From: Bacteroidales bacterium
Lineage (GTDB): Bacteria > Bacteroidota > Bacteroidia > Bacteroidales > VadinHA17
Length of the DNA: 64,000 nucleotides
Assembly: GCA_036261265.1 (NCBI GenBank)
Contig: DATALC010000074.1
Coordinates: 17,393 to 81,392, forward strand
Reading direction: 5' to 3'
In this document: positions 1 through 64,000 of the stretch, one piece after another
Position numbering within the stretch: the first letter of the stretch is position 1
Layout: every line of letters starts with the position of its first letter
The notes under the pieces: generated by a model
Seen by the model: only the letters and a program-made list of their open reading frames with translations
Told to the model about the DNA's origin: nothing
Database searches by the model: none
Made by a program: the position numbers and the translations under genes

Positions 1-987
1 CCTGATATTCACGAGCGCGAGGCAATCTTCAGAGTGCATCTTCGTCCGATCAAACTCGAGAAGGATTTTGATATAAGTTTCCTAGCCAAGCAGACTCCTG
101 GGTTCTCAGGCGCCGACATTGCAAATGTCTGCAATGAGGCAGCTCTTATAGCAGCAAGGAAGAACAAGACAGTTGTTCAGAAACAGGACTTTCTTGATGC
201 TGTCGACAGGATCGTGGGAGGCCTTGAAAGGAAGAATAAGATCATATCTCCGCTTGAAAAGAAGACAATCGCTTATCATGAAGCCGGTCATGCAACAGTT
301 AGCTGGCTCCTCGAGCACGCAAGTCCGCTTCTCAAAGTTACAATTATCCCCAGGGGAAGGGCTTTGGGCGCTGCATGGTATCTTCCTGAAGAACGTCAGC
401 TCACAACCCGTGAGCAGATACTGGATGAGATGGCATACGCTCTTGGCGGTCGTGCTTCTGAAGAAGTAGTGTTCGGAAAGATTTCAACAGGAGCTCTCAA
501 TGATCTTGAAAAGGTAACGAAACAGGCTTATGCAATGGTCGCATTTTTCGGCATGAGCGACCGGATCGGTAATATAAGCTTCTACGACTCCACAGGCCAG
601 TCAGATTTTGGATTCACAAAGCCATACAGTGAAAAAACCGCAGAGCTGATCGACGAAGAAGTTAATAAGCTTGTCACTGAATCTTACGAAAGAGCAAAAC
701 AGGTTCTTACGACAAATATGAAAGGTTTGACTGAACTTGCAGAAATTCTTCTTGAAAAAGAGGTAATCTTCAGCGAAGACCTTGAAAGGATATTCGGAAA
801 AAGAAGGGCAGATGCGCTGAAAGAAGAACGTGAGTCTGAAATCAGGAACAAGGAGGAGAACGGATCATCTGAGAATATCAATGGAAATGCAGGCTCAGGC
901 CAGGTTGCTGCAGGTGAAAAGATGAAAGAAAGCGGAAGCGAAAGCGGCAGGGAACAGGAGCCTTCAGAAGAAAAAGATAAGCGCTAA
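1..987 (+). CDS. ftsH: ATP-dependent zinc metalloprotease FtsH, C-terminal part (5' end outside window)
   Basis: Frame 1 is open from base 1 (PDIHEREAIFRVHLRP...), so the listed start at 34 is internal. AAA lid segment FSGADIANVCNEAAL is followed by the M41 zinc site AYHEAGHA. E/K/S-rich tail. Confidence 0.9.
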   Translation, partial: PDIHEREAIFRVHLRPIKLEKDFDISFLAKQTPGFSGADIANVCNEAALIAARKNKTVVQKQDFLDAVDRIVGGLERKNKIISPLEKKTIAYHEAGHATVSWLLEHASPLLKVTIIPRGRALGAAWYLPEERQLTTREQILDEMAYALGGRASEEVVFGKISTGALNDLEKVTKQAYAMVAFFGMSDRIGNISFYDSTGQSDFGFTKPYSEKTAELIDEEVNKLVTESYERAKQVLTTNMKGLTELAEILLEKEVIFSEDLERIFGKRRADALKEERESEIRNKEENGSSENINGNAGSGQVAAGEKMKESGSESGREQEPSEEKDKR

Positions 988-997
988 ATCCTGAGCT

Positions 998-1840
998 TTG
1001 AATAATTTTTTCAGACGTACATTAACAGGAGCCGGAATAGTAGTTTTTATTCTTGGCGGGTTCTGGCTCCATCCACTATCTTTTTTCTTAACAGGACTTA
1101 TACTCCTTACAGGCAGCCTGTATGAATACTACAGGATAACAGGAGGTAAGGGTACTCAGCCAAGAACGGTTTCAGGTATTCTGACAGGTTCCGCAGTTTA
1201 TATAATTTCGACACTGTGCGCAGCGGGTATAATTGAAAAGAAATGGCTCCTGCTAGCGATACCAATTGTTTTCGCAATAATAATATCAGAACTGTATCGA
1301 AAAGAAGAAAACCCCTTTGACAATCTTGCCCATACATTTTTTGGAATCTTATATTGTGTTTTACCTTTTTCATTGTTCTCTTTTTCCTCGTTTGAGCATA
1401 ATGGCATTGGTTCATTGCTTAAACATGGAGATTTAATCTTTTCTCCCGGTATAGTCATAGGTTTTTTCCTTCTTGTATGGGCTAACGATACCGGCGCATA
1501 TCTTACAGGAATGAGCATCGGAAAGCATAAGCTGTTCGAAAGGATCTCGCCGAAAAAAACGTGGGAAGGATTCTGCGGGGGGCTTATAGCTGCAGTAATT
1601 GCTGCATGGTTCCTGGGTGCATGGCTGGGGGTTGTAGGACGCATATCATGGATATTCATAGCCTTAATTGTCTCAATAGTCGGAACTTATGGAGACCTCG
1701 TTGAATCAATGCTTAAAAGAAGCTATGGAATAAAGGATTCAGGTTCGATACTTCCGGGCCATGGCGGATTTCTCGACAGGTTCGACAGCACAATAATGGC
1801 ATTCCCGGTAGTATATCTTTTTATATTGCTTTTTGCATGA
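998..1840 (+). CDS. cdsA: phosphatidate cytidylyltransferase (CDP-diglyceride synthase)
   Basis: Multi-TM protein with the CdsA signature ...GDLVESMLKRSYGIKDSGSILPGHGGFLDRFDS. The only in-frame start is TTG at 998, so the start is uncertain. Confidence 0.85.
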   Translation: MNNFFRRTLTGAGIVVFILGGFWLHPLSFFLTGLILLTGSLYEYYRITGGKGTQPRTVSGILTGSAVYIISTLCAAGIIEKKWLLLAIPIVFAIIISELYRKEENPFDNLAHTFFGILYCVLPFSLFSFSSFEHNGIGSLLKHGDLIFSPGIVIGFFLLVWANDTGAYLTGMSIGKHKLFERISPKKTWEGFCGGLIAAVIAAWFLGAWLGVVGRISWIFIALIVSIVGTYGDLVESMLKRSYGIKDSGSILPGHGGFLDRFDSTIMAFPVVYLFILLFA

Positions 1841-1877
1841 TCAGCACTTTTGATTAGTTTTGTGCAAAAATTGAAGA

Positions 1878-2570
1878 ATGAACATTTTAAGAGCGGGTTA
1901 CAGGATCAGTAAAGTCAGAATACATAAGGAAGGATATAAGATTCTTGCATCAGGGTTCATTGCACTTCTTTTTATTAATCTTATAGCATTGATTTTATGG
2001 GGTGAATTTCCTGTAATTAAATGGTCATTCATCACATGCTCAACGATGCTGTATGTCTTTTTACTGTTCTTTTTCAGGCTTCCCGAAAGAAACTTTGAAG
2101 CTGATCCGGGCCTCATATATGCACCAGCCGACGGAAAAGTTGTAGTTATTGAAGAAACTATGGTGGAGGAATATTTTAATGATATGCGTCTCCAGGTTTC
2201 AATATTCATGTCTCCGTTTAATGTTCACAGTAACAGGTATCCGGTTGCCGGGAAAGTAAAATATGTTCAATATCATCCTGGTAACTACATGGTTGCATGG
2301 CATCCTAAATCATCTGAGCTGAATGAAAGAAGCACTGTTGTGATTGAAACAGGTGACGGGACTGAAATCATGGTCAGGCAGATTGCAGGCGCAGTCGCAA
2401 GACGTATAGTCACATATTCAAAGACGGATCAGGAAGTGAACCAGGGTGGAGAGCTAGGTTTCATAAAATTCGGTTCGAGAGTCGATATCTTTCTTCCTCT
2501 TGGCACAGAGGTTGAAATCCCGATCCTTCAGCATGTAAAGGCCAACAAGACAATTATAGCTAAACTCTGA
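1878..2570 (+). CDS. psd: phosphatidylserine decarboxylase proenzyme
   Basis: 230 aa with an N-terminal TM segment and the C-terminal FGSRVD (G-S self-cleavage, pyruvoyl-forming) motif. Follows cdsA. Confidence 0.85.
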   Translation: MNILRAGYRISKVRIHKEGYKILASGFIALLFINLIALILWGEFPVIKWSFITCSTMLYVFLLFFFRLPERNFEADPGLIYAPADGKVVVIEETMVEEYFNDMRLQVSIFMSPFNVHSNRYPVAGKVKYVQYHPGNYMVAWHPKSSELNERSTVVIETGDGTEIMVRQIAGAVARRIVTYSKTDQEVNQGGELGFIKFGSRVDIFLPLGTEVEIPILQHVKANKTIIAKL

Positions 2571-2586
2571 ATTTTTATTTTGTTTT

Positions 2587-3822
2587 ATGATACGTACAGA
2601 CGATAAGATTATCGATGTCACTGATGATGTTAAATGGATCGGTGTGAAAGATTATGACATCACCACATTTGATATTGTGATGACAACCGAATTCGGTACT
2701 ACTTACAACTCTTATTTTATAAATGCTGAGAAAAAGGCTATTGTTGAGGTTGCAAAGGCAAAGTTCAGCGAAACATATTTTTCAAAGCTTAGAAAGTTGA
2801 CAGATCCGGCAGAGATCAGCTATATTATAGTCGATCATACCGAACCTGATCACGTTGGAAGTCTCGGATTCTTGCTGAAGCTCGCTCCTGAAGCTATTGT
2901 TGTTGGAAGCGGAAATGCTATCAGATATCTTGCCGATATTGTTAATTTCCCATTTAAATCAATTGTAGTGAAGGATGGAGATACACTTGATCTGGGGAAT
3001 AAAACTTTGAAGTTCATTGCTGCACCTAATCTTCACTGGCCCGATTCAATTTACACTTATCTTGCAGAAGATAAGGTTCTTTTCACATGCGATTCCTTCG
3101 GGGCTCACTTCTGTTCCGAAAATATGTTCAGCAAATTTACAGACGATTATTCAGGGGCATTCAAATACTATTTTGATGTTATACTGAGACCTTTCAGTAA
3201 ATTTATGCTGAAGGCAATTGAAAAAATCCGCCCGCTTCAGATTGAGTATATATGCCCGGGTCACGGCCCAATGCACAGGGAGGAGATAAACCCGGCTATT
3301 GAAACATCAAAGAAATATTCAGAAGATTATATCCATTTAACAGATAAATGCAGAAAACGGAACATACTTATATGCTATGTTTCAGCTTATGGATTTACGA
3401 AGAAAGGCGCCGGTATAATAGAATCAGGCATTAAAGAGCATGATGGTATTGAAACAGATGTTATAGATATTGAAAATATTGCGCCAGCTGTGCTCGAATC
3501 AAAAATCATCAGCTCAGATGCTATTATAGTAGGTTCACCAACAATAAATCAGAACACGCTTTTGCCCGTTTATACTCTTTTCGCATTAATAAATCCGATA
3601 AGAGACAGGGGTAAGCTTGCCGGTGCATTTGGTTCGTTTGGCTGGAGCGGTGAAGCTTCAAAGATAATCCTTGAGAACCTGAAGATGCTTAAACTCAATG
3701 TTTTCGAGGATAATGTTCCTTTCAGGTTTTCTCCTGAATCGAGCGAGAAAAAAACCGGATTAAAGGAATATGGAAAAAGATTTGCAGCAAAGTTTCTTGA
3801 AGAAGCAGGTACAGGTAAATAG
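2587..3822 (+). CDS. flavodiiron protein (FprA-type: metallo-beta-lactamase-like domain plus flavodoxin domain)
   Basis: Diiron ligand motif DHTEPDH in the N-terminal beta-lactamase-like fold. C-terminal flavodoxin-like segment (ILICYVSAYGFTKK...GSPTINQN). Confidence 0.8.
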   Translation: MIRTDDKIIDVTDDVKWIGVKDYDITTFDIVMTTEFGTTYNSYFINAEKKAIVEVAKAKFSETYFSKLRKLTDPAEISYIIVDHTEPDHVGSLGFLLKLAPEAIVVGSGNAIRYLADIVNFPFKSIVVKDGDTLDLGNKTLKFIAAPNLHWPDSIYTYLAEDKVLFTCDSFGAHFCSENMFSKFTDDYSGAFKYYFDVILRPFSKFMLKAIEKIRPLQIEYICPGHGPMHREEINPAIETSKKYSEDYIHLTDKCRKRNILICYVSAYGFTKKGAGIIESGIKEHDGIETDVIDIENIAPAVLESKIISSDAIIVGSPTINQNTLLPVYTLFALINPIRDRGKLAGAFGSFGWSGEASKIILENLKMLKLNVFEDNVPFRFSPESSEKKTGLKEYGKRFAAKFLEEAGTGK

Positions 3823-3824
3823 AT

Positions 3825-3857
3825 AAAAAAACCCGGCCATATTGACCGGGTTTTTTT
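3825..3857. terminator. bidirectional intrinsic terminator between convergent fprA-like and hsp20 genes
   Basis: AAAAAAACCCGG-ccatattga-CCGGGTTTTTTT: GC stem (3831-3836 / 3846-3851) flanked by an A-run on one side and a T-run on the other. Confidence 0.7.
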
Positions 3858-3872
3858 CATTCAGGTTATCTC

Positions 3873-4301
3873 TTACGAAATTTTAACTTCCTTTGTTATT
3901 TTCTGTTTGTCTTCAGCCTGTTTCGGGAATGAAACAGTAAGAATTCCATCCTTGCAATTTGCCTGGATATCATCCTTGTTAACGTTTTCAGGAATATAAA
4001 AGCTTCTTGCAAATGAAGAGTAGCTGAACTCTTTCCTTGTATAACCTTCCTGCTTGTCTTCAACTTCATTCTTATGTTCTGAAGAAATTGTAAGAACATC
4101 CTCATCGATGTCGATCTTCAGATCCTTCTTGTCTATCCCGGGAACAGCAAGCTCCAGGAAATAATTCTTTTCATCTTCCCTTATATTCACAGCGGGCATG
4201 TGTGTATTCATTCTGCCTGCCGGAACAGATGAGAAGAAATCATCGTCAAACAAACTTGGAAAGAACGGTCTGAATGTGCTTCTTGTAATTGATGGTAACA
4301 T
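3873..4301 (-). CDS. Hsp20/alpha-crystallin family small heat-shock protein
   Basis: 142 aa with an alpha-crystallin domain (PAVNIREDEKNYFLELAVPGIDKKDLKIDI...GILTVSFPK). AGGAGG lies 8 nt upstream of the ATG. Confidence 0.9.
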   Translation of the reverse strand: MLPSITRSTFRPFFPSLFDDDFFSSVPAGRMNTHMPAVNIREDEKNYFLELAVPGIDKKDLKIDIDEDVLTISSEHKNEVEDKQEGYTRKEFSYSSFARSFYIPENVNKDDIQANCKDGILTVSFPKQAEDKQKITKEVKIS

Positions 4302-4359
4302 GGCTAAATCCTCCTATTTATTTAAGTTTAACATCTGTTTGTATTTTCAACAATCATTA

Positions 4360-4432
4360 GTCAAACTTTGTTCCAATTCATTTATCAGACAAAATGGCAG
4401 CATTTGTTAATATAGTAACAGACAAAATGACA
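4360..4432 (-). promoter_or_regulatory. candidate heat-shock promoter/operator region upstream of hsp20
   Basis: Minus strand reads TGCTGCCATTTTGTC (4388-4402), identical to a 15-mer upstream of grpE, with a degenerate second copy at 4421-4432. TTGGAACAAAGTTTGAC follows at 4360-4376. Confidence 0.4.
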
Positions 4433-4563
4433 TGTCCTGATTTATTTTTAAATACAATATTTATCCGTCAATTTGTATATTAAATTACTAAACAGCATGT
4501 TACAGTTATAACCTGCCTCACAGTCAGCTTCATTTCTTCATAGGAAATCACGTTTTTTTAAAG

Positions 4564-4571
4564 TAGATTTG
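4564..4571 (+). promoter_or_regulatory. Bacteroidota -7 promoter box (TAnnTTTG)
   Basis: TAGATTTG lies 17 nt upstream of the ATG at 4589. The same 14-mer AGTAGATTTGTATT recurs upstream of the gene at 9683. Confidence 0.5.
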
Positions 4572-4588
4572 TATTTAGAACTAACTGC

Positions 4589-5758
4589 ATGAATACTACC
4601 TTCAGGAACATACTGATATTTGTCGGGAGTGTTTTATTTATATTACTATTCTGGTTTTTCAGGAGTATTGTAGTCTATATACTGATTGCCGGAGTATTGT
4701 CAATAATGGGCCGGCCACTTGTTGAGCTCTTTTGCAGAATAAGGATCAGGAACTGGAGATTTCCAAGGTCACTGGCTGCGCTGTTTACGATTATTTTTAT
4801 CTGGATGCTCATCATCCTGTTCTTTAAAACATTTATTCCGTTAATCAGCCAGCAGATATCATACTTTTCATCGATTGAAAGCGAGAAGCTTGTTGCACTT
4901 ATTGATGACCCGATAAACAAGGTTGAAAACCTGTTCAGGTCACTCAATAAGGATCTCGGTGATCGTCTTTCATTAAAATCATACATAATGGATCAGGTGT
5001 CCAATGTGTTGAGTATTAATGTTATAAGAAATTATATCGGATCTGCAGTCGGAATAATCGGGAATATTGTAATCGCTGCCTTTTCAGTAACTTTTATCTC
5101 GTTCTTTTTTCTGAAGGATAACAGGTTGTTTTTTGAGTCTATCCTTATATGGGTGCCTGACAAATATGTTGAAAATGTGAACCGTGCTCTTAATTCGATA
5201 AAGAGCCTGCTAACAAGATATTTCATAGGGATAGTTATACAGAGCACATGCATAATGATCCTTATAACAATAGGAATGACTATCGTGGGAATAGAGTTTC
5301 AGCAGGCTGTCGTTATGGGCCTGATCCTCGGGATTCTCAATGTTATACCGTATGTAGGACCCTGGCTCGGGTTATTTATTGCAATCATAATGGGGGTTGC
5401 ATCACATATTAATATGGACTTTCATACAGTTGTTGTACCTCTAGTTATAAACATGATAATTGTTGAAGCAATAACTCATACAATTGATAATGTTGTATTC
5501 CAGCCTCTTATTTTTTCAAACAGCGTAAAAGCTCATCCTCTTGAAATATTCATTGTTGTGCTTGCAGCGGGTTTTGCAGCAGGAGTACCGGGTATGATAC
5601 TGGGGATTCCGGCTTATACAGTATTACGTGTGTTCGCCCGCGAGTTTTTCTATAATTTCAAGGTTGTACAAAAAGTTACATCAGGTCTCTCGAATGAAGA
5701 GATCGGCACAAAGTACATACATATCACGGATGAGATGAAGGGATCATCAGAGCAATAA
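4589..5758 (+). CDS. AI-2E family transporter (PerM-like permease)
   Basis: 389 aa with about 8 TM segments. Length and TM layout resemble the UPF0118/AI-2E family. No diagnostic motif confirmed. Confidence 0.7.
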   Translation: MNTTFRNILIFVGSVLFILLFWFFRSIVVYILIAGVLSIMGRPLVELFCRIRIRNWRFPRSLAALFTIIFIWMLIILFFKTFIPLISQQISYFSSIESEKLVALIDDPINKVENLFRSLNKDLGDRLSLKSYIMDQVSNVLSINVIRNYIGSAVGIIGNIVIAAFSVTFISFFFLKDNRLFFESILIWVPDKYVENVNRALNSIKSLLTRYFIGIVIQSTCIMILITIGMTIVGIEFQQAVVMGLILGILNVIPYVGPWLGLFIAIIMGVASHINMDFHTVVVPLVINMIIVEAITHTIDNVVFQPLIFSNSVKAHPLEIFIVVLAAGFAAGVPGMILGIPAYTVLRVFAREFFYNFKVVQKVTSGLSNEEIGTKYIHITDEMKGSSEQ

Positions 5759-5766
5759 TAATTTGT

Positions 5767-5997
5767 ATGGAATTTTTGAAATCGCGATTAACAAGCTTGT
5801 GGAGATTTTATTCTGAAGGTTTCAGGAACATGTCATGGTGGGGCAGGAAGGTATGGATAATAATAATAATCAAGCTATTCATAATTTTTGCAGTTCTGAA
5901 GTTGTTCTTTTTTCCTGATTTCCTCGGAAGCAGGTTTAAATCAGAAGAGGAAAAGAGCAACTATGTTATGGAGCAATTAATTAATCAGACAAAATAA
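5767..5997 (+). CDS. small membrane protein, DUF4492-like, immediately upstream of cydA
   Basis: 76 aa with one TM segment (KVWIIIIIKLFIIFAVLKLFFF). Ends 1 nt before cydA, the position DUF4492 occupies in Bacteroidota cyd operons. Confidence 0.6.
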   Translation: MEFLKSRLTSLWRFYSEGFRNMSWWGRKVWIIIIIKLFIIFAVLKLFFFPDFLGSRFKSEEEKSNYVMEQLINQTK

Positions 5998-5998
5998 A

Positions 5999-7564
5999 AT
6001 GATTGAGAATGTAGATCCTGCTCTCGTTGGATGGTCGCGGGGGCAATTTGCACTTACAGCCGCTTATCACTGGCTATTCGTTCCGCTTGTTCTCGGATTG
6101 TCTTTCATTCTTGCGATAATGGAGACAATCTACTATAAAACCGGAAAGGAGGAATGGAAACGGATTACGCGGTTCTGGATGACATTATTCGGGATCAATT
6201 TTGCAATAAGTGTTGCGACTGGAATAATCCTCGAATTTGAATTCGGGACAAACTGGTCAAATTATTCATGGTTCGTAGGCGATATTTTCGGTGCACCGCT
6301 TGCAATTGAAGGAATTCTCGCATTTTTCCTGGAAGCTACTTTCGTTGCAGTTATGTTCTTTGGTTGGGAAAAGGTGAGCAAAAGATTCCATTTGTTATCA
6401 ACCTGGCTTGTGGCAATCGGTGCAGGAATATCAGCAATATGGATACTCATTGCAAATGCCTGGATGCAGAACCCTGTCGGCATGGCTTTCAATCCGGAGA
6501 CAGCAAGGAATGAAATGGTTAGTTTCGGTGAAGTCGTATTTAACCCTGTAGCAATTGATAACTTTCTGCATGCAACATCATCGGGTTTTCTGCTGTCATC
6601 AATGTTCGTGCTCTGCGTAAGCGCATGGTTCCTTATTAAGTCACGCGAAAAACGGCTTGCAACAAAAAGTATACTTGTGGCCTCTGTATTCGGACTACTG
6701 TCATCGTTGATGGTTGCTTATACAGGTGATGTTTCAGCGAGGACGCTTTCACGTGTTCAACCTGTGAAGTTTTCTGCAATGGAAGCGCTTTATGACGGAA
6801 AGACAAATGCCGGTCTTACAGCTTTCGGCATCCTTAAGGATTCAGGTGAAAAAATGGGGGATGAGGATGTGAAAAGCTTTGCTTTTGAGATACATATCCC
6901 CGGGTTGTTATCTTTCATGACAGGTGGCGACAGGGACACGTATGTTCCAGGGCTCAGGGATCATATTTATGGCAATGCTGAGAAGGGAATAACACCAGTT
7001 TCCTCGAAAATGGAAAGAGGTTCAACTGCCCGCAGGCTGTTGACAGATTATCAGCAGGCAAAAAAAGCGGGCGATAAAGAAGGTATGAAAGACATCGGTT
7101 CAAGACTTTCTTCGGATACTTTCCAGGAAAATTATTTTAAATATTTCGGGTATTCATCTCTATCTAAACCGGAGGATGCAATGCCAAACGTGAGCGCTTC
7201 ATTCTATTCATTCCACCTGATGGTCATTCTTGGTTTTTTCTTTATTCTTCTTTTTGTACTTGCATTATTCTTCCTTTTCAAGGGGACGCTATTAAAAAAC
7301 CGCTGGTTCCTCTGGGTCTGCGTTTTCTCGATCCCATTGCCTTATATTGCCTCAGAGCTCGGATGGGTTGTTACAGAAATGGGCAGGCAGCCCTGGATAA
7401 TTCAGGATCTGATGTCTGTCGATTCAGGAGTCTCGCAGCTTAAGACAGGTTCCGTTATCACAACTTTCATTCTTTTTGCTTTTCTTTTTACATTATTGCT
7501 GATATCTGAAATATCAATAATGATCAAAGCTATAAGGAAAGGACCTAAAACTGAGGAGGTATAA
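5999..7564 (+). CDS. cydA: cytochrome bd ubiquinol oxidase subunit I
   Basis: GWSRGQFALTAAYHWLFVP N-terminus, long Q-loop, EMGRQPWIIQD motif. Confidence 0.95.
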   Translation: MIENVDPALVGWSRGQFALTAAYHWLFVPLVLGLSFILAIMETIYYKTGKEEWKRITRFWMTLFGINFAISVATGIILEFEFGTNWSNYSWFVGDIFGAPLAIEGILAFFLEATFVAVMFFGWEKVSKRFHLLSTWLVAIGAGISAIWILIANAWMQNPVGMAFNPETARNEMVSFGEVVFNPVAIDNFLHATSSGFLLSSMFVLCVSAWFLIKSREKRLATKSILVASVFGLLSSLMVAYTGDVSARTLSRVQPVKFSAMEALYDGKTNAGLTAFGILKDSGEKMGDEDVKSFAFEIHIPGLLSFMTGGDRDTYVPGLRDHIYGNAEKGITPVSSKMERGSTARRLLTDYQQAKKAGDKEGMKDIGSRLSSDTFQENYFKYFGYSSLSKPEDAMPNVSASFYSFHLMVILGFFFILLFVLALFFLFKGTLLKNRWFLWVCVFSIPLPYIASELGWVVTEMGRQPWIIQDLMSVDSGVSQLKTGSVITTFILFAFLFTLLLISEISIMIKAIRKGPKTEEV

Positions 7565-7566
7565 AG

Positions 7567-8697
7567 ATGACACAGTTAATATCATATATGTTTTTACAGC
7601 AGTACTGGTGGGTTATAATCGCAGCGCTTGCAGGCATACTCGTTTTTCTTATGTTCGTACAGGGCGGTCAGTCAATGATCTTTTCGCTTCCTTCAGATGA
7701 GCCGGAGAGGACTATGATTGTAAATGCGCTTGGCAGAAAATGGGAATTCACCTTCACAACTCTTGTTGTATTCGGAGGAACTTTTTTCGCCTCATTCCCG
7801 CTTTTTTATGCGACAAGCTTCGGTGGTGCATACTGGCTGTGGACTGTTATACTGTTTTGTTTTATAATTCAGGCTGTATCTTATGAATACAGGATGAAAG
7901 CAGGTAACGTTGTTGGGAAGAAGACTTTTGAGATATTTCTTTTGATAAATGGTTCAGCCGGTCCTTTCCTGATAGGTGTGGCTGTTGGTACATTCTTTAC
8001 CGGCGCTGATTTCAGCCTCGACGATATGAATAAGGTTCAGTGGCATAATACACTACGCGGCCTGGAGGCGCTGGGTAACGTAAGAAACCTTGCTCTCGGC
8101 TTTGCTGTTTTATTCCTTGCACGCGTAAATGGACTTCTCTTCCTTATGAATACGGTTGAAAGTGAAGATTTAAGAAACAGGGCATCACGGAGGATAATTA
8201 TGAATAGTATCATTTTTCTTGTTTTCTTCCTTTTCTTCATCATCACTCTTGTTCTATCCGATGGTGTGACAACAGATACAGGCACGGGATTGCTTACAGC
8301 AGAAAGTCATAAATACCTTAACAGCTTTCTTCAGATGCCTTTTGCACTTTTACCTTTTCTGGCAGGAGTAGCAGGTGTTCTTTATGGCATTGCCATTGCG
8401 GCTTTCCGCAAAAGCATAAAGGGTATCTGGTATTCAGGTGCAGGAACGTTCCTTGCTGTCATGGCCCTGTTTCTTGTTGCAGGTTTCAACGAAACAGCTT
8501 TTTATCCTTCGGTTCACGATATAAACAGCTCCCTGACTATAATGAATGCTTCGTCCAGTCAATTCACACTGAAGACAATGATGTTCGTTTCCTTCACTGT
8601 TCCGTTTATAATTGCATATATAACTTATGCATGGAATGCACTTACAAATAAAAAGATAACAGTTGACGAACTTGATAGCGCCGGGCACAAGTATTAA
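7567..8697 (+). CDS. cydB: cytochrome bd ubiquinol oxidase subunit II
   Basis: 376-aa polytopic protein starting 2 nt after cydA. GAGGAGG lies 7 nt upstream of the ATG. Confidence 0.9.
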   Translation: MTQLISYMFLQQYWWVIIAALAGILVFLMFVQGGQSMIFSLPSDEPERTMIVNALGRKWEFTFTTLVVFGGTFFASFPLFYATSFGGAYWLWTVILFCFIIQAVSYEYRMKAGNVVGKKTFEIFLLINGSAGPFLIGVAVGTFFTGADFSLDDMNKVQWHNTLRGLEALGNVRNLALGFAVLFLARVNGLLFLMNTVESEDLRNRASRRIIMNSIIFLVFFLFFIITLVLSDGVTTDTGTGLLTAESHKYLNSFLQMPFALLPFLAGVAGVLYGIAIAAFRKSIKGIWYSGAGTFLAVMALFLVAGFNETAFYPSVHDINSSLTIMNASSSQFTLKTMMFVSFTVPFIIAYITYAWNALTNKKITVDELDSAGHKY

Positions 8698-8746
8698 AAA
8701 ACCGGGGTATTCAGTATTGGAGTATAAAAACAAAAAAATTATCGGG

Positions 8747-8863
8747 ATGTATATTACAGGAATAATAATGTATCTTTTGTGGCCCGCCTTTATAGCCATT
8801 GTCTGGGCAGCTGTCAAAATTGCCCTGGATGCTTATGAAAAGAAGTTTCCCGGGGAAATGTGA
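8747..8863 (+). CDS. candidate 38-aa single-TM protein (CydX-like small subunit?)
   Basis: ATG at 8747 gives MYITGIIMYLLWPAFIAIVWAAVKIALDAYEKKFPGEM: one TM helix plus a charged tail, 49 nt after the cydB stop. The listed ORF start at 8663 overlaps cydB and is unlikely. Confidence 0.35.
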   Translation: MYITGIIMYLLWPAFIAIVWAAVKIALDAYEKKFPGEM

Positions 8864-8864
8864 T

Positions 8865-9593
8865 TCACTCAGCCTTAATGATCCGGAAGTGAATTACTGA
8901 AGCTATAATATATAGCGGTATGATAAGCGGAAGTACGATTAAACCGGAGATTGCATAACAGATGACGATCATCCCCGCAAGAATATATCTTCCCTCATTA
9001 CCTTTAAAACTGAAATTTTTGATTTTAAGTGAAAGCAGGGGCATTCGTATCACCATCATCAGCGAAAGAATGAAGGTGTAAGCAAGAAGCCAGAGTGGTG
9101 AACCTGTAAATGATCTCAGCAGCTCTGAACCTGTATAATTTGCCGCCAGAACAATCGTGATAACGCCTATTGCATTTGCAGGAGTAGGGAGTCCTTTGAA
9201 AACTGTAGCCTGGGAAACATCGATATTAAACTTAGCCAGCCTCAGAGCTGCGCACACAGGCATAACAACAGGTAGAAATAACAGTACCGAATTGACAGGA
9301 TCTTCATCAAGGAGAATCAATGTATCAGATGAAACTGAATTTCCTATAAGATGGAAGATAATCATCGCAGGCGCAACGCCAAAGCTCACAAGGTCGGCTA
9401 GGCTGTCAAGCTCTTTACCGATTTCCGAATAGGCTTTCAGCAGCCTGGCCGTGAATCCGTCGAAAAAGTCAAATATCATTGCAAACACAATCAGCCAGGA
9501 GGCACTTATAATATCCCCGCGCGAAGCAAAAATTACGGCAATAAATCCTGATACAAGATTCAGGGATGTTATAAGGTTTGGAATATGTTTCAT
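8865..9593 (-). CDS. pssA: CDP-diacylglycerol--serine O-phosphatidyltransferase
   Basis: CDP-alcohol phosphatidyltransferase motif DFFDGFTARLLKAYSEIGKELDSLADLVSFGVAP. Multi-TM. Confidence 0.85.
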   Translation of the reverse strand: MKHIPNLITSLNLVSGFIAVIFASRGDIISASWLIVFAMIFDFFDGFTARLLKAYSEIGKELDSLADLVSFGVAPAMIIFHLIGNSVSSDTLILLDEDPVNSVLLFLPVVMPVCAALRLAKFNIDVSQATVFKGLPTPANAIGVITIVLAANYTGSELLRSFTGSPLWLLAYTFILSLMMVIRMPLLSLKIKNFSFKGNEGRYILAGMIVICYAISGLIVLPLIIPLYIIASVIHFRIIKAE

Positions 9594-9655
9594 TATTAAC
9601 AGAATGAAGTGTTCAGAAGGGTTTAAAATTAAGAAAATCTTCTCTCTTTTATTAG

Positions 9656-9663
9656 TAGATTTG
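9656..9663 (+). promoter_or_regulatory. Bacteroidota -7 promoter box (TAnnTTTG)
   Basis: TAGATTTG lies 19 nt upstream of the ATG at 9683. Confidence 0.5.
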
Positions 9664-9682
9664 TATTAAATAACTTCAACTG

Positions 9683-10135
9683 ATGAATGACTTCTCAGGG
9701 ATTAAGATAGCCGTTGATTTTGACGGAACTATTGTTGAGCATGAATATCCCGGCATCGGTAAAGAGAAACTTTTTGCATTTCAAACCCTTAAGGAGCTTG
9801 AAAAGAAAGGCGCCCTGCTTATATTATGGACTTTCAGAACAGGCAGGGAGCTTGATGAGGCAGTTGATTTTTGCAGAAAGAACGGTATTGAGTTCTATGC
9901 AATCAACAGGAATTACCCTGAAGAAGTTTTTGATGCAGATACAGTAAGCCGCAAGATCAATGCTGATATATACATAGATGATAAAAATATCGGCGGATTT
10001 CCGGGATGGAGCAATATCTGGCAAATGCTTAATCCTTTTGAGCTCCAGGAGAGGGAAGCTCAGAGAAAACTAGAATCATCAGGAAACAGATTTTTCCGTT
10101 TATTTAAAAAGAAATCAAAAGAAAATGAGAACTGA
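9683..10135 (+). CDS. small HAD-like hydrolase-fold protein, function unknown
   Basis: N-terminal IAVDFDGTIV resembles the HAD DxDGT nucleophile motif. 150 aa with a basic tail. Overlaps the next gene by 11 nt. Confidence 0.5.
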   Translation: MNDFSGIKIAVDFDGTIVEHEYPGIGKEKLFAFQTLKELEKKGALLILWTFRTGRELDEAVDFCRKNGIEFYAINRNYPEEVFDADTVSRKINADIYIDDKNIGGFPGWSNIWQMLNPFELQEREAQRKLESSGNRFFRLFKKKSKENEN

Positions 10136-11228
10136 GTACCCGAAATTTTTCATTTCATTCATTGCCGGTACTGCTCTTACATGGATGATATCATGCTCAG
10201 GCAGATCTGGTACTGAAAAGGCGGACAAAGTACCTGCGCCTGTGATTGAGAACAGCAGATCGGTTGTAAAGATACTGTCTCCTCTTGAAAATGCAGGTTT
10301 TAAACTCAGGGAACCTGTAAAGGTTGTTCTTTCTGTTGAGAAAAAACCGGATTCGATAGTCATTATGTTCGATAGCAGACATGTCTCGACTCTGACAAAT
10401 GAACCATGGGAGAGCAATATTCCGTCTGAATTTACATTGAGTACAGGGAAAAAGGCGTTAAAAGTAACTTCATTTGAATCAGGAAAGAAACCATCAACTC
10501 TTACACGGTTTCTTGTTGTATATTCTGATGTAGCGCCAAAGAAATACGGATATAGTATTGTTCATACATATCCGCATGACCGTGATGCTTTCACACAGGG
10601 GCTGTTTTATTATAACGGTATTCTTTACGAGGGAACTGGGCAGCAAACAGGTTCGAGCCTGAGGGAGGTACAGCTCGAAACCGGGAAGGTTCTCCGACAA
10701 CATAACCTTGATGCATCTCTTTTCGGGGAGGGAATAACACTTTACAATGACAGGATTTTCCAGGTTACATGGGAGAATAAGGTCGGGTTTGTTTATGACA
10801 GGGCAAGTTTTAATGTAATCAACAAGATATATTATCCGACTCAGGGTTGGGGACTCACGACAATTGGCAATAAAATTGTGATGAGCGATGGCACTAATGT
10901 GCTGTATTTTTATGAGCCCGAAAGCTTTACAGTTATATCAAGAATTGAGGTATATGATGACGTCAACATTGTAGACTCTCTTAACGAGCTTGAATATATA
11001 AATGGTGAGATCTGGGCAAATATCTGGATGACTGACAGGATAGCCCGGATTGATCCTGAAACAGGCAAAGTTAAAGGGTATATTGATCTTACGGGCCTGC
11101 TCAAGAAGAGCGATAAGGAAACCGACACTGATGTTCTTAACGGGATTGCCTGGGATTCTGCCGGGAAACGTATTTTTGTCACCGGGAAGAGATGGCCAAA
11201 ACTATTCGAGATCACTCTAAGGGAATAA
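10125..11228 (+). CDS. glutaminyl-peptide cyclotransferase (beta-propeller, plant/bacterial type) lipoprotein
   Basis: YPHDRDAFTQGLFYYNGILYEGTGQ and WANIW...IARIDPETG blocks are typical of type I glutamine cyclotransferases. Lipobox-like LTWMISC. About 125 aa of extra N-terminal sequence. Confidence 0.8.
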   Translation: MRTEYPKFFISFIAGTALTWMISCSGRSGTEKADKVPAPVIENSRSVVKILSPLENAGFKLREPVKVVLSVEKKPDSIVIMFDSRHVSTLTNEPWESNIPSEFTLSTGKKALKVTSFESGKKPSTLTRFLVVYSDVAPKKYGYSIVHTYPHDRDAFTQGLFYYNGILYEGTGQQTGSSLREVQLETGKVLRQHNLDASLFGEGITLYNDRIFQVTWENKVGFVYDRASFNVINKIYYPTQGWGLTTIGNKIVMSDGTNVLYFYEPESFTVISRIEVYDDVNIVDSLNELEYINGEIWANIWMTDRIARIDPETGKVKGYIDLTGLLKKSDKETDTDVLNGIAWDSAGKRIFVTGKRWPKLFEITLRE

Positions 11229-12183
11229 GCCTTTCCCCATATATTACTTTCAGAGCTCCGGGTATCACTGTGAACTCAGCGGGTGTATGCCCTAAAAATT
11301 CACCGTCGGCCTCTGTATATACAGGGATCTCTGATGAGATATCGAACTTCCTGCATCTGTAGCCGTCTACTTTCGGATGTTCAAGAATTTTTCCGTTATA
11401 AAGTATCTGCAGGTTTCTTATTATTTCAAATTTCCTCATTGAGTTAATCACTGTGACGTCGAGCCAGCCATCATCAGGAATTGCATTTGGCGTCTGCCTC
11501 ATTCCACCGCCGCAATAGCGGCCGTTACCGACATTAACAGAAAAAATCCGGGCCTTCTTCTGTTCAGAATCAATTGTAAGAAGAACTTTTTTATTCCTGT
11601 ATGATGACAGTGTCACAAGAAGATTATAAAAGTAAACAAGTTTGCCTCCATAGCCTTTTTCCTTCTGGTTATTTGTTCTTCTTACTACAGCAGATTCGAA
11701 CCCAACGCCTGCTATATTAATAAAGTATCTGATCTGCTTTTCGTCACCATTATAATAGCTGACGACACCTGCATCATGCAGCATTGTCTTATCAGCTTTT
11801 ATTATTTTAACAGCTTCAGTGTAATTTCCCGGTATGCCGAACATCCTTACCCAGTCATTACCGGTTCCTACAGGGATCATCCCAAGTGAAACCTCCGGTG
11901 TATAGCAAACAGAATTTAAGAATATGCCATTCACTATTTCATTCAGAGTCCCATCACCGCCAACTGTTATTATCCTTCTGAATCCTGAATTTACGCCTTC
12001 AGCCGCAAGCCTTATAGCATGCCCTTTCTTTTCTGTGAACTTTTCAACGAAATGTATTCCTTCATTCTTCAGGAGTGAAGAGATCTTTTTCCAGTCTTTC
12101 TCGCCAAGGCCTTTGCCTGCATTCGGGTTTACAATTACAAGATACCCGTTATTTATTTGCTGCTTCATGTTTTTATGAGACAT
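11212..12183 (-). CDS. diacylglycerol kinase-family lipid kinase (YegS/BmrU-like)
   Basis: VIVNPNAGKG and TVGGDGTLNEIVNG motifs. The 3' end overlaps the convergent cyclase gene by 17 nt. Confidence 0.8.
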   Translation of the reverse strand: MSHKNMKQQINNGYLVIVNPNAGKGLGEKDWKKISSLLKNEGIHFVEKFTEKKGHAIRLAAEGVNSGFRRIITVGGDGTLNEIVNGIFLNSVCYTPEVSLGMIPVGTGNDWVRMFGIPGNYTEAVKIIKADKTMLHDAGVVSYYNGDEKQIRYFINIAGVGFESAVVRRTNNQKEKGYGGKLVYFYNLLVTLSSYRNKKVLLTIDSEQKKARIFSVNVGNGRYCGGGMRQTPNAIPDDGWLDVTVINSMRKFEIIRNLQILYNGKILEHPKVDGYRCRKFDISSEIPVYTEADGEFLGHTPAEFTVIPGALKVIYGERLIPLE

Positions 12184-12300
12184 GTCAAAGATGTAAATAA
12201 AATTTCAGCATCATTGCAAATGTTAATAACCTGTTGAAAACCGCAGCCGGAATGTTTAAAATTACATCATTGACTGTCTGTGGACGTTTTTCAGATATAT

Positions 12301-12308
12301 TAAATTTG
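12301..12308 (+). promoter_or_regulatory. Bacteroidota -7 promoter box (TAnnTTTG)
   Basis: TAAATTTG lies 32 nt upstream of the parA ATG. Confidence 0.45.
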
Positions 12309-12340
12309 GAGCTCGCATAATAACCAAATTATAAAGGAAG

Positions 12341-13126
12341 ATGGGAAGGATTATTTCAATAGCTAATCAGAAGGGGGGCGTCGGCAAGACAACAACTGCA
12401 ATTAACCTGGCTGCAAGCCTTGCCGCTCTTGAGAAAAAAGTTCTGATTATAGATGCCGATCCTCAGGCAAACGCGACATCCGGTATAGGGATCGATGTTC
12501 GTCAGATAAAATGTACAATATACGATTGCCTGATTGACGGCAAAGATCCATCCGAGGCCTTAATGACATGCGGAATTGATAATCTTGCAATCATGCCGTC
12601 AAATATAGACCTTGTAGGCGCTGAGATTGAAATGCTTGAAAGACCTGAGAGGGAAAAGATTCTGAAAGGAGTTATAAGCAGGCTTAACGGGAGTTATGAT
12701 TACATTCTGATTGATTGTTCGCCTTCATTAGGTCTGCTCACAGTGAATGCGCTTACTGCATCAGATTCTGTAATTATTCCGGTACAATGTGAATATTTTG
12801 CACTCGAAGGACTTGGCAAGCTCCTGAATACAATCAAAATTATACAGAATAACCTGAATAAAGATCTTGTAATTGAAGGCTTTCTTCTGACTATGTACGA
12901 TGCAAGATTAAGGCTATCGAACCAGGTTATGGATGAAGTGAATAAGCACTTCCAGCAGATGGTATTCAAAACTGTTATACAGAGAAATATCAAGCTGTCT
13001 GAAGCGCCCAGCTTCGGTCAGCCTGCTATACTTTATGATGCCGAGTCGAGAGGTACTGTGAATTATCTGAGCCTTGCAAAAGAACTGATTGAAAAGCAGG
13101 TTGCAACCGCCGCATCGAAAAACTGA
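12341..13126 (+). CDS. parA: chromosome partitioning ATPase ParA/Soj
   Basis: Deviant Walker A: NQKGGVGKTTTAINLA. Confidence 0.9.
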   Translation: MGRIISIANQKGGVGKTTTAINLAASLAALEKKVLIIDADPQANATSGIGIDVRQIKCTIYDCLIDGKDPSEALMTCGIDNLAIMPSNIDLVGAEIEMLERPEREKILKGVISRLNGSYDYILIDCSPSLGLLTVNALTASDSVIIPVQCEYFALEGLGKLLNTIKIIQNNLNKDLVIEGFLLTMYDARLRLSNQVMDEVNKHFQQMVFKTVIQRNIKLSEAPSFGQPAILYDAESRGTVNYLSLAKELIEKQVATAASKN

Positions 13127-13155
13127 GTACTTCCAATTAAAAAACGGAAAGAGCA

Positions 13156-14043
13156 ATGAATATGACAAAGAAAAACGCACTTGGCAGAGGATTGGGTGCA
13201 TTAATTGATGGCGTTGAAAAAGAGGTTCTTGAAAAGAAGGTAGAAGCCAATCTGAATATTTCTGTTGATTCGATAGAAGCAAATCCGTTTCAACCAAGAA
13301 CAAATTTTGATGAACAGGCTCTTGAGGAACTGGCAACATCAATAAGAAAGCTTGGCATTGTTCAGCCACTGACAGTAAGAGAGGTATCTCCGGGAAGATA
13401 CCAGCTTATAGCCGGTGAGAGAAGGCTCAGGGCGGCCAGACTGGCAGGACTTTCTCTTGTTCCAGCTTATGTAAGGACTGCAGATGACCAGGCAATGCTT
13501 GAACTTGCGCTTGTTGAAAACATTCAGCGTGAGGACCTTGATGCTGTTGAAGTAGCAATAAGCTTCCAGAGACTAATTGAGGAGTGTCGTCTTACACAGG
13601 AGCAATTAAGCGACAGAGTAGGTAAACAAAGATCAACTGTTGCCAATTATCTGAGATTGTTAAAATTACCCGCTGAAATTCAACTTGGAATAAGAAATAA
13701 GCAACTTATGATGGGGCATGCCCGTGCTCTCATTACTGTTGAAGACCCAAAAAAACAAATCGGCATTTACTACAGTATTATCGATGGCGGACTGTCGGTC
13801 AGGCAGGCTGAGGATCTTGTAAGACAGGCACAAACTGAACAGGGCAGGGATGAAACAAAATCGGAAAGAAAAAAGAAACTTAATGACGATTATTCAAAAC
13901 TTTCTGATCATCTTAACAAGATATTTTCTTCAAAAGTCAATTTCAGGATAAATGAAAACGGTAAGGGGAAAATCGTGATTCCATTTGAAAATACAGAGGA
14001 AATGGAGCGTATTTTAGGTGTTTTCGACCGCCTTACTCCCTAA
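13156..14043 (+). CDS. parB: chromosome partitioning protein ParB/Spo0J
   Basis: GERRLRAARLAG, ENIQREDL and the HTH segment LTQEQLSDRVGKQRSTVANYLRLL. Confidence 0.9.
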   Translation: MNMTKKNALGRGLGALIDGVEKEVLEKKVEANLNISVDSIEANPFQPRTNFDEQALEELATSIRKLGIVQPLTVREVSPGRYQLIAGERRLRAARLAGLSLVPAYVRTADDQAMLELALVENIQREDLDAVEVAISFQRLIEECRLTQEQLSDRVGKQRSTVANYLRLLKLPAEIQLGIRNKQLMMGHARALITVEDPKKQIGIYYSIIDGGLSVRQAEDLVRQAQTEQGRDETKSERKKKLNDDYSKLSDHLNKIFSSKVNFRINENGKGKIVIPFENTEEMERILGVFDRLTP

Positions 14044-14103
14044 AATAATTATCTTTACCGGCCGTTATTATGTACGAAGCCATAGCTTTGTACACTCACT
14101 GTT

Positions 14104-14733
14104 TTGAAGACATTCATTCAGATATCGATTATTGTGCTTTTGCAATTTGTTTGCATTGAGCAATTTGCATTCTCACAGGATTCGGTTCATCTTGAAAAAC
14201 ATGTAAAACATAAATTTGTTCCGTCTTCTGTTAAAGCAACAATGCTTGCTGCAGCATTACCCGGTCTTGGACAGGTATATAACAGGAAATACTGGAAAAT
14301 TCCACTTGTCTATGCAGGATTTGGCGGTATGATGTATGCAGCAAAGCAAAACTCATCGAATTTCAGATTATACATGAAGGCATTCAATGATCTTACTGAT
14401 GAGAACCCTGAAACTGCCAGTTACCTTAAATTGAAGAATGCACAAACGATCGATCCGGCGATGTTCGACGAGATCAAAAATCCTCAGAGCTATTCACATT
14501 ATAAGGATGAGCTTGACAGGCTGACAAAGTATTACAAACAGTATCGTGATCTGTCTTTTATAGGTCTGGGTGCATGGTACATAGTTACAATTCTTGATGC
14601 GAATGTCGATGCCAGCCTCTTTAACTATGATGTGAGTGAAAATCTCGATGTTTCAGTGATGCCAATCAGGTTCGAACAACCTGGTGGATACATCGTAGCA
14701 GGAATTAATGTGAGTCTTATGTTTAACTTTTAA
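14104..14733 (+). CDS. DUF5683-like membrane protein
   Basis: Signal peptide, then the LPGLGQVYNRKYWKIPLVY block. Sits directly after parB as in other Bacteroidota. TTG start. Confidence 0.6.
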   Translation: MKTFIQISIIVLLQFVCIEQFAFSQDSVHLEKHVKHKFVPSSVKATMLAAALPGLGQVYNRKYWKIPLVYAGFGGMMYAAKQNSSNFRLYMKAFNDLTDENPETASYLKLKNAQTIDPAMFDEIKNPQSYSHYKDELDRLTKYYKQYRDLSFIGLGAWYIVTILDANVDASLFNYDVSENLDVSVMPIRFEQPGGYIVAGINVSLMFNF

Positions 14734-14748
14734 CTCTTAAAAACTCTT

Positions 14749-16296
14749 ATGAGATTTGCCTCATTTCTTATAATCTTCCTTTTCCCGGTGATACTGTTAA
14801 ATGCTGCAGTTGAAAAGCCTGATACACTTATAATAAATTCAGATAATTCTGTCGAAAGAATTACGCGTGATCTCGATAGCCTTGCAAGTTCATGGTATGT
14901 TCAGCTTTCAATAAAAAACCATAATTTCAAAAATGATAGTATCGGAATTGAATATCCTGATTCGATTTATGAAAAAAGATTAAGAAAGATAAACTCAATA
15001 ATTCAACTTCCATATAATAATATTATAAGGAATCATATTCATGTTTACACAATAAGGCAGAGAGAAAAATTTGCAGCAGTTCTTGGATTAACTGACTACT
15101 ATTTCCCGATGATAGAAGATATATTCGATTCGTACGGTCTCCCGGCCGAGCTTAAGTACCTTGCTGTAATAGAATCCGCACTTAATCCGAATGCTGTTTC
15201 AAGAATGGGCGCAACCGGATTATGGCAGTTCATGTATAGCACAGGCAGGTTATATGGTCTTACTATTAACTCGGTTGTTGATGAAAGGCGCGATCCTGTA
15301 AGGGCAACTCATGCGGCTGCCAGGTATCTCAGAGATATGTACAATATTTTCAATGACTGGGGACTGGTGATCGCTGCATACAACTGCGGACCTGGAAATG
15401 TAAACAAGGCAATCAGAAGGTCAGGTAACAAAAAGGATTACTGGGGTATTTATTACAGGCTTCCAAGGGAAACGAGAGGATATCTTCCGCAATATGTTGC
15501 TGCAGTATATGGTGTTAATTATTTTGCTGAACATGGAATACTGCCTTTACCGCTTAATATTCCTGCTGCAACAGATACAATTGTCGTTCATAAAGACATC
15601 CATCTAAGTCAGATTTCAGGAGTAATGGGCATACCACTTGGTGAATTGAGAGCGTTAAATCCTCAATACCGTACCGGTTTGGTTCCTGGTTCGTCAAAAC
15701 CACAGTCTCTGACTCTTCCAATGTCGCATGTTGGCGATTTCATTGATCTTAGCGATACAATAAGAAACTATAAAGCTGAAACTTATCTTTCAAAAACAAC
15801 CCGGATAGATGATCCTGTAAAAAGCTCCTATTCACCTACAGTGACAGGAAAAACACGACTGACATATACTGTCAAATCCGGCGATAATCTCGGTTTCATA
15901 TCAGAGTGGTACAGAGTGTCACTTTCAGATCTGAAATACTGGAATAACATCTACAGGAATACAATCAGGGCCGGACAGAAACTTGTCATCTACGTTGATC
16001 CCTCAAAATCGGAGTATTTTACGCGGGTAAACAGCATGACATTTGCTGAAAAGCAGGCAATGGCAGGGAAAACTGTTCCGGTAAATACAGTGACTGCCAA
16101 ACCAGTCAAAACAGCATCAACAGGTAAAACCGAGGGCGATTATGAGGTTTATACAGTCCAGAGAGGCGATACAATCTGGGACATTGTAAAAATGTATGAA
16201 AATGTCACTGCGACAGATGTTTTGACCCTGAATGGCATCTCCGATGCTTCAAAGATTATGGTTGGGCAGAAACTTAAGATTAGGAAGAAGAGCTGA
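14749..16296 (+). CDS. lytic transglycosylase (SLT domain) with two C-terminal LysM domains (MltD-like)
   Basis: SLT block AVIESALNPNAVSRMGATGLWQFM...AAYNCGPGNV. Two LysM repeats (YTVKSGDNLGFISEWY...GQKLVIY; YTVQRGDTIWDIVKMY...GQKLKI). Confidence 0.8.
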   Translation: MRFASFLIIFLFPVILLNAAVEKPDTLIINSDNSVERITRDLDSLASSWYVQLSIKNHNFKNDSIGIEYPDSIYEKRLRKINSIIQLPYNNIIRNHIHVYTIRQREKFAAVLGLTDYYFPMIEDIFDSYGLPAELKYLAVIESALNPNAVSRMGATGLWQFMYSTGRLYGLTINSVVDERRDPVRATHAAARYLRDMYNIFNDWGLVIAAYNCGPGNVNKAIRRSGNKKDYWGIYYRLPRETRGYLPQYVAAVYGVNYFAEHGILPLPLNIPAATDTIVVHKDIHLSQISGVMGIPLGELRALNPQYRTGLVPGSSKPQSLTLPMSHVGDFIDLSDTIRNYKAETYLSKTTRIDDPVKSSYSPTVTGKTRLTYTVKSGDNLGFISEWYRVSLSDLKYWNNIYRNTIRAGQKLVIYVDPSKSEYFTRVNSMTFAEKQAMAGKTVPVNTVTAKPVKTASTGKTEGDYEVYTVQRGDTIWDIVKMYENVTATDVLTLNGISDASKIMVGQKLKIRKKS

Positions 16297-16309
16297 CTTT
16301 TTCCAATAT

Positions 16310-19267
16310 ATGCGTCCTTTAAGGTCATTTTTCATTTTACTGATCTTCCTGGTTTGTTTCACGGGCTTTCATTATATTCTTCCTGTAAAGGAATTCTTCC
16401 CTTCGGTAAGCGAATTTATTCCGGGCTTAATATCAGAGAGTTATACTCCTTCATCTGATACTTTAAGGAAAGCATCAATTGAGAATTCAACAGTTGAGAA
16501 TGATTCTGTTCTGAAAGCTCATAGGGCTATTGATATAACTGACAGCATTAATTTAAAGGAGGAAAGTCATATTGAAACTTTCCTGGATTCATTGTCTGAT
16601 GCCGGAAGGCAGACACGTATATTATATTACGGCGATTCACAGATTGAGGGCGACAGGATGACTTCCTGGCTCAGGAATTACTTCCGAAGGTTTTCGGGGG
16701 GTACCGGTCCCGGGCTTTTCCTACCTGTTATGCCTGTTATGTACACAAAAACGTTCTGGCTGAGATCTTCGCCAAACTGGATAAAATATAATTATCTCTC
16801 TTATCATAACAAAGAGATATCACACAGGCTGTTTGGACCTTTCATGGCAATCTGCAGGTATTTGCCCGAAAGAACGGTGACACAGGTTCCTGAAAAAGCC
16901 TTTGTAAAAATCAAACCTTCAAGAATGGCCGACAGTCTTTCTTCTGTTTATGAAAAGTTGCGCATCTTTTACAGGCAGGGGGAAGGACTTGTTACTGTCA
17001 ATGTTCTCGGTGACGGTACCCTTATTTGTACAGATACACTTTCTGCCGGAAATCAGATAAATGAATTCACATGCGCTCTCAACGATCCAGAAGAAGTTAC
17101 AGTTGAGTTTTCCGGGGTGACCAGCCCCGACATATATGGTATCAGTATCGAGAGCAGCAAAGGAGTTGTTGTTGACAACATTCCGCAGAGAGGGAGCGCC
17201 GGACTCGAATTCACAATGGTCGATAAGAATAATCTTAAGGAATCGTACGCAAGGCTGAAACCAGGGATGATAGTACTTCAATACGGGCTTAATGTTGTGC
17301 GGAATGTACGGAATGATTATTCATATTACAGGAAGGGGCTGGAAAGGCAGCTTACACTGATAAGAGAGGTCGCACCACATTCTGAAATACTCGTAGTTGG
17401 CATCACTGATATGGCCGCACAAAAAGGTGACAGCTTATTGTCGTTCCCAAATATTCCTTCAATAATCAGGGCACAGAAAGAAGCCTCAGAACTGGAAGGC
17501 GTAATGTTCTGGGATTCATGGAAGTACATGGGCGGGAAATTCTCTGTCATCAGATGGTCGGAGAAAGTTCCTCCGCTGGCTCAGAAGGATCTTGTTCATC
17601 TTACATACGAAGGGGCTGACACGCTTGCAAGTCTGCTTACAGCTACTCTGTTCAAATCAGGACAAAATAAAGCGACGTTCAGTGATGATAAAGTGAATGA
17701 GATAAGAAAAAACCAGGCTGTTATAACCACGCCCGGTACTGTTAAGAGCACAGGGGAGAAATTGCTTTCAGAAGTTCTGGGCTATGATCCCGGCAAGCCG
17801 ATGATATTTACTACTGCATCCTTCTGGTTTTTCATGCTTATTGTTCTCGGAGTGTACAGCATGATATACAAAAAGCTGTTCCTGAGGAATTTCTATCTTT
17901 TTCTTGTCAGTCTCTTCTTTTATTATAAATCGGGAGGGTTGTTTCTTTTCCTTCTGATACTTGTGACTTGCATCGATTATCTAAGCGGACTTATCATTGG
18001 AACTTCGGATAAGAAACCTGTGAAAAAACTCTTTATACTTCTTAGTATCATATCAAATCTGGGTATCCTTGCTTATTTCAAATATACAGGGTTTATAATC
18101 GCCACTCTTAACAATCTATTGGATACAGATTTCAGGGTATACGATATGCTTGCTGAGCTTTCGAATTCCTGGTTCGGATCATCTTTTAGTATCAGCAGTA
18201 TAGTTCTTCCGGTGGGAATATCTTTTTTCACTTTCCAGTCATTGAGCTACACAATCGATGTTTACCGGGGTAAGATTGAACCTGTCAGAAACATACTTGA
18301 TTTCGGATTTTTTGTTTCCTTTTTTCCACAGCTTGTTGCCGGCCCGATTGTCAGAGCCTCTGAATTTATTCCACAGATCTATGTTCCCTACCATCTTGAG
18401 AAGCGCGAATTCAGCCACGCTCTTTTTCTAATAAGTAAAGGGCTTATTAAGAAAATAATAATATCTGATTTCATTGCTGTAAACTTTATTGACAGGGTAT
18501 TTGATGCACCTTCAATGTATTCGGGATTCGAGAACCTGATGGCTGTTTATGGCTATGGCCTTCAGATCTATTGTGATTTTTCCGGGTATACTGATATTGC
18601 AATCGGACTTGGTCTTTTATTCGGCTTCAGGCTTCCGCTTAACTTTAATTCTCCTTACAAAGCCGATTGTCCGTCTGATTTCTGGAAACGTTGGCATATC
18701 TCACTTTCAAGATGGCTCAAAGATTATCTGTACATTCCACTGGGAGGCAACAGGAAGGGGAAAATCCGTACATATTTAAATCTTCTGGTAACAATGATCC
18801 TTGGCGGGTTATGGCATGGAGCAAGCCTTCTTTTTATTATATGGGGTTTTCTTCACGGGGTAGGTCTTGTTATTGAGAGATTATTCAGGTCGTTTTTTGC
18901 CGAACCCTCTAAAAGCAAAATCAGGCATGCGTTAGCAGTGATCCTTACTTTTCATTTTGTAAGCTTTTGCTGGATATTTTTCAGAGCCGGCAGCCTGGAG
19001 AACGTAAGGATAATCCTCTCACAGATTACAAACGCCTTCTCTCCCGGCGCCTGGAGTGCAGTCATGATATCTTACAGCAGTGTATTCCTTCTCATTGCAG
19101 TTGGATATCTCATGCATTTTCTTCCTGAAAACATTAAAGAATCGTACAGGGGTTTATTTATTAGAATACCGGTTCCTGTACAGATGGCAGCTATAATGAT
19201 AATTGCAATCCTCCTGTTTCAAATGAGGTTTACAGAAACATTGCCATTTATATATTTCAGATTCTAA
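16310..19267 (+). CDS. fusion protein: N-terminal TM anchor plus SGNH/GDSL-like domain, C-terminal MBOAT (AlgI/PatA/DltB-type) O-acyltransferase
   Basis: ATG at 16310 (MRPLRSFFILL...) avoids overlap with the upstream gene. SGNH block I YYGDSQIEGD and block V KDLVHLT. MBOAT part starts near MIFTTASFWFF and carries RWHISLSRWLKDYLYIPLGGNR and GGLWHGAS. No stop between the two halves. Confidence 0.8.
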   Translation: MRPLRSFFILLIFLVCFTGFHYILPVKEFFPSVSEFIPGLISESYTPSSDTLRKASIENSTVENDSVLKAHRAIDITDSINLKEESHIETFLDSLSDAGRQTRILYYGDSQIEGDRMTSWLRNYFRRFSGGTGPGLFLPVMPVMYTKTFWLRSSPNWIKYNYLSYHNKEISHRLFGPFMAICRYLPERTVTQVPEKAFVKIKPSRMADSLSSVYEKLRIFYRQGEGLVTVNVLGDGTLICTDTLSAGNQINEFTCALNDPEEVTVEFSGVTSPDIYGISIESSKGVVVDNIPQRGSAGLEFTMVDKNNLKESYARLKPGMIVLQYGLNVVRNVRNDYSYYRKGLERQLTLIREVAPHSEILVVGITDMAAQKGDSLLSFPNIPSIIRAQKEASELEGVMFWDSWKYMGGKFSVIRWSEKVPPLAQKDLVHLTYEGADTLASLLTATLFKSGQNKATFSDDKVNEIRKNQAVITTPGTVKSTGEKLLSEVLGYDPGKPMIFTTASFWFFMLIVLGVYSMIYKKLFLRNFYLFLVSLFFYYKSGGLFLFLLILVTCIDYLSGLIIGTSDKKPVKKLFILLSIISNLGILAYFKYTGFIIATLNNLLDTDFRVYDMLAELSNSWFGSSFSISSIVLPVGISFFTFQSLSYTIDVYRGKIEPVRNILDFGFFVSFFPQLVAGPIVRASEFIPQIYVPYHLEKREFSHALFLISKGLIKKIIISDFIAVNFIDRVFDAPSMYSGFENLMAVYGYGLQIYCDFSGYTDIAIGLGLLFGFRLPLNFNSPYKADCPSDFWKRWHISLSRWLKDYLYIPLGGNRKGKIRTYLNLLVTMILGGLWHGASLLFIIWGFLHGVGLVIERLFRSFFAEPSKSKIRHALAVILTFHFVSFCWIFFRAGSLENVRIILSQITNAFSPGAWSAVMISYSSVFLLIAVGYLMHFLPENIKESYRGLFIRIPVPVQMAAIMIIAILLFQMRFTETLPFIYFRF

Positions 19268-19292
19268 ACCAGGAATCAGGACAAAATATTGA

Positions 19293-20522
19293 CTATAAAT
19301 AATCATCAGGTTTTTTTGCAGCTTTAACGAATGGCTCAACAGCCCTGTTGTAGATTCCCTGAACGTAAGCTATTGCCATTCCATAGTTAGTGACAGGAAC
19401 GCCTGAATTTATTGCATCCCGGAGCCTGTTCTGAAGCTGTTTCCCTGTGATCATGCATCCACCGCATTGAATTACAAGCGAATATTCCTGAATGGAACGT
19501 GGAAGTACATCAAGCCCTGCGACAACTTCGAACCGGAGCTTCTTTCCGGTGAAGTTAGTCAGCCACCGGGGGATCTTTACTCTTCCAATATCATCACAGG
19601 AAACGTGGTGACTGCAGGATTCAAGGAGCAATACACGATCACCATCTTTAAGTTCTGAGATTTTCGGTGTTCCTTCAATATATTTTTCGAAATTTCCTTT
19701 AAACCTTGCAAGCATAATGCTGAAGCTTGTCAATGGAACATCTGCAGGAACAGAGGCATCGGCTTTTGTGAAAACCTGCGAATCTGTTATTGCAAGAGCA
19801 GGCTTAATCCCTGTTTTTTTAAGAAAAGAATCGACTTCCCTTTCTTTGAGCACAATTGCAACAGCATCATTATCAATTATATCCCTGATTGCCTGAATCT
19901 GGGGAAGAATGAGTCTTCCGGCTGGTGCTTCAACATCAATCGGGGTGATAAGCAAAACAATATCACCATATTTGATCAGGTCGCCTAATAAGGAATTATA
20001 CTTCCATGAATGCTCGGGAATTGCCTCGCGTATAAGCGATATCAGTACTTCATAATTTCTTTTGTCGATGCAGGAGAACTCCACAAGCTGAACCCCTGTT
20101 AAAGCAAGAACATTATTTGTGAAACCCGGCTCTGGTCTCAGAATATCTGATTTATTATGAATTATAAGGAATGGAATATCTTTTTCCCTGAACCTGTTTA
20201 CAAGATCATTCTCGTAATCGCCCCAGGCATTCCCGGCAATTACTAACAGTGCCAGATCTATTATATCAAGAGTTCTGTTTGTTCTCTCAACACGTTTGCT
20301 TCCAATCTCACCTGAATCATCGATACCTGCAGTGTCTACAAGTATCACGGGTCCGAAATCTGTAATCTCAAATGATTTTTTAACAGGGTCAGTTGTTGTG
20401 CCGGGCTTTTCCGAAACGATTGCAATATCCTGGTTTGCAAGGCAGTTTATGAGGCTGCTTTTCCCATTATTTCTCCTGCCATATATACCAATATGAGGCT
20501 TGGATTCTCTCCCTTTTGACAT
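19293..20522 (-). CDS. hydF: [FeFe]-hydrogenase H-cluster maturation GTPase HydF
   Basis: G1 GRRNNGKSSLIN, G3 DTAG, NKSD. C-terminal cluster motif C303-x-H305-x46-Q352-C353-x2-C356. Confidence 0.85.
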   Translation of the reverse strand: MSKGRESKPHIGIYGRRNNGKSSLINCLANQDIAIVSEKPGTTTDPVKKSFEITDFGPVILVDTAGIDDSGEIGSKRVERTNRTLDIIDLALLVIAGNAWGDYENDLVNRFREKDIPFLIIHNKSDILRPEPGFTNNVLALTGVQLVEFSCIDKRNYEVLISLIREAIPEHSWKYNSLLGDLIKYGDIVLLITPIDVEAPAGRLILPQIQAIRDIIDNDAVAIVLKEREVDSFLKKTGIKPALAITDSQVFTKADASVPADVPLTSFSIMLARFKGNFEKYIEGTPKISELKDGDRVLLLESCSHHVSCDDIGRVKIPRWLTNFTGKKLRFEVVAGLDVLPRSIQEYSLVIQCGGCMITGKQLQNRLRDAINSGVPVTNYGMAIAYVQGIYNRAVEPFVKAAKKPDDYL

Positions 20523-20587
20523 CGCGATAATTTTACTGCAAAATTAACAATATTGAAGAAATCAGTCTGTGTTCAGGCAATCTGTGC

Positions 20588-22024
20588 TCAAAGATCCTCA
20601 ATTGAGAAGCCGAGCTTAAGTAGATTGCCCGGAGACAGAATAATGCTGAGCTTTTCTTCTGCAACAAGATCCAGTATTTTATTGACCTCAAAAATACTGA
20701 GAGATCTCTCTTTCATTAGAATTGCAGCTTCAGAGGCCTTATGGTAACCAATATATGGTACAAGAGCTGTCGTAATTGAAGCGCTGTATATCAGATTCGT
20801 GTATGAGACTGATTGATTTATTTCAAGCCCGTTGAAGAAATTGTTAAGAAGAGTATCGCAACAGGCAGTCAGTAACCGTATACTTTCTATTACTGAATAG
20901 CCTATTATTGGAAGATATGCGTTAAGCTCCAGTGTTCCAAGTGCAGATAATGAACTTACAAGCTGATCATTTGAATAAACCTTATGTGCGCATGAAATTA
21001 CAAATTCAGGTACGACAGGATTGACCTTCCCGGGCATAATAGAGCTTCCGACCTGTACTGCAGGAATACTGACAGTCTTTCTCATAACAACATCTGAAGC
21101 AAGCAATCTTATATCTGAGGATATTTTTTCAAGATTAACAGCATTGGCTTTCAGTATTGCATGAAGCTCCACCCACCTGTCGAGATTCGATGTTGTATCG
21201 GGCATGTTTTCGCTATGAGCCAGGGGCAGTCCCGTAATATTCCTGAGAGCAGGCACAATCTCCATTATAAAGTATCTCGGTTGTGCAAGGCCTGTACCGA
21301 TTGCACCTCCGCCCAGATTTACCTGTTTTATCCTTTCAGAAATCTTTGACACTCTCCACCAGTCGCGTGATAAGGCATCATTGTAGGAGCTGAATAATAT
21401 ACCGAAAGAGGATGGTACAGCTTCCTGCATCTGTGTATACCCGGGCCGAAGATCCTGCCTGTGCTTCCTTTCAAGTCCCTCAATAGCCTGTCGCAAAGCA
21501 TTGATCTTGTTTTCAAGCTCCTGAACAAGATACATAACAGCAACGACGAGCGAAGTCGGAATCACGTCATTTGTTGACTGATAGATATTTGCGTGTTCGG
21601 TTGGATCGATAATATTATATTCTCCCGGCTTGTTACCTGTCTTTATAAGTGATGCATTTGCTATTATTTCATTGATGTTCATGTTTATACTTGTACCTGC
21701 CCCTCCCTGAACTGCTGGTACAATAAACTGATCGAAATATTTACCCCTGGATACTTCTTCTGCCGACAGTATCATGGCATCGAGTATCTCATCGGAGATG
21801 ATCCTGAAAGGAAGATCCGGGCCTAGTCTTGTGGTTGCAGCATTTCTGAAAGAACGGTAAGTCCTGTAGCAGGCGAGCTTTGTTAAGCCAACAGCTTTAT
21901 ACCATTCAGGCGGGAAAGGAGTAATATCGGGAAAATTCTCTCTTGCTCTGGCAGCATGAATTCCATAGAGCGCATCGTATGGGATCTGCTTTTCACCAAG
22001 ATTATCTTTCTCAATACGTAACAT
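20588..22024 (-). CDS. aspartate ammonia-lyase / class II fumarase-family lyase
   Basis: MLRIEKDNLGEKQIPYDALYGIHAARA N-terminus, QSTNDVIPT, and the family signature GSSIMPGKVNPV. Confidence 0.8.
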   Translation of the reverse strand: MLRIEKDNLGEKQIPYDALYGIHAARARENFPDITPFPPEWYKAVGLTKLACYRTYRSFRNAATTRLGPDLPFRIISDEILDAMILSAEEVSRGKYFDQFIVPAVQGGAGTSINMNINEIIANASLIKTGNKPGEYNIIDPTEHANIYQSTNDVIPTSLVVAVMYLVQELENKINALRQAIEGLERKHRQDLRPGYTQMQEAVPSSFGILFSSYNDALSRDWWRVSKISERIKQVNLGGGAIGTGLAQPRYFIMEIVPALRNITGLPLAHSENMPDTTSNLDRWVELHAILKANAVNLEKISSDIRLLASDVVMRKTVSIPAVQVGSSIMPGKVNPVVPEFVISCAHKVYSNDQLVSSLSALGTLELNAYLPIIGYSVIESIRLLTACCDTLLNNFFNGLEINQSVSYTNLIYSASITTALVPYIGYHKASEAAILMKERSLSIFEVNKILDLVAEEKLSIILSPGNLLKLGFSIEDL

Positions 22025-22048
22025 ATTGATAATCAGATATTTACATAA

Positions 22049-23218
22049 TCAGGCATTTGAAACAGGAATTGCATAGGTAAGAACATCTTTTCCTGTTATT
22101 TCATTAGGGCAGAGAATAATAAGTCTCTCAAGCACATTCCTGAATTCTCTGATATTACCCGTCCATTGAATTTTCTGCAGCTCGCTTATTGCATCTTTAG
22201 TGATAGTTTTTCTGCTCATGCCATATTCACCGCATATAAGCGAATTGAAATGGTCTGCAAGGATCGGGATATCCTCAGCCCGTTCATTGAGGGAAGGAAC
22301 ATGAATGAGTATTACACTTATACGGTGATAAAGATCTTCCCTGAAGTTGTTACTTTCAATTTCCTTTTTGATGTTTTTGTTAGTTGCAGCTACTACCCTG
22401 ACATTTACATGAATATCCTTATCTGAACCAACTCTGCTTATTTTATTTTCCTGCAATGCACGAAGAACTTTTGCCTGGGCAGATAAGCTCATATCACCTA
22501 TTTCATCGAGGAAAAGAGTACCGCCATTAGCCTGTTCAAATTTGCCTATTCTCTGCTTGATTGCAGAGGTGAAGGAACCTTTCTCATGACCGAAAAGTTC
22601 ACTTTCTATCAATTCTGAAGGTATAGCTGCACAGTTTACCTCTACAAAGGGACCTTTGGCGCGTGGGCTTTTCTCATGGATCTGATGTGCCACAAGTTCT
22701 TTACCCGTGCCGTTTGATCCTGTTATAAGCACTCTTGCCTCGGTGGGAGCCACCCTGTCGATCATCTGTTTTACCTGCCTTATTGCCTCTGATTCTCCCA
22801 CGATCTCGTACATCTTGCTCACTTTGTTCTTCAGCACCTGGGTCTGTATGATAAGAGTGGATTTATCGAGTGCATTACGAATTGTTATGAGAAGCCTGTT
22901 AAGGTCAAGAGGTTTCTCAAGAAAATCATAAGCGCCTTTTTTTATTGATTCCACGGCAGTGTCGATATTCCCATGACCTGATATCATTACAACAGGAATA
23001 TCCCTTGAAGCTTCGGTTATCCTCGATAGAACCTCAATTCCATCCATTTTCGCCATCTTGATATCGCATAATACAATATCGTAAGAGTTTGAAGCAAAAA
23101 GCTCCAGGCCTTTTGGACCATCCTCTGCAAGGTCGACCTCGTGTTTCTCATATTCGAGTACGTCCTTGAGGGTGTTTCTTATTGCACGCTCATCATCTAT
23201 TACAAGGATTTTTGACAT
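22049..23218 (-). CDS. sigma-54-dependent response regulator (receiver plus AAA+ domain) lacking a C-terminal HTH domain
   Basis: Receiver (ILVIDDE...DIKMAKMDG), Walker A GSNGTGKE, sigma-54 contact loop GSFTSA (GAFTGA variant), Walker B LFLDEIGDM. Ends about 35 aa after the AAA+ lid (NIREFRNVLERL). Confidence 0.85.
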   Translation of the reverse strand: MSKILVIDDERAIRNTLKDVLEYEKHEVDLAEDGPKGLELFASNSYDIVLCDIKMAKMDGIEVLSRITEASRDIPVVMISGHGNIDTAVESIKKGAYDFLEKPLDLNRLLITIRNALDKSTLIIQTQVLKNKVSKMYEIVGESEAIRQVKQMIDRVAPTEARVLITGSNGTGKELVAHQIHEKSPRAKGPFVEVNCAAIPSELIESELFGHEKGSFTSAIKQRIGKFEQANGGTLFLDEIGDMSLSAQAKVLRALQENKISRVGSDKDIHVNVRVVAATNKNIKKEIESNNFREDLYHRISVILIHVPSLNERAEDIPILADHFNSLICGEYGMSRKTITKDAISELQKIQWTGNIREFRNVLERLIILCPNEITGKDVLTYAIPVSNA

Positions 23219-23220
23219 GG

Positions 23221-23457
23221 CTACAATGCTTTATCCCCTGCGGGGAAATTGAAACATTTTTATTTTCTACAATGCTTGATCCCCTACGGGGAAATTGAAA
23301 ACATTATTTATATTCTACAATGCTTTATCCCCTACGGGGAAATTGAAAACATTTTTATATTCTACAATGCTTTATCCCCTACGGGGAAATTGAAAACATT
23401 ATTTATATTCTACAATGCTTTATCCCCTACGGGGAAATTGAATAGTTTTTTATTTAT
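23221..23457 (+). repeat. tandem array, 5 copies of a 47-48-bp hairpin-containing unit
   Basis: Copies start at 23221, 23267, 23315, 23362 and 23410. Core is CTACAATGCTTTATCCCCTACGGGGAAATTGAAAAC plus an 11-12-nt AT-rich linker. Each unit contains a TCCCC-NNN-GGGGA hairpin. Confidence 0.95.
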
Positions 23458-23458
23458 T

Positions 23459-23519
23459 CATTCATTCATTCAATCATTCATTCAATCAATCATTCATTCA
23501 TTCAATCATTCATTCATTC
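23459..23519. repeat. tetranucleotide microsatellite (CATT/CAAT), 15 units
   Basis: CATTx3 CAAT CATTx2 CAATx2 CATTx3 CAAT CATTx3, read directly. Ends 15 nt before the ABC permease stop codon (23535-23537). Confidence 0.95.
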
Positions 23520-23534
23520 TCCCCTTCACCCCTG

Positions 23535-24890
23535 TCATCCTTTATACATTATCCATTTCCACATTTCTTTCCATGATGCTTTTTTGCCGTACATAAGGAT
23601 ACCTATCCTGTACACCTTTGCACCCATCCATACAAAAGCGAGGAATGTACCCAGCATGAGGATCATTGAAAGAGCGAGCTGCCATACAGGTACGCCGAAA
23701 GGAATACGCGCCATCATTACAATAGGAGAGGTGAGGGGAATTATTGAGAACCAGAAAGCAAGCGGGCTTTCCGGATTCGACATTGTTCCCATTGCAACCA
23801 TAAGCGCCAGAATTATTGGAATCGTAACAGGCAGCATAAACTGCTGGGTTTCTGTTTCATTATCAACTGCCGAACCGATTGCTGCAAAGATTGATGAGTA
23901 AAGAAGATATCCTGTTATGAAGAAAAATATGAATGAGAATATAATCAAGCCCCAGGGCTGGTTCATTGCACTTTCGAAAACCTCAGTGTATTTGATCATA
24001 TCGGGAGAAGCCTGTGCAGGAGTTGTCACACTGTCAGGCAGATTACTATTCATCACATTAGACGGAATGTTCTGTGTTATGGTTGTAATATCCTTGTCTT
24101 TCATAATATTGTTCTTCACAACCATAACAGTTGCAGACATAAGTAAAATCCAGATCAGGAACTGAGTGAGGCCAACGAGTGCGATCCCAAGAATCTTACC
24201 CATCATAAGCTGATATGGTTTTACAGATGAGATTATTACCTCAACAACCCTGCTTGTTTTTTCTTCAATTACACCTCTCATAACCTGTGAACCGAAGATG
24301 AATATCAGCATATACATCAAAAAACCAAGGCCGTAAGTGAGAATCATTGAAATTCCTGTGCTTGTCTTTTTTTCTTGCCCGGTTGTATCGATTGTACTTG
24401 TTTGTATTGAAACTTTTGTTTCAACTGCTTTCATAATATCATCGAGGCTGTCGATTTTGAAGGCAAGCAATTTCTGTCTTTCGATCTCTTTTTTCAGTGT
24501 ACCTTCAATATTTTCAAGAAGGCTCATAGGGGGCTGCTTCTTTGAAATAAGCTTTACAGCATTAGGTGTATTCACAATTTCAGGAGAAATCCATAGGATC
24601 CCGTAATAATCAGATGTATTCAGAGATGATTTAAGCTCATCGAATGATTTGCCCTCTATATATTCAAAATCTATGTCATCCCTGTCTTTCAGAACTCCCC
24701 TGAAGAGATCAGATCCATCCTCAACCACAGCAATTTTCTTGAAATCACCGCCTTCATCCATCATAAGGTAAGTAGGCAATATTATAAGAGCAGCCATTAG
24801 TATGGGAGCAAGGATTGTCATTACTATGAATGATTTCTTCCTGACCCTTGTCAAATACTCTCTTTTAATTATGACTGATATTTTGTTCAT
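23535..24890 (-). CDS. ABC-2 type transporter permease (NatB-like)
   Basis: 451 aa: N-terminal TM, large extracytoplasmic domain, then 5 C-terminal TM segments. Follows the ABC ATPase. Confidence 0.75.
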   Translation of the reverse strand: MNKISVIIKREYLTRVRKKSFIVMTILAPILMAALIILPTYLMMDEGGDFKKIAVVEDGSDLFRGVLKDRDDIDFEYIEGKSFDELKSSLNTSDYYGILWISPEIVNTPNAVKLISKKQPPMSLLENIEGTLKKEIERQKLLAFKIDSLDDIMKAVETKVSIQTSTIDTTGQEKKTSTGISMILTYGLGFLMYMLIFIFGSQVMRGVIEEKTSRVVEVIISSVKPYQLMMGKILGIALVGLTQFLIWILLMSATVMVVKNNIMKDKDITTITQNIPSNVMNSNLPDSVTTPAQASPDMIKYTEVFESAMNQPWGLIIFSFIFFFITGYLLYSSIFAAIGSAVDNETETQQFMLPVTIPIILALMVAMGTMSNPESPLAFWFSIIPLTSPIVMMARIPFGVPVWQLALSMILMLGTFLAFVWMGAKVYRIGILMYGKKASWKEMWKWIMYKG

Positions 24891-24907
24891 TTTTCCTGGT
24901 ATAAAGG

Positions 24908-25816
24908 TTAGTTTTTTGACTCAACTACCCTGATGAAAATATCATTCATCGAAGGCAGGGCAGGATTGAAAGATATAATGTTGCCTGTGTGCATCAGGCT
25001 CTGGAGCAGTTCATTTGGTTTGATTTTATCTGTTGTTCTCAACCTTATGAAGCTCTTATTATTTTCAGATTCCTGTTTTATAACATTGTACAAACCGTTT
25101 CCGTCCATCTGTACCTGTCCGTCAAAAACAAGATCGTACTCATTCCCGGCCCATTGTCTTCTTATTTCGTCAACGCTTCCCTCGAGTATGGCTTTACCTT
25201 TGTCAATTAACGTAATATTATCACAGAGTTCCTCAACTGAAGCCATGTTATGAGTAGAGAAAATTATAGTGGCTCCCCTTTCCCTGAGAAAGAGGATTTC
25301 ATTTTTTATAATGTTTGCATTTACCGGATCGAACCCTGAGAATGGTTCGTCGAAAATCAGCAGCTTAGGTTCATGCAGAACTGTAGTAATGAATTGAACT
25401 TTCTGTTGCATACCCTTTGAGAGCTCTTCTACTTTCTTACCCCACCAGTCTACAATTTCGAGTTTTTTAAACCAGTATTTAAGCCTTCTCATTGCTTCGG
25501 CTTTCGGAAGACCCTTAAGCTGTGCAAAATATAAAGCCTGCTCGCCGACCTTCATTTTTTTGTATAGGCCTCTTTCCTCGGGCAGGTAGCCGATTGCCTG
25601 TACATCATTGATAGCCAATTTTTTCCCATTAAGGAAGAGTTCACCAGAATCGGGGCCGGTGATCTGATTGATTATCCTGATAAGTGTTGTTTTTCCTGCT
25701 CCATTCGGACCCAATAATCCGTAAATACATTTTTCAGGAACTGAAACGCTCACATTATCAAGGGCAAGATGATTAACGAATTGTTTAGAGACATTCCTTG
25801 CTTCAAAAAGAGCCAT
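24908..25816 (-). CDS. ABC transporter ATP-binding protein
   Basis: Walker A GPNGAGKTT, signature LSKGMQQKV, Walker B LLIFDEPFSGFD. Confidence 0.9.
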   Translation of the reverse strand: MALFEARNVSKQFVNHLALDNVSVSVPEKCIYGLLGPNGAGKTTLIRIINQITGPDSGELFLNGKKLAINDVQAIGYLPEERGLYKKMKVGEQALYFAQLKGLPKAEAMRRLKYWFKKLEIVDWWGKKVEELSKGMQQKVQFITTVLHEPKLLIFDEPFSGFDPVNANIIKNEILFLRERGATIIFSTHNMASVEELCDNITLIDKGKAILEGSVDEIRRQWAGNEYDLVFDGQVQMDGNGLYNVIKQESENNKSFIRLRTTDKIKPNELLQSLMHTGNIISFNPALPSMNDIFIRVVESKN

Positions 25817-25928
25817 AAGGGATTTATTTTAAAATGATGTGTAAATATAAGGAAAGTTCAGAAATCCCGGTAATTATGACTTGAAGATGATTTTCAGATC
25901 ATTATGGCTTTAATATGTGAGTATGGAG

Positions 25929-27074
25929 CTATTCGAAGTATCCCTTCATTCTTTCAAAGAATCCCTTATCATTCTTATCGGGATCGGGAGTGAATGCCGG
26001 GGATTCCCTGAATTTCTCAAAAGCTTTCATTTCCTCACGGTTCAGGTTTTTAGGAATCCAGACGTTCACATTAACAAGAAGATCTCCTTTGCCGTAGCCA
26101 TTTACTTCAGGAAGTCCTTTTCCTCTCAGGCGCAGGATTTTTCCAGGTTGTGTTCCGGGTTCAATTTTGATTTTAACATTCGAGTCCACAGCAGGAACCT
26201 CAACATGAGTCCCGAGAACAGCATCCGGTATGCTTACAAAAAGATTATAGATAAGATCATTCCCTTCACGGATAAGATCAGGATGTTCTTCCTCATCGAT
26301 AACTACGAGAAGGTCGCCGTTAACACCGCCTCTTCTTGCTGCATTACCTTTTCCGCTTACTGTCATCTGCATTCCTTTTCCAACACCTGCAGGTATATTT
26401 ATTTTTATTATTTCCTCTTTCTGAACAATACCTTCACCATAGCATGAAGTACATTTTTTTGTAACAGTCCTGCCTTCACCGCCGCAAGTAGGGCAAACAG
26501 AAGATGTCTGCATCTGGCCAAGCATCGTGTTAGTTATCCTTGTAACGTGACCCGAACCGCGGCATGTTGAGCATGTCACCACATCCGACGGACTTGCAGC
26601 TCCTGTTCCGCCGCATGTATCGCAGACGTTATATTTATTGACTTTTATCTTTTTTTCAGTGCCATTTGCAATTTCATGGAGGTTCAGCTTAACCTTTACC
26701 CTGAGGTTGCTTCCTTTACTGATCCTCTGGCCTCTGGCTGAACTAAAGCCTCCGAATCCTCCGAATGCGTCTCCGAAAATATCGCCAAACGATGAGAAGA
26801 TATCTTCCATTGTCATGCCGCCGCCTGAATAGCCTCCTGAAGCGGCGCTTCCGACACCTGCATGGCCGAAACGATCGTACCGGGCTTTTTTCTCATCGTT
26901 ACTGAGTATCTCGTATGCTTCGGCAGCTTCCTTGAAGTTTTCTTCAGCTTTCTTATCACCGGGGTTCTTATCGGGATGATATTTCAGGGCCTGTTTCCTG
27001 TAGGCTTTCTTTATTTCCTCTTTTGTTGCTGTCTTCGGCACACCCAGTACCTCATAGTAATCTCTTTTTCCCAT
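25929..27074 (-). CDS. dnaJ: molecular chaperone DnaJ
   Basis: J domain with [10 protein letters not shown]-rich linker, and four CxxCxGxG zinc-finger repeats. Confidence 0.95.
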
Positions 27075-27120
27075 CCGTTTATATATATTTTACATTCCGC
27101 ACACGACGGAAAAATAAGCA

Positions 27121-27720
27121 TTATTCGCCAACGACAACTTTTGCGTGCCTGAGAATTTTGTCTCTCAGGTAATATCCCTTGAGTACAACATCAATTACTT
27201 TACCTTTTTTATTCTCATCTTCAACAGGAGCTTTCGCAACAGCATCGTGTAGCTCTACATCGAAATCCTTATTGACAGACTCGATTTCACTTACACCATT
27301 TTGCCTGAGGAATTCACTAAATTTTGTATAAATGAGACTGATCCCATTTTTCATTGCATCATTGTCGGCTGTATCAAGATGCTGTATCGCTCTGTCGAAA
27401 TCGTCCATGAAAGGGATAACTTTTGAAAGTATATTCTCTTCGGCATATTTTGAAAGTTCCATTTTTTCTTTCAGGGTTCTTTTTCTGTAGTTATCGAACT
27501 CAGCTGAAAGGCGAAGATATTTATCCTGCATTTCTGCCAGTTTTTCCTGTAAAGCTCTGACTTCCTCCACAACTTTGTCAGTTGCTGCTTCTACTTCAGA
27601 TACAGCTGATGCAGCCTGATTATCCTGATTTGTTGTTTCATCTGTATTCTGCCGGATCTCCTCATTCTCATCAGCTGTGTTTGCCATAATATCCTCCTTT
27701 TCATGTGTTTTTTTCTTCAT
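27121..27720 (-). CDS. grpE: nucleotide exchange factor GrpE
   Basis: GrpE-like coiled coil plus C-terminal beta domain, directly upstream of dnaJ. Start set at ATG 27720 (MKKKTHEKED...). The 44-codon upstream extension in the ORF track looks non-coding. Confidence 0.85.
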   Translation of the reverse strand: MKKKTHEKEDIMANTADENEEIRQNTDETTNQDNQAASAVSEVEAATDKVVEEVRALQEKLAEMQDKYLRLSAEFDNYRKRTLKEKMELSKYAEENILSKVIPFMDDFDRAIQHLDTADNDAMKNGISLIYTKFSEFLRQNGVSEIESVNKDFDVELHDAVAKAPVEDENKKGKVIDVVLKGYYLRDKILRHAKVVVGE

Positions 27721-27754
27721 GATCAAGCAAATTTTTTCAAGTTCAACTATGATC

Positions 27755-27799
27755 ATCAAATAATTTGCCAAGATCAATAACCTTGACAAAATGGCAGCA
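27755..27799 (-). promoter_or_regulatory. candidate heat-shock promoter/operator region upstream of grpE-dnaJ
   Basis: Minus strand reads TGCTGCCATTTTGTC (27785-27799), identical to the hsp20 upstream element. TTGGCAAATTATTTGAT follows at 27755-27771. Confidence 0.4.
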
Positions 27800-27931
27800 G
27801 GTTTAATTTCTCGTGGAGTGTTCCACCATGCGGGACTTATGGGAAACTTCAAATTTATAACTCAGAGTGTAGGAAAGGTTCACCCAAAGAAAGGATTAAT
27901 CGTAAATTCTGATGTTGCATTGAATCTGGAT

Positions 27932-27962
27932 TTCTTTGCGACTTCGCGAGAAAAGCAAAGAA
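27932..27962 (-). terminator. hairpin downstream of murA (possible terminator)
   Basis: TTCTTTGC / GCAAAGAA 8-bp stem around a 15-nt loop that contains the TCGCGA palindrome, 20 nt after the murA stop. No clear U-tract. Confidence 0.35.
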
Positions 27963-27981
27963 TGAAGCTAAGAGAATCGCT

Positions 27982-29286
27982 TTAAACTCTCTGAATATCG
28001 GCTCCCAGGGCCCGGAGACGCAGATCTATGTCCTGGTATCCTCTGTCTATTTGTTCTATATTGTGGATAACGCTTTTTCCATCGGCTGAAAGAGCTGCAA
28101 TCAGCAGGGCTACCCCGGCCCTGATATCGGGTGATGACATTGTTGTGCCCTTGAGCCTGATCATCTTATCAAGTCCGATTACAGTTGCTCTGTGAGGATC
28201 GCACAAGATTATCTGAGCGCCCATGTCAATAAGCTTGTCAACGAAAAAGAGGCGGCTTTCGAACATTTTCTGGTGAATAAGAGCAGCACCTTTTGCCTGT
28301 GTTGCAGTAACAAGGAAAACACTAAGAAGATCCGGAGTCAGACCGGGCCAGATAGCATCGGCTATAGTCATGATGGATCCGTCAATGAACGTATCAATTT
28401 CATAATGTTCCTGCCCGGGAATGAAAATATCGTCTCCTCTTCTCTCGAGTTTTATACCAAGTCTTCTGAATGAATCGGGGATAATCCCCAGGTTTTCATA
28501 GGATGTATTTTTAATTGTGATTTCAGATTCTGTCATTGCGGCCATGCCAATAAAAGAACCGATCTCGATCATATCAGGGAGGATTGTATGAACACATCCT
28601 GTGAGAGATGATACACCATCGATATGAAGGAGATTTGAGCCGATTCCCCCGATCCTGGCGCCCATTGTCACAAGCATTTTACAAAGTTGCTGAATATATG
28701 GCTCACATGCAGCGTTATAGATCGTTGTCCTTCCTTTTGCGAGTACTGCAGCCATAATGATGTTGGCAGTTCCTGTCACTGATGCTTCATCGAGATGCAT
28801 GTATGTTCCTGTTAGCGAATCAGCCTGAACCCTGAAAAACGGATCGGAATTGTCGAACTCAAATTTAGCCCCGAGTTTCTGGAATCCTATGAAATGCGTA
28901 TCAACCCTTCTGCGGCCGATTTTATCGCCCCCGGGTTTGGGTATGAAAGCTTTTCCGAATCTTGCCAGAAGTGGCCCCACAATCATTATCGATCCTCTGA
29001 GACTTGCACTCCTGGCTCTGAATTCATTTGAAAGAAGATAATCAAAATTGATTGTTATGGCTTCGAATTCAGCTGACTGGCGGGATAACCTCGTTACCTT
29101 TACACCCATATCCGCAAGCAACGATATAAGATTGCTCACATCGCTTATATCAGGTATGTTGTTTATCGTGACCTTTTCCGGCGAAAGCAGGGTGGCACAA
29201 ATAACCTGAAGAGCTTCGTTCTTGGCTCCCTGTGGAATAATCTCACCTTTTAGGGTCTTACCGCCTTGAACAATAAAGGTTGCCAT
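27982..29286 (-). CDS. murA: UDP-N-acetylglucosamine 1-carboxyvinyltransferase
   Basis: 434 aa. N-terminus MATFIVQGGKTLKGEIIPQGAKNEALQVICATLL is typical of MurA, and the EPSP-synthase-fold repeats are visible. Confidence 0.95.
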   Translation of the reverse strand: MATFIVQGGKTLKGEIIPQGAKNEALQVICATLLSPEKVTINNIPDISDVSNLISLLADMGVKVTRLSRQSAEFEAITINFDYLLSNEFRARSASLRGSIMIVGPLLARFGKAFIPKPGGDKIGRRRVDTHFIGFQKLGAKFEFDNSDPFFRVQADSLTGTYMHLDEASVTGTANIIMAAVLAKGRTTIYNAACEPYIQQLCKMLVTMGARIGGIGSNLLHIDGVSSLTGCVHTILPDMIEIGSFIGMAAMTESEITIKNTSYENLGIIPDSFRRLGIKLERRGDDIFIPGQEHYEIDTFIDGSIMTIADAIWPGLTPDLLSVFLVTATQAKGAALIHQKMFESRLFFVDKLIDMGAQIILCDPHRATVIGLDKMIRLKGTTMSSPDIRAGVALLIAALSADGKSVIHNIEQIDRGYQDIDLRLRALGADIQRV

Positions 29287-29927
29287 TAATGTCTGATGTG
29301 ACCTTTTTTCTTATTGTGATGCTTGTTAGGCTGTTTCTGAGGTTTTCCTGTGGGTTTCTTTTTGATGGCAGGAAGCAATTCTTTAGCTTCAAGTATTCTT
29401 ACCTTGTCTGTGATCTTAAGCCTTCTTCCTGAAAGATAGTTAAGATTTTCGATTATCACTTCATCGGCCACCTGGCTCCTGTTCCATGTGATATATGATT
29501 TCTTCATCTGATTTACAATCAGATTTGTAAGGTATTCTTTCTCATCACCGTCTTCCATCTGGCAGGCGGCATTTATCATGAGCTCAATGATCCTGCCGTA
29601 ATGGAGGAACTTGATATTACCCTGCTGATAAGGAACCTGCTCCGGCTTTTCAACAAATTTCTCCGGTTCAGGAATCGGGTATGGCGAGTCTATGTCGAGC
29701 TCGAAATCTGCAATCAGTGCCAGATGATCCCAGAGTTTATGCCTGAAATCACCGACGTCACGGATCTGCGGATTAAGGTTTCCCATGATAGAGATGATTG
29801 TTTTAGCCGCACGATTCCGTTCATCCCTGTCTTTTATAGTTTTTATATGGTCTACCATCTTCTGTACATTCCGTCCATATTCCGGGAGAGCCATTCTTTT
29901 TCTTTGTGTATTGTAATCGTAATTCAT
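29286..29927 (-). CDS. DUF4290-like protein
   Basis: MNYDYNTQRKRMALPEYGRNVQKMV N-terminus and basic tail. Stop overlaps the murA start, the usual Bacteroidota DUF4290-murA pairing. ATG at 29927 preferred over TTG at 29948. Confidence 0.65.
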   Translation of the reverse strand: MNYDYNTQRKRMALPEYGRNVQKMVDHIKTIKDRDERNRAAKTIISIMGNLNPQIRDVGDFRHKLWDHLALIADFELDIDSPYPIPEPEKFVEKPEQVPYQQGNIKFLHYGRIIELMINAACQMEDGDEKEYLTNLIVNQMKKSYITWNRSQVADEVIIENLNYLSGRRLKITDKVRILEAKELLPAIKKKPTGKPQKQPNKHHNKKKGHIRH

Positions 29928-29996
29928 CAAAATATTTGATTTCTGCAAAGCTAATAATTTAAAGCCAATTAAGGAAAAACGAGAGCCTTAATGAAA

Positions 29997-30707
29997 CTAT
30001 AATCCGAGAAACTGAATAGCCAGGCCTGAGAAGAGTATCACTGCTCCGGCAATTACATGACTGTACCTTTCAAGTGGCTTGAGGCTGACCCTGCTCAATC
30101 CTGATCTTACTGCAAATACAACAGACATCATTGTCAGAATTGTAACAATACAGAAAAGAGCCGAGACAAGAACGGTCCCCTGTATATTGTTTTGTGCAGC
30201 GGGATACATCAGTATAGGAATGAGAGGCTCGCATGGTCCAAAAACAAATATTATAAAAAGTATCCAGGGTGTCGTTTTCACAGGATCAGTCTCGTGAATA
30301 TGTGTATGTTCAAGACTGTGATCATGTTCATGTACATGCTTCATTCCATCCATGTGAAAATGAGTATGGCTGTGCCTCCTGTGACGAAAAACATTTCTTA
30401 AACTGATGATCATATAAACAAGTCCGAATGCAATGAATAACCATGCAGCTATATTGCCTCTGAATGATTCGATTGAAACAAGTTTTGAAACAGAGACTCC
30501 CACAGCAACACCTATGAGACCGAGAATAATTGAGCTTGAAACATGTCCGATCCCGCATAAAAAAGTAATCATCATAGTCTTTTTCATTGACCAGTTCTTT
30601 GCCTGGCTGAGAACAATGAAAGGAAGATAATGGTCAGGCCCAAGGATAGTATGTATAAAACCCAATGTAACAGCAGTTCCACAAAGCAGGCTTAAAGAGG
30701 TCGTCAT
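29997..30707 (-). CDS. His-rich-loop membrane transporter, putative Ni/Co (RcnA/HoxN-like) metal transporter
   Basis: Six TM segments, GPDHYLPF in TM1, and a central loop HRRHSHTHFHMDGMKHVHEHDHSLEHTHIHE. Confidence 0.5.
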   Translation of the reverse strand: MTTSLSLLCGTAVTLGFIHTILGPDHYLPFIVLSQAKNWSMKKTMMITFLCGIGHVSSSIILGLIGVAVGVSVSKLVSIESFRGNIAAWLFIAFGLVYMIISLRNVFRHRRHSHTHFHMDGMKHVHEHDHSLEHTHIHETDPVKTTPWILFIIFVFGPCEPLIPILMYPAAQNNIQGTVLVSALFCIVTILTMMSVVFAVRSGLSRVSLKPLERYSHVIAGAVILFSGLAIQFLGL

Positions 30708-30770
30708 AAGTACTCGGGTGTGTAAGTAAATTAGTCTGCAATATATCTATTAATTCGGGAATTCAGGCCC

Positions 30771-31967
30771 TCACTTAATCCGGCAATCAGGTATAAAGTT
30801 ACTCATTTTTCCGGAATTATCTAGTTGCCAGGCATTTTCCCTGAAGATATATTCATTTATTCCTTCATTCTGGCTGTTCAGCAGTTTTCTTGACTCATAA
30901 ATAAAAACCGACATCATTGAGAAATCGGCAGATTTATTGAAAAACTCCTGTTTATTTCCAAAAACCGAACATGGAAGGATATAGAACCTTGTTTTTGAGT
31001 TTTCCACGGGAGTATAGACCCATGTAAGATAATAGCCGGCATTAGCAACTGAGATAGTATCATTCTTCTTTGTGAGCTCGATTTTCACAATAGTACCACC
31101 GTCAGTTTTAGGTTTACGCTGGTTGGATATAAAATTCCCAAGAGAATAGACGACAATACCATCTTTCCCGTTGCTCTTTTTCACCCATGCCATTTTCTGG
31201 ATAACATGAGGATGAGAACCGATTACAAGATCGGCGCCGTTCTCAAGGCAGAATGCGGCAAGACTTGACTGAGCTTTTCCCGGTATTGTATCGTACTCTG
31301 TCCCCCAATGCACAAAAAGAACTATTGCATCGGCTTTCTTTTCCTTTGCCTTCATGATGTCAGTTGCGATTATATTTCTGTCGAGGCTGTCGATTATAAA
31401 AGGTTCAGGCACTCTTATCCCGTTCGTACCGTATGTATAGTTCAAAAGAGCAAGGGATATACCGTTGCGGTGTATCATCAAAGGAGAGAGACTGTCACGT
31501 TCTGCCTTATTGCGGTAGCTTCCTGTATGCGGAATTCCAATGCTGTCGAGTTTGTTTATAGTGCTCAGTATACCTTTTCCACCTCTGTCGGCAGCATGAT
31601 TATTTGCAACAACAAAATAATCAACGCCGGCATTGACGCAGGCTACGGCAAGATCAGCAGGGGAACTAAACTGGGGATAACCCTTATATGGAGGTCCGGC
31701 GAGAGTTACTTCAAGGTTTGCGATTGTGATATCCGCATCTGACAGAACAGGTCGGATATATTTAAAAACGCTATCATAATTATATTTTCCAGTTTCAGGA
31801 TCGAATGCAGATGCTATCTGGGAATCGTGTCCCATTATATCCCCTGTAAAAAGAAGAGTCAGATGTTTTATTGCACTATCTGATTCCTGGCCTTTTACGT
31901 TTGAAAAAAGCGGGAACAACAAGAGACAGGACAGGCAGAGGCAACTGATTTGATATTTATGCTTCAT
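30771..31967 (-). CDS. CapA-family metallophosphoesterase-like protein (PGA_cap domain)
   Basis: Signal peptide, LLFTGDIMGHD, VVANNHAADRG, VHWGTEY, GSHPHV blocks. Confidence 0.75.
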   Translation of the reverse strand: MKHKYQISCLCLSCLLLFPLFSNVKGQESDSAIKHLTLLFTGDIMGHDSQIASAFDPETGKYNYDSVFKYIRPVLSDADITIANLEVTLAGPPYKGYPQFSSPADLAVACVNAGVDYFVVANNHAADRGGKGILSTINKLDSIGIPHTGSYRNKAERDSLSPLMIHRNGISLALLNYTYGTNGIRVPEPFIIDSLDRNIIATDIMKAKEKKADAIVLFVHWGTEYDTIPGKAQSSLAAFCLENGADLVIGSHPHVIQKMAWVKKSNGKDGIVVYSLGNFISNQRKPKTDGGTIVKIELTKKNDTISVANAGYYLTWVYTPVENSKTRFYILPCSVFGNKQEFFNKSADFSMMSVFIYESRKLLNSQNEGINEYIFRENAWQLDNSGKMSNFIPDCRIK

Positions 31968-32087
31968 TTTTAATCCCTTTTAAAACAGTGTAAATATACT
32001 TCTTTCATCTTTACGACTGTTTTTTCATGATTTATACCATTTTATATAAAATTGCGTTATCAATTGGTGAATATTTGAAAATCATTG

Positions 32088-33203
32088 ATGAATAAACATA
32101 TTTCAACGAGGAAAATTGTAATCAACAGTCTTCCTTTTTTACTTGCCTTAATTGTTCTGATTTTAGTAAGAGTGAGTTCTTCTTTTCCCGGAAAAGTAGA
32201 AGAGTATTACTCAAGGGGTATTTACCCGGCAATTGCAGGAATTTTATCCGGGATAAGCAGTTTCATAAAATATTCATTATATGACCTGTTCTGGATATTC
32301 ATGAGCCTTTTCATCCTGACAGGCTTGTTTCTTGTAATCCTCAGAAAGATCCGACCCGGAAGGTACATTTTGCGGTTCTGTCAGCTTGTGGCAATTCTAT
32401 ATTCTCTGTTCTATATCTCATGGGGCTTCAATTACTTTCGTCAGGATCTGAGAACAAGGCTTGGATGGAGCGTTATGAAACCCGATGAAACCTCTTTCAG
32501 GAGTGTGCTCGATTCACTGATTTCATCAGCAAACAGGACCTTTACAAAGGTATCGCGTGATGATTATCCTTCAATTGATGAATCACTCGAAAAATCATTC
32601 AGCAGATGCCGTGATATCCTTTCAATAAGTTATCCTAACGGATCAAGGCATCCTAAGACAATACTTGTGAGTTCTTATTTTGCGAAATCAGGTATAAGCG
32701 GATATTTCGGACCATATTTCAATGAGGTTCATATTAACTTCTATCAGCTTCCGGGCGATTACCCGTTTATTGTTGCACATGAAAAAGCGCATCAGTTCGG
32801 TTTTGCAAATGAAGCCGATGCAAATATGGCGGCATTCATTGTGTGCAGTAATTCACCCGATAAGAGGTTACAATATTCAGGATATAAGCATCTTCTTCTT
32901 TACTTTCTGAATGATGCCAGAAACCTGCCTGATTATCATAATTATCTTTCAAAGATCGATGCCGGGGTTTTAAATGATATCCGTACAGGGGAGGATTATT
33001 ATGATGATCTAAGGAATAAGAAACTTGAAAAAATACAGACAGCAGCCAACGATGTCTATCTTAAATCGCAGCATATAGCACAAGGGGTTAAAAACTATAA
33101 TCAGGTTGTCTCGCTTACTATCGGCTGGTATGCTGAAACAGGTAAATTGCCGTTGAGTACAGCCCCGGATTTTGCCGGCTTAAGTGAAAAATCTCCCCGA
33201 TAA
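32088..33203 (+). CDS. DUF3810-like membrane protein with HExxH-type motif
   Basis: N-terminal TM segments, then FIVAHEKAHQFGFANEADANM. ATG at 32088 follows the TTG at 32085. Confidence 0.6.
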   Translation: MNKHISTRKIVINSLPFLLALIVLILVRVSSSFPGKVEEYYSRGIYPAIAGILSGISSFIKYSLYDLFWIFMSLFILTGLFLVILRKIRPGRYILRFCQLVAILYSLFYISWGFNYFRQDLRTRLGWSVMKPDETSFRSVLDSLISSANRTFTKVSRDDYPSIDESLEKSFSRCRDILSISYPNGSRHPKTILVSSYFAKSGISGYFGPYFNEVHINFYQLPGDYPFIVAHEKAHQFGFANEADANMAAFIVCSNSPDKRLQYSGYKHLLLYFLNDARNLPDYHNYLSKIDAGVLNDIRTGEDYYDDLRNKKLEKIQTAANDVYLKSQHIAQGVKNYNQVVSLTIGWYAETGKLPLSTAPDFAGLSEKSPR

Positions 33204-33280
33204 GGATACACCAACGAACATTTTATTAACTTTCGCGGTTTTTTTATGTTTCTAACCTGAAAGTGTTAAAATGGTTTGTT

Positions 33281-35224
33281 ATGAAGGAGTCGGCCAGCAT
33301 TGATATTAAAAAACTCTCATTTGCCGGTCTGATAGTCACGCTGGGGATTGTTTTCGGGGATCTTGGTACAAGCCCTCTTTACGTCATGAAAGCCATAGTA
33401 AGAGGAGGAAGTGAATTTAATGATCTTCTTCTCTATGGTTCTCTTTCCTGTATATTCTGGACACTGACTCTGCAGACAACCACAAAATACATTCTTATCG
33501 CGCTGAATGCCGATAATAAGGGTGAAGGAGGGATAATGGCCCTGTTTGCCCTTATCAGGAGAAAATCGACATGGGCCGCCATACTGACAATGGTCGGGGG
33601 GTCAGCGCTTTTGGCAGATGGCGTAATAACACCGGCAATTACAGTAACATCATCTGTTGAAGGTCTGAAGATATATAATCCTGATATTCCTGTAGTTCCA
33701 ATTGTTTTATTCATATTTGTCATACTCTTCTTTATCCAGCAATTCGGAACCAACTTCATAGGAAACTCATACGGACCTATCATGGTACTTTGGTTCTCTA
33801 TGCTTGGAATACTCGGGTTCAGTAACCTTGTATACCATCCTGAGATTCTGAAGGCAATCAATCCCGAATATGCGTTCCATTTCCTTAGAGAGTACCCTGG
33901 GGGCTTCATTCTTCTAGGAGCGGTTTTCCTCTGTACTACAGGAGCTGAGGCTTTATATGCAGACCTTGGGCACTGTGGAAAATCAAACATTAGAATTTCG
34001 TGGCTTTTTGTTAAGATAACATTGTTGCTCAATTATTTCGGTCAGGGAGCCTGGATGATAATGAAAGGCCAGCCCGGAGCAGAAGTGAATCCTTTCTTTG
34101 CAATAATGCCGAGATGGTTTCTTTTACCGGGCATAATGCTTGCTACTGCCGCTTCAATCATTGCCAGCCAGGCTATAATAAGCGGGTCATTCACAATAAT
34201 CAAGGAAGCTGTTTCCCTTAATTTCTGGCCGAAGGTGAGAGTGCTTAATCCCACTGCCAACAGGGGCCAGGTATTTATTCCTTTCGTTAATGGTTACCTC
34301 TTCGTCGCCTGCAGCCTTGTCGTTATCTTTTTCCGTGAATCTGCAAACATGGAAGCGGCTTACGGGCTTGCAATTACAATCACCGAAATGATGACGACAT
34401 TTCTTCTTGCTTATTACCTTTACCAGCGTGGTATAAACCACAGGCTTGTTCTTGTAATGCTTATGGTTTATTTTACTGTTGAAGGAAGCTTCCTGATAGC
34501 AAATCTTCATAAGTTCAACGATGGAGGATGGTTTACGCTACTCGCCGCACTTATATTCTTTATTATTATGTACGGCTGGTATTTTGGCAGGAAGCTTAAA
34601 AACAGGTATGTTACATTCACAACACTTGATAAATACTTTGCAATGTTCAGGGATATCTCCAAAGATGAATCAATCCCGAAATATGCAACAAATCTTGTAT
34701 ACGTAATAAGAGCCAACAGGGGAGACCAGGTTGAGTCAAAAGTTATCTATTCAATCTTCCAGAAACAGCCAAAGCGGGCTGATACTTACTGGCTGCTTCA
34801 TGTTAACAATGTTGACGAACCAAACAGGTTCGAATATGAAGTAAAGCAGATAATACCTGGTATTCTGATCCGTGTTGACTTTCATATTGGATTCAAGATA
34901 GAACCCAAGATAAACCTGTATTTCAGGGAAGTAGTCGAAGATATGGTGGCTTCGGGTCAGATAAAGATAGAAAGTTCATATCCCTCCCTGAGGAAACATT
35001 CAATGCCTGCCGATTTTAAATATGTTCTTATTGACAGGGTTATGCCAAGGGATTATAAACTATCGACTATTGAAAATTTTATACTCTCTCTTCATAACAT
35101 CTCAAGAATGGTAGGTATCTCAGATATCAAAGCGCTTCAGCTTGATTCAGCAAATACAATCGAGGAAAAGGTCCCGATAACTATAGATCAGACTGTGCCG
35201 ATGAGGATAAAACGCATCGGATAG
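33281..35224 (+). CDS. kup: KUP/HAK/KT family potassium transporter (copy 1)
   Basis: GDLGTSPLYV, ADNKGEGG and YADLGHCG blocks. ATG at 33281 preferred over GTG at 33263. Confidence 0.9.
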   Translation: MKESASIDIKKLSFAGLIVTLGIVFGDLGTSPLYVMKAIVRGGSEFNDLLLYGSLSCIFWTLTLQTTTKYILIALNADNKGEGGIMALFALIRRKSTWAAILTMVGGSALLADGVITPAITVTSSVEGLKIYNPDIPVVPIVLFIFVILFFIQQFGTNFIGNSYGPIMVLWFSMLGILGFSNLVYHPEILKAINPEYAFHFLREYPGGFILLGAVFLCTTGAEALYADLGHCGKSNIRISWLFVKITLLLNYFGQGAWMIMKGQPGAEVNPFFAIMPRWFLLPGIMLATAASIIASQAIISGSFTIIKEAVSLNFWPKVRVLNPTANRGQVFIPFVNGYLFVACSLVVIFFRESANMEAAYGLAITITEMMTTFLLAYYLYQRGINHRLVLVMLMVYFTVEGSFLIANLHKFNDGGWFTLLAALIFFIIMYGWYFGRKLKNRYVTFTTLDKYFAMFRDISKDESIPKYATNLVYVIRANRGDQVESKVIYSIFQKQPKRADTYWLLHVNNVDEPNRFEYEVKQIIPGILIRVDFHIGFKIEPKINLYFREVVEDMVASGQIKIESSYPSLRKHSMPADFKYVLIDRVMPRDYKLSTIENFILSLHNISRMVGISDIKALQLDSANTIEEKVPITIDQTVPMRIKRIG

Positions 35225-35275
35225 TTATGACTTGTTTATTCTTTTTCATAAATTGAATCAATTTTCAATTTCAGA

Positions 35276-37240
35276 ATGGCAATGAAGAAAGTCAGCAGTA
35301 CTATTGAGAGGACACAGTTGACAATCCCTGGGCTGATCATAACCCTGGGTCTTGTATACGGGAACCTGGGAACAAGCCCTCTTTACACTATTAAAGCAAT
35401 ATTCTCAAATTCAAAGGCTTTCAATGAACTTCTTATTTACGGCTCCCTCTCAGCTATCTTCTGGACACTTACATTATTATCTACTGTTAAATATATAACA
35501 ATAACATTGCAGGCCGATAATAAGGGTGAAGGTGGAATATTCGCACTCTTTGCTCTTCTCAGGAAAAAAACAACACTTGCAGCTTTACTGACAATGATCG
35601 GAGGAGCCGCGCTCCTTGCCGACAGTGTACTTACTCCTGCAATCACTGTAACTTCAGCTGTTGAAGGCTTTTCATTGTTCAAACCAGATTTTCCAGTTGT
35701 GCCGGTGGTCTTAATAATATTCGGCATGATTTTCTTTGTACAACAGTTCGGAATTAATTTCTACGCATGGAGATTATTTGGTCCTATTATGCTAATCTGG
35801 TTTACACTGCTTGCATTTACAGGACTCAGGCAAATAGTAGCTATGCCTGCTATCCTGGAATCGCTTAATCCTGTCTATGCAGTAAAGTTTATTACGCAAT
35901 TTCCGGGGGGATTTGTATTGCTTGGCTTTGTATTCCTTTGTGTAACAGGCGCTGAATCAATTTATTCTGATCTTGGACATTGCGGCAGGAAAAACATCAG
36001 GATATCCTGGGCATTCGTTAAGATTGCTCTTTTACTTAATTACTTTGGCCAGGGAGCATGGATACTGCAGAACAAACCGGGCGATAATTCAATTATGCCA
36101 TTTTTCGAAATAATTCCCGGCTGGCTGCTGATACCTGGATTAATTATAACGCTTGCTGCTTCAGCCGTGGCCACACAATCTCTTATAAGAGGATCATTTA
36201 CAATCATTTCCGAGGCAGTTTCACTTAATTTCTGGCCAAAGATCAAGACAGTCAATCCAACAGAAGTTCGCGGACAGGTTTACCTGCCTCTTATTAACTG
36301 GATGCTTCTCACGTTATGCTGCATTGCAGTTCTTGTATTCAGGGAATCTTCACAGATGGAAGTAGCGTACGGTCTATCAATCGCAATCACAATGATAATG
36401 ACGACATTCCTCCTTATATTCTATCTGAATAACAGGGGGATGGATTTTCGTCTTGCAATCCTGATGCTTTCAGTTTTCCTGATAGCTGAAGGCATGTTTC
36501 TTGTTTCGAACCTGCATAAATTTCTTTTGGGCGGATGGTTTACAATCCTGATTGCTTCCGCATATTTTCTTGCAATGTTCGGCTGGTATTTTGGAAGGAA
36601 GATCAAGAACAGGCGAATAACATTTGTAAACCTCGATAAGTACATTGAATCATTCATTGACCTGAATAAAGACGAAACAATACCAAAAGCCGCCACTAAT
36701 CTTGTTTATATAATTAAAGCTAATAATCCTGCGCAGGTTGAATCGAAGGTTATATATTCAATATTCAATAAGCAACCCAAACGGGCAGACCATTACTGGC
36801 TTCTTCATGTTGATATGGTAGATGAGCCAAACAGGTGCGAATACAAGGTTAAGCAGATAATCCCGGGGATCCTTATAAGAGTAGATTTTCATATTGGTTT
36901 TAAGGTGGATCCACAAATAAACCTTCATTTCAGGGAAGTGGTTGAAGATATGGTAAAATCAGGTGAGATAAAGCTTGAAAACGGGTTTGATTCATTGCGG
37001 AAACATGGATTACCTCCTGATTTCAAGTTCGTTATCCTTGAAAGGATCATTCTGCCTGACTTCAAATTGTCTAATGTCGAAAATTTTATACTTACAATCC
37101 GGGGTTTCATCAGGAAAATGAGTATTCCTGACGAAAAAGCTCTGCAGCTTGATTCGGCCAATACAATAGTCGAACAGATACCTATAGTTATTGATCAGCC
37201 GGTGAGTACCAGGATTCAGCCTGTTAAAAGAGAGGGATGA
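35276..37240 (+). CDS. kup: KUP/HAK/KT family potassium transporter (copy 2)
   Basis: GNLGTSPLYT, ADNKGEGG and YSDLGHCG blocks. Colinear with copy 1 over its full length. Confidence 0.9.
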   Translation: MAMKKVSSTIERTQLTIPGLIITLGLVYGNLGTSPLYTIKAIFSNSKAFNELLIYGSLSAIFWTLTLLSTVKYITITLQADNKGEGGIFALFALLRKKTTLAALLTMIGGAALLADSVLTPAITVTSAVEGFSLFKPDFPVVPVVLIIFGMIFFVQQFGINFYAWRLFGPIMLIWFTLLAFTGLRQIVAMPAILESLNPVYAVKFITQFPGGFVLLGFVFLCVTGAESIYSDLGHCGRKNIRISWAFVKIALLLNYFGQGAWILQNKPGDNSIMPFFEIIPGWLLIPGLIITLAASAVATQSLIRGSFTIISEAVSLNFWPKIKTVNPTEVRGQVYLPLINWMLLTLCCIAVLVFRESSQMEVAYGLSIAITMIMTTFLLIFYLNNRGMDFRLAILMLSVFLIAEGMFLVSNLHKFLLGGWFTILIASAYFLAMFGWYFGRKIKNRRITFVNLDKYIESFIDLNKDETIPKAATNLVYIIKANNPAQVESKVIYSIFNKQPKRADHYWLLHVDMVDEPNRCEYKVKQIIPGILIRVDFHIGFKVDPQINLHFREVVEDMVKSGEIKLENGFDSLRKHGLPPDFKFVILERIILPDFKLSNVENFILTIRGFIRKMSIPDEKALQLDSANTIVEQIPIVIDQPVSTRIQPVKREG

Positions 37241-37276
37241 AGCCTGGGACTTTGAAACAATGAAATTTATTTTGTT

Positions 37277-39106
37277 ATGAATGCAATGCCATTTGTAATC
37301 GGTTCTATTGTTGTTTTTGCACTCGCGTACAGGTTGTACTTCAGTTTTATTGCTGCAAAAGTAGCAGTCAGGAACGATCTTGCATTGACGCCTGCCCACA
37401 GGCTTTATGACGGGCAGAATTATTACCCAATGAACAAATGGGTGCTGTTTGGTCATCATTTTGCCGCAATTGCGGGCGCAGGTCCCCTTGTGGGGCCTGT
37501 TCTTGCCGCCCAGTTCGGATTCATGCCGGGATTTCTATGGATGCTTGTCGGTGCCGTGATGGCAGGTGCCGTCCATGATCTTGTTATTCTGACTGCTTCA
37601 GTACAGCATGATGGAAAATCCCTTGCCGAAATTGCTCGTGCCGAAATAAACAGGTTCAGCGGAATAACAGCGTCTTTTGCAATTATTCTCATTGTCGTTG
37701 TGGCCCTGGCCGGGCTAGGACTTGTTGTTGTTAACGCCCTTGCAGAGAGCTCATGGGGAACATTTACTATTGCATCTACTATCCCTATTGCAATTGCAAT
37801 GGGTCTGTGGATGTTCAGGTTCCGGAAAGGAAAGACCGCCGAGGCTACCGTTTTCGGCGTAATACTCCTTATAATAGTTGTCATTGTTGGCAGGTACATT
37901 CCTGATTCACCATTTGCCGGATGGTTCTCTTTTGATCATAGTACACTCACAATAATCATTGCTGTCTACGGTTTTCTTGCGTCTGTGCTGCCTGTGTGGC
38001 TTTTACTGTCTCCAAGGGATTATCTTAGTTCAATAATGAAGATATCTGTTATCGGACTGCTTGCAATCGGACTCATAATCGTAGCTCCTGAGATAAAGAT
38101 GCCGGCATTCACAGATTTTACAAAGGGAGGAGGTCCGATAATTCCCGGCAAGCTCTTTCCGTATCTTTTTATAACAATTGCATGCGGAGCAATCTCAGGG
38201 TTCCATTCACTTGTAAGCTCAGGCACCACTCCGAAGATGATAATGAAGGAAAAAGAGATGAAGATGATTGCCGCTGGTGCTATGCTTACTGAAGGCGCCG
38301 TAAGCATAATGGCGCTTATAGCCGCAACAAGCCTGCTTCCTCTTGATTATTTTATGATAAACGTCCCCGCTGAAAAATTGCAGACAATCCTTCCCAGGCT
38401 TCATGAGATGGGATTTACAGAAAGCAATCTACCGGAGCTTTCTGCAGCAGTAGGCGAAAAAATTGCCGGAAGGACAGGAGGGGCCGTATCGCTTGGCGTC
38501 GGCATGGCTTACATTTTCTCATCAATTCCCGGGATGAAACACCTTATGTCATACTGGTATCATTTCGCAATCATGTTTGAGGCTCTCTTTATCCTTACAA
38601 CTATCGATGCAGGTACAAGGATAGGAAGGTTCATTCTGCAGGAAGCTCTCGGGAAAGTATATGCTCCATTTCAAAAAACAAACTGGCTGCCAGGGAACCT
38701 GATAACAAGCGGACTGATTGTTTTCGCATGGGGTTACTTTATATATACAGGTTCAGTTTCAACAATATGGCCAATGTTTGGAGCTGCAAATCAATTGCTT
38801 GCAACAATTGCTCTCGCAGTTGGAACTTCCTTTATAATTAACAGGGGACGGGCACGATATGCATGGGTCACTCTTATCCCACTGGCTTTTGTCGGGGTTA
38901 CCACAATGACTGCAGCTATATTGAACATAAAAAACATATATGTTCCTCAAATGACTGTAGAAGCAAGCAGAGTCCCCGGAACTATAAACCTTATCCTCAC
39001 TCTTTGTATAATAACAAGTGTCCTTATAATCATACTCAACGCTGTTCCCGGCTGGATAAAGACAATCCGGTCATCGAAGGTTGTCGGTGAGGTAAGTTCA
39101 TTATAA
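37277..39106 (+). CDS. cstA: carbon starvation protein A family (pyruvate/peptide) transporter
   Basis: [30 protein letters not shown]-terminal block. Polytopic, 609 aa. Confidence 0.85.
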
Positions 39107-39123
39107 AAAATCTTTATTGAAAT

Positions 39124-40398
39124 ATGATTAATATTCCTGATACAGATAAGAAAAGAATTGTAATTGCCGGGTGCGGTTTCGGTGGTCTTACCCTTGCAAA
39201 AAAGTTAAAGAATTCAGATTACCAGGTTGTAATTATTGATAAGCATAATTACCATCAGTTTCCGCCATTATTTTACCAGGTTGCCTCTGCTGGACTTGAA
39301 CCATCATCAATTTTGTTCCCGCTCAGGAAAATTTTCCAGGATTATAAGGATTACCATATAAGAAAAGCAGAGATAACAGGAGTTGTTCCTGAAAATAGTA
39401 TTATTAACACTACCGCAGGCGAGTTAAGATACGACTATCTTGTTCTTGCACACGGAGCAACAAATTCCTTCTTCGGCTCAGATGAAATGAGACGATGCTC
39501 CAATCCTATGAAAACAATTGCAGAAGCCCTCAATCTCAGGAACACTCTTCTCATGAACTTCGAAAAAGCACTCACATCAAATGATGAGGCGGAACGCGCT
39601 AAGAACCTGAGCATTGTAATAATTGGAGGTGGCCCCTCGGGTGTAGAGATCGCCGGGGCGCTCGCTGAAATGGATAAGTATATACTCCGGAAAGATTATC
39701 CTGATCTTGAAGGGCGTGGTGCAAAGATTTACCTGCTTGAAGGTAACAACAGGCTTCTGAATATGATGTCCGAAAAATCTTCATCAAAAGCACGGCAATT
39801 CCTTGAGAAGCTTGGCGTTAAAGTCTTCACGGATACGCTTGCAAAAGGATGCACTGAAGATAAAGTTTTCCTGGCTGACGGAGAGACATTATCGGCAGGC
39901 ATGATAATATGGACAGCAGGTATTACAGGGAACAGTATCCCCGGTATAAGGGAAGAGTGTTTTCAGAGAAACAACAGGCTGATCACTGATCGACAATGCC
40001 TTGTGAAAGGTTATAGGAATATTTTCGCAATCGGCGACATAGCGTATATGACCGAAGAGAAATACCCCAGGGGGCATCCACAGGTTGCTCCTGTTGCAAT
40101 TCAGCAGGCAAGGTTTCTAGCAGATCATCTTAAAAGGATAAAAACCGGCAAACAAGTTAAGGAATTCAGGTATTTTGATAAGGGTACGATGGCCACAGTA
40201 GGCAGGAATCTGGCAGTTGTTGAACTCCCGTTCATGAGGTTCCAGGGATTTTTCGGATGGCTTGTCTGGATGTTCGTTCACCTGATGAGCATCGTGGGTG
40301 TGAAGAACAGGCTTATGATCTTCATAAACTGGGCATGGAATTATCTTACATACGATCAGTCTACAAGGCTAATCCTCAGGCCCAAAGGTTGTTCCTGA
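39124..40398 (+). CDS. ndh: type II NADH:quinone oxidoreductase (NDH-2)
   Basis: Two dinucleotide-binding motifs (IVIAGCGFGG; IVIIGGGPSGVE) and a C-terminal membrane-anchoring helix. Confidence 0.85.
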   Translation: MINIPDTDKKRIVIAGCGFGGLTLAKKLKNSDYQVVIIDKHNYHQFPPLFYQVASAGLEPSSILFPLRKIFQDYKDYHIRKAEITGVVPENSIINTTAGELRYDYLVLAHGATNSFFGSDEMRRCSNPMKTIAEALNLRNTLLMNFEKALTSNDEAERAKNLSIVIIGGGPSGVEIAGALAEMDKYILRKDYPDLEGRGAKIYLLEGNNRLLNMMSEKSSSKARQFLEKLGVKVFTDTLAKGCTEDKVFLADGETLSAGMIIWTAGITGNSIPGIREECFQRNNRLITDRQCLVKGYRNIFAIGDIAYMTEEKYPRGHPQVAPVAIQQARFLADHLKRIKTGKQVKEFRYFDKGTMATVGRNLAVVELPFMRFQGFFGWLVWMFVHLMSIVGVKNRLMIFINWAWNYLTYDQSTRLILRPKGCS

Positions 40399-40433
40399 AA
40401 AAATTGTTATCTTTATATATAACTTTCAGTGAT

Positions 40434-42407
40434 ATGAGTAAGCCATTTATTTCTTTATCACTCGTGATAGCTTTGTTGAATGCAACACCATTATCTGCCC
40501 AATCCATCACCGAGATTAATGTTAATGCAGGAAAACCAGTGGGTGAGATCCAACCAACTATGTGGGGTGTGTTCTTTGAAGATATAAACTTTGCGGCCGA
40601 TGGAGGATTATATGCCGAGCTGGTGAAAAACAGGTCTTTCGAATTTTCAATTCCCCTGATGGGATGGAAGCAGATAAAAATGAAAGGTGAAGGTCGCGCA
40701 CTTCCTTCATTCTATACACCGGCAAATGAAAGGAATCCTCATTACCTGCGGCTTATCGTTGATGCCGACAGTGGTACGTACGGTATCGAGAACGAAGGCT
40801 TTCGTGGAATGGGTCTCAGGGAAGGAGTAAAATATATATTTTCTTTCAATGCAAAAGTATCTGAAGGTTCGGATCTGAAAATGACTGTGAGGCTCCTCGG
40901 GGAAAAAGGAAAAGCTTTATGGGTGACAGGAGTAGGTGGACTTACAAGTGAATGGCAGCGTCATTCGGCGATACTCACACCTGTTGCTACTGAAACAGAA
41001 GCCACAATGCAGATACTCTTCTCCGGTAAAGGAACGATTGATCTCGACCTGATATCCCTTTTCCCTGAAGATACCTGGAAGAACCGTCCCGGTGGGCTCA
41101 GGCGCGACCTTGTTCAGATGATAGCTGATCTCAAACCCGGGTTCCTCCGTTTTCCCGGTGGGTGCATTGTTGAAGGACGCGACATCACGAACAGGTATCA
41201 GTGGAAATATACTGTCGGACCCGTTCAGGCACGCAAGCTTATTATCAACCGCTGGAACATGGAGATGAAAAACAGGCCGGCTCCTGATTATTTTCAATCT
41301 TACGGGCTTGGATTCTATGAGTATTTCCAGCTTGCTGAAGATATCGGTGCAGAGCCTTTACCTGTACTGAATTGCGGGATGTCGTGCCAGTTCAATGCTG
41401 CAGAGGTAGTTCCTCTTGAAGATATTGATCCTTATATCCAGGATGCTCTCGATCTGATAGAATTTGCGAATGGGGATTCATTATCTGAATGGGGGAGACT
41501 CAGGACTTCCATGGGACACCCGGGGACATTCAATCTGAAATTCATTGCTATCGGGAATGAACAATGGGATGAACAGTATTTCGAGCGATATGCTCTTTTT
41601 GATAAGGTTCTCAGAGAGAGACATCCTGAAATAAAAATTATTTCCGGTTCGGGTCCCTCATCTTCAGGTAAGATGTTCGATTATGCCTGGGAGAGGCTGA
41701 GAACAATGAAACCTGATCTTATCGATGAACATTATTATATGCCTCCCGAATGGTTTTTTGATAACGCGGGAAGATATGACAACTACGATCGCAAAGGGAT
41801 AAAGGTGTTTGCAGGTGAATATGCCGCCCATGGAAAGATGTCTGAAGAACCCGAATCCGGAAACACATTGTACAGCGCTCTTGCTGAAGCTGCATTTATG
41901 ACAGGGCTCGAGAGAAATGCAGAGGTTATCAAAATGGCATCGTATGCCCCCCTTCTTGCACATGTTGATGCGTGGCAGTGGCGACCCGATCTGATCTGGT
42001 TTGATAATCTGAATGTTGCAGGAACACCTAATTACTATGTTCAGAAATTGTTTTCGAATTATAAGGGAACTGATGTTGTTCAGGTAGTATCCGCCGGAAA
42101 GTACCTTGCGGGACAAGATAGTATTTATGCAAGCGCGACAATAGATAAAACCTTAAAAAGGATCTACATCAAGATTGTAAATATTGCAGCATCTGCAAAA
42201 CCTGCCAGGATCAATATTGAAGGTGTATCATTTGGAAAAGAAGCAACATTGATGACACTGAAAGGGAACAAAACCGATTACAATACTGTTGACAACCCTG
42301 AAAATATTATACCTGTGAACGGAACATTATCACTAAAGGGTAAAACACTTAATCTTGAACTCGAACCATTATCTCTGAAGGTCATTTTAATCCCCATGAA
42401 CAAATAA
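40434..42407 (+). CDS. alpha-L-arabinofuranosidase, GH51-like
   Basis: Start at ATG 40434 (MSKPFISLSLVIALLNATPLSAQS signal peptide). LVKNRSFEF N-terminal domain, LRFPGGC, IAIGNEQW (catalytic GNE). The listed start at 40257 overlaps ndh. Confidence 0.8.
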   Translation: MSKPFISLSLVIALLNATPLSAQSITEINVNAGKPVGEIQPTMWGVFFEDINFAADGGLYAELVKNRSFEFSIPLMGWKQIKMKGEGRALPSFYTPANERNPHYLRLIVDADSGTYGIENEGFRGMGLREGVKYIFSFNAKVSEGSDLKMTVRLLGEKGKALWVTGVGGLTSEWQRHSAILTPVATETEATMQILFSGKGTIDLDLISLFPEDTWKNRPGGLRRDLVQMIADLKPGFLRFPGGCIVEGRDITNRYQWKYTVGPVQARKLIINRWNMEMKNRPAPDYFQSYGLGFYEYFQLAEDIGAEPLPVLNCGMSCQFNAAEVVPLEDIDPYIQDALDLIEFANGDSLSEWGRLRTSMGHPGTFNLKFIAIGNEQWDEQYFERYALFDKVLRERHPEIKIISGSGPSSSGKMFDYAWERLRTMKPDLIDEHYYMPPEWFFDNAGRYDNYDRKGIKVFAGEYAAHGKMSEEPESGNTLYSALAEAAFMTGLERNAEVIKMASYAPLLAHVDAWQWRPDLIWFDNLNVAGTPNYYVQKLFSNYKGTDVVQVVSAGKYLAGQDSIYASATIDKTLKRIYIKIVNIAASAKPARINIEGVSFGKEATLMTLKGNKTDYNTVDNPENIIPVNGTLSLKGKTLNLELEPLSLKVILIPMNK

Positions 42408-42420
42408 TATAAAAAATCCG

Positions 42421-42600
42421 CTATCTACAATGCTTAATCCTCTACGAGGATAATAATTGATCTCTCATAAATGTTTGTTATTATCTACAATGCTTAATCC
42501 TCTGCGAGGATAATAATTGATCCCTCATAAATGTTTGTAATTATCTACAATGCTTAATCCTCTGAGAGGATAATAATTGATCTCTCATAAAGAATAATTA
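42421..42600 (+). repeat. tandem array, 3 copies of a 60-bp hairpin-containing unit, related to the 23221 array
   Basis: Exact 60-bp period (42421, 42481, 42541). Unit is TTATCTACAATGCTTAATCCTC-NNN-GAGGATAATAATTGATCTCTCATAAATGTTTGTTA. Shares TCTACAATGCTT plus a hairpin with the first array. Confidence 0.95.
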
Positions 42601-42604
42601 TTAA

Positions 42605-42662
42605 CTCTAGTCACTCTAGTCACTCTAGTCACTCTAGTCACTTTAGTCACTTTAGTCACTCT
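42605..42662. repeat. 9-bp minisatellite (CTCTAGTCA / CTTTAGTCA), 6 copies
   Basis: Read directly. Immediately follows the 60-bp array. Confidence 0.95.
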
Positions 42663-42671
42663 AAAAATAGT

Positions 42672-42679
42672 TACCTTTG
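42672..42679 (+). promoter_or_regulatory. Bacteroidota -7 promoter box (TAnnTTTG)
   Basis: TACCTTTG lies 17 nt upstream of the dedA-like ATG. Confidence 0.5.
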
Positions 42680-42696
42680 CATATTAATTTCTATTT

Positions 42697-43317
42697 ATGG
42701 GTTTTTTCCAGACTTTATTCGATTGGTATATGGCCAATCTGAATTACTTTACAATCGCATTGCTGATGGCAATAGAAAGCACTTTTTTGCCATTACCTTC
42801 TGAAATTGTAATTCCTTTTGCAGCCTGGAAGGCAGCTCAGGGCGAGCTTAATGTCTTTCTTGTTGTTATATTCGGCACAATAGGCGCTCTATGCGGTTCA
42901 CTGATAAATTATACACTTGCATATTATCTTGGACGGCCTCTTGTTTACAGTTTCGCAGAATCGCGCATTGGCAGGTTTTTCCTTTTATCAAGAGAGAAAG
43001 TGCAGCACGCCGAGGATTATTTTATAAGAAATGGAAAAACATCGACTTTTATCGGCCGCCTTGTGCCCGGTGTAAGGCATCTTATCTCAATTCCCGCAGG
43101 TCTTGCGAAAATGAGACTGAAGGATTTTATTTTATTTACTATTGCCGGTGCAGGAATATGGAATATTATCCTTGCCGTTATTGGATTTTTCCTTTATGAA
43201 ATAAAAGATCAGATCTACGCCTATCTCGATGATGTTTTAATAGGAGTAGGTGTCCTTTTTGTAGCATACCTTGTTTACAAAGCCTTAAAAAAAAATAAAA
43301 GCAATACACAGGAGTGA
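42697..43317 (+). CDS. DedA family membrane protein
   Basis: 206 aa with the SNARE-associated/DedA layout (ESTFLPLPSEIVIPFAAW...GRLVPGVRHLISIPAG). Confidence 0.8.
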   Translation: MGFFQTLFDWYMANLNYFTIALLMAIESTFLPLPSEIVIPFAAWKAAQGELNVFLVVIFGTIGALCGSLINYTLAYYLGRPLVYSFAESRIGRFFLLSREKVQHAEDYFIRNGKTSTFIGRLVPGVRHLISIPAGLAKMRLKDFILFTIAGAGIWNIILAVIGFFLYEIKDQIYAYLDDVLIGVGVLFVAYLVYKALKKNKSNTQE

Positions 43318-43367
43318 TAAACAGGACTGGGAGCTTAACGAAGTATGTGTTGTTGATCCTGAACTAA

Positions 43368-43730
43368 TTAAATATCCCTGTGTACAATGTCAGGCGTAAA
43401 TCCAGGGACACAAACAGCAATATACTCAGCGCCATCTCCAAGTGGAGTGCTGTATCTTACCCATTCGCCTTTTTCAGTAATAATTGCCTGTCCTGCTGTA
43501 ACGATAAATGTTTTTTTACGTGTTTCAACCTTAAGACTGCCTTTGAGAACGACTGTATATTCATTGAATTCAGGTTGTTGTCCGGGTTCTGACCAGCCTG
43601 TCGGACTGATCATGTGAGCGATGCTCACTTCATCTGTTGAACTGTTAACACAACCGATAAACTCATTTATTATCTTGTTACCCGTACCGGCAGCGGTAAT
43701 TATTGAAGGACTTGAAATTAGCTGGGCCAT
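43368..43730 (-). CDS. small cupin-domain protein
   Basis: 120 aa with a beta-barrel-like pattern (EYTVVLKGSLKVE...AGQAIITEKGEWVRY). Assignment by overall look only. Confidence 0.5.
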   Translation of the reverse strand: MAQLISSPSIITAAGTGNKIINEFIGCVNSSTDEVSIAHMISPTGWSEPGQQPEFNEYTVVLKGSLKVETRKKTFIVTAGQAIITEKGEWVRYSTPLGDGAEYIAVCVPGFTPDIVHRDI

Positions 43731-43745
43731 TTTGATTCACAAATT

Positions 43746-44603
43746 TTACTCAAGATAGCCAAATTTTCCGTTTCTGAAATCATCATAAGCCTCCCTTATT
43801 TCCTCTTCCGAATTCAACAGGAATGGACCACGGGCGACAATGGGCTCATTGATTGGCTCTCCCGACATTATCAGAACAATACTGTCTTTTATAGCCTCGA
43901 TATCGAAATACTCGCCATTGTTATCCAGTTTAATAAAATTGTTCTCATCAACTTCAGTTTCAAAATTGATTTTTATCCGGCCTTCAATCACAAGTAACCC
44001 TGTATTGTAATTTTCAGGGAACCTGAATTCTGTTGTTATCCCTGCCATGAGCCTCACATCGAACAGGCTTATAGGCGTGAATGTTGAAGCGGGCCCTGAT
44101 TCTGCGCTGTATTCTCCGGCAATAATTCCAATCTCACTTATATTATCAGGAAGCTTATGTCTTACAATATCTTCTTTCCTGATCGCCTGATACCTGGGAG
44201 GTATTGTCTTGAAGCGCGCAGGGAGGTTCACCCATAGCTGGACCATCTGGAAGAGACCGCCCTTTCTTGTAAAGTTCTCCTCATGATATTCCTTATGAAG
44301 AATACCAGAAGCTGCAGTCATCCATTGCACATCACCTTCATTAATAACACCTTTGTTTCCGGCGCTGTCCTGGTGAGCTACGCTTCCATGATATGCAATT
44401 GTGACAGTCTCAAAACCCTTATGAGGATGGACATCTACGCCACGCGGCCTATCTGCCGGTGGAAAATAATATTTTGAGCCATAGTCAAGAAGGAAGAAAG
44501 GACTCATTCCTTCAACCCCTATATCAGGATCCGATGGGAAGAAATTATGTACCCTGAACCCGTCACCTACCATTCTGAATGGTGGCGGCGGTATGACTTT
44601 CAT
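43746..44603 (-). CDS. pirin family protein
   Basis: HPHKGFETVTIAYHGSVAHQDSAGN metal-binding block and a bicupin length. Start uncertain (ATG 44603 preferred; 44573, 44627 and 44654 are possible). Overlaps the upstream gene. Confidence 0.8.
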   Translation of the reverse strand: MKVIPPPPFRMVGDGFRVHNFFPSDPDIGVEGMSPFFLLDYGSKYYFPPADRPRGVDVHPHKGFETVTIAYHGSVAHQDSAGNKGVINEGDVQWMTAASGILHKEYHEENFTRKGGLFQMVQLWVNLPARFKTIPPRYQAIRKEDIVRHKLPDNISEIGIIAGEYSAESGPASTFTPISLFDVRLMAGITTEFRFPENYNTGLLVIEGRIKINFETEVDENNFIKLDNNGEYFDIEAIKDSIVLIMSGEPINEPIVARGPFLLNSEEEIREAYDDFRNGKFGYLE

Positions 44604-45591
44604 TAAGTTTCTGAATCGTTTTTCCATCATTAAAATATTCAAAGATTTTCTCAATAAGCTCTATCCCTGCCCTGCTGCTTGAATCTGTGTAAACAACCTT
44701 ATTATCTGAATTATAGAGAGCTATACTGACTCTGGAGTCGATACTTTCCCGTATTTTTCTTGTCATGCTTCCGTCAACCGGCGCTTTGAGTTCACCGGAA
44801 ATGCTCCTGGCTGAATAGATCTTTAGTTTGTTCCTTTTGTTTTCAATCACGATGAATACTGAATTGCCTGTATGATTTATTTCAGTGATTTTTGAATTAT
44901 TATATGTGCTGAAAAGAAAAAACTTCCTGTTATAATACAGCAGGCAGATGAACCCTATAAAGTATTTCCCGCGCCATGGGACCTTGGCAACAGAGAAATG
45001 AAGACAGCTGTTGTGATCGTTGAAGTTGTTTGCCTGTATCCATAGCCATGATTCAGGGAAAGAAGTACCCCAGTCCTTTTCAATGTACCCTTTGCCGTAA
45101 TCGAAGTCAATGGGTTGATCATTTATGAACAAACCTCCCGTCAGATCGTGGTTTACTGATACTATCCCATGCTTGCATTCCATGAACGGAACGAATGAAT
45201 ACCAGCCCATTATGCCTGGTGAGAATACCCGGGAAGGATATTTTACTACATTGCTGTAATCGATCCTCCCGTAAACAGTCAGATTTTCAGATTTGATATC
45301 TAGACTGATATACTGATCTGTGAATACCGAATTTCCTACGGATAATCTGAATTTTATCCTGCTCCATGAGAATGATGAGAGAGGATAAGTTATATAATCA
45401 GATTCTCCTGTAGCGCCGTTTATTACCTGTATAAAGGCGTGAGGATCTTTTTCATTAAGTGAGATGCCCGGTATGAATGAAAAGACATAATTCAGTCCGG
45501 CAGAGACATGTTTGAAATACCATCCTTCGAAATAGTTCTTCTTTCTCAGATTTCCCTGAAATATAGATGGATTATATAACCGGTAAAGCAT
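44563..45591 (-). CDS. tocopherol cyclase-family-like protein, function unknown
   Basis: KKNYFEGWYFKHV near the N-terminus and GKGYIEKDWGTSFPESWLWIQANNF resemble the conserved blocks of plant/cyanobacterial tocopherol cyclases. Recognised by eye only. Confidence 0.5.
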   Translation of the reverse strand: MLYRLYNPSIFQGNLRKKNYFEGWYFKHVSAGLNYVFSFIPGISLNEKDPHAFIQVINGATGESDYITYPLSSFSWSRIKFRLSVGNSVFTDQYISLDIKSENLTVYGRIDYSNVVKYPSRVFSPGIMGWYSFVPFMECKHGIVSVNHDLTGGLFINDQPIDFDYGKGYIEKDWGTSFPESWLWIQANNFNDHNSCLHFSVAKVPWRGKYFIGFICLLYYNRKFFLFSTYNNSKITEINHTGNSVFIVIENKRNKLKIYSARSISGELKAPVDGSMTRKIRESIDSRVSIALYNSDNKVVYTDSSSRAGIELIEKIFEYFNDGKTIQKLNESHTAATIQNGR

Positions 45592-45641
45592 AATTGCGGG
45601 AATTCAGAATCTATAACAAATTCCCGGCTCAGAAGTTCGTA

Positions 45642-46460
45642 TTACCTGATATTCCCGATCTTATAAACAATATCTTTCACATATTGCGCCCACTCCTGAT
45701 GTGATTTGTCGGATGTGAATGTCTGCCAACCTATTGGTTTTCCGAATGAAATTTCAACAGTTGTGTTATGTTGCTTCATCATTTCACGTGGAAGGAGGAT
45801 AGTCTCGAGATATGTTTTTATTCCGAGTGACTTTCGTGCATTCGCAATAAAATAAAAGAAGCCGGAATTCCGGCCTGAAATGTGGATCGGAATAATATCT
45901 CTTTTAAAACTGATTGATTTCGTAATAAAAGACTTCTGCCAGGCAGGATCTTCGATTTTACCTTTATGTCGTCGTGATACTTCGCCTGAAGGGAATATCA
46001 TTATGGGCTTGTCAGATGCAAACAATGAATTAAGCTTTTCAGCAGTTTCCTTTGTGTTCCTGCCAAAAACATTTACACCTAAGATCAATGGCCGAAGATG
46101 TGGAATGTAATTAAACAGCTCATTTGACGGGGAGATCACATCGGGATAATACAGTGCTATAGCACTTAAAAGACTGAGGGAATCAATCGCGCCGACGGGG
46201 TGGTTGGCCGCGAATACAAATCTTCCGGAAGATGGTACATTATCACCCCCATTAATTTTTATCTTAACATTCCATTCTTCAAGTATCCCATTTACGAAGG
46301 GAATGCCTTTTTTATTATCATTCCTCGATATTGTAGCATTCATTTCATCCTGATGGATTATCTTTTCCATCAGCCGGACTACAAAATGTGGGAGGGATCT
46401 TATGATACGCGAATTACTGTTCCTTATAATTTTATAAATGTCGATTTGTTTCCGGACCAT
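45642..46460 (-). CDS. PlsC-like lysophospholipid/lyso-lipid acyltransferase
   Basis: FVFAANHPVGAIDS (acyltransferase NHx..D catalytic block) and IFPSGEVSR (FPEG-like block). Confidence 0.7.
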   Translation of the reverse strand: MVRKQIDIYKIIRNSNSRIIRSLPHFVVRLMEKIIHQDEMNATISRNDNKKGIPFVNGILEEWNVKIKINGGDNVPSSGRFVFAANHPVGAIDSLSLLSAIALYYPDVISPSNELFNYIPHLRPLILGVNVFGRNTKETAEKLNSLFASDKPIMIFPSGEVSRRHKGKIEDPAWQKSFITKSISFKRDIIPIHISGRNSGFFYFIANARKSLGIKTYLETILLPREMMKQHNTTVEISFGKPIGWQTFTSDKSHQEWAQYVKDIVYKIGNIR

Positions 46461-46514
46461 TAAAGCGAATAATTTTGATTACAGGTGAAACGTATGTGTC
46501 AGGATTCTATTGCT

Positions 46515-46871
46515 CTATTCGACTACTTCAGCTTTATCGAAATGACCTGAATCAGTGTAAGTAACTCTCCTGCTATACACCTTCTTTGCTCCTTTACCTC
46601 CAAAAAATCCCCATCCGCCACTTCCAATGAGAAAGCCAAGAGCATACAGACCGCCATTGTTGTTCTGAGCGTACATTGTAATCTCATCATTGAACAACAT
46701 GCCGATAAAATCGAAAGGAGCGATAAATCCGTGCCACAATCCGCCAAAGAATCCGTATTCATGTCCTGACAGGCAGGCTGTTACACTCTCATTATTTGCA
46801 CAGCCCGAAAGTGTTATTATACCTAACGGAAGAAGAAGCCAGAGAATATTCCTGTAATTGCTGATTTTCAT
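46515..46871 (-). CDS. small glycine-rich lipoprotein
   Basis: Lipobox LSGC after a signal peptide. Gly-zipper-like GFLIGSGGWGFFGGKG. Confidence 0.5.
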   Translation of the reverse strand: MKISNYRNILWLLLPLGIITLSGCANNESVTACLSGHEYGFFGGLWHGFIAPFDFIGMLFNDEITMYAQNNNGGLYALGFLIGSGGWGFFGGKGAKKVYSRRVTYTDSGHFDKAEVVE

Positions 46872-46934
46872 GATAATAGTTGTTTATTGCCTGATTTTAA
46901 AACTATCTGAAAGAGGTTCCGGGTCGTTTCAATA

Positions 46935-47465
46935 TCAAAAAAGTGAAAGTTCATATTCTTTTCCAGAATGTTTTTTCTCGTGTTCAAGGAGCCATTTTTT
47001 TCGTTCCATTCCAGCAGCATAACCAGTGAGTCCGCCATCTGTGCCTACAACTCTGTGGCATGGGATCACAATTGCTATCCTGTTGCTGCCATTTGCATGT
47101 GCTACTGCCCTGATTGATTTTGGGTTACCGAGTGCAACAGATTGTTCCAGATATGTGCATGTGCTTCCATATTTAATTTTAAGAAGCTCATTCCATACAT
47201 TTTTCTGAAACGGGGTGCCCGCCATGTCCAAGGGAACTGTGAACTGCCTGAGTTTACCATCGAAATAGCCGGATAGCTGGTTTTCAAGATTCTCAAGATG
47301 GTTGTTTGTTCCCCTAACTGCATGAAGTTTGAAATAATCTTCAATCGATTTAAATCCATCGTCATGAGTTATTCCGCCATTGAACGACAAAAAGCAGATT
47401 CCTTCAGAAGAAGAACAGGCTGTTAAGCGCCCCAGCGGCGATTCTATGTCTTTATAAACAAGCAT
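46935..47465 (-). CDS. ogt: methylated-DNA--protein-cysteine methyltransferase
   Basis: Active-site IPCHRVVG. ATG at 47465 (MLVYKDIESPLG) avoids overlap with the upstream gene. Confidence 0.85.
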   Translation of the reverse strand: MLVYKDIESPLGRLTACSSSEGICFLSFNGGITHDDGFKSIEDYFKLHAVRGTNNHLENLENQLSGYFDGKLRQFTVPLDMAGTPFQKNVWNELLKIKYGSTCTYLEQSVALGNPKSIRAVAHANGSNRIAIVIPCHRVVGTDGGLTGYAAGMERKKWLLEHEKKHSGKEYELSLF

Positions 47466-47475
47466 TGTGATGTGT

Positions 47476-47901
47476 TCAGTTGCTTTTCGGAGCGCTGCGT
47501 AAGGATTTAATGTATTTGACATTCCTGAATCGGAGCGCTGACCAGTTTTCATCTATTGAGATCATTCTTACACCGCGGAACCCGGCATCATTAAGCGCCT
47601 TCCATCCATGATCCCTGTCAATAGTTGTTTTTTGTCTCTTTGAGCCTTTTTTCGGGTAACAGAACCACAAAACACCATCAGCTGTCAGATTATGCAAAGC
47701 TATTGGAGTTAAATGAGCCACTTCAGTCACACCTGAAACAAACAGGATCATGAAACTGTAAGGATATCGCGGATCTATTTTTTTGTCAATGATAACATCA
47801 TTGAGCTTACCGGACAGATAGTTTGAAAAACTTTCTTCCGCATTTATAACAGCTATCCTGTCCTGCCTCTTATAATTGAGCTTTACAAGAAGATCGGTCA
47901 T
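47476..47901 (-). CDS. hypothetical protein
   Basis: 141-aa ORF co-oriented with ogt and 10 nt upstream of it. No motif recognised. Confidence 0.4.
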   Translation of the reverse strand: MTDLLVKLNYKRQDRIAVINAEESFSNYLSGKLNDVIIDKKIDPRYPYSFMILFVSGVTEVAHLTPIALHNLTADGVLWFCYPKKGSKRQKTTIDRDHGWKALNDAGFRGVRMISIDENWSALRFRNVKYIKSLRSAPKSN

Positions 47902-47962
47902 GCCCGCACTCTGATTTAATCGCTAAGTTAAACAAAAAATTGCAATTTATGTTAAAAGGTTT

Positions 47963-47970
47963 TACCTTTG
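47963..47970 (+). promoter_or_regulatory. Bacteroidota -7 promoter box (TAnnTTTG)
   Basis: TACCTTTG lies just upstream of the TPP riboswitch. Confidence 0.55.
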
Positions 47971-47974
47971 CAGC

Positions 47975-48060
47975 TCAATAATGGGGTGCCTTATAACAAC
48001 GGGCTGAGATCATACCCTTAGAACCTGATCCGGGTAATGCCGGCGTAGGGAGGAAGAGTA
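47975..48060 (+). promoter_or_regulatory. TPP riboswitch (THI element)
   Basis: GGGGTGCC...GGGCTGAGA...ACCCTTAGAACCTGATCCGGGTAATGCCGGCGTAGGGAGG matches the conserved THI-box core (CUGAGA; ACCUGAUCyGGnUAAUnCCnGCGnAGGGA). Confidence 0.9.
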
Positions 48061-48125
48061 TAAAACAAAACAGCATTTTTTCATAAGTCACTCCGGAAGT
48101 TCAACTAGTAAAACGGACTTATGTT

Positions 48126-50543
48126 ATGAAACGAATGATTCTGTTTTTTTCAGCGCTCTTATTCATTGTTTACACAAAGGCACAGGTATCGTCCTCAATA
48201 CACGGGAAGGTTACAGATGAAAACGGAGAGCCGCTTTCAGGTGTATCGGTAACAGTTTTTGATACGTATATTGGCGTCAGCACCGGTTATGATGGTACGT
48301 TTAGGATCAACGGATTGCAGGATGGCAGCTATACTCTCAGATTTTCCCATATCGGATATGAGTTTCAGACAAAAGAAGTCCTGCTCAGGAATGAGATTAA
48401 AGTTGATATTACACTAAGTCAATTGCAGTATATGACGGGGGAAGTTCTTGTAAATGCAACAAGAGCTTCGGATAATGCACCTCTTGCATACAGTTCGATT
48501 GATAAGGATATTATTAAAAAGACAAACATATCACAGGATATTCCATATCTTCTCAGTCTTACACCCTCTGTCGTTGAAACATCTGAAGCAGGAAACGGAG
48601 TGGGTTATACCGGAATGAGGATACGTGGAACCGATGCAAACAGGATCAATGTGACTGTCGACGGGATACCTATAAACGATCCAGAGTCGCAGAGTGTTTT
48701 CTGGGTGGACGTGCCTGATATTGCCTCCTCTGTTGATAACATCCAGATTCAGCGGGGTGTCGGAACATCATCCAACGGCGCAGGGGCATTTGGCGCCACA
48801 GTGAGCCTTCAGACAAGCAATCCCGGGAACGTTCCTTCTGTTGAGGCAGGTTCTTCCTATGGCTCATTCAATACATTTAAAAACACAGTTTCTGTTTCAA
48901 CAGGAATGCTGCACGACAGGTTTGCTTTCCAGGTAAGATACTCGGACATCAATAGTGACGGCTTTATTGACAGGACATGGTCTGATCATAAATCGGCTTT
49001 CCTCGGTGGTTTGTACAGGACGGGCAAATCACTTTTAAGGGCAAACATCATCCTTGGTGAAGAGCATACGGGCCTGGGATGGTGGGGTGTTCCGAAAGAC
49101 TCCCTGAAAGCAAACAGGACATACAATCCTGCCGGCCAGTATACAGACGATAACGGCAATATAAGGTTCTACGATAATGAGAGTGATAACTACAACCAGA
49201 ACCATTACCAGTTATTATACAGTCTTGCCGCTACAAAAAGTCTGAATCTTAATATTGCTCTTCATTATACTCCGGGCAAGGGATACTACGAAGAATATAA
49301 GGAAGATGAGAATCTTGCTGACTACGGACTGAATCCTGTTTTTATCGGCGGAGATACAATAACATTCTCCGACATAATCAGAAGAAAATGGATGAGGAAT
49401 GATTTTGCAGGAGTAATATATTCTGCCGAGTTCAGAAAAAACAGGTTTACTTTTACCGCCGGCGGAGGATTGAACACATTTATTGGTGATCATTACGGGA
49501 CGATTATCTGGATGAGAACAGCAGGAAACACTGAAAAAGATCATCAATGGTATAAAAATGATGCCGTAAAATCAGAATTCAGCATTTACGGGAAGATTAA
49601 CTATGGTCTGTCTGAAAATACGAGGGTTTTTGGCGATCTTCAGTACAGGTATATATATTACAGGATGAGAGGACCCGATGACGATCTTAAAGATATAAGC
49701 CAGAAACACAGGTTTGGTTTTTTCAATCCAAAAGCCGGGATTTATCATAACATTAATCAGAACCAGGATCTGTGGGTTTCATTTGCAGTTGCAAACAAAG
49801 AACCCACAAGAGCTGATTACAAGGAAGCATCAGGTGATCCTTCCGCAACACCTCTTCCTGAAACATTATATGATGTCGAGACAGGTTATAAGCTTCGCAC
49901 CGGCAAAAGTTCATTTTCAGTGAACCTGTACGGTATGTTTTATAAAGATCAGCTTGTTCCAACAGGACAGCTAAGCAATGTCGGTTACTCTATTATGACA
50001 AACGTTGCCCGAAGCTACCGCGCAGGCATTGAACTTTCTGCGGCCGTGAAGTTTTCCGATCATCTTTCCTGGAATTCAAACCTTACACTAAGCCGGAATA
50101 AAATAAAAGATTTTGTCGAATACTATACAGATTACAACACATCAGACTGGTCTTCGCAATACATTGCAAAAAATCTTGGCCTTGTTGATATTGCATATTC
50201 ACCTTCACAGGTTTTCTCAAGTGATCTTGCATTCAGTTCAGGAATTTTTAGAATTCATCTGATAAGCAAGTTTGTCGGGAAACAGTATTTTGATAATACA
50301 ATGAGTGAAGATAGATCAATAGACCCTTATTTCGTTAATAATGTTAGATTCGATATTTCTCAGGGATTCAGGAATTCAGGCGCAATTGAGATACAGTTTC
50401 TTATAAATAATATACTTAACGAAGTATATGAGAATAATGCTTATGGCGGTAACTGGTATGAGGATGGTACCGAAAAGACATGGTCATATTATTTTCCGCA
50501 GGCCGGGACAAACTACATGTTGAGGCTTGGTTTGAAATTCTGA
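48126..50543 (+). CDS. TonB-dependent receptor (thiamine-regulated outer-membrane transporter)
   Basis: Signal peptide, carboxypeptidase-regulatory-like domain (IHGKVTDENGEPLSGVSVTV), plug domain, 22-strand-barrel length, C-terminal ...LRLGLKF. Confidence 0.85.
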   Translation: MKRMILFFSALLFIVYTKAQVSSSIHGKVTDENGEPLSGVSVTVFDTYIGVSTGYDGTFRINGLQDGSYTLRFSHIGYEFQTKEVLLRNEIKVDITLSQLQYMTGEVLVNATRASDNAPLAYSSIDKDIIKKTNISQDIPYLLSLTPSVVETSEAGNGVGYTGMRIRGTDANRINVTVDGIPINDPESQSVFWVDVPDIASSVDNIQIQRGVGTSSNGAGAFGATVSLQTSNPGNVPSVEAGSSYGSFNTFKNTVSVSTGMLHDRFAFQVRYSDINSDGFIDRTWSDHKSAFLGGLYRTGKSLLRANIILGEEHTGLGWWGVPKDSLKANRTYNPAGQYTDDNGNIRFYDNESDNYNQNHYQLLYSLAATKSLNLNIALHYTPGKGYYEEYKEDENLADYGLNPVFIGGDTITFSDIIRRKWMRNDFAGVIYSAEFRKNRFTFTAGGGLNTFIGDHYGTIIWMRTAGNTEKDHQWYKNDAVKSEFSIYGKINYGLSENTRVFGDLQYRYIYYRMRGPDDDLKDISQKHRFGFFNPKAGIYHNINQNQDLWVSFAVANKEPTRADYKEASGDPSATPLPETLYDVETGYKLRTGKSSFSVNLYGMFYKDQLVPTGQLSNVGYSIMTNVARSYRAGIELSAAVKFSDHLSWNSNLTLSRNKIKDFVEYYTDYNTSDWSSQYIAKNLGLVDIAYSPSQVFSSDLAFSSGIFRIHLISKFVGKQYFDNTMSEDRSIDPYFVNNVRFDISQGFRNSGAIEIQFLINNILNEVYENNAYGGNWYEDGTEKTWSYYFPQAGTNYMLRLGLKF

Positions 50544-50546
50544 TGT

Positions 50547-51164
50547 ATGGATATTCTTTCCTGGTTTCAAAATAATATAATTGAGATATTCGGGTCAGTT
50601 ACCGGGATAATTTATGTTTTCCTTGAGATAAGGCAAAACAAGCTGCTTTGGCCGGTTGGTATTGTCACTTCCGGAGTTTATATATGGGTCTTTCTAACAA
50701 GTAAATTCTATGCCGATATGAGCCTCCAGGTTTATTACCTTGTAATAAGCCTTTTAGGTTGGTATTGGTGGTCAAAGCCTGAGAAAGCCGGCGGGAATTC
50801 TAAAAAAGAAAAGAGCAATGAACTACATGTCAGTAGATTAAGATTAAAGCAGGCAATTTATACTGTATTAGTCTTTGTACTGCTTTATGGAATAATGTGG
50901 GTCATTCTTTCAAATTTCACAGATTCGCCGGTGCCTGAATGGGATTCTTTTCTTACATCACTTTCGATTATTGCAACATGGATGCTTGCAAGAAAAATTT
51001 ATGAGCACTGGTTTATATGGATTGTTGTCAACTCTGCTTCTGCTGTTATTTTTTTCACACGTGGCCTTTTTCCCACTGTAATCCTGTATTTTGTATACGC
51101 CGTGATGTCAGTTGTTGGTCTGTTTGAATGGAAGAAGAGCTTAAAACATACTGATCCCCAGTAA
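50547..51164 (+). CDS. pnuT: PnuC-family transporter (PnuT-type, probable thiamine uptake)
   Basis: 205 aa with 7 TM segments and HWFIWIVVNSASAVIF, the PnuC-type W..W...N block. Riboswitch context. Confidence 0.75.
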   Translation: MDILSWFQNNIIEIFGSVTGIIYVFLEIRQNKLLWPVGIVTSGVYIWVFLTSKFYADMSLQVYYLVISLLGWYWWSKPEKAGGNSKKEKSNELHVSRLRLKQAIYTVLVFVLLYGIMWVILSNFTDSPVPEWDSFLTSLSIIATWMLARKIYEHWFIWIVVNSASAVIFFTRGLFPTVILYFVYAVMSVVGLFEWKKSLKHTDPQ

Positions 51165-51200
51165 AATTGCTTAACTTTGAGCATTGTGGTGCAACTTTCT

Positions 51201-51238
51201 CTTCATAAAAAGAGACTCACTACTGATATTTTATGAAG
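51201..51238 (+). promoter_or_regulatory. perfect 10-bp-stem hairpin abutting the TPK start codon
   Basis: CTTCATAAAA (51201-51210) and TTTTATGAAG (51229-51238). The ATG is at 51240. A TAACTTTG box lies at 51172-51179. Confidence 0.4.
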
Positions 51239-51239
51239 A

Positions 51240-51872
51240 ATGAATAATCCTTTTAACAGAACAGTTATAGTTGCTGATGGATCATTTCCAGGTCATGCTA
51301 TACCTCTCAGATATATTAAAAATGCATCGAGGATAATCTGTTGCGACGGGAGTACAATGAATGTACTTAATGCAGGTTATGTTCCTGATGCGATAGTAGG
51401 TGATATGGATTCGATAAATGAGGAAGTTGCATTTAAATTCGCTGACAGGATTTATACAATTGAAGAGCAGGATACAAATGATCTTACAAAAGCGGTCAGG
51501 TGGTGTACTTCAAAAGGTTATAACGATCTTGTAATTACAGGAGCAACAGGCAAGCGGGAAGATCACACGATCGGAAATATTTCGCTTCTCGCTGAGTATG
51601 TAACGACAGTAAAAGTTATGATGATCACTGACACTGGCTTTTTCATCCCGGTTAATTCCTCTTCAACACTTCCATCTTTCCCCGGACAACAGGTTTCAAT
51701 ATTTTCAATAGACTGCGATACCGAGATCACTTCACGGGGGTTGAAATACCCGCTGAATCAAAGCAGGCTTAACAACTGGTGGCAGGCAACTCTTAATGAG
51801 TCTCTCAGCGAAAACTTTTATATTGAGATTAATAATGGCAGATTGATTATATACCTGAAATTTGAAGGGTAA
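51240..51872 (+). CDS. thiamine diphosphokinase (thiamine pyrophosphokinase)
   Basis: 210 aa with IVGDMDSI (GDxDS) and ITGATGKREDH blocks. Confidence 0.8.
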   Translation: MNNPFNRTVIVADGSFPGHAIPLRYIKNASRIICCDGSTMNVLNAGYVPDAIVGDMDSINEEVAFKFADRIYTIEEQDTNDLTKAVRWCTSKGYNDLVITGATGKREDHTIGNISLLAEYVTTVKVMMITDTGFFIPVNSSSTLPSFPGQQVSIFSIDCDTEITSRGLKYPLNQSRLNNWWQATLNESLSENFYIEINNGRLIIYLKFEG

Positions 51873-51890
51873 ATCTGTTGTCAGAGTCAG

Positions 51891-52829
51891 TCAATTCTGA
51901 CCTTCCTCAGTTTTTACAAGATTTATTAACTGTACCCTGCTTCTCACATTCGTTTTTATATAAATCCTGTGAGTATGGTCTTTTACTGTCTGTAAACTTA
52001 TAAACAGCTTATCTGAAATTTCCTGGTTGCTCAGTCCGTTACATATTTCCCTTATAATATCCTTTTCCCTGGGCGAAATATCATATCTGCTGCAGAATTC
52101 ATCAAATGAGATGTTTTTCATTGTATCATCCTGAGATTTCTCAGATAAAACGTTTCCGTATGTCAGATAAACAGGAAGAAATGCATTTCCGGTGAAGAAA
52201 AACAAAGTGAAAACAAGTCCAGTCAGTATCTGGCCCTCATATAGATACAAAGGAATGCATTGTGACAGCATCACAAGTATCAGTGAAGCAGCTATGATCC
52301 TGCTTTTATCAGAATTCTTCAGGGGAATCTTTCTTCTGTGAAGAATTATAAGCAAAGATGCTATTATAGAAGAGAGACAATTCAATATAATTAAATATAT
52401 CTTTAATAGCATTGCAGGTCTGATTCCCCCTTCCTGTGCAATACTGTATCCTATTATGGCAAGTAACACGAAGTTTGATAAAAGAAAGGCAATTGTCATC
52501 GCCATACTGCAGTTTCTGCCAGAGAGACCACATGAAAGCCTGATCAGCATGAGCCATGCAAAAACAAGAAAAGGAAGTCCGATCAGACTTGATATTTCTG
52601 TAATACGGCTGAGAATCTCCGGTGAAATTAATGAGGAAAGGTAAGCCCTTATAACAACCTGCCCCCATATTCCATAGAATCCGAAAGTATAGATGAAAAT
52701 CTGGAAGTAAAGCAATGATGAAAAAACTTCATTATGAAATTTGTTCCTCAGCCTTGTGGAAAGGATAATTCCCCCGGTAGCAAGCGCTGCTGAGATGATA
52801 AATATCAGCGATACTATATAGTATAACAT
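51891..52829 (-). CDS. membrane-embedded LuxR-family transcriptional regulator (multi-TM N-terminus plus C-terminal HTH)
   Basis: About 6-7 TM helices, then LSPREKDIIREICNGLSNQEISDKLFISLQTVKDHTHRIYIKTNV (GerE/LuxR HTH). Confidence 0.75.
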   Translation of the reverse strand: MLYYIVSLIFIISAALATGGIILSTRLRNKFHNEVFSSLLYFQIFIYTFGFYGIWGQVVIRAYLSSLISPEILSRITEISSLIGLPFLVFAWLMLIRLSCGLSGRNCSMAMTIAFLLSNFVLLAIIGYSIAQEGGIRPAMLLKIYLIILNCLSSIIASLLIILHRRKIPLKNSDKSRIIAASLILVMLSQCIPLYLYEGQILTGLVFTLFFFTGNAFLPVYLTYGNVLSEKSQDDTMKNISFDEFCSRYDISPREKDIIREICNGLSNQEISDKLFISLQTVKDHTHRIYIKTNVRSRVQLINLVKTEEGQN

Positions 52830-52902
52830 TGTTATAAAGATAAAAAAAACCTGAATGCAGGATAAACATAATAACTACGAAAGTATTGGCATACATACTT
52901 AA

Positions 52903-52925
52903 GTAGTGATATTCAAAATCACTAC
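52903..52925. promoter_or_regulatory. perfect 8-bp inverted repeat in a divergent intergenic region (candidate operator)
   Basis: GTAGTGAT-attcaaa-ATCACTAC. Confidence 0.3.
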
Positions 52926-52957
52926 AATAGTATGAAGTCCACTGCAAAAACCTGATG

Positions 52958-52965
52958 TAAGTTTG
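52958..52965 (+). promoter_or_regulatory. Bacteroidota -7 promoter box (TAnnTTTG)
   Basis: TAAGTTTG lies 31 nt upstream of the ATG at 52997. Confidence 0.45.
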
Positions 52966-52996
52966 CTTCATATACAAATGCTTAAAAATCTCTGAA

Positions 52997-53743
52997 ATGG
53001 AAACAAAAAATGAATACACGTTACGACCGACTTTTGGCGACAGCTTTGGAACAGGCTGGAGAGTTATGGCTGATAATTTTTTAAGACTGTTACTTGTTGT
53101 AATAATACTTGGTATCCTTACGGCTCCCTTTAAATTCCTTGATTTTAAATTCAATGCTCATGACCTTGATAATATGGGCGATTTCTTCAGGGGAAATGAT
53201 TTCAGTCAAATGTTTGCTATCGGCACGCTTGGAGTGCTAGCTGCTTTCTTTGCGTTGATCGCAATGCTCTATGCTCTTCTTATTGCTCCTGTTTTCAATT
53301 ATGGTGGCGATATGATATTTGTGCAAAGTGTAAGGAAAATAAAGCCTGATTTTGAATACCTTATTAAAGGTTTCATGGAAAACTATTTTCACATTGTGCT
53401 TGCTAACCTTCTTGTTACAGCCTTAATTGTGATGGGATTCTTTCTTCTTATAATCCCGGGAATAATCCTGGCATGCAGGCTTGTTTTTGTTTCATATATA
53501 ATAATGGATAAAAAAGTGGATCCGATTGAAGCTGTTGAAATGAGCTGGCGTCTGACAAGAGGCCACGGATGGAGGATATTCCTTATGGGTATTGTTTCAT
53601 TTTTCATAATCTTGTTCGGATTGCTTATGCTTATTGTCGGGATCTTCCCTGCAATAATGTGGGTAGCCAGTTCCTTCGCTTCACTTTATGAGTCAGTTTT
53701 AAGGGAAAAGCAACCTGTAATTGAAACACAGCCTGCAATCTGA
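52997..53743 (+). CDS. integral membrane protein, function unknown
   Basis: 248 aa with about 5 TM segments and no catalytic motif recognised. Confidence 0.55.
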   Translation: METKNEYTLRPTFGDSFGTGWRVMADNFLRLLLVVIILGILTAPFKFLDFKFNAHDLDNMGDFFRGNDFSQMFAIGTLGVLAAFFALIAMLYALLIAPVFNYGGDMIFVQSVRKIKPDFEYLIKGFMENYFHIVLANLLVTALIVMGFFLLIIPGIILACRLVFVSYIIMDKKVDPIEAVEMSWRLTRGHGWRIFLMGIVSFFIILFGLLMLIVGIFPAIMWVASSFASLYESVLREKQPVIETQPAI

Positions 53744-53857
53744 TTCAACAATTTACCTTTTTTCAATTCAGTTCAAGCATGGACAGGTTTATGCCTGTTC
53801 ATGCTATTTGTTTTTAACGGGGAAATTTCCTTAATTTACTTTCTAAATCATTTACCC

Positions 53858-54841
53858 ATGAAAAAAAGAATAATCCTTTTGCTGTTTTCTGTGATGCTTA
53901 TCCTGCCGGTATCCTCATACGGTCAGTTTGGCGGTGTTGTCAGGAGAGCAGTTAACAGGCAGATAAATAACGAGGTCGATTCCGCGCTTGATAAGAAAGT
54001 ACAGGATGAACAAAACAAAAACCGTGCGAAAAAAGCTGAAGAGCAGAAAGCAAACGAAGCAGCAGCTGCACAGGCCAAACCTGAAACCGATCAGAAGGAC
54101 AATCAGGAATCAGCAGCTCCCTCGCAGGAAAGCAATGATGCAGGAGCCCCTGCTTTCAGCGGGCTTTTCGGTAATAAAGTAACTCTGAAGTATAAGGATG
54201 ATTATAGTTTCACTTCCCGGATTCACATGATAACCGAGCAATACGACAAGAAAGAGGTGACAAAGATGAACTTTTTTATGTTCTATAGTTCCAGCAACCC
54301 ATATATTGGAATTGAAACTGAGCCAATTACAGATACTGAAAATGAAACTGAGGTAAGTGCAAAAATTGTGATGGATGGAGAAAACAAGATATTCCTGATG
54401 CTTACAGACGCAAACGGGATGAAGATGGGAACAATTTCGGAAATCCCTGATGAGAATACAACTGTAACAGGTCCTGACGGTAAACCCGTTAAAAATTATA
54501 AACCACCGACATTTACCAAAACCGGTAACACAAGAGTTGTTGCAGGATACAAGTGCGAAGAATACAGCTATAAGGAAGCAGATTCAAAAGCCACAGGAAA
54601 AGTCTGGTTTACAAAAGATGCAAATCTTAAGATCGACAAACGCGGATGGAACAGCTCGAGCATGTCATACTATTATGGCAGTCACCAGTTTGATGATGGA
54701 ATAATTCTCGCAAATGAGGCATACGATGAAAAAGGCAAGATCGAGAGCAAATCAGAAACAGTTGAAATAAACGAGAACTTTCCTCATAATATTTCTGCTA
54801 CCGGGTATACATTGAGGCAGATGAACCTGAACAAGAAGTAA
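53858..54841 (+). CDS. secreted protein, DUF4412-like, with K/E/A/Q-rich low-complexity linker
   Basis: Start at ATG 53858 (MKKRIILLLFSVMLILPVSSYGQ signal peptide). C-terminal VAGYKCEEYSYKE block. Confidence 0.55.
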   Translation: MKKRIILLLFSVMLILPVSSYGQFGGVVRRAVNRQINNEVDSALDKKVQDEQNKNRAKKAEEQKANEAAAAQAKPETDQKDNQESAAPSQESNDAGAPAFSGLFGNKVTLKYKDDYSFTSRIHMITEQYDKKEVTKMNFFMFYSSSNPYIGIETEPITDTENETEVSAKIVMDGENKIFLMLTDANGMKMGTISEIPDENTTVTGPDGKPVKNYKPPTFTKTGNTRVVAGYKCEEYSYKEADSKATGKVWFTKDANLKIDKRGWNSSSMSYYYGSHQFDDGIILANEAYDEKGKIESKSETVEINENFPHNISATGYTLRQMNLNKK

Positions 54842-54862
54842 ATTTCTTCATTACAAAAATAT

Positions 54863-54900
54863 ATTCGGGTCCGCAGATTTCTTTATCTACGGACCCGAAT
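54863..54900. terminator. bidirectional hairpin terminator between convergent genes
   Basis: ATTCGGGTCCG (54863-54873) and CGGACCCGAAT (54890-54900): an 11-bp perfect stem. Confidence 0.6.
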
Positions 54901-54921
54901 TCATTTGAGCAGATCAATATG

Positions 54922-57210
54922 CTATAACTTTCTGAGTTTTGCGAACCTGAGTAAAAGCTTTTTCTTTCCTTGATTTCCGAAATCGACAGTAGCTGTTGTA
55001 TTCGGTGGCTGCCCTTCAATTGATGCGATTATTCCTTTTCCAAATCTTTCATGAATGACATTATCGCCTGTGGAAAAATCCGATGGATCACATAATGGAA
55101 TGGAAGTTTCCTGAGAAACGGAAGATGTCTTTATTACGGGCTTAAACCTTGTTTTAGCAGTTGAAACGGGAGATTCCTCCACTATCGGATGAGAAGGGCT
55201 CCCGGTATTATTAATCCTGGCTTTTGCAAAAGGTTTTCCACCTGTCTGGGGGTAATGAAGAAATTTCTGATCGATTTCCGAAAGAAAACGGCTTGGATTG
55301 CTCCTTTCAAGATTTCCCCATTTGTACCTGTTTAGAGCATAACTTAGAGTTACCTGTTTTTCTGCACGGGTGACTGCAACATAGAAGAGCCGGCGTTCTT
55401 CCTCAAGCTCTTTTGGGTTATTGACCGATAATGGCGAGGGGAACAATGTATCCTCAACGCCCACGATATAAACATGCTTGAACTCAAGGCCTTTCGCTGA
55501 ATGCATTGTCATCAGAGTAACCTGTTCGTTATTCTCATCTTCGGGCTGATCCTGGTCTGTAAGTAACGATACTGTCGCCATAAAAGCTTCAAGATTAGAA
55601 GGCTCGCCGTTTGTATCGGCGGCTTCAGTGAAAACTTTTATACCATTAAGAAGCTCTTCAAGGTTCTCGAACTTACTGACTTCCTCCGGCGATCTTCCTT
55701 CCTTAAGCTCACGCATAATGCCTGAACCTGAAGCAATCTCCCTTGCCTTTGAATAAGCATCGGTCGAATCAGTATTATTCCTGAAATGATTTATTGCTTC
55801 AACATACGAGAGCAGCTTCCTTGCAGTACCCTGGTTAAACTGTTCAGGATATTTTCCTGCTTCCTGAAGTATATTCCATGCGGGTATCCCCAGTGAAGAA
55901 GAAAGCTCGAACACCTTGTCTACTGTTGTATCGCCGATTCCTCTTTTTGGATAGTTGATTGATCTCTTAAGAGCCTCCTCATCCTGCGGATTTATGACCA
56001 TTCTGAAATATGAAAGTATGTCTTTGATTTCCTTCCTGTCATAAAATGAAAGTCCGCCGTAAATCTTATATGGAATATTCTTTCGCCTCAGGGTTTCCTC
56101 GAAAATCCTCGACTGTGCATTTGTCCTGTACAATATCGCAAAATCCGACCAGTTAAGCTTCTGTGAAAAGCGTTTGTCGAAAATGTCTGATGCAACATTG
56201 AATCCTTCTTCAGAATCAGTTATTGACTGGAATACACGGATCTTCTCACCCTGTTCGTTTTTTGAAAAGACTTTTTTCTGTATTTGTCCCTCGTTATTGG
56301 CAATGATTGTGTTTGCAGCATCAACAATTGTCTGGGTCGACCTGTAATTCTGTTCAAGCTTGAAAAGCTTGAAATTGCCATAATCCTTTTCAAATTCGAG
56401 GATGTTTTCTATCCTGGCGCCACGAAATGAATAAATGCTTTGTGCATCATCTCCGACAACGCAAAGATTGTGATGCCGGGCTGATAGTTTTCTTACAATA
56501 AGATACTGGGAATAGTTTGTGTCCTGGTACTCATCGACAAGAATATATGAGAATCGTTCCTGCCATGCTGCGAGCACATCGGGGAAATCGCGTAGAAGAA
56601 TATTCGTATTCAGCAGAAGATCATCGAAATCCATTGCATTTGCAATGAAGCATCTGCGTGAGTATATTATATAAATATCAGATATCAATGGCATCCGGCT
56701 TGCCTTGTCATATTCCTGTAAGGAGCTGTCGCCCTGGTACATCCCGGCAGTTACGAGATTGTTTTTTGCAGTTGATATCCTGGAGGAGATAACGCCGGGT
56801 TTGTAAACATTATCGTCGAGATTCAGCTCTTTGATTATCGACCTTATAAGGCTGCGTGAATCAGATGTGTCATAAATTGTGAAGTTGGATTTATATCCGA
56901 GTCTTTCACCTTCCATCCTCAGAATGCGGGCAAAAATAGAATGGAATGTTCCCATCCAGAGATGCCTGGTAACCTGTGGATCAGTTATCCTCGAAATCCT
57001 TTCTTTCATCTCCCTTGCAGCCTTGTTTGTGAATGTCAATGCAAGGATCTTTCCTGCGGGCACACCTTTCTGGAGGAGATGAGCAATCCTGAAGGTAAGA
57101 ACTCTTGTCTTACCCGCACCGGCTCCTGCTATTACAAGTGAAGGCCCTTCAGTATTAATTACCGCCTGCCTCTGGGAGTCATTCAGTTCGTTCAGATAGT
57201 CGTTTAGCAT
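54922..57210 (-). CDS. uvrD: ATP-dependent DNA helicase, UvrD/PcrA/Rep family
   Basis: Motif I AGAGAGKTRVL, motif II VDEYQDTN, TMHSAKGLEF. ATG at 57210 preferred over TTG at 57258. Confidence 0.9.
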   Translation of the reverse strand: MLNDYLNELNDSQRQAVINTEGPSLVIAGAGAGKTRVLTFRIAHLLQKGVPAGKILALTFTNKAAREMKERISRITDPQVTRHLWMGTFHSIFARILRMEGERLGYKSNFTIYDTSDSRSLIRSIIKELNLDDNVYKPGVISSRISTAKNNLVTAGMYQGDSSLQEYDKASRMPLISDIYIIYSRRCFIANAMDFDDLLLNTNILLRDFPDVLAAWQERFSYILVDEYQDTNYSQYLIVRKLSARHHNLCVVGDDAQSIYSFRGARIENILEFEKDYGNFKLFKLEQNYRSTQTIVDAANTIIANNEGQIQKKVFSKNEQGEKIRVFQSITDSEEGFNVASDIFDKRFSQKLNWSDFAILYRTNAQSRIFEETLRRKNIPYKIYGGLSFYDRKEIKDILSYFRMVINPQDEEALKRSINYPKRGIGDTTVDKVFELSSSLGIPAWNILQEAGKYPEQFNQGTARKLLSYVEAINHFRNNTDSTDAYSKAREIASGSGIMRELKEGRSPEEVSKFENLEELLNGIKVFTEAADTNGEPSNLEAFMATVSLLTDQDQPEDENNEQVTLMTMHSAKGLEFKHVYIVGVEDTLFPSPLSVNNPKELEEERRLFYVAVTRAEKQVTLSYALNRYKWGNLERSNPSRFLSEIDQKFLHYPQTGGKPFAKARINNTGSPSHPIVEESPVSTAKTRFKPVIKTSSVSQETSIPLCDPSDFSTGDNVIHERFGKGIIASIEGQPPNTTATVDFGNQGKKKLLLRFAKLRKL

Positions 57211-57409
57211 AACAGAATCCTGAGAATTCAGCGTAAACAGGTCCGGCAAATTTAGCAAATAACGATTTAGTCAAAGGACAGTATGAATGTAAAATGCATT
57301 ATTTTATCAACATGCCTGTGAACGAGGCATTTATTATTGTTAATTATTTCACAGATAGCTAAAATCCAGACGATTGTTTATCTTAACACAAAATATCCTG
57401 ATCCAACGG

Positions 57410-59833
57410 ATGAGAAAACTCATACTTCTGCTTTGCATTTCTTCTATGATTTCCTGCGGGAAACCTGAATCGCATCATATAAGGTTATGGTACAACAAGC
57501 CCGCTGATGCAGGTACTCCTGATCTCAGAAACGGATGGCAGAATGATCCTGAATGGCTGAAAGCCCTTCCTGTTGGCAATGGATTTATCGGCGCAATGGT
57601 TTTCGGAGATGTTGACAAGGAGCGGATTCAACTTAACGAGAAAACACTCTGGTCGGGCAGCCCTGATGACAATGATAATCCTGATGCTTACGAAAGTCTT
57701 TCAAAAATTCGTAGCCTTCTTTTTTCAGACAGGTATAAAGAGGCAACTGAACTCACTCTGAAAACCCAGGTCTGCAAAGGCGCGGGTTCGGGTAACGGGA
57801 ATGGGGCAGAGGCGCCTTATGGTTGTTTTCAGACTATGGGTGATCTTTGGCTCGATTTCGGGACTCATAGTAATTATGAAAATTATCACCGGGAACTTGA
57901 TCTTGAAGAAGGTTTGGTTAGAATATCTTACTCTCAGGATGGTGTATTTTATTCGCGTGAAATTTTTGCAAGTTATCCCGACAGGGCTCTTATTATTCAC
58001 CTCAGATCTGATAAAAAAAGGTCACTCAGTTTTTCAGCCACGCTTGACAGGCCTGAAAGATATAGCCTGGGAACTGACGGGTCGACACTTCTCATGTCGG
58101 GCTATATGAATAATGGCAGGGGAGGAGAAGGGATGAAATATGCGGCACGGCTTAAGGCTTTCAGCAGAAACGGAGAAATAAACTATAACGATAGTACATT
58201 AATCGTTAAAAACGCAAGTGATGTTTTTCTGATGCTTACTGCAGCCACAAACTACAGGCAACAATATCCTGACTATAAAGGTGATGATCCGGTATGCACA
58301 ACATTCAACCAGATAAATAAAAATGCATCGCTCTCATATCAGGATCTGTTCGAAAGGCATCTTAAAGACTATTCATCAATTTTTGATAAGGTAAGCCTTG
58401 ATCTGACAAATGATCCTGATACAATCCCGACGGACAGAAGATTGAGAAACCAGGATGATCTGATGTTGCAGGAAATCTACTTTCAATATGGAAGGTATCT
58501 TCTTATCTCATCATCCAGGGAAGGCTCTTTACCCGCAAACCTGCAGGGTATATGGGCAAACAAGGTACAAACGCCCTGGAATTGCGACTATCATACCGAT
58601 ATAAATGTCCAGATGAACTACTGGCCATCGGATGTGGCAAACCTTCAGGAGTGCTTTGAGCCGATGACAAGCTTCATAGAATCAATAGTTCCACCGGGTG
58701 AAAGAACGGCAAAGATCCAGTACCATGCCGGTGGATGGTGTGTTCATCCGATAACAAATGTCTGGGGCTTTACTTCTCCGGGAGAGCATCCCTCATGGGG
58801 TATGCATGTTGGCGCCGGAGGATGGCTTTGTCAGCACCTGTGGGATCATTACACATTCACTCTTGATAAAAACTACCTTGCAGGGATTTATCCCGTTTTA
58901 ACGGGTTCCGCAAAATTCTATCTTGACTGGCTTGTTAAGGATTTTGAATCCGGAAAATTGGTATCAGGTCCTGCATCTTCTCCTGAGAATACTTTCATTG
59001 CACCCGATGGATCGAAGGCACAGATAAGCATGGGTCCATCGCATGATCAGGAAGTTATTCATGAACTTTTCACAAATGTACTCAATGCAGGCAGGATACT
59101 TCATGATTCAGATCCATTGCTGAACCGGATTGACTCAGCGCTGAAGATCCTTGCTTATCCTGGTATAGGACACGATGGACGTCTCATGGAATGGAGAAAG
59201 GAATTTGCCGAAACTGAACCTGAGCACAGGCATGTTTCACATCTGTACATGCTCCATCCAGGCAATGTTATTGATCCCGAAAAGACACCCGTCCTTGCGT
59301 CAGCTGCAAAGAAGAGCCTCGAAGCAAGAGGTGATGCAGGCACCGGCTGGTCGCTTGCATGGAAAATAAATTTCTGGTCACGCCTTCATGATGGCGAAAA
59401 AGCATACAGCCTATTGAAGAACCTTTTGAAGCCAATTCAGACTTATATTATCGATACGGCGAACCCGGGAGGCACTTATCCGAACCTCTTTTGCGGACAT
59501 CCACCGTTTCAGATTGATGGAAACTTTGGCGCAACTGCAGGTATTGCAGAGATGTTAATACAAAGTCATATAAAAGAAGGAGATTCATGGTTAATCAGGC
59601 TTCTCCCTGCAATTCCTTCTGCCTGGGCAAAGGGGAGCGTACAAGGATTAAGGGCCCGGGGTGGTTTTGAGGTTAGTATTGTTTGGGATGATCATGAGCT
59701 GAAAACATGCGAAATAAAATCACTGGCGGGTAGTGTCCTGCACATGACTTACGGAAAAATGAAATATTCAATACCTACTGAAATTGGAAAGACATACAGG
59801 TTTGATGGTAGTTTGAAGTCAATATTATTATGA
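57410..59833 (+). CDS. glycoside hydrolase family 95 (alpha-L-fucosidase-like)
   Basis: Lipoprotein-like signal (MRKLILLLCISSMISCG). LWYNKPA...ALPVGNGFIGAMVFG N-terminal block, NLQGIWA and HTDINVQMNYW blocks. Confidence 0.8.
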   Translation: MRKLILLLCISSMISCGKPESHHIRLWYNKPADAGTPDLRNGWQNDPEWLKALPVGNGFIGAMVFGDVDKERIQLNEKTLWSGSPDDNDNPDAYESLSKIRSLLFSDRYKEATELTLKTQVCKGAGSGNGNGAEAPYGCFQTMGDLWLDFGTHSNYENYHRELDLEEGLVRISYSQDGVFYSREIFASYPDRALIIHLRSDKKRSLSFSATLDRPERYSLGTDGSTLLMSGYMNNGRGGEGMKYAARLKAFSRNGEINYNDSTLIVKNASDVFLMLTAATNYRQQYPDYKGDDPVCTTFNQINKNASLSYQDLFERHLKDYSSIFDKVSLDLTNDPDTIPTDRRLRNQDDLMLQEIYFQYGRYLLISSSREGSLPANLQGIWANKVQTPWNCDYHTDINVQMNYWPSDVANLQECFEPMTSFIESIVPPGERTAKIQYHAGGWCVHPITNVWGFTSPGEHPSWGMHVGAGGWLCQHLWDHYTFTLDKNYLAGIYPVLTGSAKFYLDWLVKDFESGKLVSGPASSPENTFIAPDGSKAQISMGPSHDQEVIHELFTNVLNAGRILHDSDPLLNRIDSALKILAYPGIGHDGRLMEWRKEFAETEPEHRHVSHLYMLHPGNVIDPEKTPVLASAAKKSLEARGDAGTGWSLAWKINFWSRLHDGEKAYSLLKNLLKPIQTYIIDTANPGGTYPNLFCGHPPFQIDGNFGATAGIAEMLIQSHIKEGDSWLIRLLPAIPSAWAKGSVQGLRARGGFEVSIVWDDHELKTCEIKSLAGSVLHMTYGKMKYSIPTEIGKTYRFDGSLKSILL

Positions 59834-59904
59834 TTTTGATGTACTTTCATATATTTTCTTAATTGTAAATATGTATTGCATTTAGTCACTTAAATGAGTT
59901 TATT

Positions 59905-60228
59905 ATGAAAAGGTATGGACAGTTTATCGGCGTTAAGCCTGAATTTTTTGAGAGCTATAAGGAGTACCATAAGAATGTATGGCCTGAAGTACTTGAAACT
60001 ATAAAGAAATGTAATATCAGGAATTACAGCATCTTCCACAAAGACAACAGGCTGTTCGCTTACTTTGAATATACAGGTAACGATTATGCCGCCGATATGA
60101 AAAAAATGGCAGCCGATCCGAAAACACAGGAATGGTGGACAATAATGAATCCTATGCAGGAACCCGATAAAAGCAGGGAAAAGGGTGATTGGTGGTCGGT
60201 TATGGAGGAAGTATTTCATGTAGATTGA
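59905..60228 (+). CDS. rhaM: L-rhamnose mutarotase
   Basis: 107 aa. MKRYGQFIGVKPEFFESYKEYHKNVWPEVL...IRNYSIF is typical of the RhaM family. Confidence 0.8.
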   Translation: MKRYGQFIGVKPEFFESYKEYHKNVWPEVLETIKKCNIRNYSIFHKDNRLFAYFEYTGNDYAADMKKMAADPKTQEWWTIMNPMQEPDKSREKGDWWSVMEEVFHVD

Positions 60229-60311
60229 CATCATCGATCTGCATGTGAAAAGGGAATCAAAAAAATTGGAGGCTTTTTATTATTATTGCCAAAGATTAGA
60301 CAAATACCCTT

Positions 60312-61610
60312 GTGCCCAACTTCAAACAGATAGCTGTGAGATATCTTTTTCTTGTAATATGGTTTCTTATATCATCAGTAACATTTGCACAGCTGACAGC
60401 TCCGGGTAGCAAAACAATCAGTTATACTGTTTATCCTTCAACTCCGGAAGTTAAGGATCCTGTTTTCATCTATTGTAATCCAACAGGATCAGTGACGGGT
60501 GAATTGCAGGCTGTTTTGCCAGGTGGAACAGAAGCGTCGGACTTTAAATGGTTCAGATGGAACAATACTTCACTCTCTTTTAGTGATGTTATAAAAAACG
60601 ATGCAGGCGTAACGACATCATCTGTCAATAATCTCACTGAAGGTGGTTACAGGGTCATAATAAGCGGAAATTATAACGATACGTTGACAGGATGGATCGA
60701 TATTGATCAGCCAAAGGGTAAAGCCAGCCTTATGAACAGAACATGCGATTATGTTGCATTAAATGGCGGAGGCATTGGCGTTGATCCGTTTTATTATTAC
60801 GATATTATTAACGGGAAACCGGTATTGCTTCCGAATAGCGTCAGCTTTATATGGTCTTCAACGCCTGAATCAAGCATCCCTTATCCTGATTTTGAAAAAA
60901 ATCCACAGACTTTTAACCCTCCGCTTCAGGATGTTACATATAATCTCCGTATTTCAGATAACTTCGGATGCGTTAATGAATCTTCATTCCTCTATGAATC
61001 AATTCATGTAAATGCTGAGTTCACATCCGATCCGGTTGAAGGTGAAGCTCCACTTGAGGTTTCATTTACAGACAAATCTGTGAGGGCATCAAAAAAGTAT
61101 ACCTGGGATTTTGGAGAGAAAACACCAGATGGCAAGAACATCACCTGGACAGTAACAAATGATCCCGATTCATTATGGATATTCAAACAGCCTTTCATGC
61201 ACAAATACTATATCCCGGGTGAATATTCAGTAAGCGTGATGATTGAAAGCACCCTTGGATGCACAGACTCATTCAGGCTTGCCCAGAAGATAGTTGTGGA
61301 ACCATCTGATGTTGAAATACCAAATGTTTTTACTCCGGATGGAGATGGAATCAATGACTATTTCAGGCCTTTAACAAAATCACTCAGGTATATTGCAATC
61401 GAAGTATTCAGCAGAAGCGGATTACGGGTTTACAATTTCATCGGACAGGGTGAGGATCTTGCTTCATGGCAGGGCTGGGACGGCAATGTAAATGAATCGT
61501 CTGCCAAAGCCGCACCAGGCGTTTATTTCTACATCATCAGGGCCCAGGGTTGGGATGATGTTAAATATGATTCTAAGGCACAAAGGGGGTATGTTTATCT
61601 TTATAGATAA
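60312..61610 (+). CDS. secreted PKD-domain protein with T9SS type-B (gliding-motility-associated) C-terminal sorting domain
   Basis: Signal peptide. PKD-like FTSDPVEGEAPLEVSFTDKS. C-terminal IPNVFTPDGDGINDYF...YFYII...GYVYLYR. GTG start is uncertain. Confidence 0.75.
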   Translation: MPNFKQIAVRYLFLVIWFLISSVTFAQLTAPGSKTISYTVYPSTPEVKDPVFIYCNPTGSVTGELQAVLPGGTEASDFKWFRWNNTSLSFSDVIKNDAGVTTSSVNNLTEGGYRVIISGNYNDTLTGWIDIDQPKGKASLMNRTCDYVALNGGGIGVDPFYYYDIINGKPVLLPNSVSFIWSSTPESSIPYPDFEKNPQTFNPPLQDVTYNLRISDNFGCVNESSFLYESIHVNAEFTSDPVEGEAPLEVSFTDKSVRASKKYTWDFGEKTPDGKNITWTVTNDPDSLWIFKQPFMHKYYIPGEYSVSVMIESTLGCTDSFRLAQKIVVEPSDVEIPNVFTPDGDGINDYFRPLTKSLRYIAIEVFSRSGLRVYNFIGQGEDLASWQGWDGNVNESSAKAAPGVYFYIIRAQGWDDVKYDSKAQRGYVYLYR

Positions 61611-61617
61611 AGTTCTT

Positions 61618-61689
61618 AAAGTCTGTAAAGTTTATAAAGTCTGTAAAGTTTTTAGAGTCTGTAAAGTTTTTAGAGTCTGTAAAGTTCGA
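61618..61689. repeat. 18-bp tandem repeat, 4 copies (ARAGTCTGTAAAGTTTWT)
   Basis: Read directly between the convergent stops at 61610 and 61701. Confidence 0.9.
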
Positions 61690-61700
61690 GAGATACTAAT

Positions 61701-62789
61701 TTATTCCGGCAGGTTTTTCTCAAGGAACCTTATCCAGTTTCCATTCATTATGTTTTCAGTATCCTGCTGACTATAACCGATGCTGTGCAGCATTGGAGGA
61801 ATTTTCTGAAGATCAGCAATTGTTTCGATATCGACAGGACATTGTTCCTTGCCGAAAGCTCCGTCGAGATCCGAGCCTATAGCAGTATGAAGTGAATCTC
61901 CTGCTAACTGGCAGATATGATCGATGTTGTTAATGACCTGCTTAAGTGAAACACCCATGCTAACAGGATCAGACTTACCAGTCTGCCAGCCGGGTACGAG
62001 CATCCATGCATCGAGAGCAACACCGATAACTGCGTTCCTTTCAACAAGCTGTCTGACCATCTCATCTGAAAACTGCCTGTTATGTGGCGCAAACTTCCTG
62101 CAGTTGTTATGACTTGCCCAGACCGGTCCTCCGAAAGCATCAAGAGCTTCAGGGAAGCTGTCAATGCCAAGATGAGTCGCATCGAGAATAATTCCAAGTC
62201 TTTCCATATTCTTAAGCAGCTCTCTTCCGGCTGAACCTATTCCACCCCTTGCATCAGTTCCCTGGGCATACGTTCCGGGGCCATAATGAGCCGGGCCGAT
62301 GGCCCTCAGACCGTAATTATATGCTTTTTCAAGATGATCCATTGATACAATCGAGTCGGCCCCTTCAAGGCTGAGAACATAACCAACAGGGCTCTTACTG
62401 TCGGGTTTTTTCCACAAATCAAGATGTTTCTTCAGATCTGATTTCGTACAGATCTGTGTCATTTCACCTGCCTTTTCCATCTCTTTGTACCAAGCAAGCT
62501 GGCCCTGGGTCTGAGCCCAGGCCTGTTCGCGGGAATGCCAGCCCGGAATGGGGTTTCCTTTTTTGACATAACGTGCAATCTGTGTGGCAACGCATAATCC
62601 GATCTTTCCCTCCCTCATTGCTTCAAAGCTTACAGTGCCTTTTCCACGGTCAGGCTTATCATTCATTCCCTTCTCACTTTCACGTATCTGCGTCACGCTC
62701 CACCTGAAATCACGGTTCCATTCAAGCGCATTCATCGATAAATCAAGATGTCCGTCAACGATCAGGGGTAAGTTCTTTTTTGTCTCCAT
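61701..62789 (-). CDS. membrane-dipeptidase (peptidase M19) family protein
   Basis: VDGHLDL N-terminal metal-binding block, amidohydrolase-fold length, DATHL block. Confidence 0.75.
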   Translation of the reverse strand: METKKNLPLIVDGHLDLSMNALEWNRDFRWSVTQIRESEKGMNDKPDRGKGTVSFEAMREGKIGLCVATQIARYVKKGNPIPGWHSREQAWAQTQGQLAWYKEMEKAGEMTQICTKSDLKKHLDLWKKPDSKSPVGYVLSLEGADSIVSMDHLEKAYNYGLRAIGPAHYGPGTYAQGTDARGGIGSAGRELLKNMERLGIILDATHLGIDSFPEALDAFGGPVWASHNNCRKFAPHNRQFSDEMVRQLVERNAVIGVALDAWMLVPGWQTGKSDPVSMGVSLKQVINNIDHICQLAGDSLHTAIGSDLDGAFGKEQCPVDIETIADLQKIPPMLHSIGYSQQDTENIMNGNWIRFLEKNLPE

Positions 62790-63904
62790 TATATGGTTAT
62801 TCTTCTTTTTCGTGCTTCAACACTCCATTCACATTCAGCAACATTATTTCTGATCACGACAGCTTTGTCGTGCCTGTCTATCGTTGGACAGATGTGCCAC
62901 GGGATACAATATAATATGTCACCTGTCCTGTACCTTTCAGCCTGGCTTGTACTTATAACAAGATGTTCTTCATTATGCCCTGTAAACCTATAATCCGGTA
63001 ATTCAGGGAAAACAACCCGTGGATGAGGCATCTCCGATGCGACAGCTTTGTGCCCGAGATCGAGACACAACAAACCGGGGGCAGGCTTGCTGACAACTCT
63101 TGTGAGGAGGATTGCAGCATGAAGGAAATCAAGATCTTTAAAAGACTGGCTGTAACCGTAATCCCAGAGAATGGTTGTTCCGGGACTAAGAACTGCATTT
63201 CCGTAAGTGGCGTGAATTGGGAAGCTTGGTGTGCCTCCGGCAATAACTTTTACTCCTTTATAACCTTCACTATTGAGCTTGCCGAGCATATCCGACACCG
63301 GGGCAAATGCCTCCGAGCATAGCTGTTTACGCAACATGGCATCAGGTTCATGTATATGTCCGTCATAAACGTGAAGACCGCCTGCGACAAGCATTGGCGA
63401 GCTTACGATCTGCTTATACAATTTAATTGCTGATTCTCCCGGGATTATACCCGTTCTGTTCATCCCCGCATTTATATCGAGCCAGACCTCAGTAGTAGAA
63501 TTATTTTTAATGGCATGTTCCGAAATCCTTGAAATATCAGACTCATTATCCGCAAGGCAGGAAATTGATGATTGTGGAAAACGGGTTTTTACATTGAAGA
63601 ATCTTTCGAGAGAGGGTCCGACAGGTTGCATGGCCAGGAGTATATCTGCAGCGCCACAGCCTGCAGTCATTTCAAGTTCAGCGATTGTTGAACACTTGAA
63701 TTTTGTAATCCCGTGTTTCATCTGAAGCTTCACAACCTCAGGCATTTTATGGGTCTTAACGTGGGGTTGCAAGCGGCTTGCTGATCCGGCAATTTCAATC
63801 ATTTTAATTATATTCCTTTCTATCCTGTCAGGATATATGAGGATTGCCGGTGAACTGATCTTGTCTGCGTTTTTAACCCTGAACCATTGATTTATTTCAT
63901 TCAT
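62789..63904 (-). CDS. D-TA family PLP enzyme (D-serine dehydratase DSD1-like / D-threonine aldolase-like; alanine-racemase N-terminal fold)
   Basis: Start at ATG 63904 (MNEINQW...). PLP-lysine block LQPHVKTHKMPE. Stop and the dipeptidase start share TAATG. Confidence 0.7.
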   Translation of the reverse strand: MNEINQWFRVKNADKISSPAILIYPDRIERNIIKMIEIAGSASRLQPHVKTHKMPEVVKLQMKHGITKFKCSTIAELEMTAGCGAADILLAMQPVGPSLERFFNVKTRFPQSSISCLADNESDISRISEHAIKNNSTTEVWLDINAGMNRTGIIPGESAIKLYKQIVSSPMLVAGGLHVYDGHIHEPDAMLRKQLCSEAFAPVSDMLGKLNSEGYKGVKVIAGGTPSFPIHATYGNAVLSPGTTILWDYGYSQSFKDLDFLHAAILLTRVVSKPAPGLLCLDLGHKAVASEMPHPRVVFPELPDYRFTGHNEEHLVISTSQAERYRTGDILYCIPWHICPTIDRHDKAVVIRNNVAECEWSVEARKRRITI

Positions 63905-64000
63905 TGGATTCAATTTCAAAAACCGCTTCAACCTCAATTGCCATATTCCCGGGCAACATAGCTCCGACAGCGCTTCTTGCGCCAATTCCGTTTTCCTCAC
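63897..64000 (-). CDS. RidA/YjgF/UK114-family protein, C-terminal 33 codons (rest outside window)
   Basis: The alternative minus frame reads EENGIGARSAVGAMLPGNMAIEVEAVFEIESNE-stop, matching the RidA C-terminus (ARSAV...LP....VEIEA). Overlaps the downstream start by 8 nt. Confidence 0.6.
   Translation of the reverse strand, partial: EENGIGARSAVGAMLPGNMAIEVEAVFEIESNE

Follow-up and report, generated by a model that had tools for sequence, protein, structure and literature searches.

The REP-RAYT system is the textbook example of selfish DNA that persists in bacteria over long times by vertical inheritance, and to our knowledge such systems are known almost only from Proteobacteria. The STRR of Cyanobacteria are heptamer direct-repeat tracts, comparable to tracts that we describe below. 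Our comparison with REPtrons draws on Nunvar 2010, Ton-Hoang 2012, Bertels & Rainey 2011 and Quentin 2018, the last of which describes subclass 1.2 of the transposases as low-copy, IS200-like and REP-less, with members in Cyanobacteria and Bacteroidetes only. REP clusters can be reiterated in tandem together with their flanking DNA (Di Nocera 2013), in likeness to the arrays reported here. BrickBuilt elements (Klein 2015, PMC4596501) occupy about 20 loci per genome, in Porphyromonas only, and consist of 23-nt bricks that lack a hairpin, with leader and tail segments carrying IS5-type terminal inverted repeats, and with promoter activity. TAACTGA repeats have been described in Beggiatoaceae, Cyanobacteria and some Bacteroidetes, with translational regulation as the suggested role (MacGregor 2015, PMC4679880). 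Here we describe two arrays of a hairpin repeat in a 64-kb stretch of Bacteroidales DNA (the window), and hold with a probability of roughly 70% that both are REP-like repeat clusters of Bacteroidota, served by a REPtron-type Y1 partner and carried passively in operon transcripts.

Direct reading places the unit starts of array 1 (Table 1) at 23221, 23267, 23315, 23362 and 23410, and TRF reports a repeat at 23221-23453 with period 48, 4.9 copies, 93% matches and a score of 399, as well as a period of 95, a super-period which arises because two linker forms alternate. Each unit runs from the tag CTACAATGCTT through NA, a 5-bp hairpin T-CCC-C/TAC/G-GGG-A and AA to an AT-rich linker of 19-21 nt. 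A covariance model built on the 30-nt core (R1) scores these units at 44-48.8 bits (E 1e-12 to 3e-14), and the single-stranded DNA fold of a unit is this hairpin alone, at -4 kcal/mol (z ~ -2). Together with the microsatellite, which begins at the ATTC closing the linker of the last unit, array 1 fills the 316-bp gap between the stop codon of the permease gene (23535) and the ATG of the sigma-54-dependent regulator gene (23218), the ATG lying 2 nt from the tag side of the array and the permease stop codon 15 nt from its microsatellite side. Direct reading and TRF agree with the initial annotation on the five tandem units, their consensus, the 316-bp gap and the 2-nt distance to the ATG; the tetranucleotide tract that it noticed is also present, but measures 68 nt (23452-23519) and not the 60 nt given there. 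A scan of array 1 for sigma-70-type promoters and terminators revealed no enrichment, the sole promoter-like match using the first TACAAT, with a count below the shuffle mean. The window has a GC content of about 41% and encodes a CHU_C type IX secretion protein, and with these features and its GH51 gene (Table 1) has the look of Bacteroidota DNA.

A second array, 19 kb from the first, is absent from the initial annotation. Its hairpin is of 6 bp, ATCCTC/TRC/GAGGAT, and compared with the stem of array 1 (CCCC/GGGG) shows a compensatory change to CCTC/GAGG. The units of array 2 open with TCTACAATGCTT-WA-TCC, and the core common to both arrays is TCTACAATGCTT-WA-T-NNN-C-TAC-G-NNN-A-A. Between the microsatellite of array 2 and the ATG of the DedA gene lies TACCTTTG, which we take to be a promoter motif of the TAnnTTTG type. 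All eight window units are on the plus strand and R1 finds exactly these eight in the 64 kb; likewise a search of the window for TCTACAATGCTTWATCC that allows 3 mismatches or fewer gives 8 matches where 0.38 would be expected, a count reached in 0/100 shuffles. Since the genes on either side of array 1 are on the minus strand and those around array 2 on the plus strand, the arrays are not fixed parts of one kind of transcript.

Table 1. Repeat arrays, microsatellites and neighbouring genes in the window.
Feature	Position	Strand	Basis and remarks
Array 1, five head-to-tail units of 46-48 bp	23221..23456	+	Direct reading, TRF, covariance model R1
(ATTC/CATT + CAAT variants) x17 microsatellite	23452..23519	+	3' side of array 1; period 4, 68 nt
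Sigma-54-dependent response regulator gene	22049..23218	-	Pfam Response_reg + Sigma54_activat, E 1.9e-72
ABC-2 family permease gene	23535..24890	-	Pfam ABC2_membrane_3, E 4e-60
ABC ATPase gene	24908-25816		
Array 2, three 60-bp units with the same tag	42422..42601	+	TRF, R1 38.9-45.3 bits
(ACTCTAGTC) x6.7 microsatellite, 9-mer	42604..42663	+	3' side of array 2
GH51 alpha-L-arabinofuranosidase gene	40257..42407	+	Pfam; stop 15 nt before array 2
DedA/VTT-domain membrane protein gene	42697..43317	+	Pfam; downstream of array 2

Both arrays are members of a dispersed, polar family of small hairpin DNA repeats in Bacteroidota. With one genome taken per species, nine loci, from Rikenella and further Bacteroidales MAGs, have the same core, and scanning metagenomes for it gave at least 120 loci. 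The genome scan, which looked for two tags 30-60 nt apart, also gave matches outside Bacteroidota (Nostoc, Symploca, Merismopediaceae, Parabeggiatoa, Methylococcaceae, Woeseiaceae, Verrucomicrobia, Treponema and Firmicutes) that were not used as evidence. We treat them as chance matches in other tandem repeats, because one 11-mer within any tandem repeat satisfies the pattern, or as canonical hairpin-CTAC REPs continuing AATGCTT; the cyanobacterial and Beggiatoa matches are noted merely as a lead. The fetched metagenome loci, 1.18 Mb in all, hold 594 units, every one of them intergenic, against about 13 in shuffled sequence. They fall into some 200 clusters, of which 69 are solo copies, 86 are arrays of one orientation with 14 units at most and 45, inverted copies included, are of mixed orientation; solo copies apart, 45/131 clusters are thus mixed.

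The family consensus, (T)C-TACAATGCTT-N-A-T-NNN-C-TAC-G-NNN-A-A, reflects a simple plan: a nearly invariant tag (C)TACAATGCTT, a 2-nt spacer, a 5-bp hairpin, two A's and an unconserved linker of about 20 nt. The closing pairs T-A and C-G and the loop TAC are fixed, and the three inner pairs vary while staying complementary. In the alignment 96.6% of stem cells are paired, and four of the five pairs have changed in both partners; the observed covariation score was reached by no shuffle, slid controls were paired in 49% of cells at most, and at least 10 fully complementary stem variants occur. The hairpin is thus under selection, and the tag is under purifying selection. The period is 46-52 nt in 190/198 spacings, and linker identity, 0.64 within arrays, falls to the random level (0.32) between them. 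The base preceding TAC is C in 97% of inner units and in 36% of first units, which often carry TTAC, the TAC itself being kept in both; this pattern at the unit boundary fits a target-plus-element junction like that of IS608.

Both flanking ORFs are available for 113 arrays, of which 79 lie between co-directional, 24 between convergent and 10 between divergent genes. Relative to co-directional genes 43 arrays are antisense and 21 sense, both orientations therefore being common. The tag side often adjoins a start codon (at 2-9 nt) or a stop codon (at 11-16 nt), and 11 of the 62 start-facing arrays, that of the window included, end 2-9 nt from the start codon. Two loci with 99% identical flanks have 13 and 7 units, a difference to which assembly collapse may contribute, and this pair, known from short-read assemblies only, supports the description of the array in the initial annotation as possibly variable in copy number. 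Short-read contigs break inside the arrays, and Logan contigs end inside both arrays of the window.

In related bacteria the family surrounds one IS200-like transposase gene, which probably makes the system a variant of REP/RAYT. Y-x3-NP motif patterns found no HUH transposase because they assumed class 2, and the gene was found by an ORF scan between unit clusters followed by an HMM search. At locus L117 it encodes a 162-aa Y1_Tnp protein (PF01797, E 1.5e-22) and ends 26 nt from a nine-unit mixed cluster. Five of the 120 listed motif-found loci carry a Y1 gene, against about 0.3 expected, some of these being one locus in different samples. More than 3,500 homologues exist; JGI gives many of them the name RayT, and many stand on contigs that are very short. 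Ten homologue clusters (59-87% identity, about eight ortholog groups) were looked up and the flanks scanned in eight, L117 included; in the other two, P0005 and P0023, synteny is as in these. All eight scanned clusters, representing at least four gene neighbourhoods, have units on one side of the Y1 gene or on both, and as the adjacency of transposase and repeats is partly inherited with synteny the ortholog groups are not fully independent. The neighbouring units are often inverted upstream and direct downstream of the gene, beginning 18 nt past its stop codon or overlapping it: P0010 has four units, the first 18 nt after the Y1 stop, P0024 one inverted unit upstream of the gene and direct units that overlap its stop codon, and P0016 variant CTACAATACC units upstream, while P0066, P0063 and P0111, from three unrelated neighbourhoods, have kilobase-scale clusters of CTACAATACCG units on both sides. 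Applied to the 74 kb of these scanned loci, R1 finds 81 units at E <= 1e-3, clustered around the Y1 genes. The tag covaries with enzyme lineage, being CTACAATGCTT in one set and CTACAATACC(G) in others.

The HUH histidines, the WQ, the catalytic Tyr and the Q-x2-HH are invariant in 22 homologues with a mean column identity of 73%, and the motifs DHxH, WQ and Y-x3-Q-x2-HH (Y-I-x-x-Q-x-x-H-H) match those of subclass 1.2 of Quentin 2018. The gene stands in a conserved synteny, SPOR - Y1 - histidine kinase, with one gene per contig and no tnpB. The enzyme looks active and domesticated, encoded by an apparently single-copy, vertically inherited gene. Its best sequence match in the PDB is IS608 TnpA (E 0.005), and the PDB search with the Y1 sequence did not return E. 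coli TnpA-REP (4ER8). HMM and motif searches of the 64-kb window found no Y1 transposase gene, and the Y1 homologue loci derive from Logan samples other than that of the window organism; we infer from family membership that the window genome carries the partner enzyme.

The arrays are commonly accompanied by a microsatellite, on one side. Among 114 single-orientation arrays, 61 have a short-period tandem repeat no more than 130 nt away on the 3' side, against just 12 on the 5' side. The 3' tract starts 0-13 nt past the last hairpin in 41 of 67 cases, and in 61 of the 67 it is a heptamer with an ACTG or TYGC core, in up to 26 copies and in fixed orientation. The tracts of the window, with periods of 4 and 9 and not 7, are unusual members. 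Heptamer tracts occur about once per 6.6 kb in the related loci, about half of them with no adjacent unit. CTACTGC resembles the tag CTAC(AA)TGC, and the CAAT/CATT tract of the window could be a stutter of the CAAT in the tag, in both cases a resemblance only.

Analogy to IS608 TnpA and to the TnpA-REP of E. coli suggests how such arrays might arise. The enzyme would bind the hairpin where the DNA is single-stranded, as at the replication fork, cut at or beside the xTAC tag and rejoin the strands. Excision of one-period pieces and their insertion beside an existing tag, together with slippage between units, could then generate head-to-tail arrays, and the same process might account for copy-number variation and for tag-derived microsatellites at the 3' end. 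The C preceding TAC, far commoner in inner than in first units as though supplied there by the target, and the pair of loci with 13 and 7 units are in line with such a scheme. The window arrays would have grown to fill the intergenic space, up to the start codon of the regulator in the case of array 1, which is most likely passive within the permease-to-regulator transcript, any effects on expression being secondary. A more far-reaching proposal is that the subclass 1.2 Y1 enzymes of Bacteroidota drive a single-hairpin, tag-guided system that makes fixed-period head-to-tail arrays, with the heptamer tracts as a by-product of its 3' end. We regard this as doubtful, though if true it would supply a missing mechanism for the STRR- and TAACTGA-type heptamers of Cyanobacteria, Beggiatoaceae and Bacteroidetes and a new route by which an HUH enzyme makes micro- and minisatellites.

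Other explanations of the arrays have to be set against these data. Regular spacing and a hairpin in each repeat would equally be expected of a degenerate or miniature CRISPR-like array or of the repeat RNA of a type III toxin-antitoxin system (ToxI-like), and CRISPR arrays too are regularly spaced direct repeats with a small hairpin. The units of array 1 end in ATTGAAAAC, resembling the 3' handle of class 1 repeats, and the linkers of relatives, some 21 nt between 28-nt cores, are not always alike even in one array (identity 0.64). The likeness to a CRISPR repeat that the initial annotation saw in the core nevertheless dissolves on comparison, as the ATTGAAAAC tail lies outside the conserved core and is absent from array 2 and all relatives, and a ATTGAAAC-like tail is missing from array 2 and from the family consensus. 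Its accompanying remark that the linkers are not spacers was correct: they are 11-12 nt long after a 36-nt repeat (about 20 nt after the 28-nt core), near-identical within the window arrays and co-amplified, and in general far shorter than spacers and mostly co-duplicated, and nothing in the window arrays has the character of a CRISPR spacer (unique, about 26-72 nt). Unlike CRISPR arrays, these repeats form many small arrays in both orientations, inverted copies included, with no unique spacers, hundreds of them per metagenome standing between housekeeping genes with no cas- or toxN-like neighbour. Pfam identifies no cas genes adjacent to the window arrays, the immediate neighbours being ABC transporter, response regulator, GH51 and DedA genes, and in place of a ToxN/AbiE-type toxin array 2 is followed by the DedA gene and array 1 by the antisense strand of the permease gene. 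Rfam, its CRISPR-DR families included, gives no match: at gathering thresholds the window returns only a TPP riboswitch elsewhere, and the array at E up to 10 returns nothing. We therefore consider a CRISPR- or ToxI-like origin very improbable. That the array is a neutral tandem duplication of local origin, or an artefact of assembly, and belongs to no family is hardly credible, although the near-identical linkers of array 1 and its 95-bp super-period would suit duplication in blocks and the breaking of short-read contigs here would suit an artefact. The core is found again 19 kb away, as well as in several MAGs of Bacteroidales and at no fewer than 120 metagenome loci, with purifying selection on the tag and compensatory changes in the stem. 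The initial annotation would have turned to a neutral duplication had the motif occurred nowhere else; it occurs hundreds of times elsewhere, and local duplication is refuted by the excess of the motif in the window, by its recurrence in MAGs and metagenomes and by the 594 units.

The arrays might act in RNA, as a series of sites at which an RNA-binding protein or RNase binds or processes the intercistronic transcript, so tuning the stability or translation of the downstream gene, perhaps as exapted REPs in a secondary role. E. coli REPs do affect mRNA stability. The proximity of the 11 start-facing arrays to their start codons and the bias toward antisense orientation can be counted in favour of such a role, covariation in the hairpin is also expected from selection on RNA, and translational regulation is what MacGregor 2015 suggests for TAACTGA heptamers just upstream of start codons. 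Yet with both orientations common and 45/131 clusters mixed, transcripts would not share one RNA sequence; array 1 runs antisense to its operon and array 2 sense, the hairpin is weak, there is no Rfam match, and the array shows no enrichment of sigma-70-type promoters or terminators. Nor does a role in RNA predict the tight link with a DNA transposase gene. As the explanation of the arrays it is unlikely, and as a secondary function possible. Alternatively a nucleoid-associated protein, gyrase or a transcription factor could bind the units as DNA, or the units could form arrays of promoters with TACAAT as the -10, in either case organising or insulating the neighbouring operons. The invariant 11-nt tag implies sequence-specific recognition and the fixed 46-52-nt spacing could be a protein footprint, and BIMEs in E. 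coli bind IHF and gyrase; for promoters there is the precedent of BrickBuilt of P. gingivalis, which has promoter activity. Against binding sites, covariation with a free choice of stem sequence argues for a folded single strand and not for recognition of the duplex. Bacteroidetes promoters use TAnnTTTG, which the unit does not contain, the sole promoter-like match is the first TACAAT, by chance and below the shuffle mean, and the arrays are depleted from divergent, promoter-containing gaps (10/113). Sites or promoters of this kind are quite improbable as the basis of the arrays.

The REP-like reading that we prefer has difficulties of its own. CTAC stands 10 nt from the foot of the hairpin, the stem has only 5 bp and -4 kcal/mol, and the clusters are mostly head-to-tail. 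The fixed 49-nt period, the unconserved linkers and the one-sided heptamers are unexplained by known RAYT behaviour, the 43:21 orientation bias could indicate a role in RNA, and the enzyme is nearest to IS608 TnpA, in a subclass given as REP-less (Quentin 2018). The family is nevertheless dispersed and flanks a Y1 gene in relatives, which supports the 'REP/BIME-like element' listed in the initial annotation among several options.

On this reading the REP-RAYT idea would extend to Bacteroidota, where the enzyme is of another class and the repeats are unusually built, and a likely substrate would be assigned to a large, conserved transposase subfamily (>3,500 homologues) that has had no known partner. 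It would also offer a testable lead on the origin of the abundant intergenic heptamer tracts. In practical terms the arrays break short-read assemblies, their variable copy number should be useful in strain typing, and those set directly against start codons could affect gene expression. In the searchable literature we found neither this repeat described nor any repeat paired with subclass 1.2; a search for the tag 11-mer gave unrelated primers only, and the REP lists of Quentin 2018 lack this tag.

Among described elements, the BrickBuilt/PgRS MITEs of Porphyromonas gingivalis share with the arrays their occurrence in Bacteroidales, intergenic position, internal minisatellite and variable copy number. 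The two are unrelated, there being no sequence similarity and no inverted terminal repeats in the arrays here; by inspection these begin 2-16 nt away from a start or stop codon and extend as far as the microsatellite, and MITE-type terminal inverted repeats are absent. The heptamer tracts of relatives resemble TAACTGA repeats in being intergenic, often near start or stop codons, and variable in 7-nt steps, and the odd phyletic pattern of the TAACTGA repeats resembles that of Y1 subclass 1.2, so that a connection is conceivable; the window tracts, in contrast, are a 4-mer and a 9-mer, and MacGregor drew no link to hairpin units or a transposase. With IS200/IS605 elements (IS608, ISDra2) the system shares the Pfam family Y1_Tnp and IS608 TnpA as best PDB match, and a hairpin with an offset xTAC (compare TTAC in IS608) resembles a left end with its cleavage site. 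Unlike these elements, the gene here is single-copy and syntenic, with neither tnpB nor distinct left and right ends, and the repeats, each a 49-nt unit with a single hairpin, are dispersed with no copy of the gene.

The closest comparison remains that with REP/RAYT. The system has most of the defining features of a REPtron and lacks two, the foot tetranucleotide and alternating orientation. Canonical REPs carry a tetranucleotide at the foot of a 7-15-bp stem, whereas here an 11-nt tag ends 2-3 nt before a 5-bp stem; neither GT[AG]G nor C[TC]AC stands at the hairpin foot, the tag beginning 13 nt before the stem, and a second CTAC spans the stem end and loop of the unit. Unlike in BIMEs, head-to-tail arrays with a period of about 49 nt outnumber alternating pairs, and alternation is not the rule. 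The one-sided microsatellite is a further difference, as is the enzyme, which is of class 1 with Y-x3-Q-x2-HH (subclass 1.2) in place of the Y-x3-NP of class 2 RAYTs. Like REPs, on the other hand, the units are short, intergenic, high-copy hairpin repeats that occur solo, head-to-tail and inverted, they carry a CTAC/GTAG tag that covaries with enzyme lineage, and in relatives a single-copy, vertically inherited Y1 HUH gene is flanked by the same repeats.

The window holds a second array of the same repeat family as array 1 (the five hairpin units between the permease and regulator genes); the initial annotation had described array 1 only. Array 2, together with its microsatellite, occupies the gap that separates a GH51 arabinofuranosidase gene from a DedA/VTT gene. 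A third microsatellite lies immediately 3' of the stop codon that ends a gene for a CHU_C/T9SS protein. No hairpin unit is found beside this tract, which may be an orphan equivalent of the tracts that trail the arrays. The window also carries a TPP riboswitch (Rfam RF00059, 64.3 bits, E 2.5e-10) and a tandem pair of paralogous genes with 71-75% DNA identity.

Coordinates of features in the window
Feature	Position	Description
Paralogue, upstream copy	33263-35224 (+)	653 aa
Paralogue, downstream copy	35276-37240 (+)	654 aa
Array 2 and microsatellite	42422-42663	three 60-bp units and (ACTCTAGTC) x6.7 tract
TPP riboswitch	47972-48068 (+)	RF00059
CHU_C/T9SS protein gene	60312-61610	
Third microsatellite	61608-61687	(TAAAGTYYK) x8.8

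Such arrays are expected to break up assemblies and to go under-reported. Logan short-read contigs of the window's own organism (L027, L028 and L029) stop exactly within array 1 and beside array 2. One metagenome locus is present in two versions, 13 units (L132:6208-6819) versus 7 (L082:1680-1997), between flanks of 99.1-99.9% identity, a difference reflecting either real copy-number polymorphism or assembly collapse of the repeat.

The neighbourhood of the IS200-like Y1 transposase gene, which in relatives is flanked by units, is conserved, running from a SPOR-domain protein through Y1 to a Y_Y_Y histidine kinase/LytTR regulator (L150-L163, L168-L172). A tRNA gene follows shortly downstream in L157 and L161, and in L156-L160 the Y1 gene is followed at short distance by an integrase-bearing element.

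The 11-mer CTACAATGCTT also occurs in other repeats. In a Bacteroidaceae MAG (L012:611-692, L016:2121-2290) it lies within the loop of a ~13-bp stem in a distinct tandem repeat, which could be coincidence or an alternative type of substrate. Further copies, treated here as chance matches, lie within tandem repeats of the cyanobacteria Nostoc (L003), Merismopediaceae (L004) and Symploca (L024) and of the Beggiatoa relative Parabeggiatoa (L020) that adjoin heptamer tracts or canonical hairpin-CTAC REPs. These taxa overlap those with heptamer repeats in MacGregor 2015, and Y1 subclass 1.2 is held by two phyla, one of them the Cyanobacteria.

Among the listed metagenome loci (L030-L149), tandem heptamer tracts with an ACTG or TYGC core, reaching as many as 26 copies, are found at a density of roughly one in 6.6 kb, and unit arrays adjoin 86 of the 159. 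Among the 114 single-orientation arrays in these loci a short-period tract stands 3' of the array in 61 and 5' in 12, and the orientation of array-flanking tracts is fixed in almost every case. This heptamer pattern is reminiscent of the TAACTGA repeats that MacGregor (2015) reported in Beggiatoaceae, Cyanobacteria and Bacteroidetes.

Follow-up and report, generated by a model that had tools for sequence, protein, structure and literature searches.

The hairpin repeats at positions 42421-42662 of the window (the whole 64-kb stretch of DNA that was analysed), hereafter locus 2, belong as one cluster to a large family of short, palindromic repeats in the intergenic DNA of uncultured Bacteroidales. 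This family comprises at least 326 units, counted after ten chance matches in unrelated loci had been dropped, in 137 clusters at 121 loci of approximately 14 Bacteroidales MAGs, and it is apparently undescribed, given that a text search of the open-access literature for its conserved tag returned nothing relevant. Its stems vary through compensated changes, and in related genomes its units surround a gene for a Y1 transposase. By analogy with known systems, the family is probably REP/RAYT-like, i.e., hairpin repeats are read as folded single-stranded DNA by a domesticated transposase, with possible side effects at the RNA level.

Two repeat clusters in the window

At locus 2, Tandem Repeats Finder reports an array at 42422-42591 with a period of 60, 2.8 copies, 95% matches and 0 indels. 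All of its units lie on the plus strand. Unit 1 (42424-42483) is composed of the tag TCTACAATGCTT at 42424-42435, the hairpin ATCCTC-TAC-GAGGAT at 42437-42451 and a 32-nt tail; unit 2 (42484-42543) has its tag at 42484-42495 and its hairpin, with loop TGC, at 42497-42511; and unit 3 (42544-42591) has its tag at 42544-42555 and its hairpin, with loop TGA, at 42557-42571, the tail diverging past 42591. On the hairpin (3') side of the array there is a minisatellite (42604-42663, plus strand; period 9, 6.7 copies, 96% matches) built from the 9-mer CTCTAGTCA, for which Tandem Repeats Finder gives the rotation ACTCTAGTC. The left boundary is a GH51-type alpha-L-arabinofuranosidase gene (40257-42407, plus strand), the stop of which is 16 nt from the first 12-mer, and the right boundary is the downstream flank (42672-43317, plus strand), consisting of a TACCTTTG box at 42672-42679 and a DedA/VTT gene at 42697-43317; both lie outside the element. 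The −7 consensus of Bacteroidetes promoters is TAnnTTTG, and the box upstream of the DedA/VTT gene fits it. The first-pass annotation had described three 60-bp units of exact period, loop triplets TAC, TGC and TGA over a constant stem, a run of 9-mers directly after the hairpin array, and placement between the GH51 stop and the dedA promoter box, and Tandem Repeats Finder, the flanking genes and a reading of the sequence agree with that description in every detail.

In the nearest relative found in the collections (MFD03899.bin.2.103, contig L221), the GH51 protein is 75% identical and no repeat unit follows the GH51 gene at the orthologous locus. There (L221:5150-5700), the GH51 ortholog is trailed by a different long tandem repeat of approximately 200 bp (..GCAAATTGTTTTCTCGCTAAGACGCTAAGTCGCAAAG..). 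Two short-read Logan contigs with an identical DedA gene, L219 and L220 (SRR12844103 and SRR12844102), break off at the edge of the array, 62 nt before that gene, and the repeat family appears to break assemblies.

A sister cluster, locus 1 (23220-23453, plus strand), contains five head-to-tail units of 46-48 nt with the hairpin TCCCC-TAC/TGC-GGGGA, and is reported by Tandem Repeats Finder as an array at 23221-23453 with a period of 48 and 4.9 copies. It too has a minisatellite on its hairpin side, (ATTC)17 at 23452-23519 (plus strand), which looks like an expansion of the ATTC that ends each unit tail. Locus 1 has on one side the stop of an ABC-2 permease gene and on the other the start codon of a sigma-54 response regulator gene, with its first tag 1 nt from the start codon of the latter (23218, minus strand). 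Both of these neighbours are on the minus strand, therefore the orientation of the array relative to the neighbouring genes is opposite at the two window loci.

The exact 12-mer TCTACAATGCTT occurs seven times in the window, with one further copy carrying a single mismatch, and all eight copies are on the plus strand and confined to the two loci; by our own arithmetic, approximately 0.008 exact copies would be expected by chance in 128 kb (both strands). As had been claimed, the 12-mer and the hairpin position are common to both loci, the hairpin beginning 1 nt past the 12-mer in identical register. The earlier reading of ATCCTC/GAGGAT versus TCCCC/GGGGA as a compensated stem change within one repeat family is likewise borne out, both in the window and far beyond it. 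Its further argument against simple duplication holds between the loci but fails within a locus, since the units of each window array are plain tandem duplicates, 93-95% identical with the spacer included.

Elsewhere in the window, a third minisatellite at 61608-61687, composed of 4.4 copies of the 18-mer TAAAGTTTTTAAAGTCTG with a 9-mer sub-period, begins at the stop of a plus-strand gene (60312-61610) between convergent genes, and no tag-hairpin unit stands alongside it. The sole Rfam match in the window is a TPP riboswitch (RF00059) at 47972-48068 (plus strand; 64.3 bits against a gathering score of 54.3). The GC skew of the window is dominated by gene orientation and is uninformative on the direction of replication.

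The repeat unit and its compensated stems

The family unit consists of the tag TACAAT[G/T]CTT, 1 nt, a stem of 5-7 bp of variable sequence with a TAC loop closed by a C-G pair, and a poorly conserved tail of approximately 22 nt (32 nt at locus 2). A first scan, covering one genome per species (185,579 species) with the pattern TCTACAATGCTTNATCC, returned mainly single chance matches, together with approximately 15 loci of Bacteroidales MAGs in which the 12-mer is followed by a hairpin, often in tandem and often with a short-period repeat after it. A second scan restricted the stem letters to G or C, complementarity not being demanded, and found at least dozens of contigs per MAG in about a dozen MAGs. 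UBA4788 and CAZHAI01 hold at least 29 clusters with at least 66 units and at least 23 clusters with at least 63 units, respectively; two clusters are visible in the 64 kb of the window. When the 10-mer TACAAT[G/T]CTT was matched in all fetched DNA with up to one mismatch, its copies were bimodal, having either 0-3 or 5-7 contiguous Watson-Crick pairs in a fixed register.

No true unit was present in a control set of 80 other Bacteroidota loci (585 kb), nor was any unit found in the viral contigs of IMG/VR, and Rfam 15 gave no match to the unit at the gathering threshold and none that was credible at E <= 1-10. A metagenome scan for CCCC/CCTC units recovered nine loci, all from a lineage of approximately 50% GC. 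Locus L050, which comes from the MAG closest to the window, resembles locus 2 in that a CCTC/GAGG unit is followed by a related CACTCTAG repeat. The tag shares an 8-nt identity with the conserved 16S rRNA stretch CTACAATG, which we considered a coincidence. That the two window loci belong to one repeat family, as first proposed, is supported well outside the window.

The folding energies of single units are only modestly better than those of shuffles (z −1.2 to −2.5), thus the evidence for structure is covariation and not energy. Covariation was assessed in 101 exact-10-mer copies from other genomes that matched neither scan pattern (approximately 20 of which are probably chance or truncated copies) along with five window units, the choice being made by the 10-mer alone to avoid circularity. 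Across a 7-pair helix, 77.9% of stem cells pair, compared with 55.2 ± 1.3% in column shuffles (reached by 0 of 500), and with 27-47% when the stem partners are slid by 1-3 columns; the covariation score is 0.529 against 0.176. Double changes at the four pairs adjoining the closing pair number 18, 26, 44 and 31, and the closing pair itself is C-G in 82 of the 106 rows of this unbiased set.

The loop is TAC in 269 of 336 units and the inner 5 bp are perfect in 300 units; G.U pairs are rare. There are 167 distinct stem pairs, including CCCC/GGGG, GGCC, GCGC, GCCC/GGGC, GGTC/GACC, GCTC/GAGC, CCTC/GAGG, CGCC/GGCG and CCGC/GCGG, and the C:G to T:A change seen in the window is therefore one instance of a general pattern. 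The suggestion that the hairpin is under selection, either as RNA or as single-stranded DNA read by a protein, is supported by these copies from beyond the window. Such selection may act on the element through recognition by a transposase and not on a host RNA.

The Y1 gene and the interpretation of the repeats

The first-pass annotation had proposed a search for a co-occurring gene of Y1-transposase/RAYT-like type, and such a gene is present in related genomes. Inspection of the ORFs between two clusters of UBA4070 (contig L171) identified a 163-aa protein matching Pfam Y1_Tnp (E = 7e-20), its gene lying between units and between inverted repeats of 116 nt with 88% complementarity. The inverted repeats of L171 (5992-6107 and 7413-7528) enclose a SPOR-domain gene together with the Y1 gene, and each arm begins with a family unit, an arrangement that resembles the 'TIRYT' of some RAYTs (PMC3733652). 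The Y1 gene lies inside repeats at all 14 gene loci examined, which represent 13 distinct homologues of 56-100% identity.

Among the 185,579 species genomes, close homologues (80-100% identity) are limited to seven loci, one per MAG. Six of these are in MAGs already known from the repeat, the seventh is on a contig binned as Proteobacteria, and all seven are flanked by units, with a reversed unit approximately 800 nt upstream and forward units 25-35 nt past the stop. A large protein collection holds 1,756 homologues, and the seven of these for which contexts were fetched (79, 69, 66, 60, 60, 58 and 56% identity, from genomes of 35-49% GC) sit without exception within arrays of this kind of unit. 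Tag variants follow the lineage of the Y1 protein (TACAAYRCTG, TACAATACCA, TACMATACTT, TACAATACCGTA and TACAATGTTTGA), and across the lineages TACAAT and the C-TAC-G turn are constant. Several Y1 loci share the gene order PBP, PAS kinase, SPOR protein, Y1, Y_Y_Y kinase, which argues for vertical inheritance and against IS-like hopping.

The Y1 proteins are 155-165 aa long and their alignment keeps DH[IV]H, WQ and YI..Q..HH, the signature of TnpA_Y1 subclass 1.2 (PMC6006769). The closest solved structure is ISDra2 TnpA, a weak match (E = 0.06), and the NCBIfam IS200 model gives a score of 50.5 against a cut-off of 55. Searching with the E. coli RayT protein (phmmer --max) yielded no match in 2587 repeat-locus ORFs or in the six-frame ORFs of the window, a crude HUH regular expression matched nothing, and L171 excepted there was no Y1 match in the 2587 ORFs of 131 repeat loci.

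Three further observations concern the Y1 loci. Contig L303 (JAEWNA010000081.1), binned as 'Proteobacteria bacterium OH_PDB_150', carries a Bacteroidales-type Y1 gene (95% identity) together with units, and is probably mis-binned. Just upstream of the Y1 start in different lineages (L309:2960-3000, L311 and L314) there is a conserved stretch, ..TTTTCATAACTTTGAATTGCTGCATTTCTAAAATAAT.., containing a TAACTTTG box that fits the Bacteroidetes −7 consensus. After the Y1 gene or its downstream repeat cluster (L311:3500-3600 and L314:3830-3900) stands the motif GGGGCGTACTGGAATCGAACCAGTGACCTCTTGCCTGTCAAGC, which by appearance resembles the 3' part of a reverse-strand tRNA gene; L311 also has a predicted phage-type integrase gene (3751-4974).

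The Y1 gene was not found in the 64-kb window, thus the putative link between the transposase and the window's organism comes only from homology of the repeat. A structure-defined hairpin beside a sequence-defined single-stranded tag, with an apparently low-copy Y1 gene among its own repeats, fits a system of the REP/RAYT type, in which TnpA_REP processes folded single-stranded REPs and requires both a hairpin and a flanking motif (PMC8266576). By analogy, the Y1 enzyme would bind the hairpin in single-stranded DNA, recognising the bases of the loop and closing pair and, in the stem, the shape, and would use the adjacent tag for cleavage and strand transfer; that it binds, cleaves and mobilises the units is what we infer from the association. 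Only copies with an intact hairpin would go on propagating or being maintained, leaving compensated stem variants. Clusters may then grow locally via head-to-tail duplication of whole units, e.g., the three 60-bp units of locus 2, and a slippage-prone short repeat may expand on the hairpin side. A need to remain a substrate of the Y1 enzyme would thus yield compensated stems, which by themselves are no proof of a function in host RNA. Most copies are in transcribed spacers, therefore they probably form RNA hairpins as well, as a secondary effect.

A role in host RNA is a live rival and one that is not exclusive of the transposase. According to this explanation, which we regard as possible but rather unlikely as the primary account, the units are cis-acting RNA modules in operon spacers, in which a stabilising or processing hairpin comes before an AU-rich tag (AAG[C/A]AUUGUA) that governs cleavage of the mRNA or the initiation of translation of the next gene, and the association with Y1 is incidental or a mere means of spread. 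Its support comes in part from the position of the clusters relative to genes. Predicted ORFs exclude 128 of the 137 clusters, and the uniform-orientation clusters with both neighbours known are distributed (tag side/hairpin side) as start/stop 32, stop/start 11, stop/stop 13 and start/start 2. Hence, between co-directional genes the mRNA runs hairpin-then-tag in 32 clusters against 11 in the reverse order (uncorrected count 33 vs 13, p = 0.0045); locus 2, however, belongs to the minority orientation, and units of opposite orientation are mixed in 34 of 95 multi-unit clusters.

The hairpin side faces a gene end in 56 cases and a gene start in 14 (p = 4e-7), and only 2 of 58 clusters lie between divergent genes. 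REPs show a like trend, being rare between divergent genes and mostly downstream of genes (PMC3733652). Of 48 cases in which a cluster turns its tag side to a gene start, 21 have the start codon no more than 9 nt from the end of the tag, and the N-termini beside the tags are credible, e.g., MSKILVIDDE in the window. On the gene strand, a typical spacer reads stop, heptamer run, [hairpin-AAG(C/A)ATTGTA]n, ATG. In many genomes the end of the tag is 0-7 nt from the start codon and some ATGs overlap its terminal TA (..ATTGTATG), so that the repeat supplies the sequence just upstream of those codons.

In 3-5 MAGs, orthologous genes are preceded at the same position by the element, whose compensated stems differ; this would suit a host RNA, but such retention may be mere inheritance. 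The cleavage preference of RNase E-type enzymes is RN|WUU, and the tag agrees with it. Stems with one mismatch have A.C/C.A, which is G.U on the opposite, mRNA strand, more often than G.T/T.G (16 vs 8), but this wobble bias is not significant. Furthermore, the unit matches no Rfam family and has neither a U-tract nor a Bacteroidetes promoter consensus, and a host RNA module leaves the bracketing of the Y1 gene by units in every lineage unexplained.

A combined possibility, to which we give less credence still, is that a class 1 (IS200-like, subclass 1.2) transposase was domesticated separately from the proteobacterial RAYTs and, in Bacteroidales, builds and maintains head-to-tail hairpin arrays with a 49-nt phase and heptamer tails in operon spacers. 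The host would use these arrays as RNA modules right at start codons, making them a genome-wide device for intercistronic expression instead of junk.

The geometry of the clusters invites comparison with a CRISPR array, i.e., a repeat of approximately 27 nt alternating with unrelated spacers of a fixed length of approximately 22 nt. Clusters contain 1-9 units, 61 of the 95 multi-unit clusters are purely head-to-tail, and of 150 distances between successive same-strand units, 116 fall at 45-53 nt, most often at 49; the spacing of locus 1 (46-48) is typical of this phase and that of locus 2 (60) lies outside it. Apart from a terminal TTC, the spacer is almost devoid of conserved sequence; a second hairpin was sought in it, and folding was no better than in shuffles (p = 0.33). 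Adjacent spacers are <60% identical in 16 of 33 pairs, as a CRISPR-like array would have it, and >=90% identical in 8 of 33; these identities indicate that the window arrays are recent whole-unit duplications and that many arrays elsewhere are old. Simple duplication does not account for a strict 49-nt phase when the spacers are unrelated, which weighs against the REP/RAYT-like reading. Nevertheless, a CRISPR array is effectively refuted and highly improbable, given that stem sequences differ between neighbouring repeats, that each genome has dozens of short clusters and that inverted copies are present. Moreover, the spacers of different loci have a faint pyrimidine-rich consensus in common, ending TTC, those within the window arrays are near-identical, the window flanks are GH51, DedA, ABC transporter and response regulator genes and not cas genes, and the unit itself, searched against IMG/VR, has no viral matches.

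The short-period repeats near the clusters are polar. Of 113 uniform clusters, 48 have a minisatellite (period 4-12, at least three copies) no more than 150 nt from the hairpin side and 6 have one at such a distance from the tag side, thus the layout of hairpin array plus minisatellite that had been noted at both window loci is a shared feature of the family. In 946 kb, 73 of 151 short-period repeats are within 150 nt of a cluster. The commonest are heptamers (GACTGCC-like, AATCGCA-like and TATTGCC-like), their runs being of few sequence types that recur at unrelated loci. Four assemblies compared at one orthologous locus, where the flanks are 90% identical, differ greatly in their heptamer runs and hold 4, 4, 2 and 2 units. 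In one MAG (L163:6850-7400) each unit has its own internal (GACTGCC/TACTGCC)n run of variable length, the heptamer repeat having been duplicated along with the unit and not restricted to the cluster end, and at the opposite extreme to the 49-nt phase, L108:1-240 holds nine almost spacerless units at a period of 29-30 nt.

The possibility that the array is no more than a local minisatellite, or a tandem duplication that happens to contain an inverted repeat, to which the full-length identity of the window units (93-95%, spacer included) might point, is scarcely credible and is refuted by the recurrence of tag and hairpin at hundreds of unrelated sites in many genomes with covarying, compensated stems. 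Specific features also speak against the unit being an intrinsic terminator (on neither strand does a T run come after the hairpin, the sequence there being AA/AT... or ATNAAG...), a promoter (on inspection, neither strand fits the Bacteroidetes TTTG / TAnnTTTG consensus) or an operator.

Comparison with known systems

The REP/RAYT system is the main example of a domesticated transposase that maintains short repeats and is known mostly from Proteobacteria. The family described here is like REP/BIME elements in being short, palindromic and extragenic, with an unpaired, conserved tag next to the stem, in keeping a short stem-loop across copies (5-7 bp stem, 3-nt loop), in having sub-families with compensated stems and clusters that include tandemly reiterated units with their flanking DNA, and in being depleted between divergent genes. 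It is also like the 'REPtrons' of Proteobacteria in that, in related genomes, an apparently low-copy and probably vertically inherited Y1/HUH gene is bracketed by inverted copies of the repeat, with one locus of close homologues per MAG and a conserved SPOR - Y1 - Y_Y_Y kinase synteny.

In other respects the family differs from described REPs, namely in tag, cluster geometry, minisatellite tail and protein subclass. REPs are tagged at one stem end with the tetranucleotide GTAG or CGTC (PMC3733652), whereas the family tag, TACAAT[G/T]CTT, is neither of these, has 10 nt and is separated from the stem by 1 nt; its opposite-strand form is ...ATTGTA(G), lying distal to the hairpin and with a G that is not conserved. 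Known REPs favour inverted dimers, unlike the mainly head-to-tail clusters found here (61/95) with their 49-nt phase, and REPs do not have the polar heptamer minisatellite tail. While RAYTs are of class 2 (Y...NP), the Y1 protein of the family has the class 1 signature Y...Q..HH (PMC6006769), and it is not detected by phmmer with E. coli RayT.

The protein is closest in kind to TnpA_Y1 subclass 1.2, which Quentin et al. 2018 (PMC6006769) describe as low-copy, mostly from Bacteroidetes and Cyanobacteria, and 'REP: no'. The agreement with that subclass extends to DH[IV]H, WQ and YI..Q..HH, a length of ~150-165 aa, apparently low copy number, occurrence in Bacteroidetes and the lack of IS200-type ends; in contrast to the record of no REPs for the subclass, every member examined here is amid dispersed hairpin repeats. 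The same paper mentions, under subclass 2.6/RAYT group 5, Bacteroidetes Y1 genes flanked by 'atypical secondary structures' with copies elsewhere in the genome, much like the recurring unusual hairpins of the family. The proteins of subclass 2.6 differ in having NH[LIV]H and YIH[QN]NP and in being longer (~179 aa).

Transposons of the IS200/IS605 group (IS608, ISDra2) offer a further parallel, since the family would likewise combine a hairpin with a nearby single-stranded cleavage or guide sequence recognised in single-stranded DNA. Unlike these, the gene of the family is not multi-copy and does not travel with the repeats, seven close homologues in seven MAGs standing in place of multiple identical gene-bearing copies, and its dispersed units are of 27-60 nt with a single hairpin.

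In practical terms, the units appear to break short-read assemblies, mark a lineage and, as populations differ in copy number, might be used to mark strains. Not described for REPs are the 10-nt tag, the strict 49-nt phase, the polar heptamer minisatellites and the frequent placement a few nt from start codons. With these, the family would extend the REP/RAYT idea to uncultured Bacteroidales and to the Y1 subclass closest to true IS200 transposases, in which the one survey identified had recorded no repeats, and could represent an intermediate between an insertion sequence and a REPtron.
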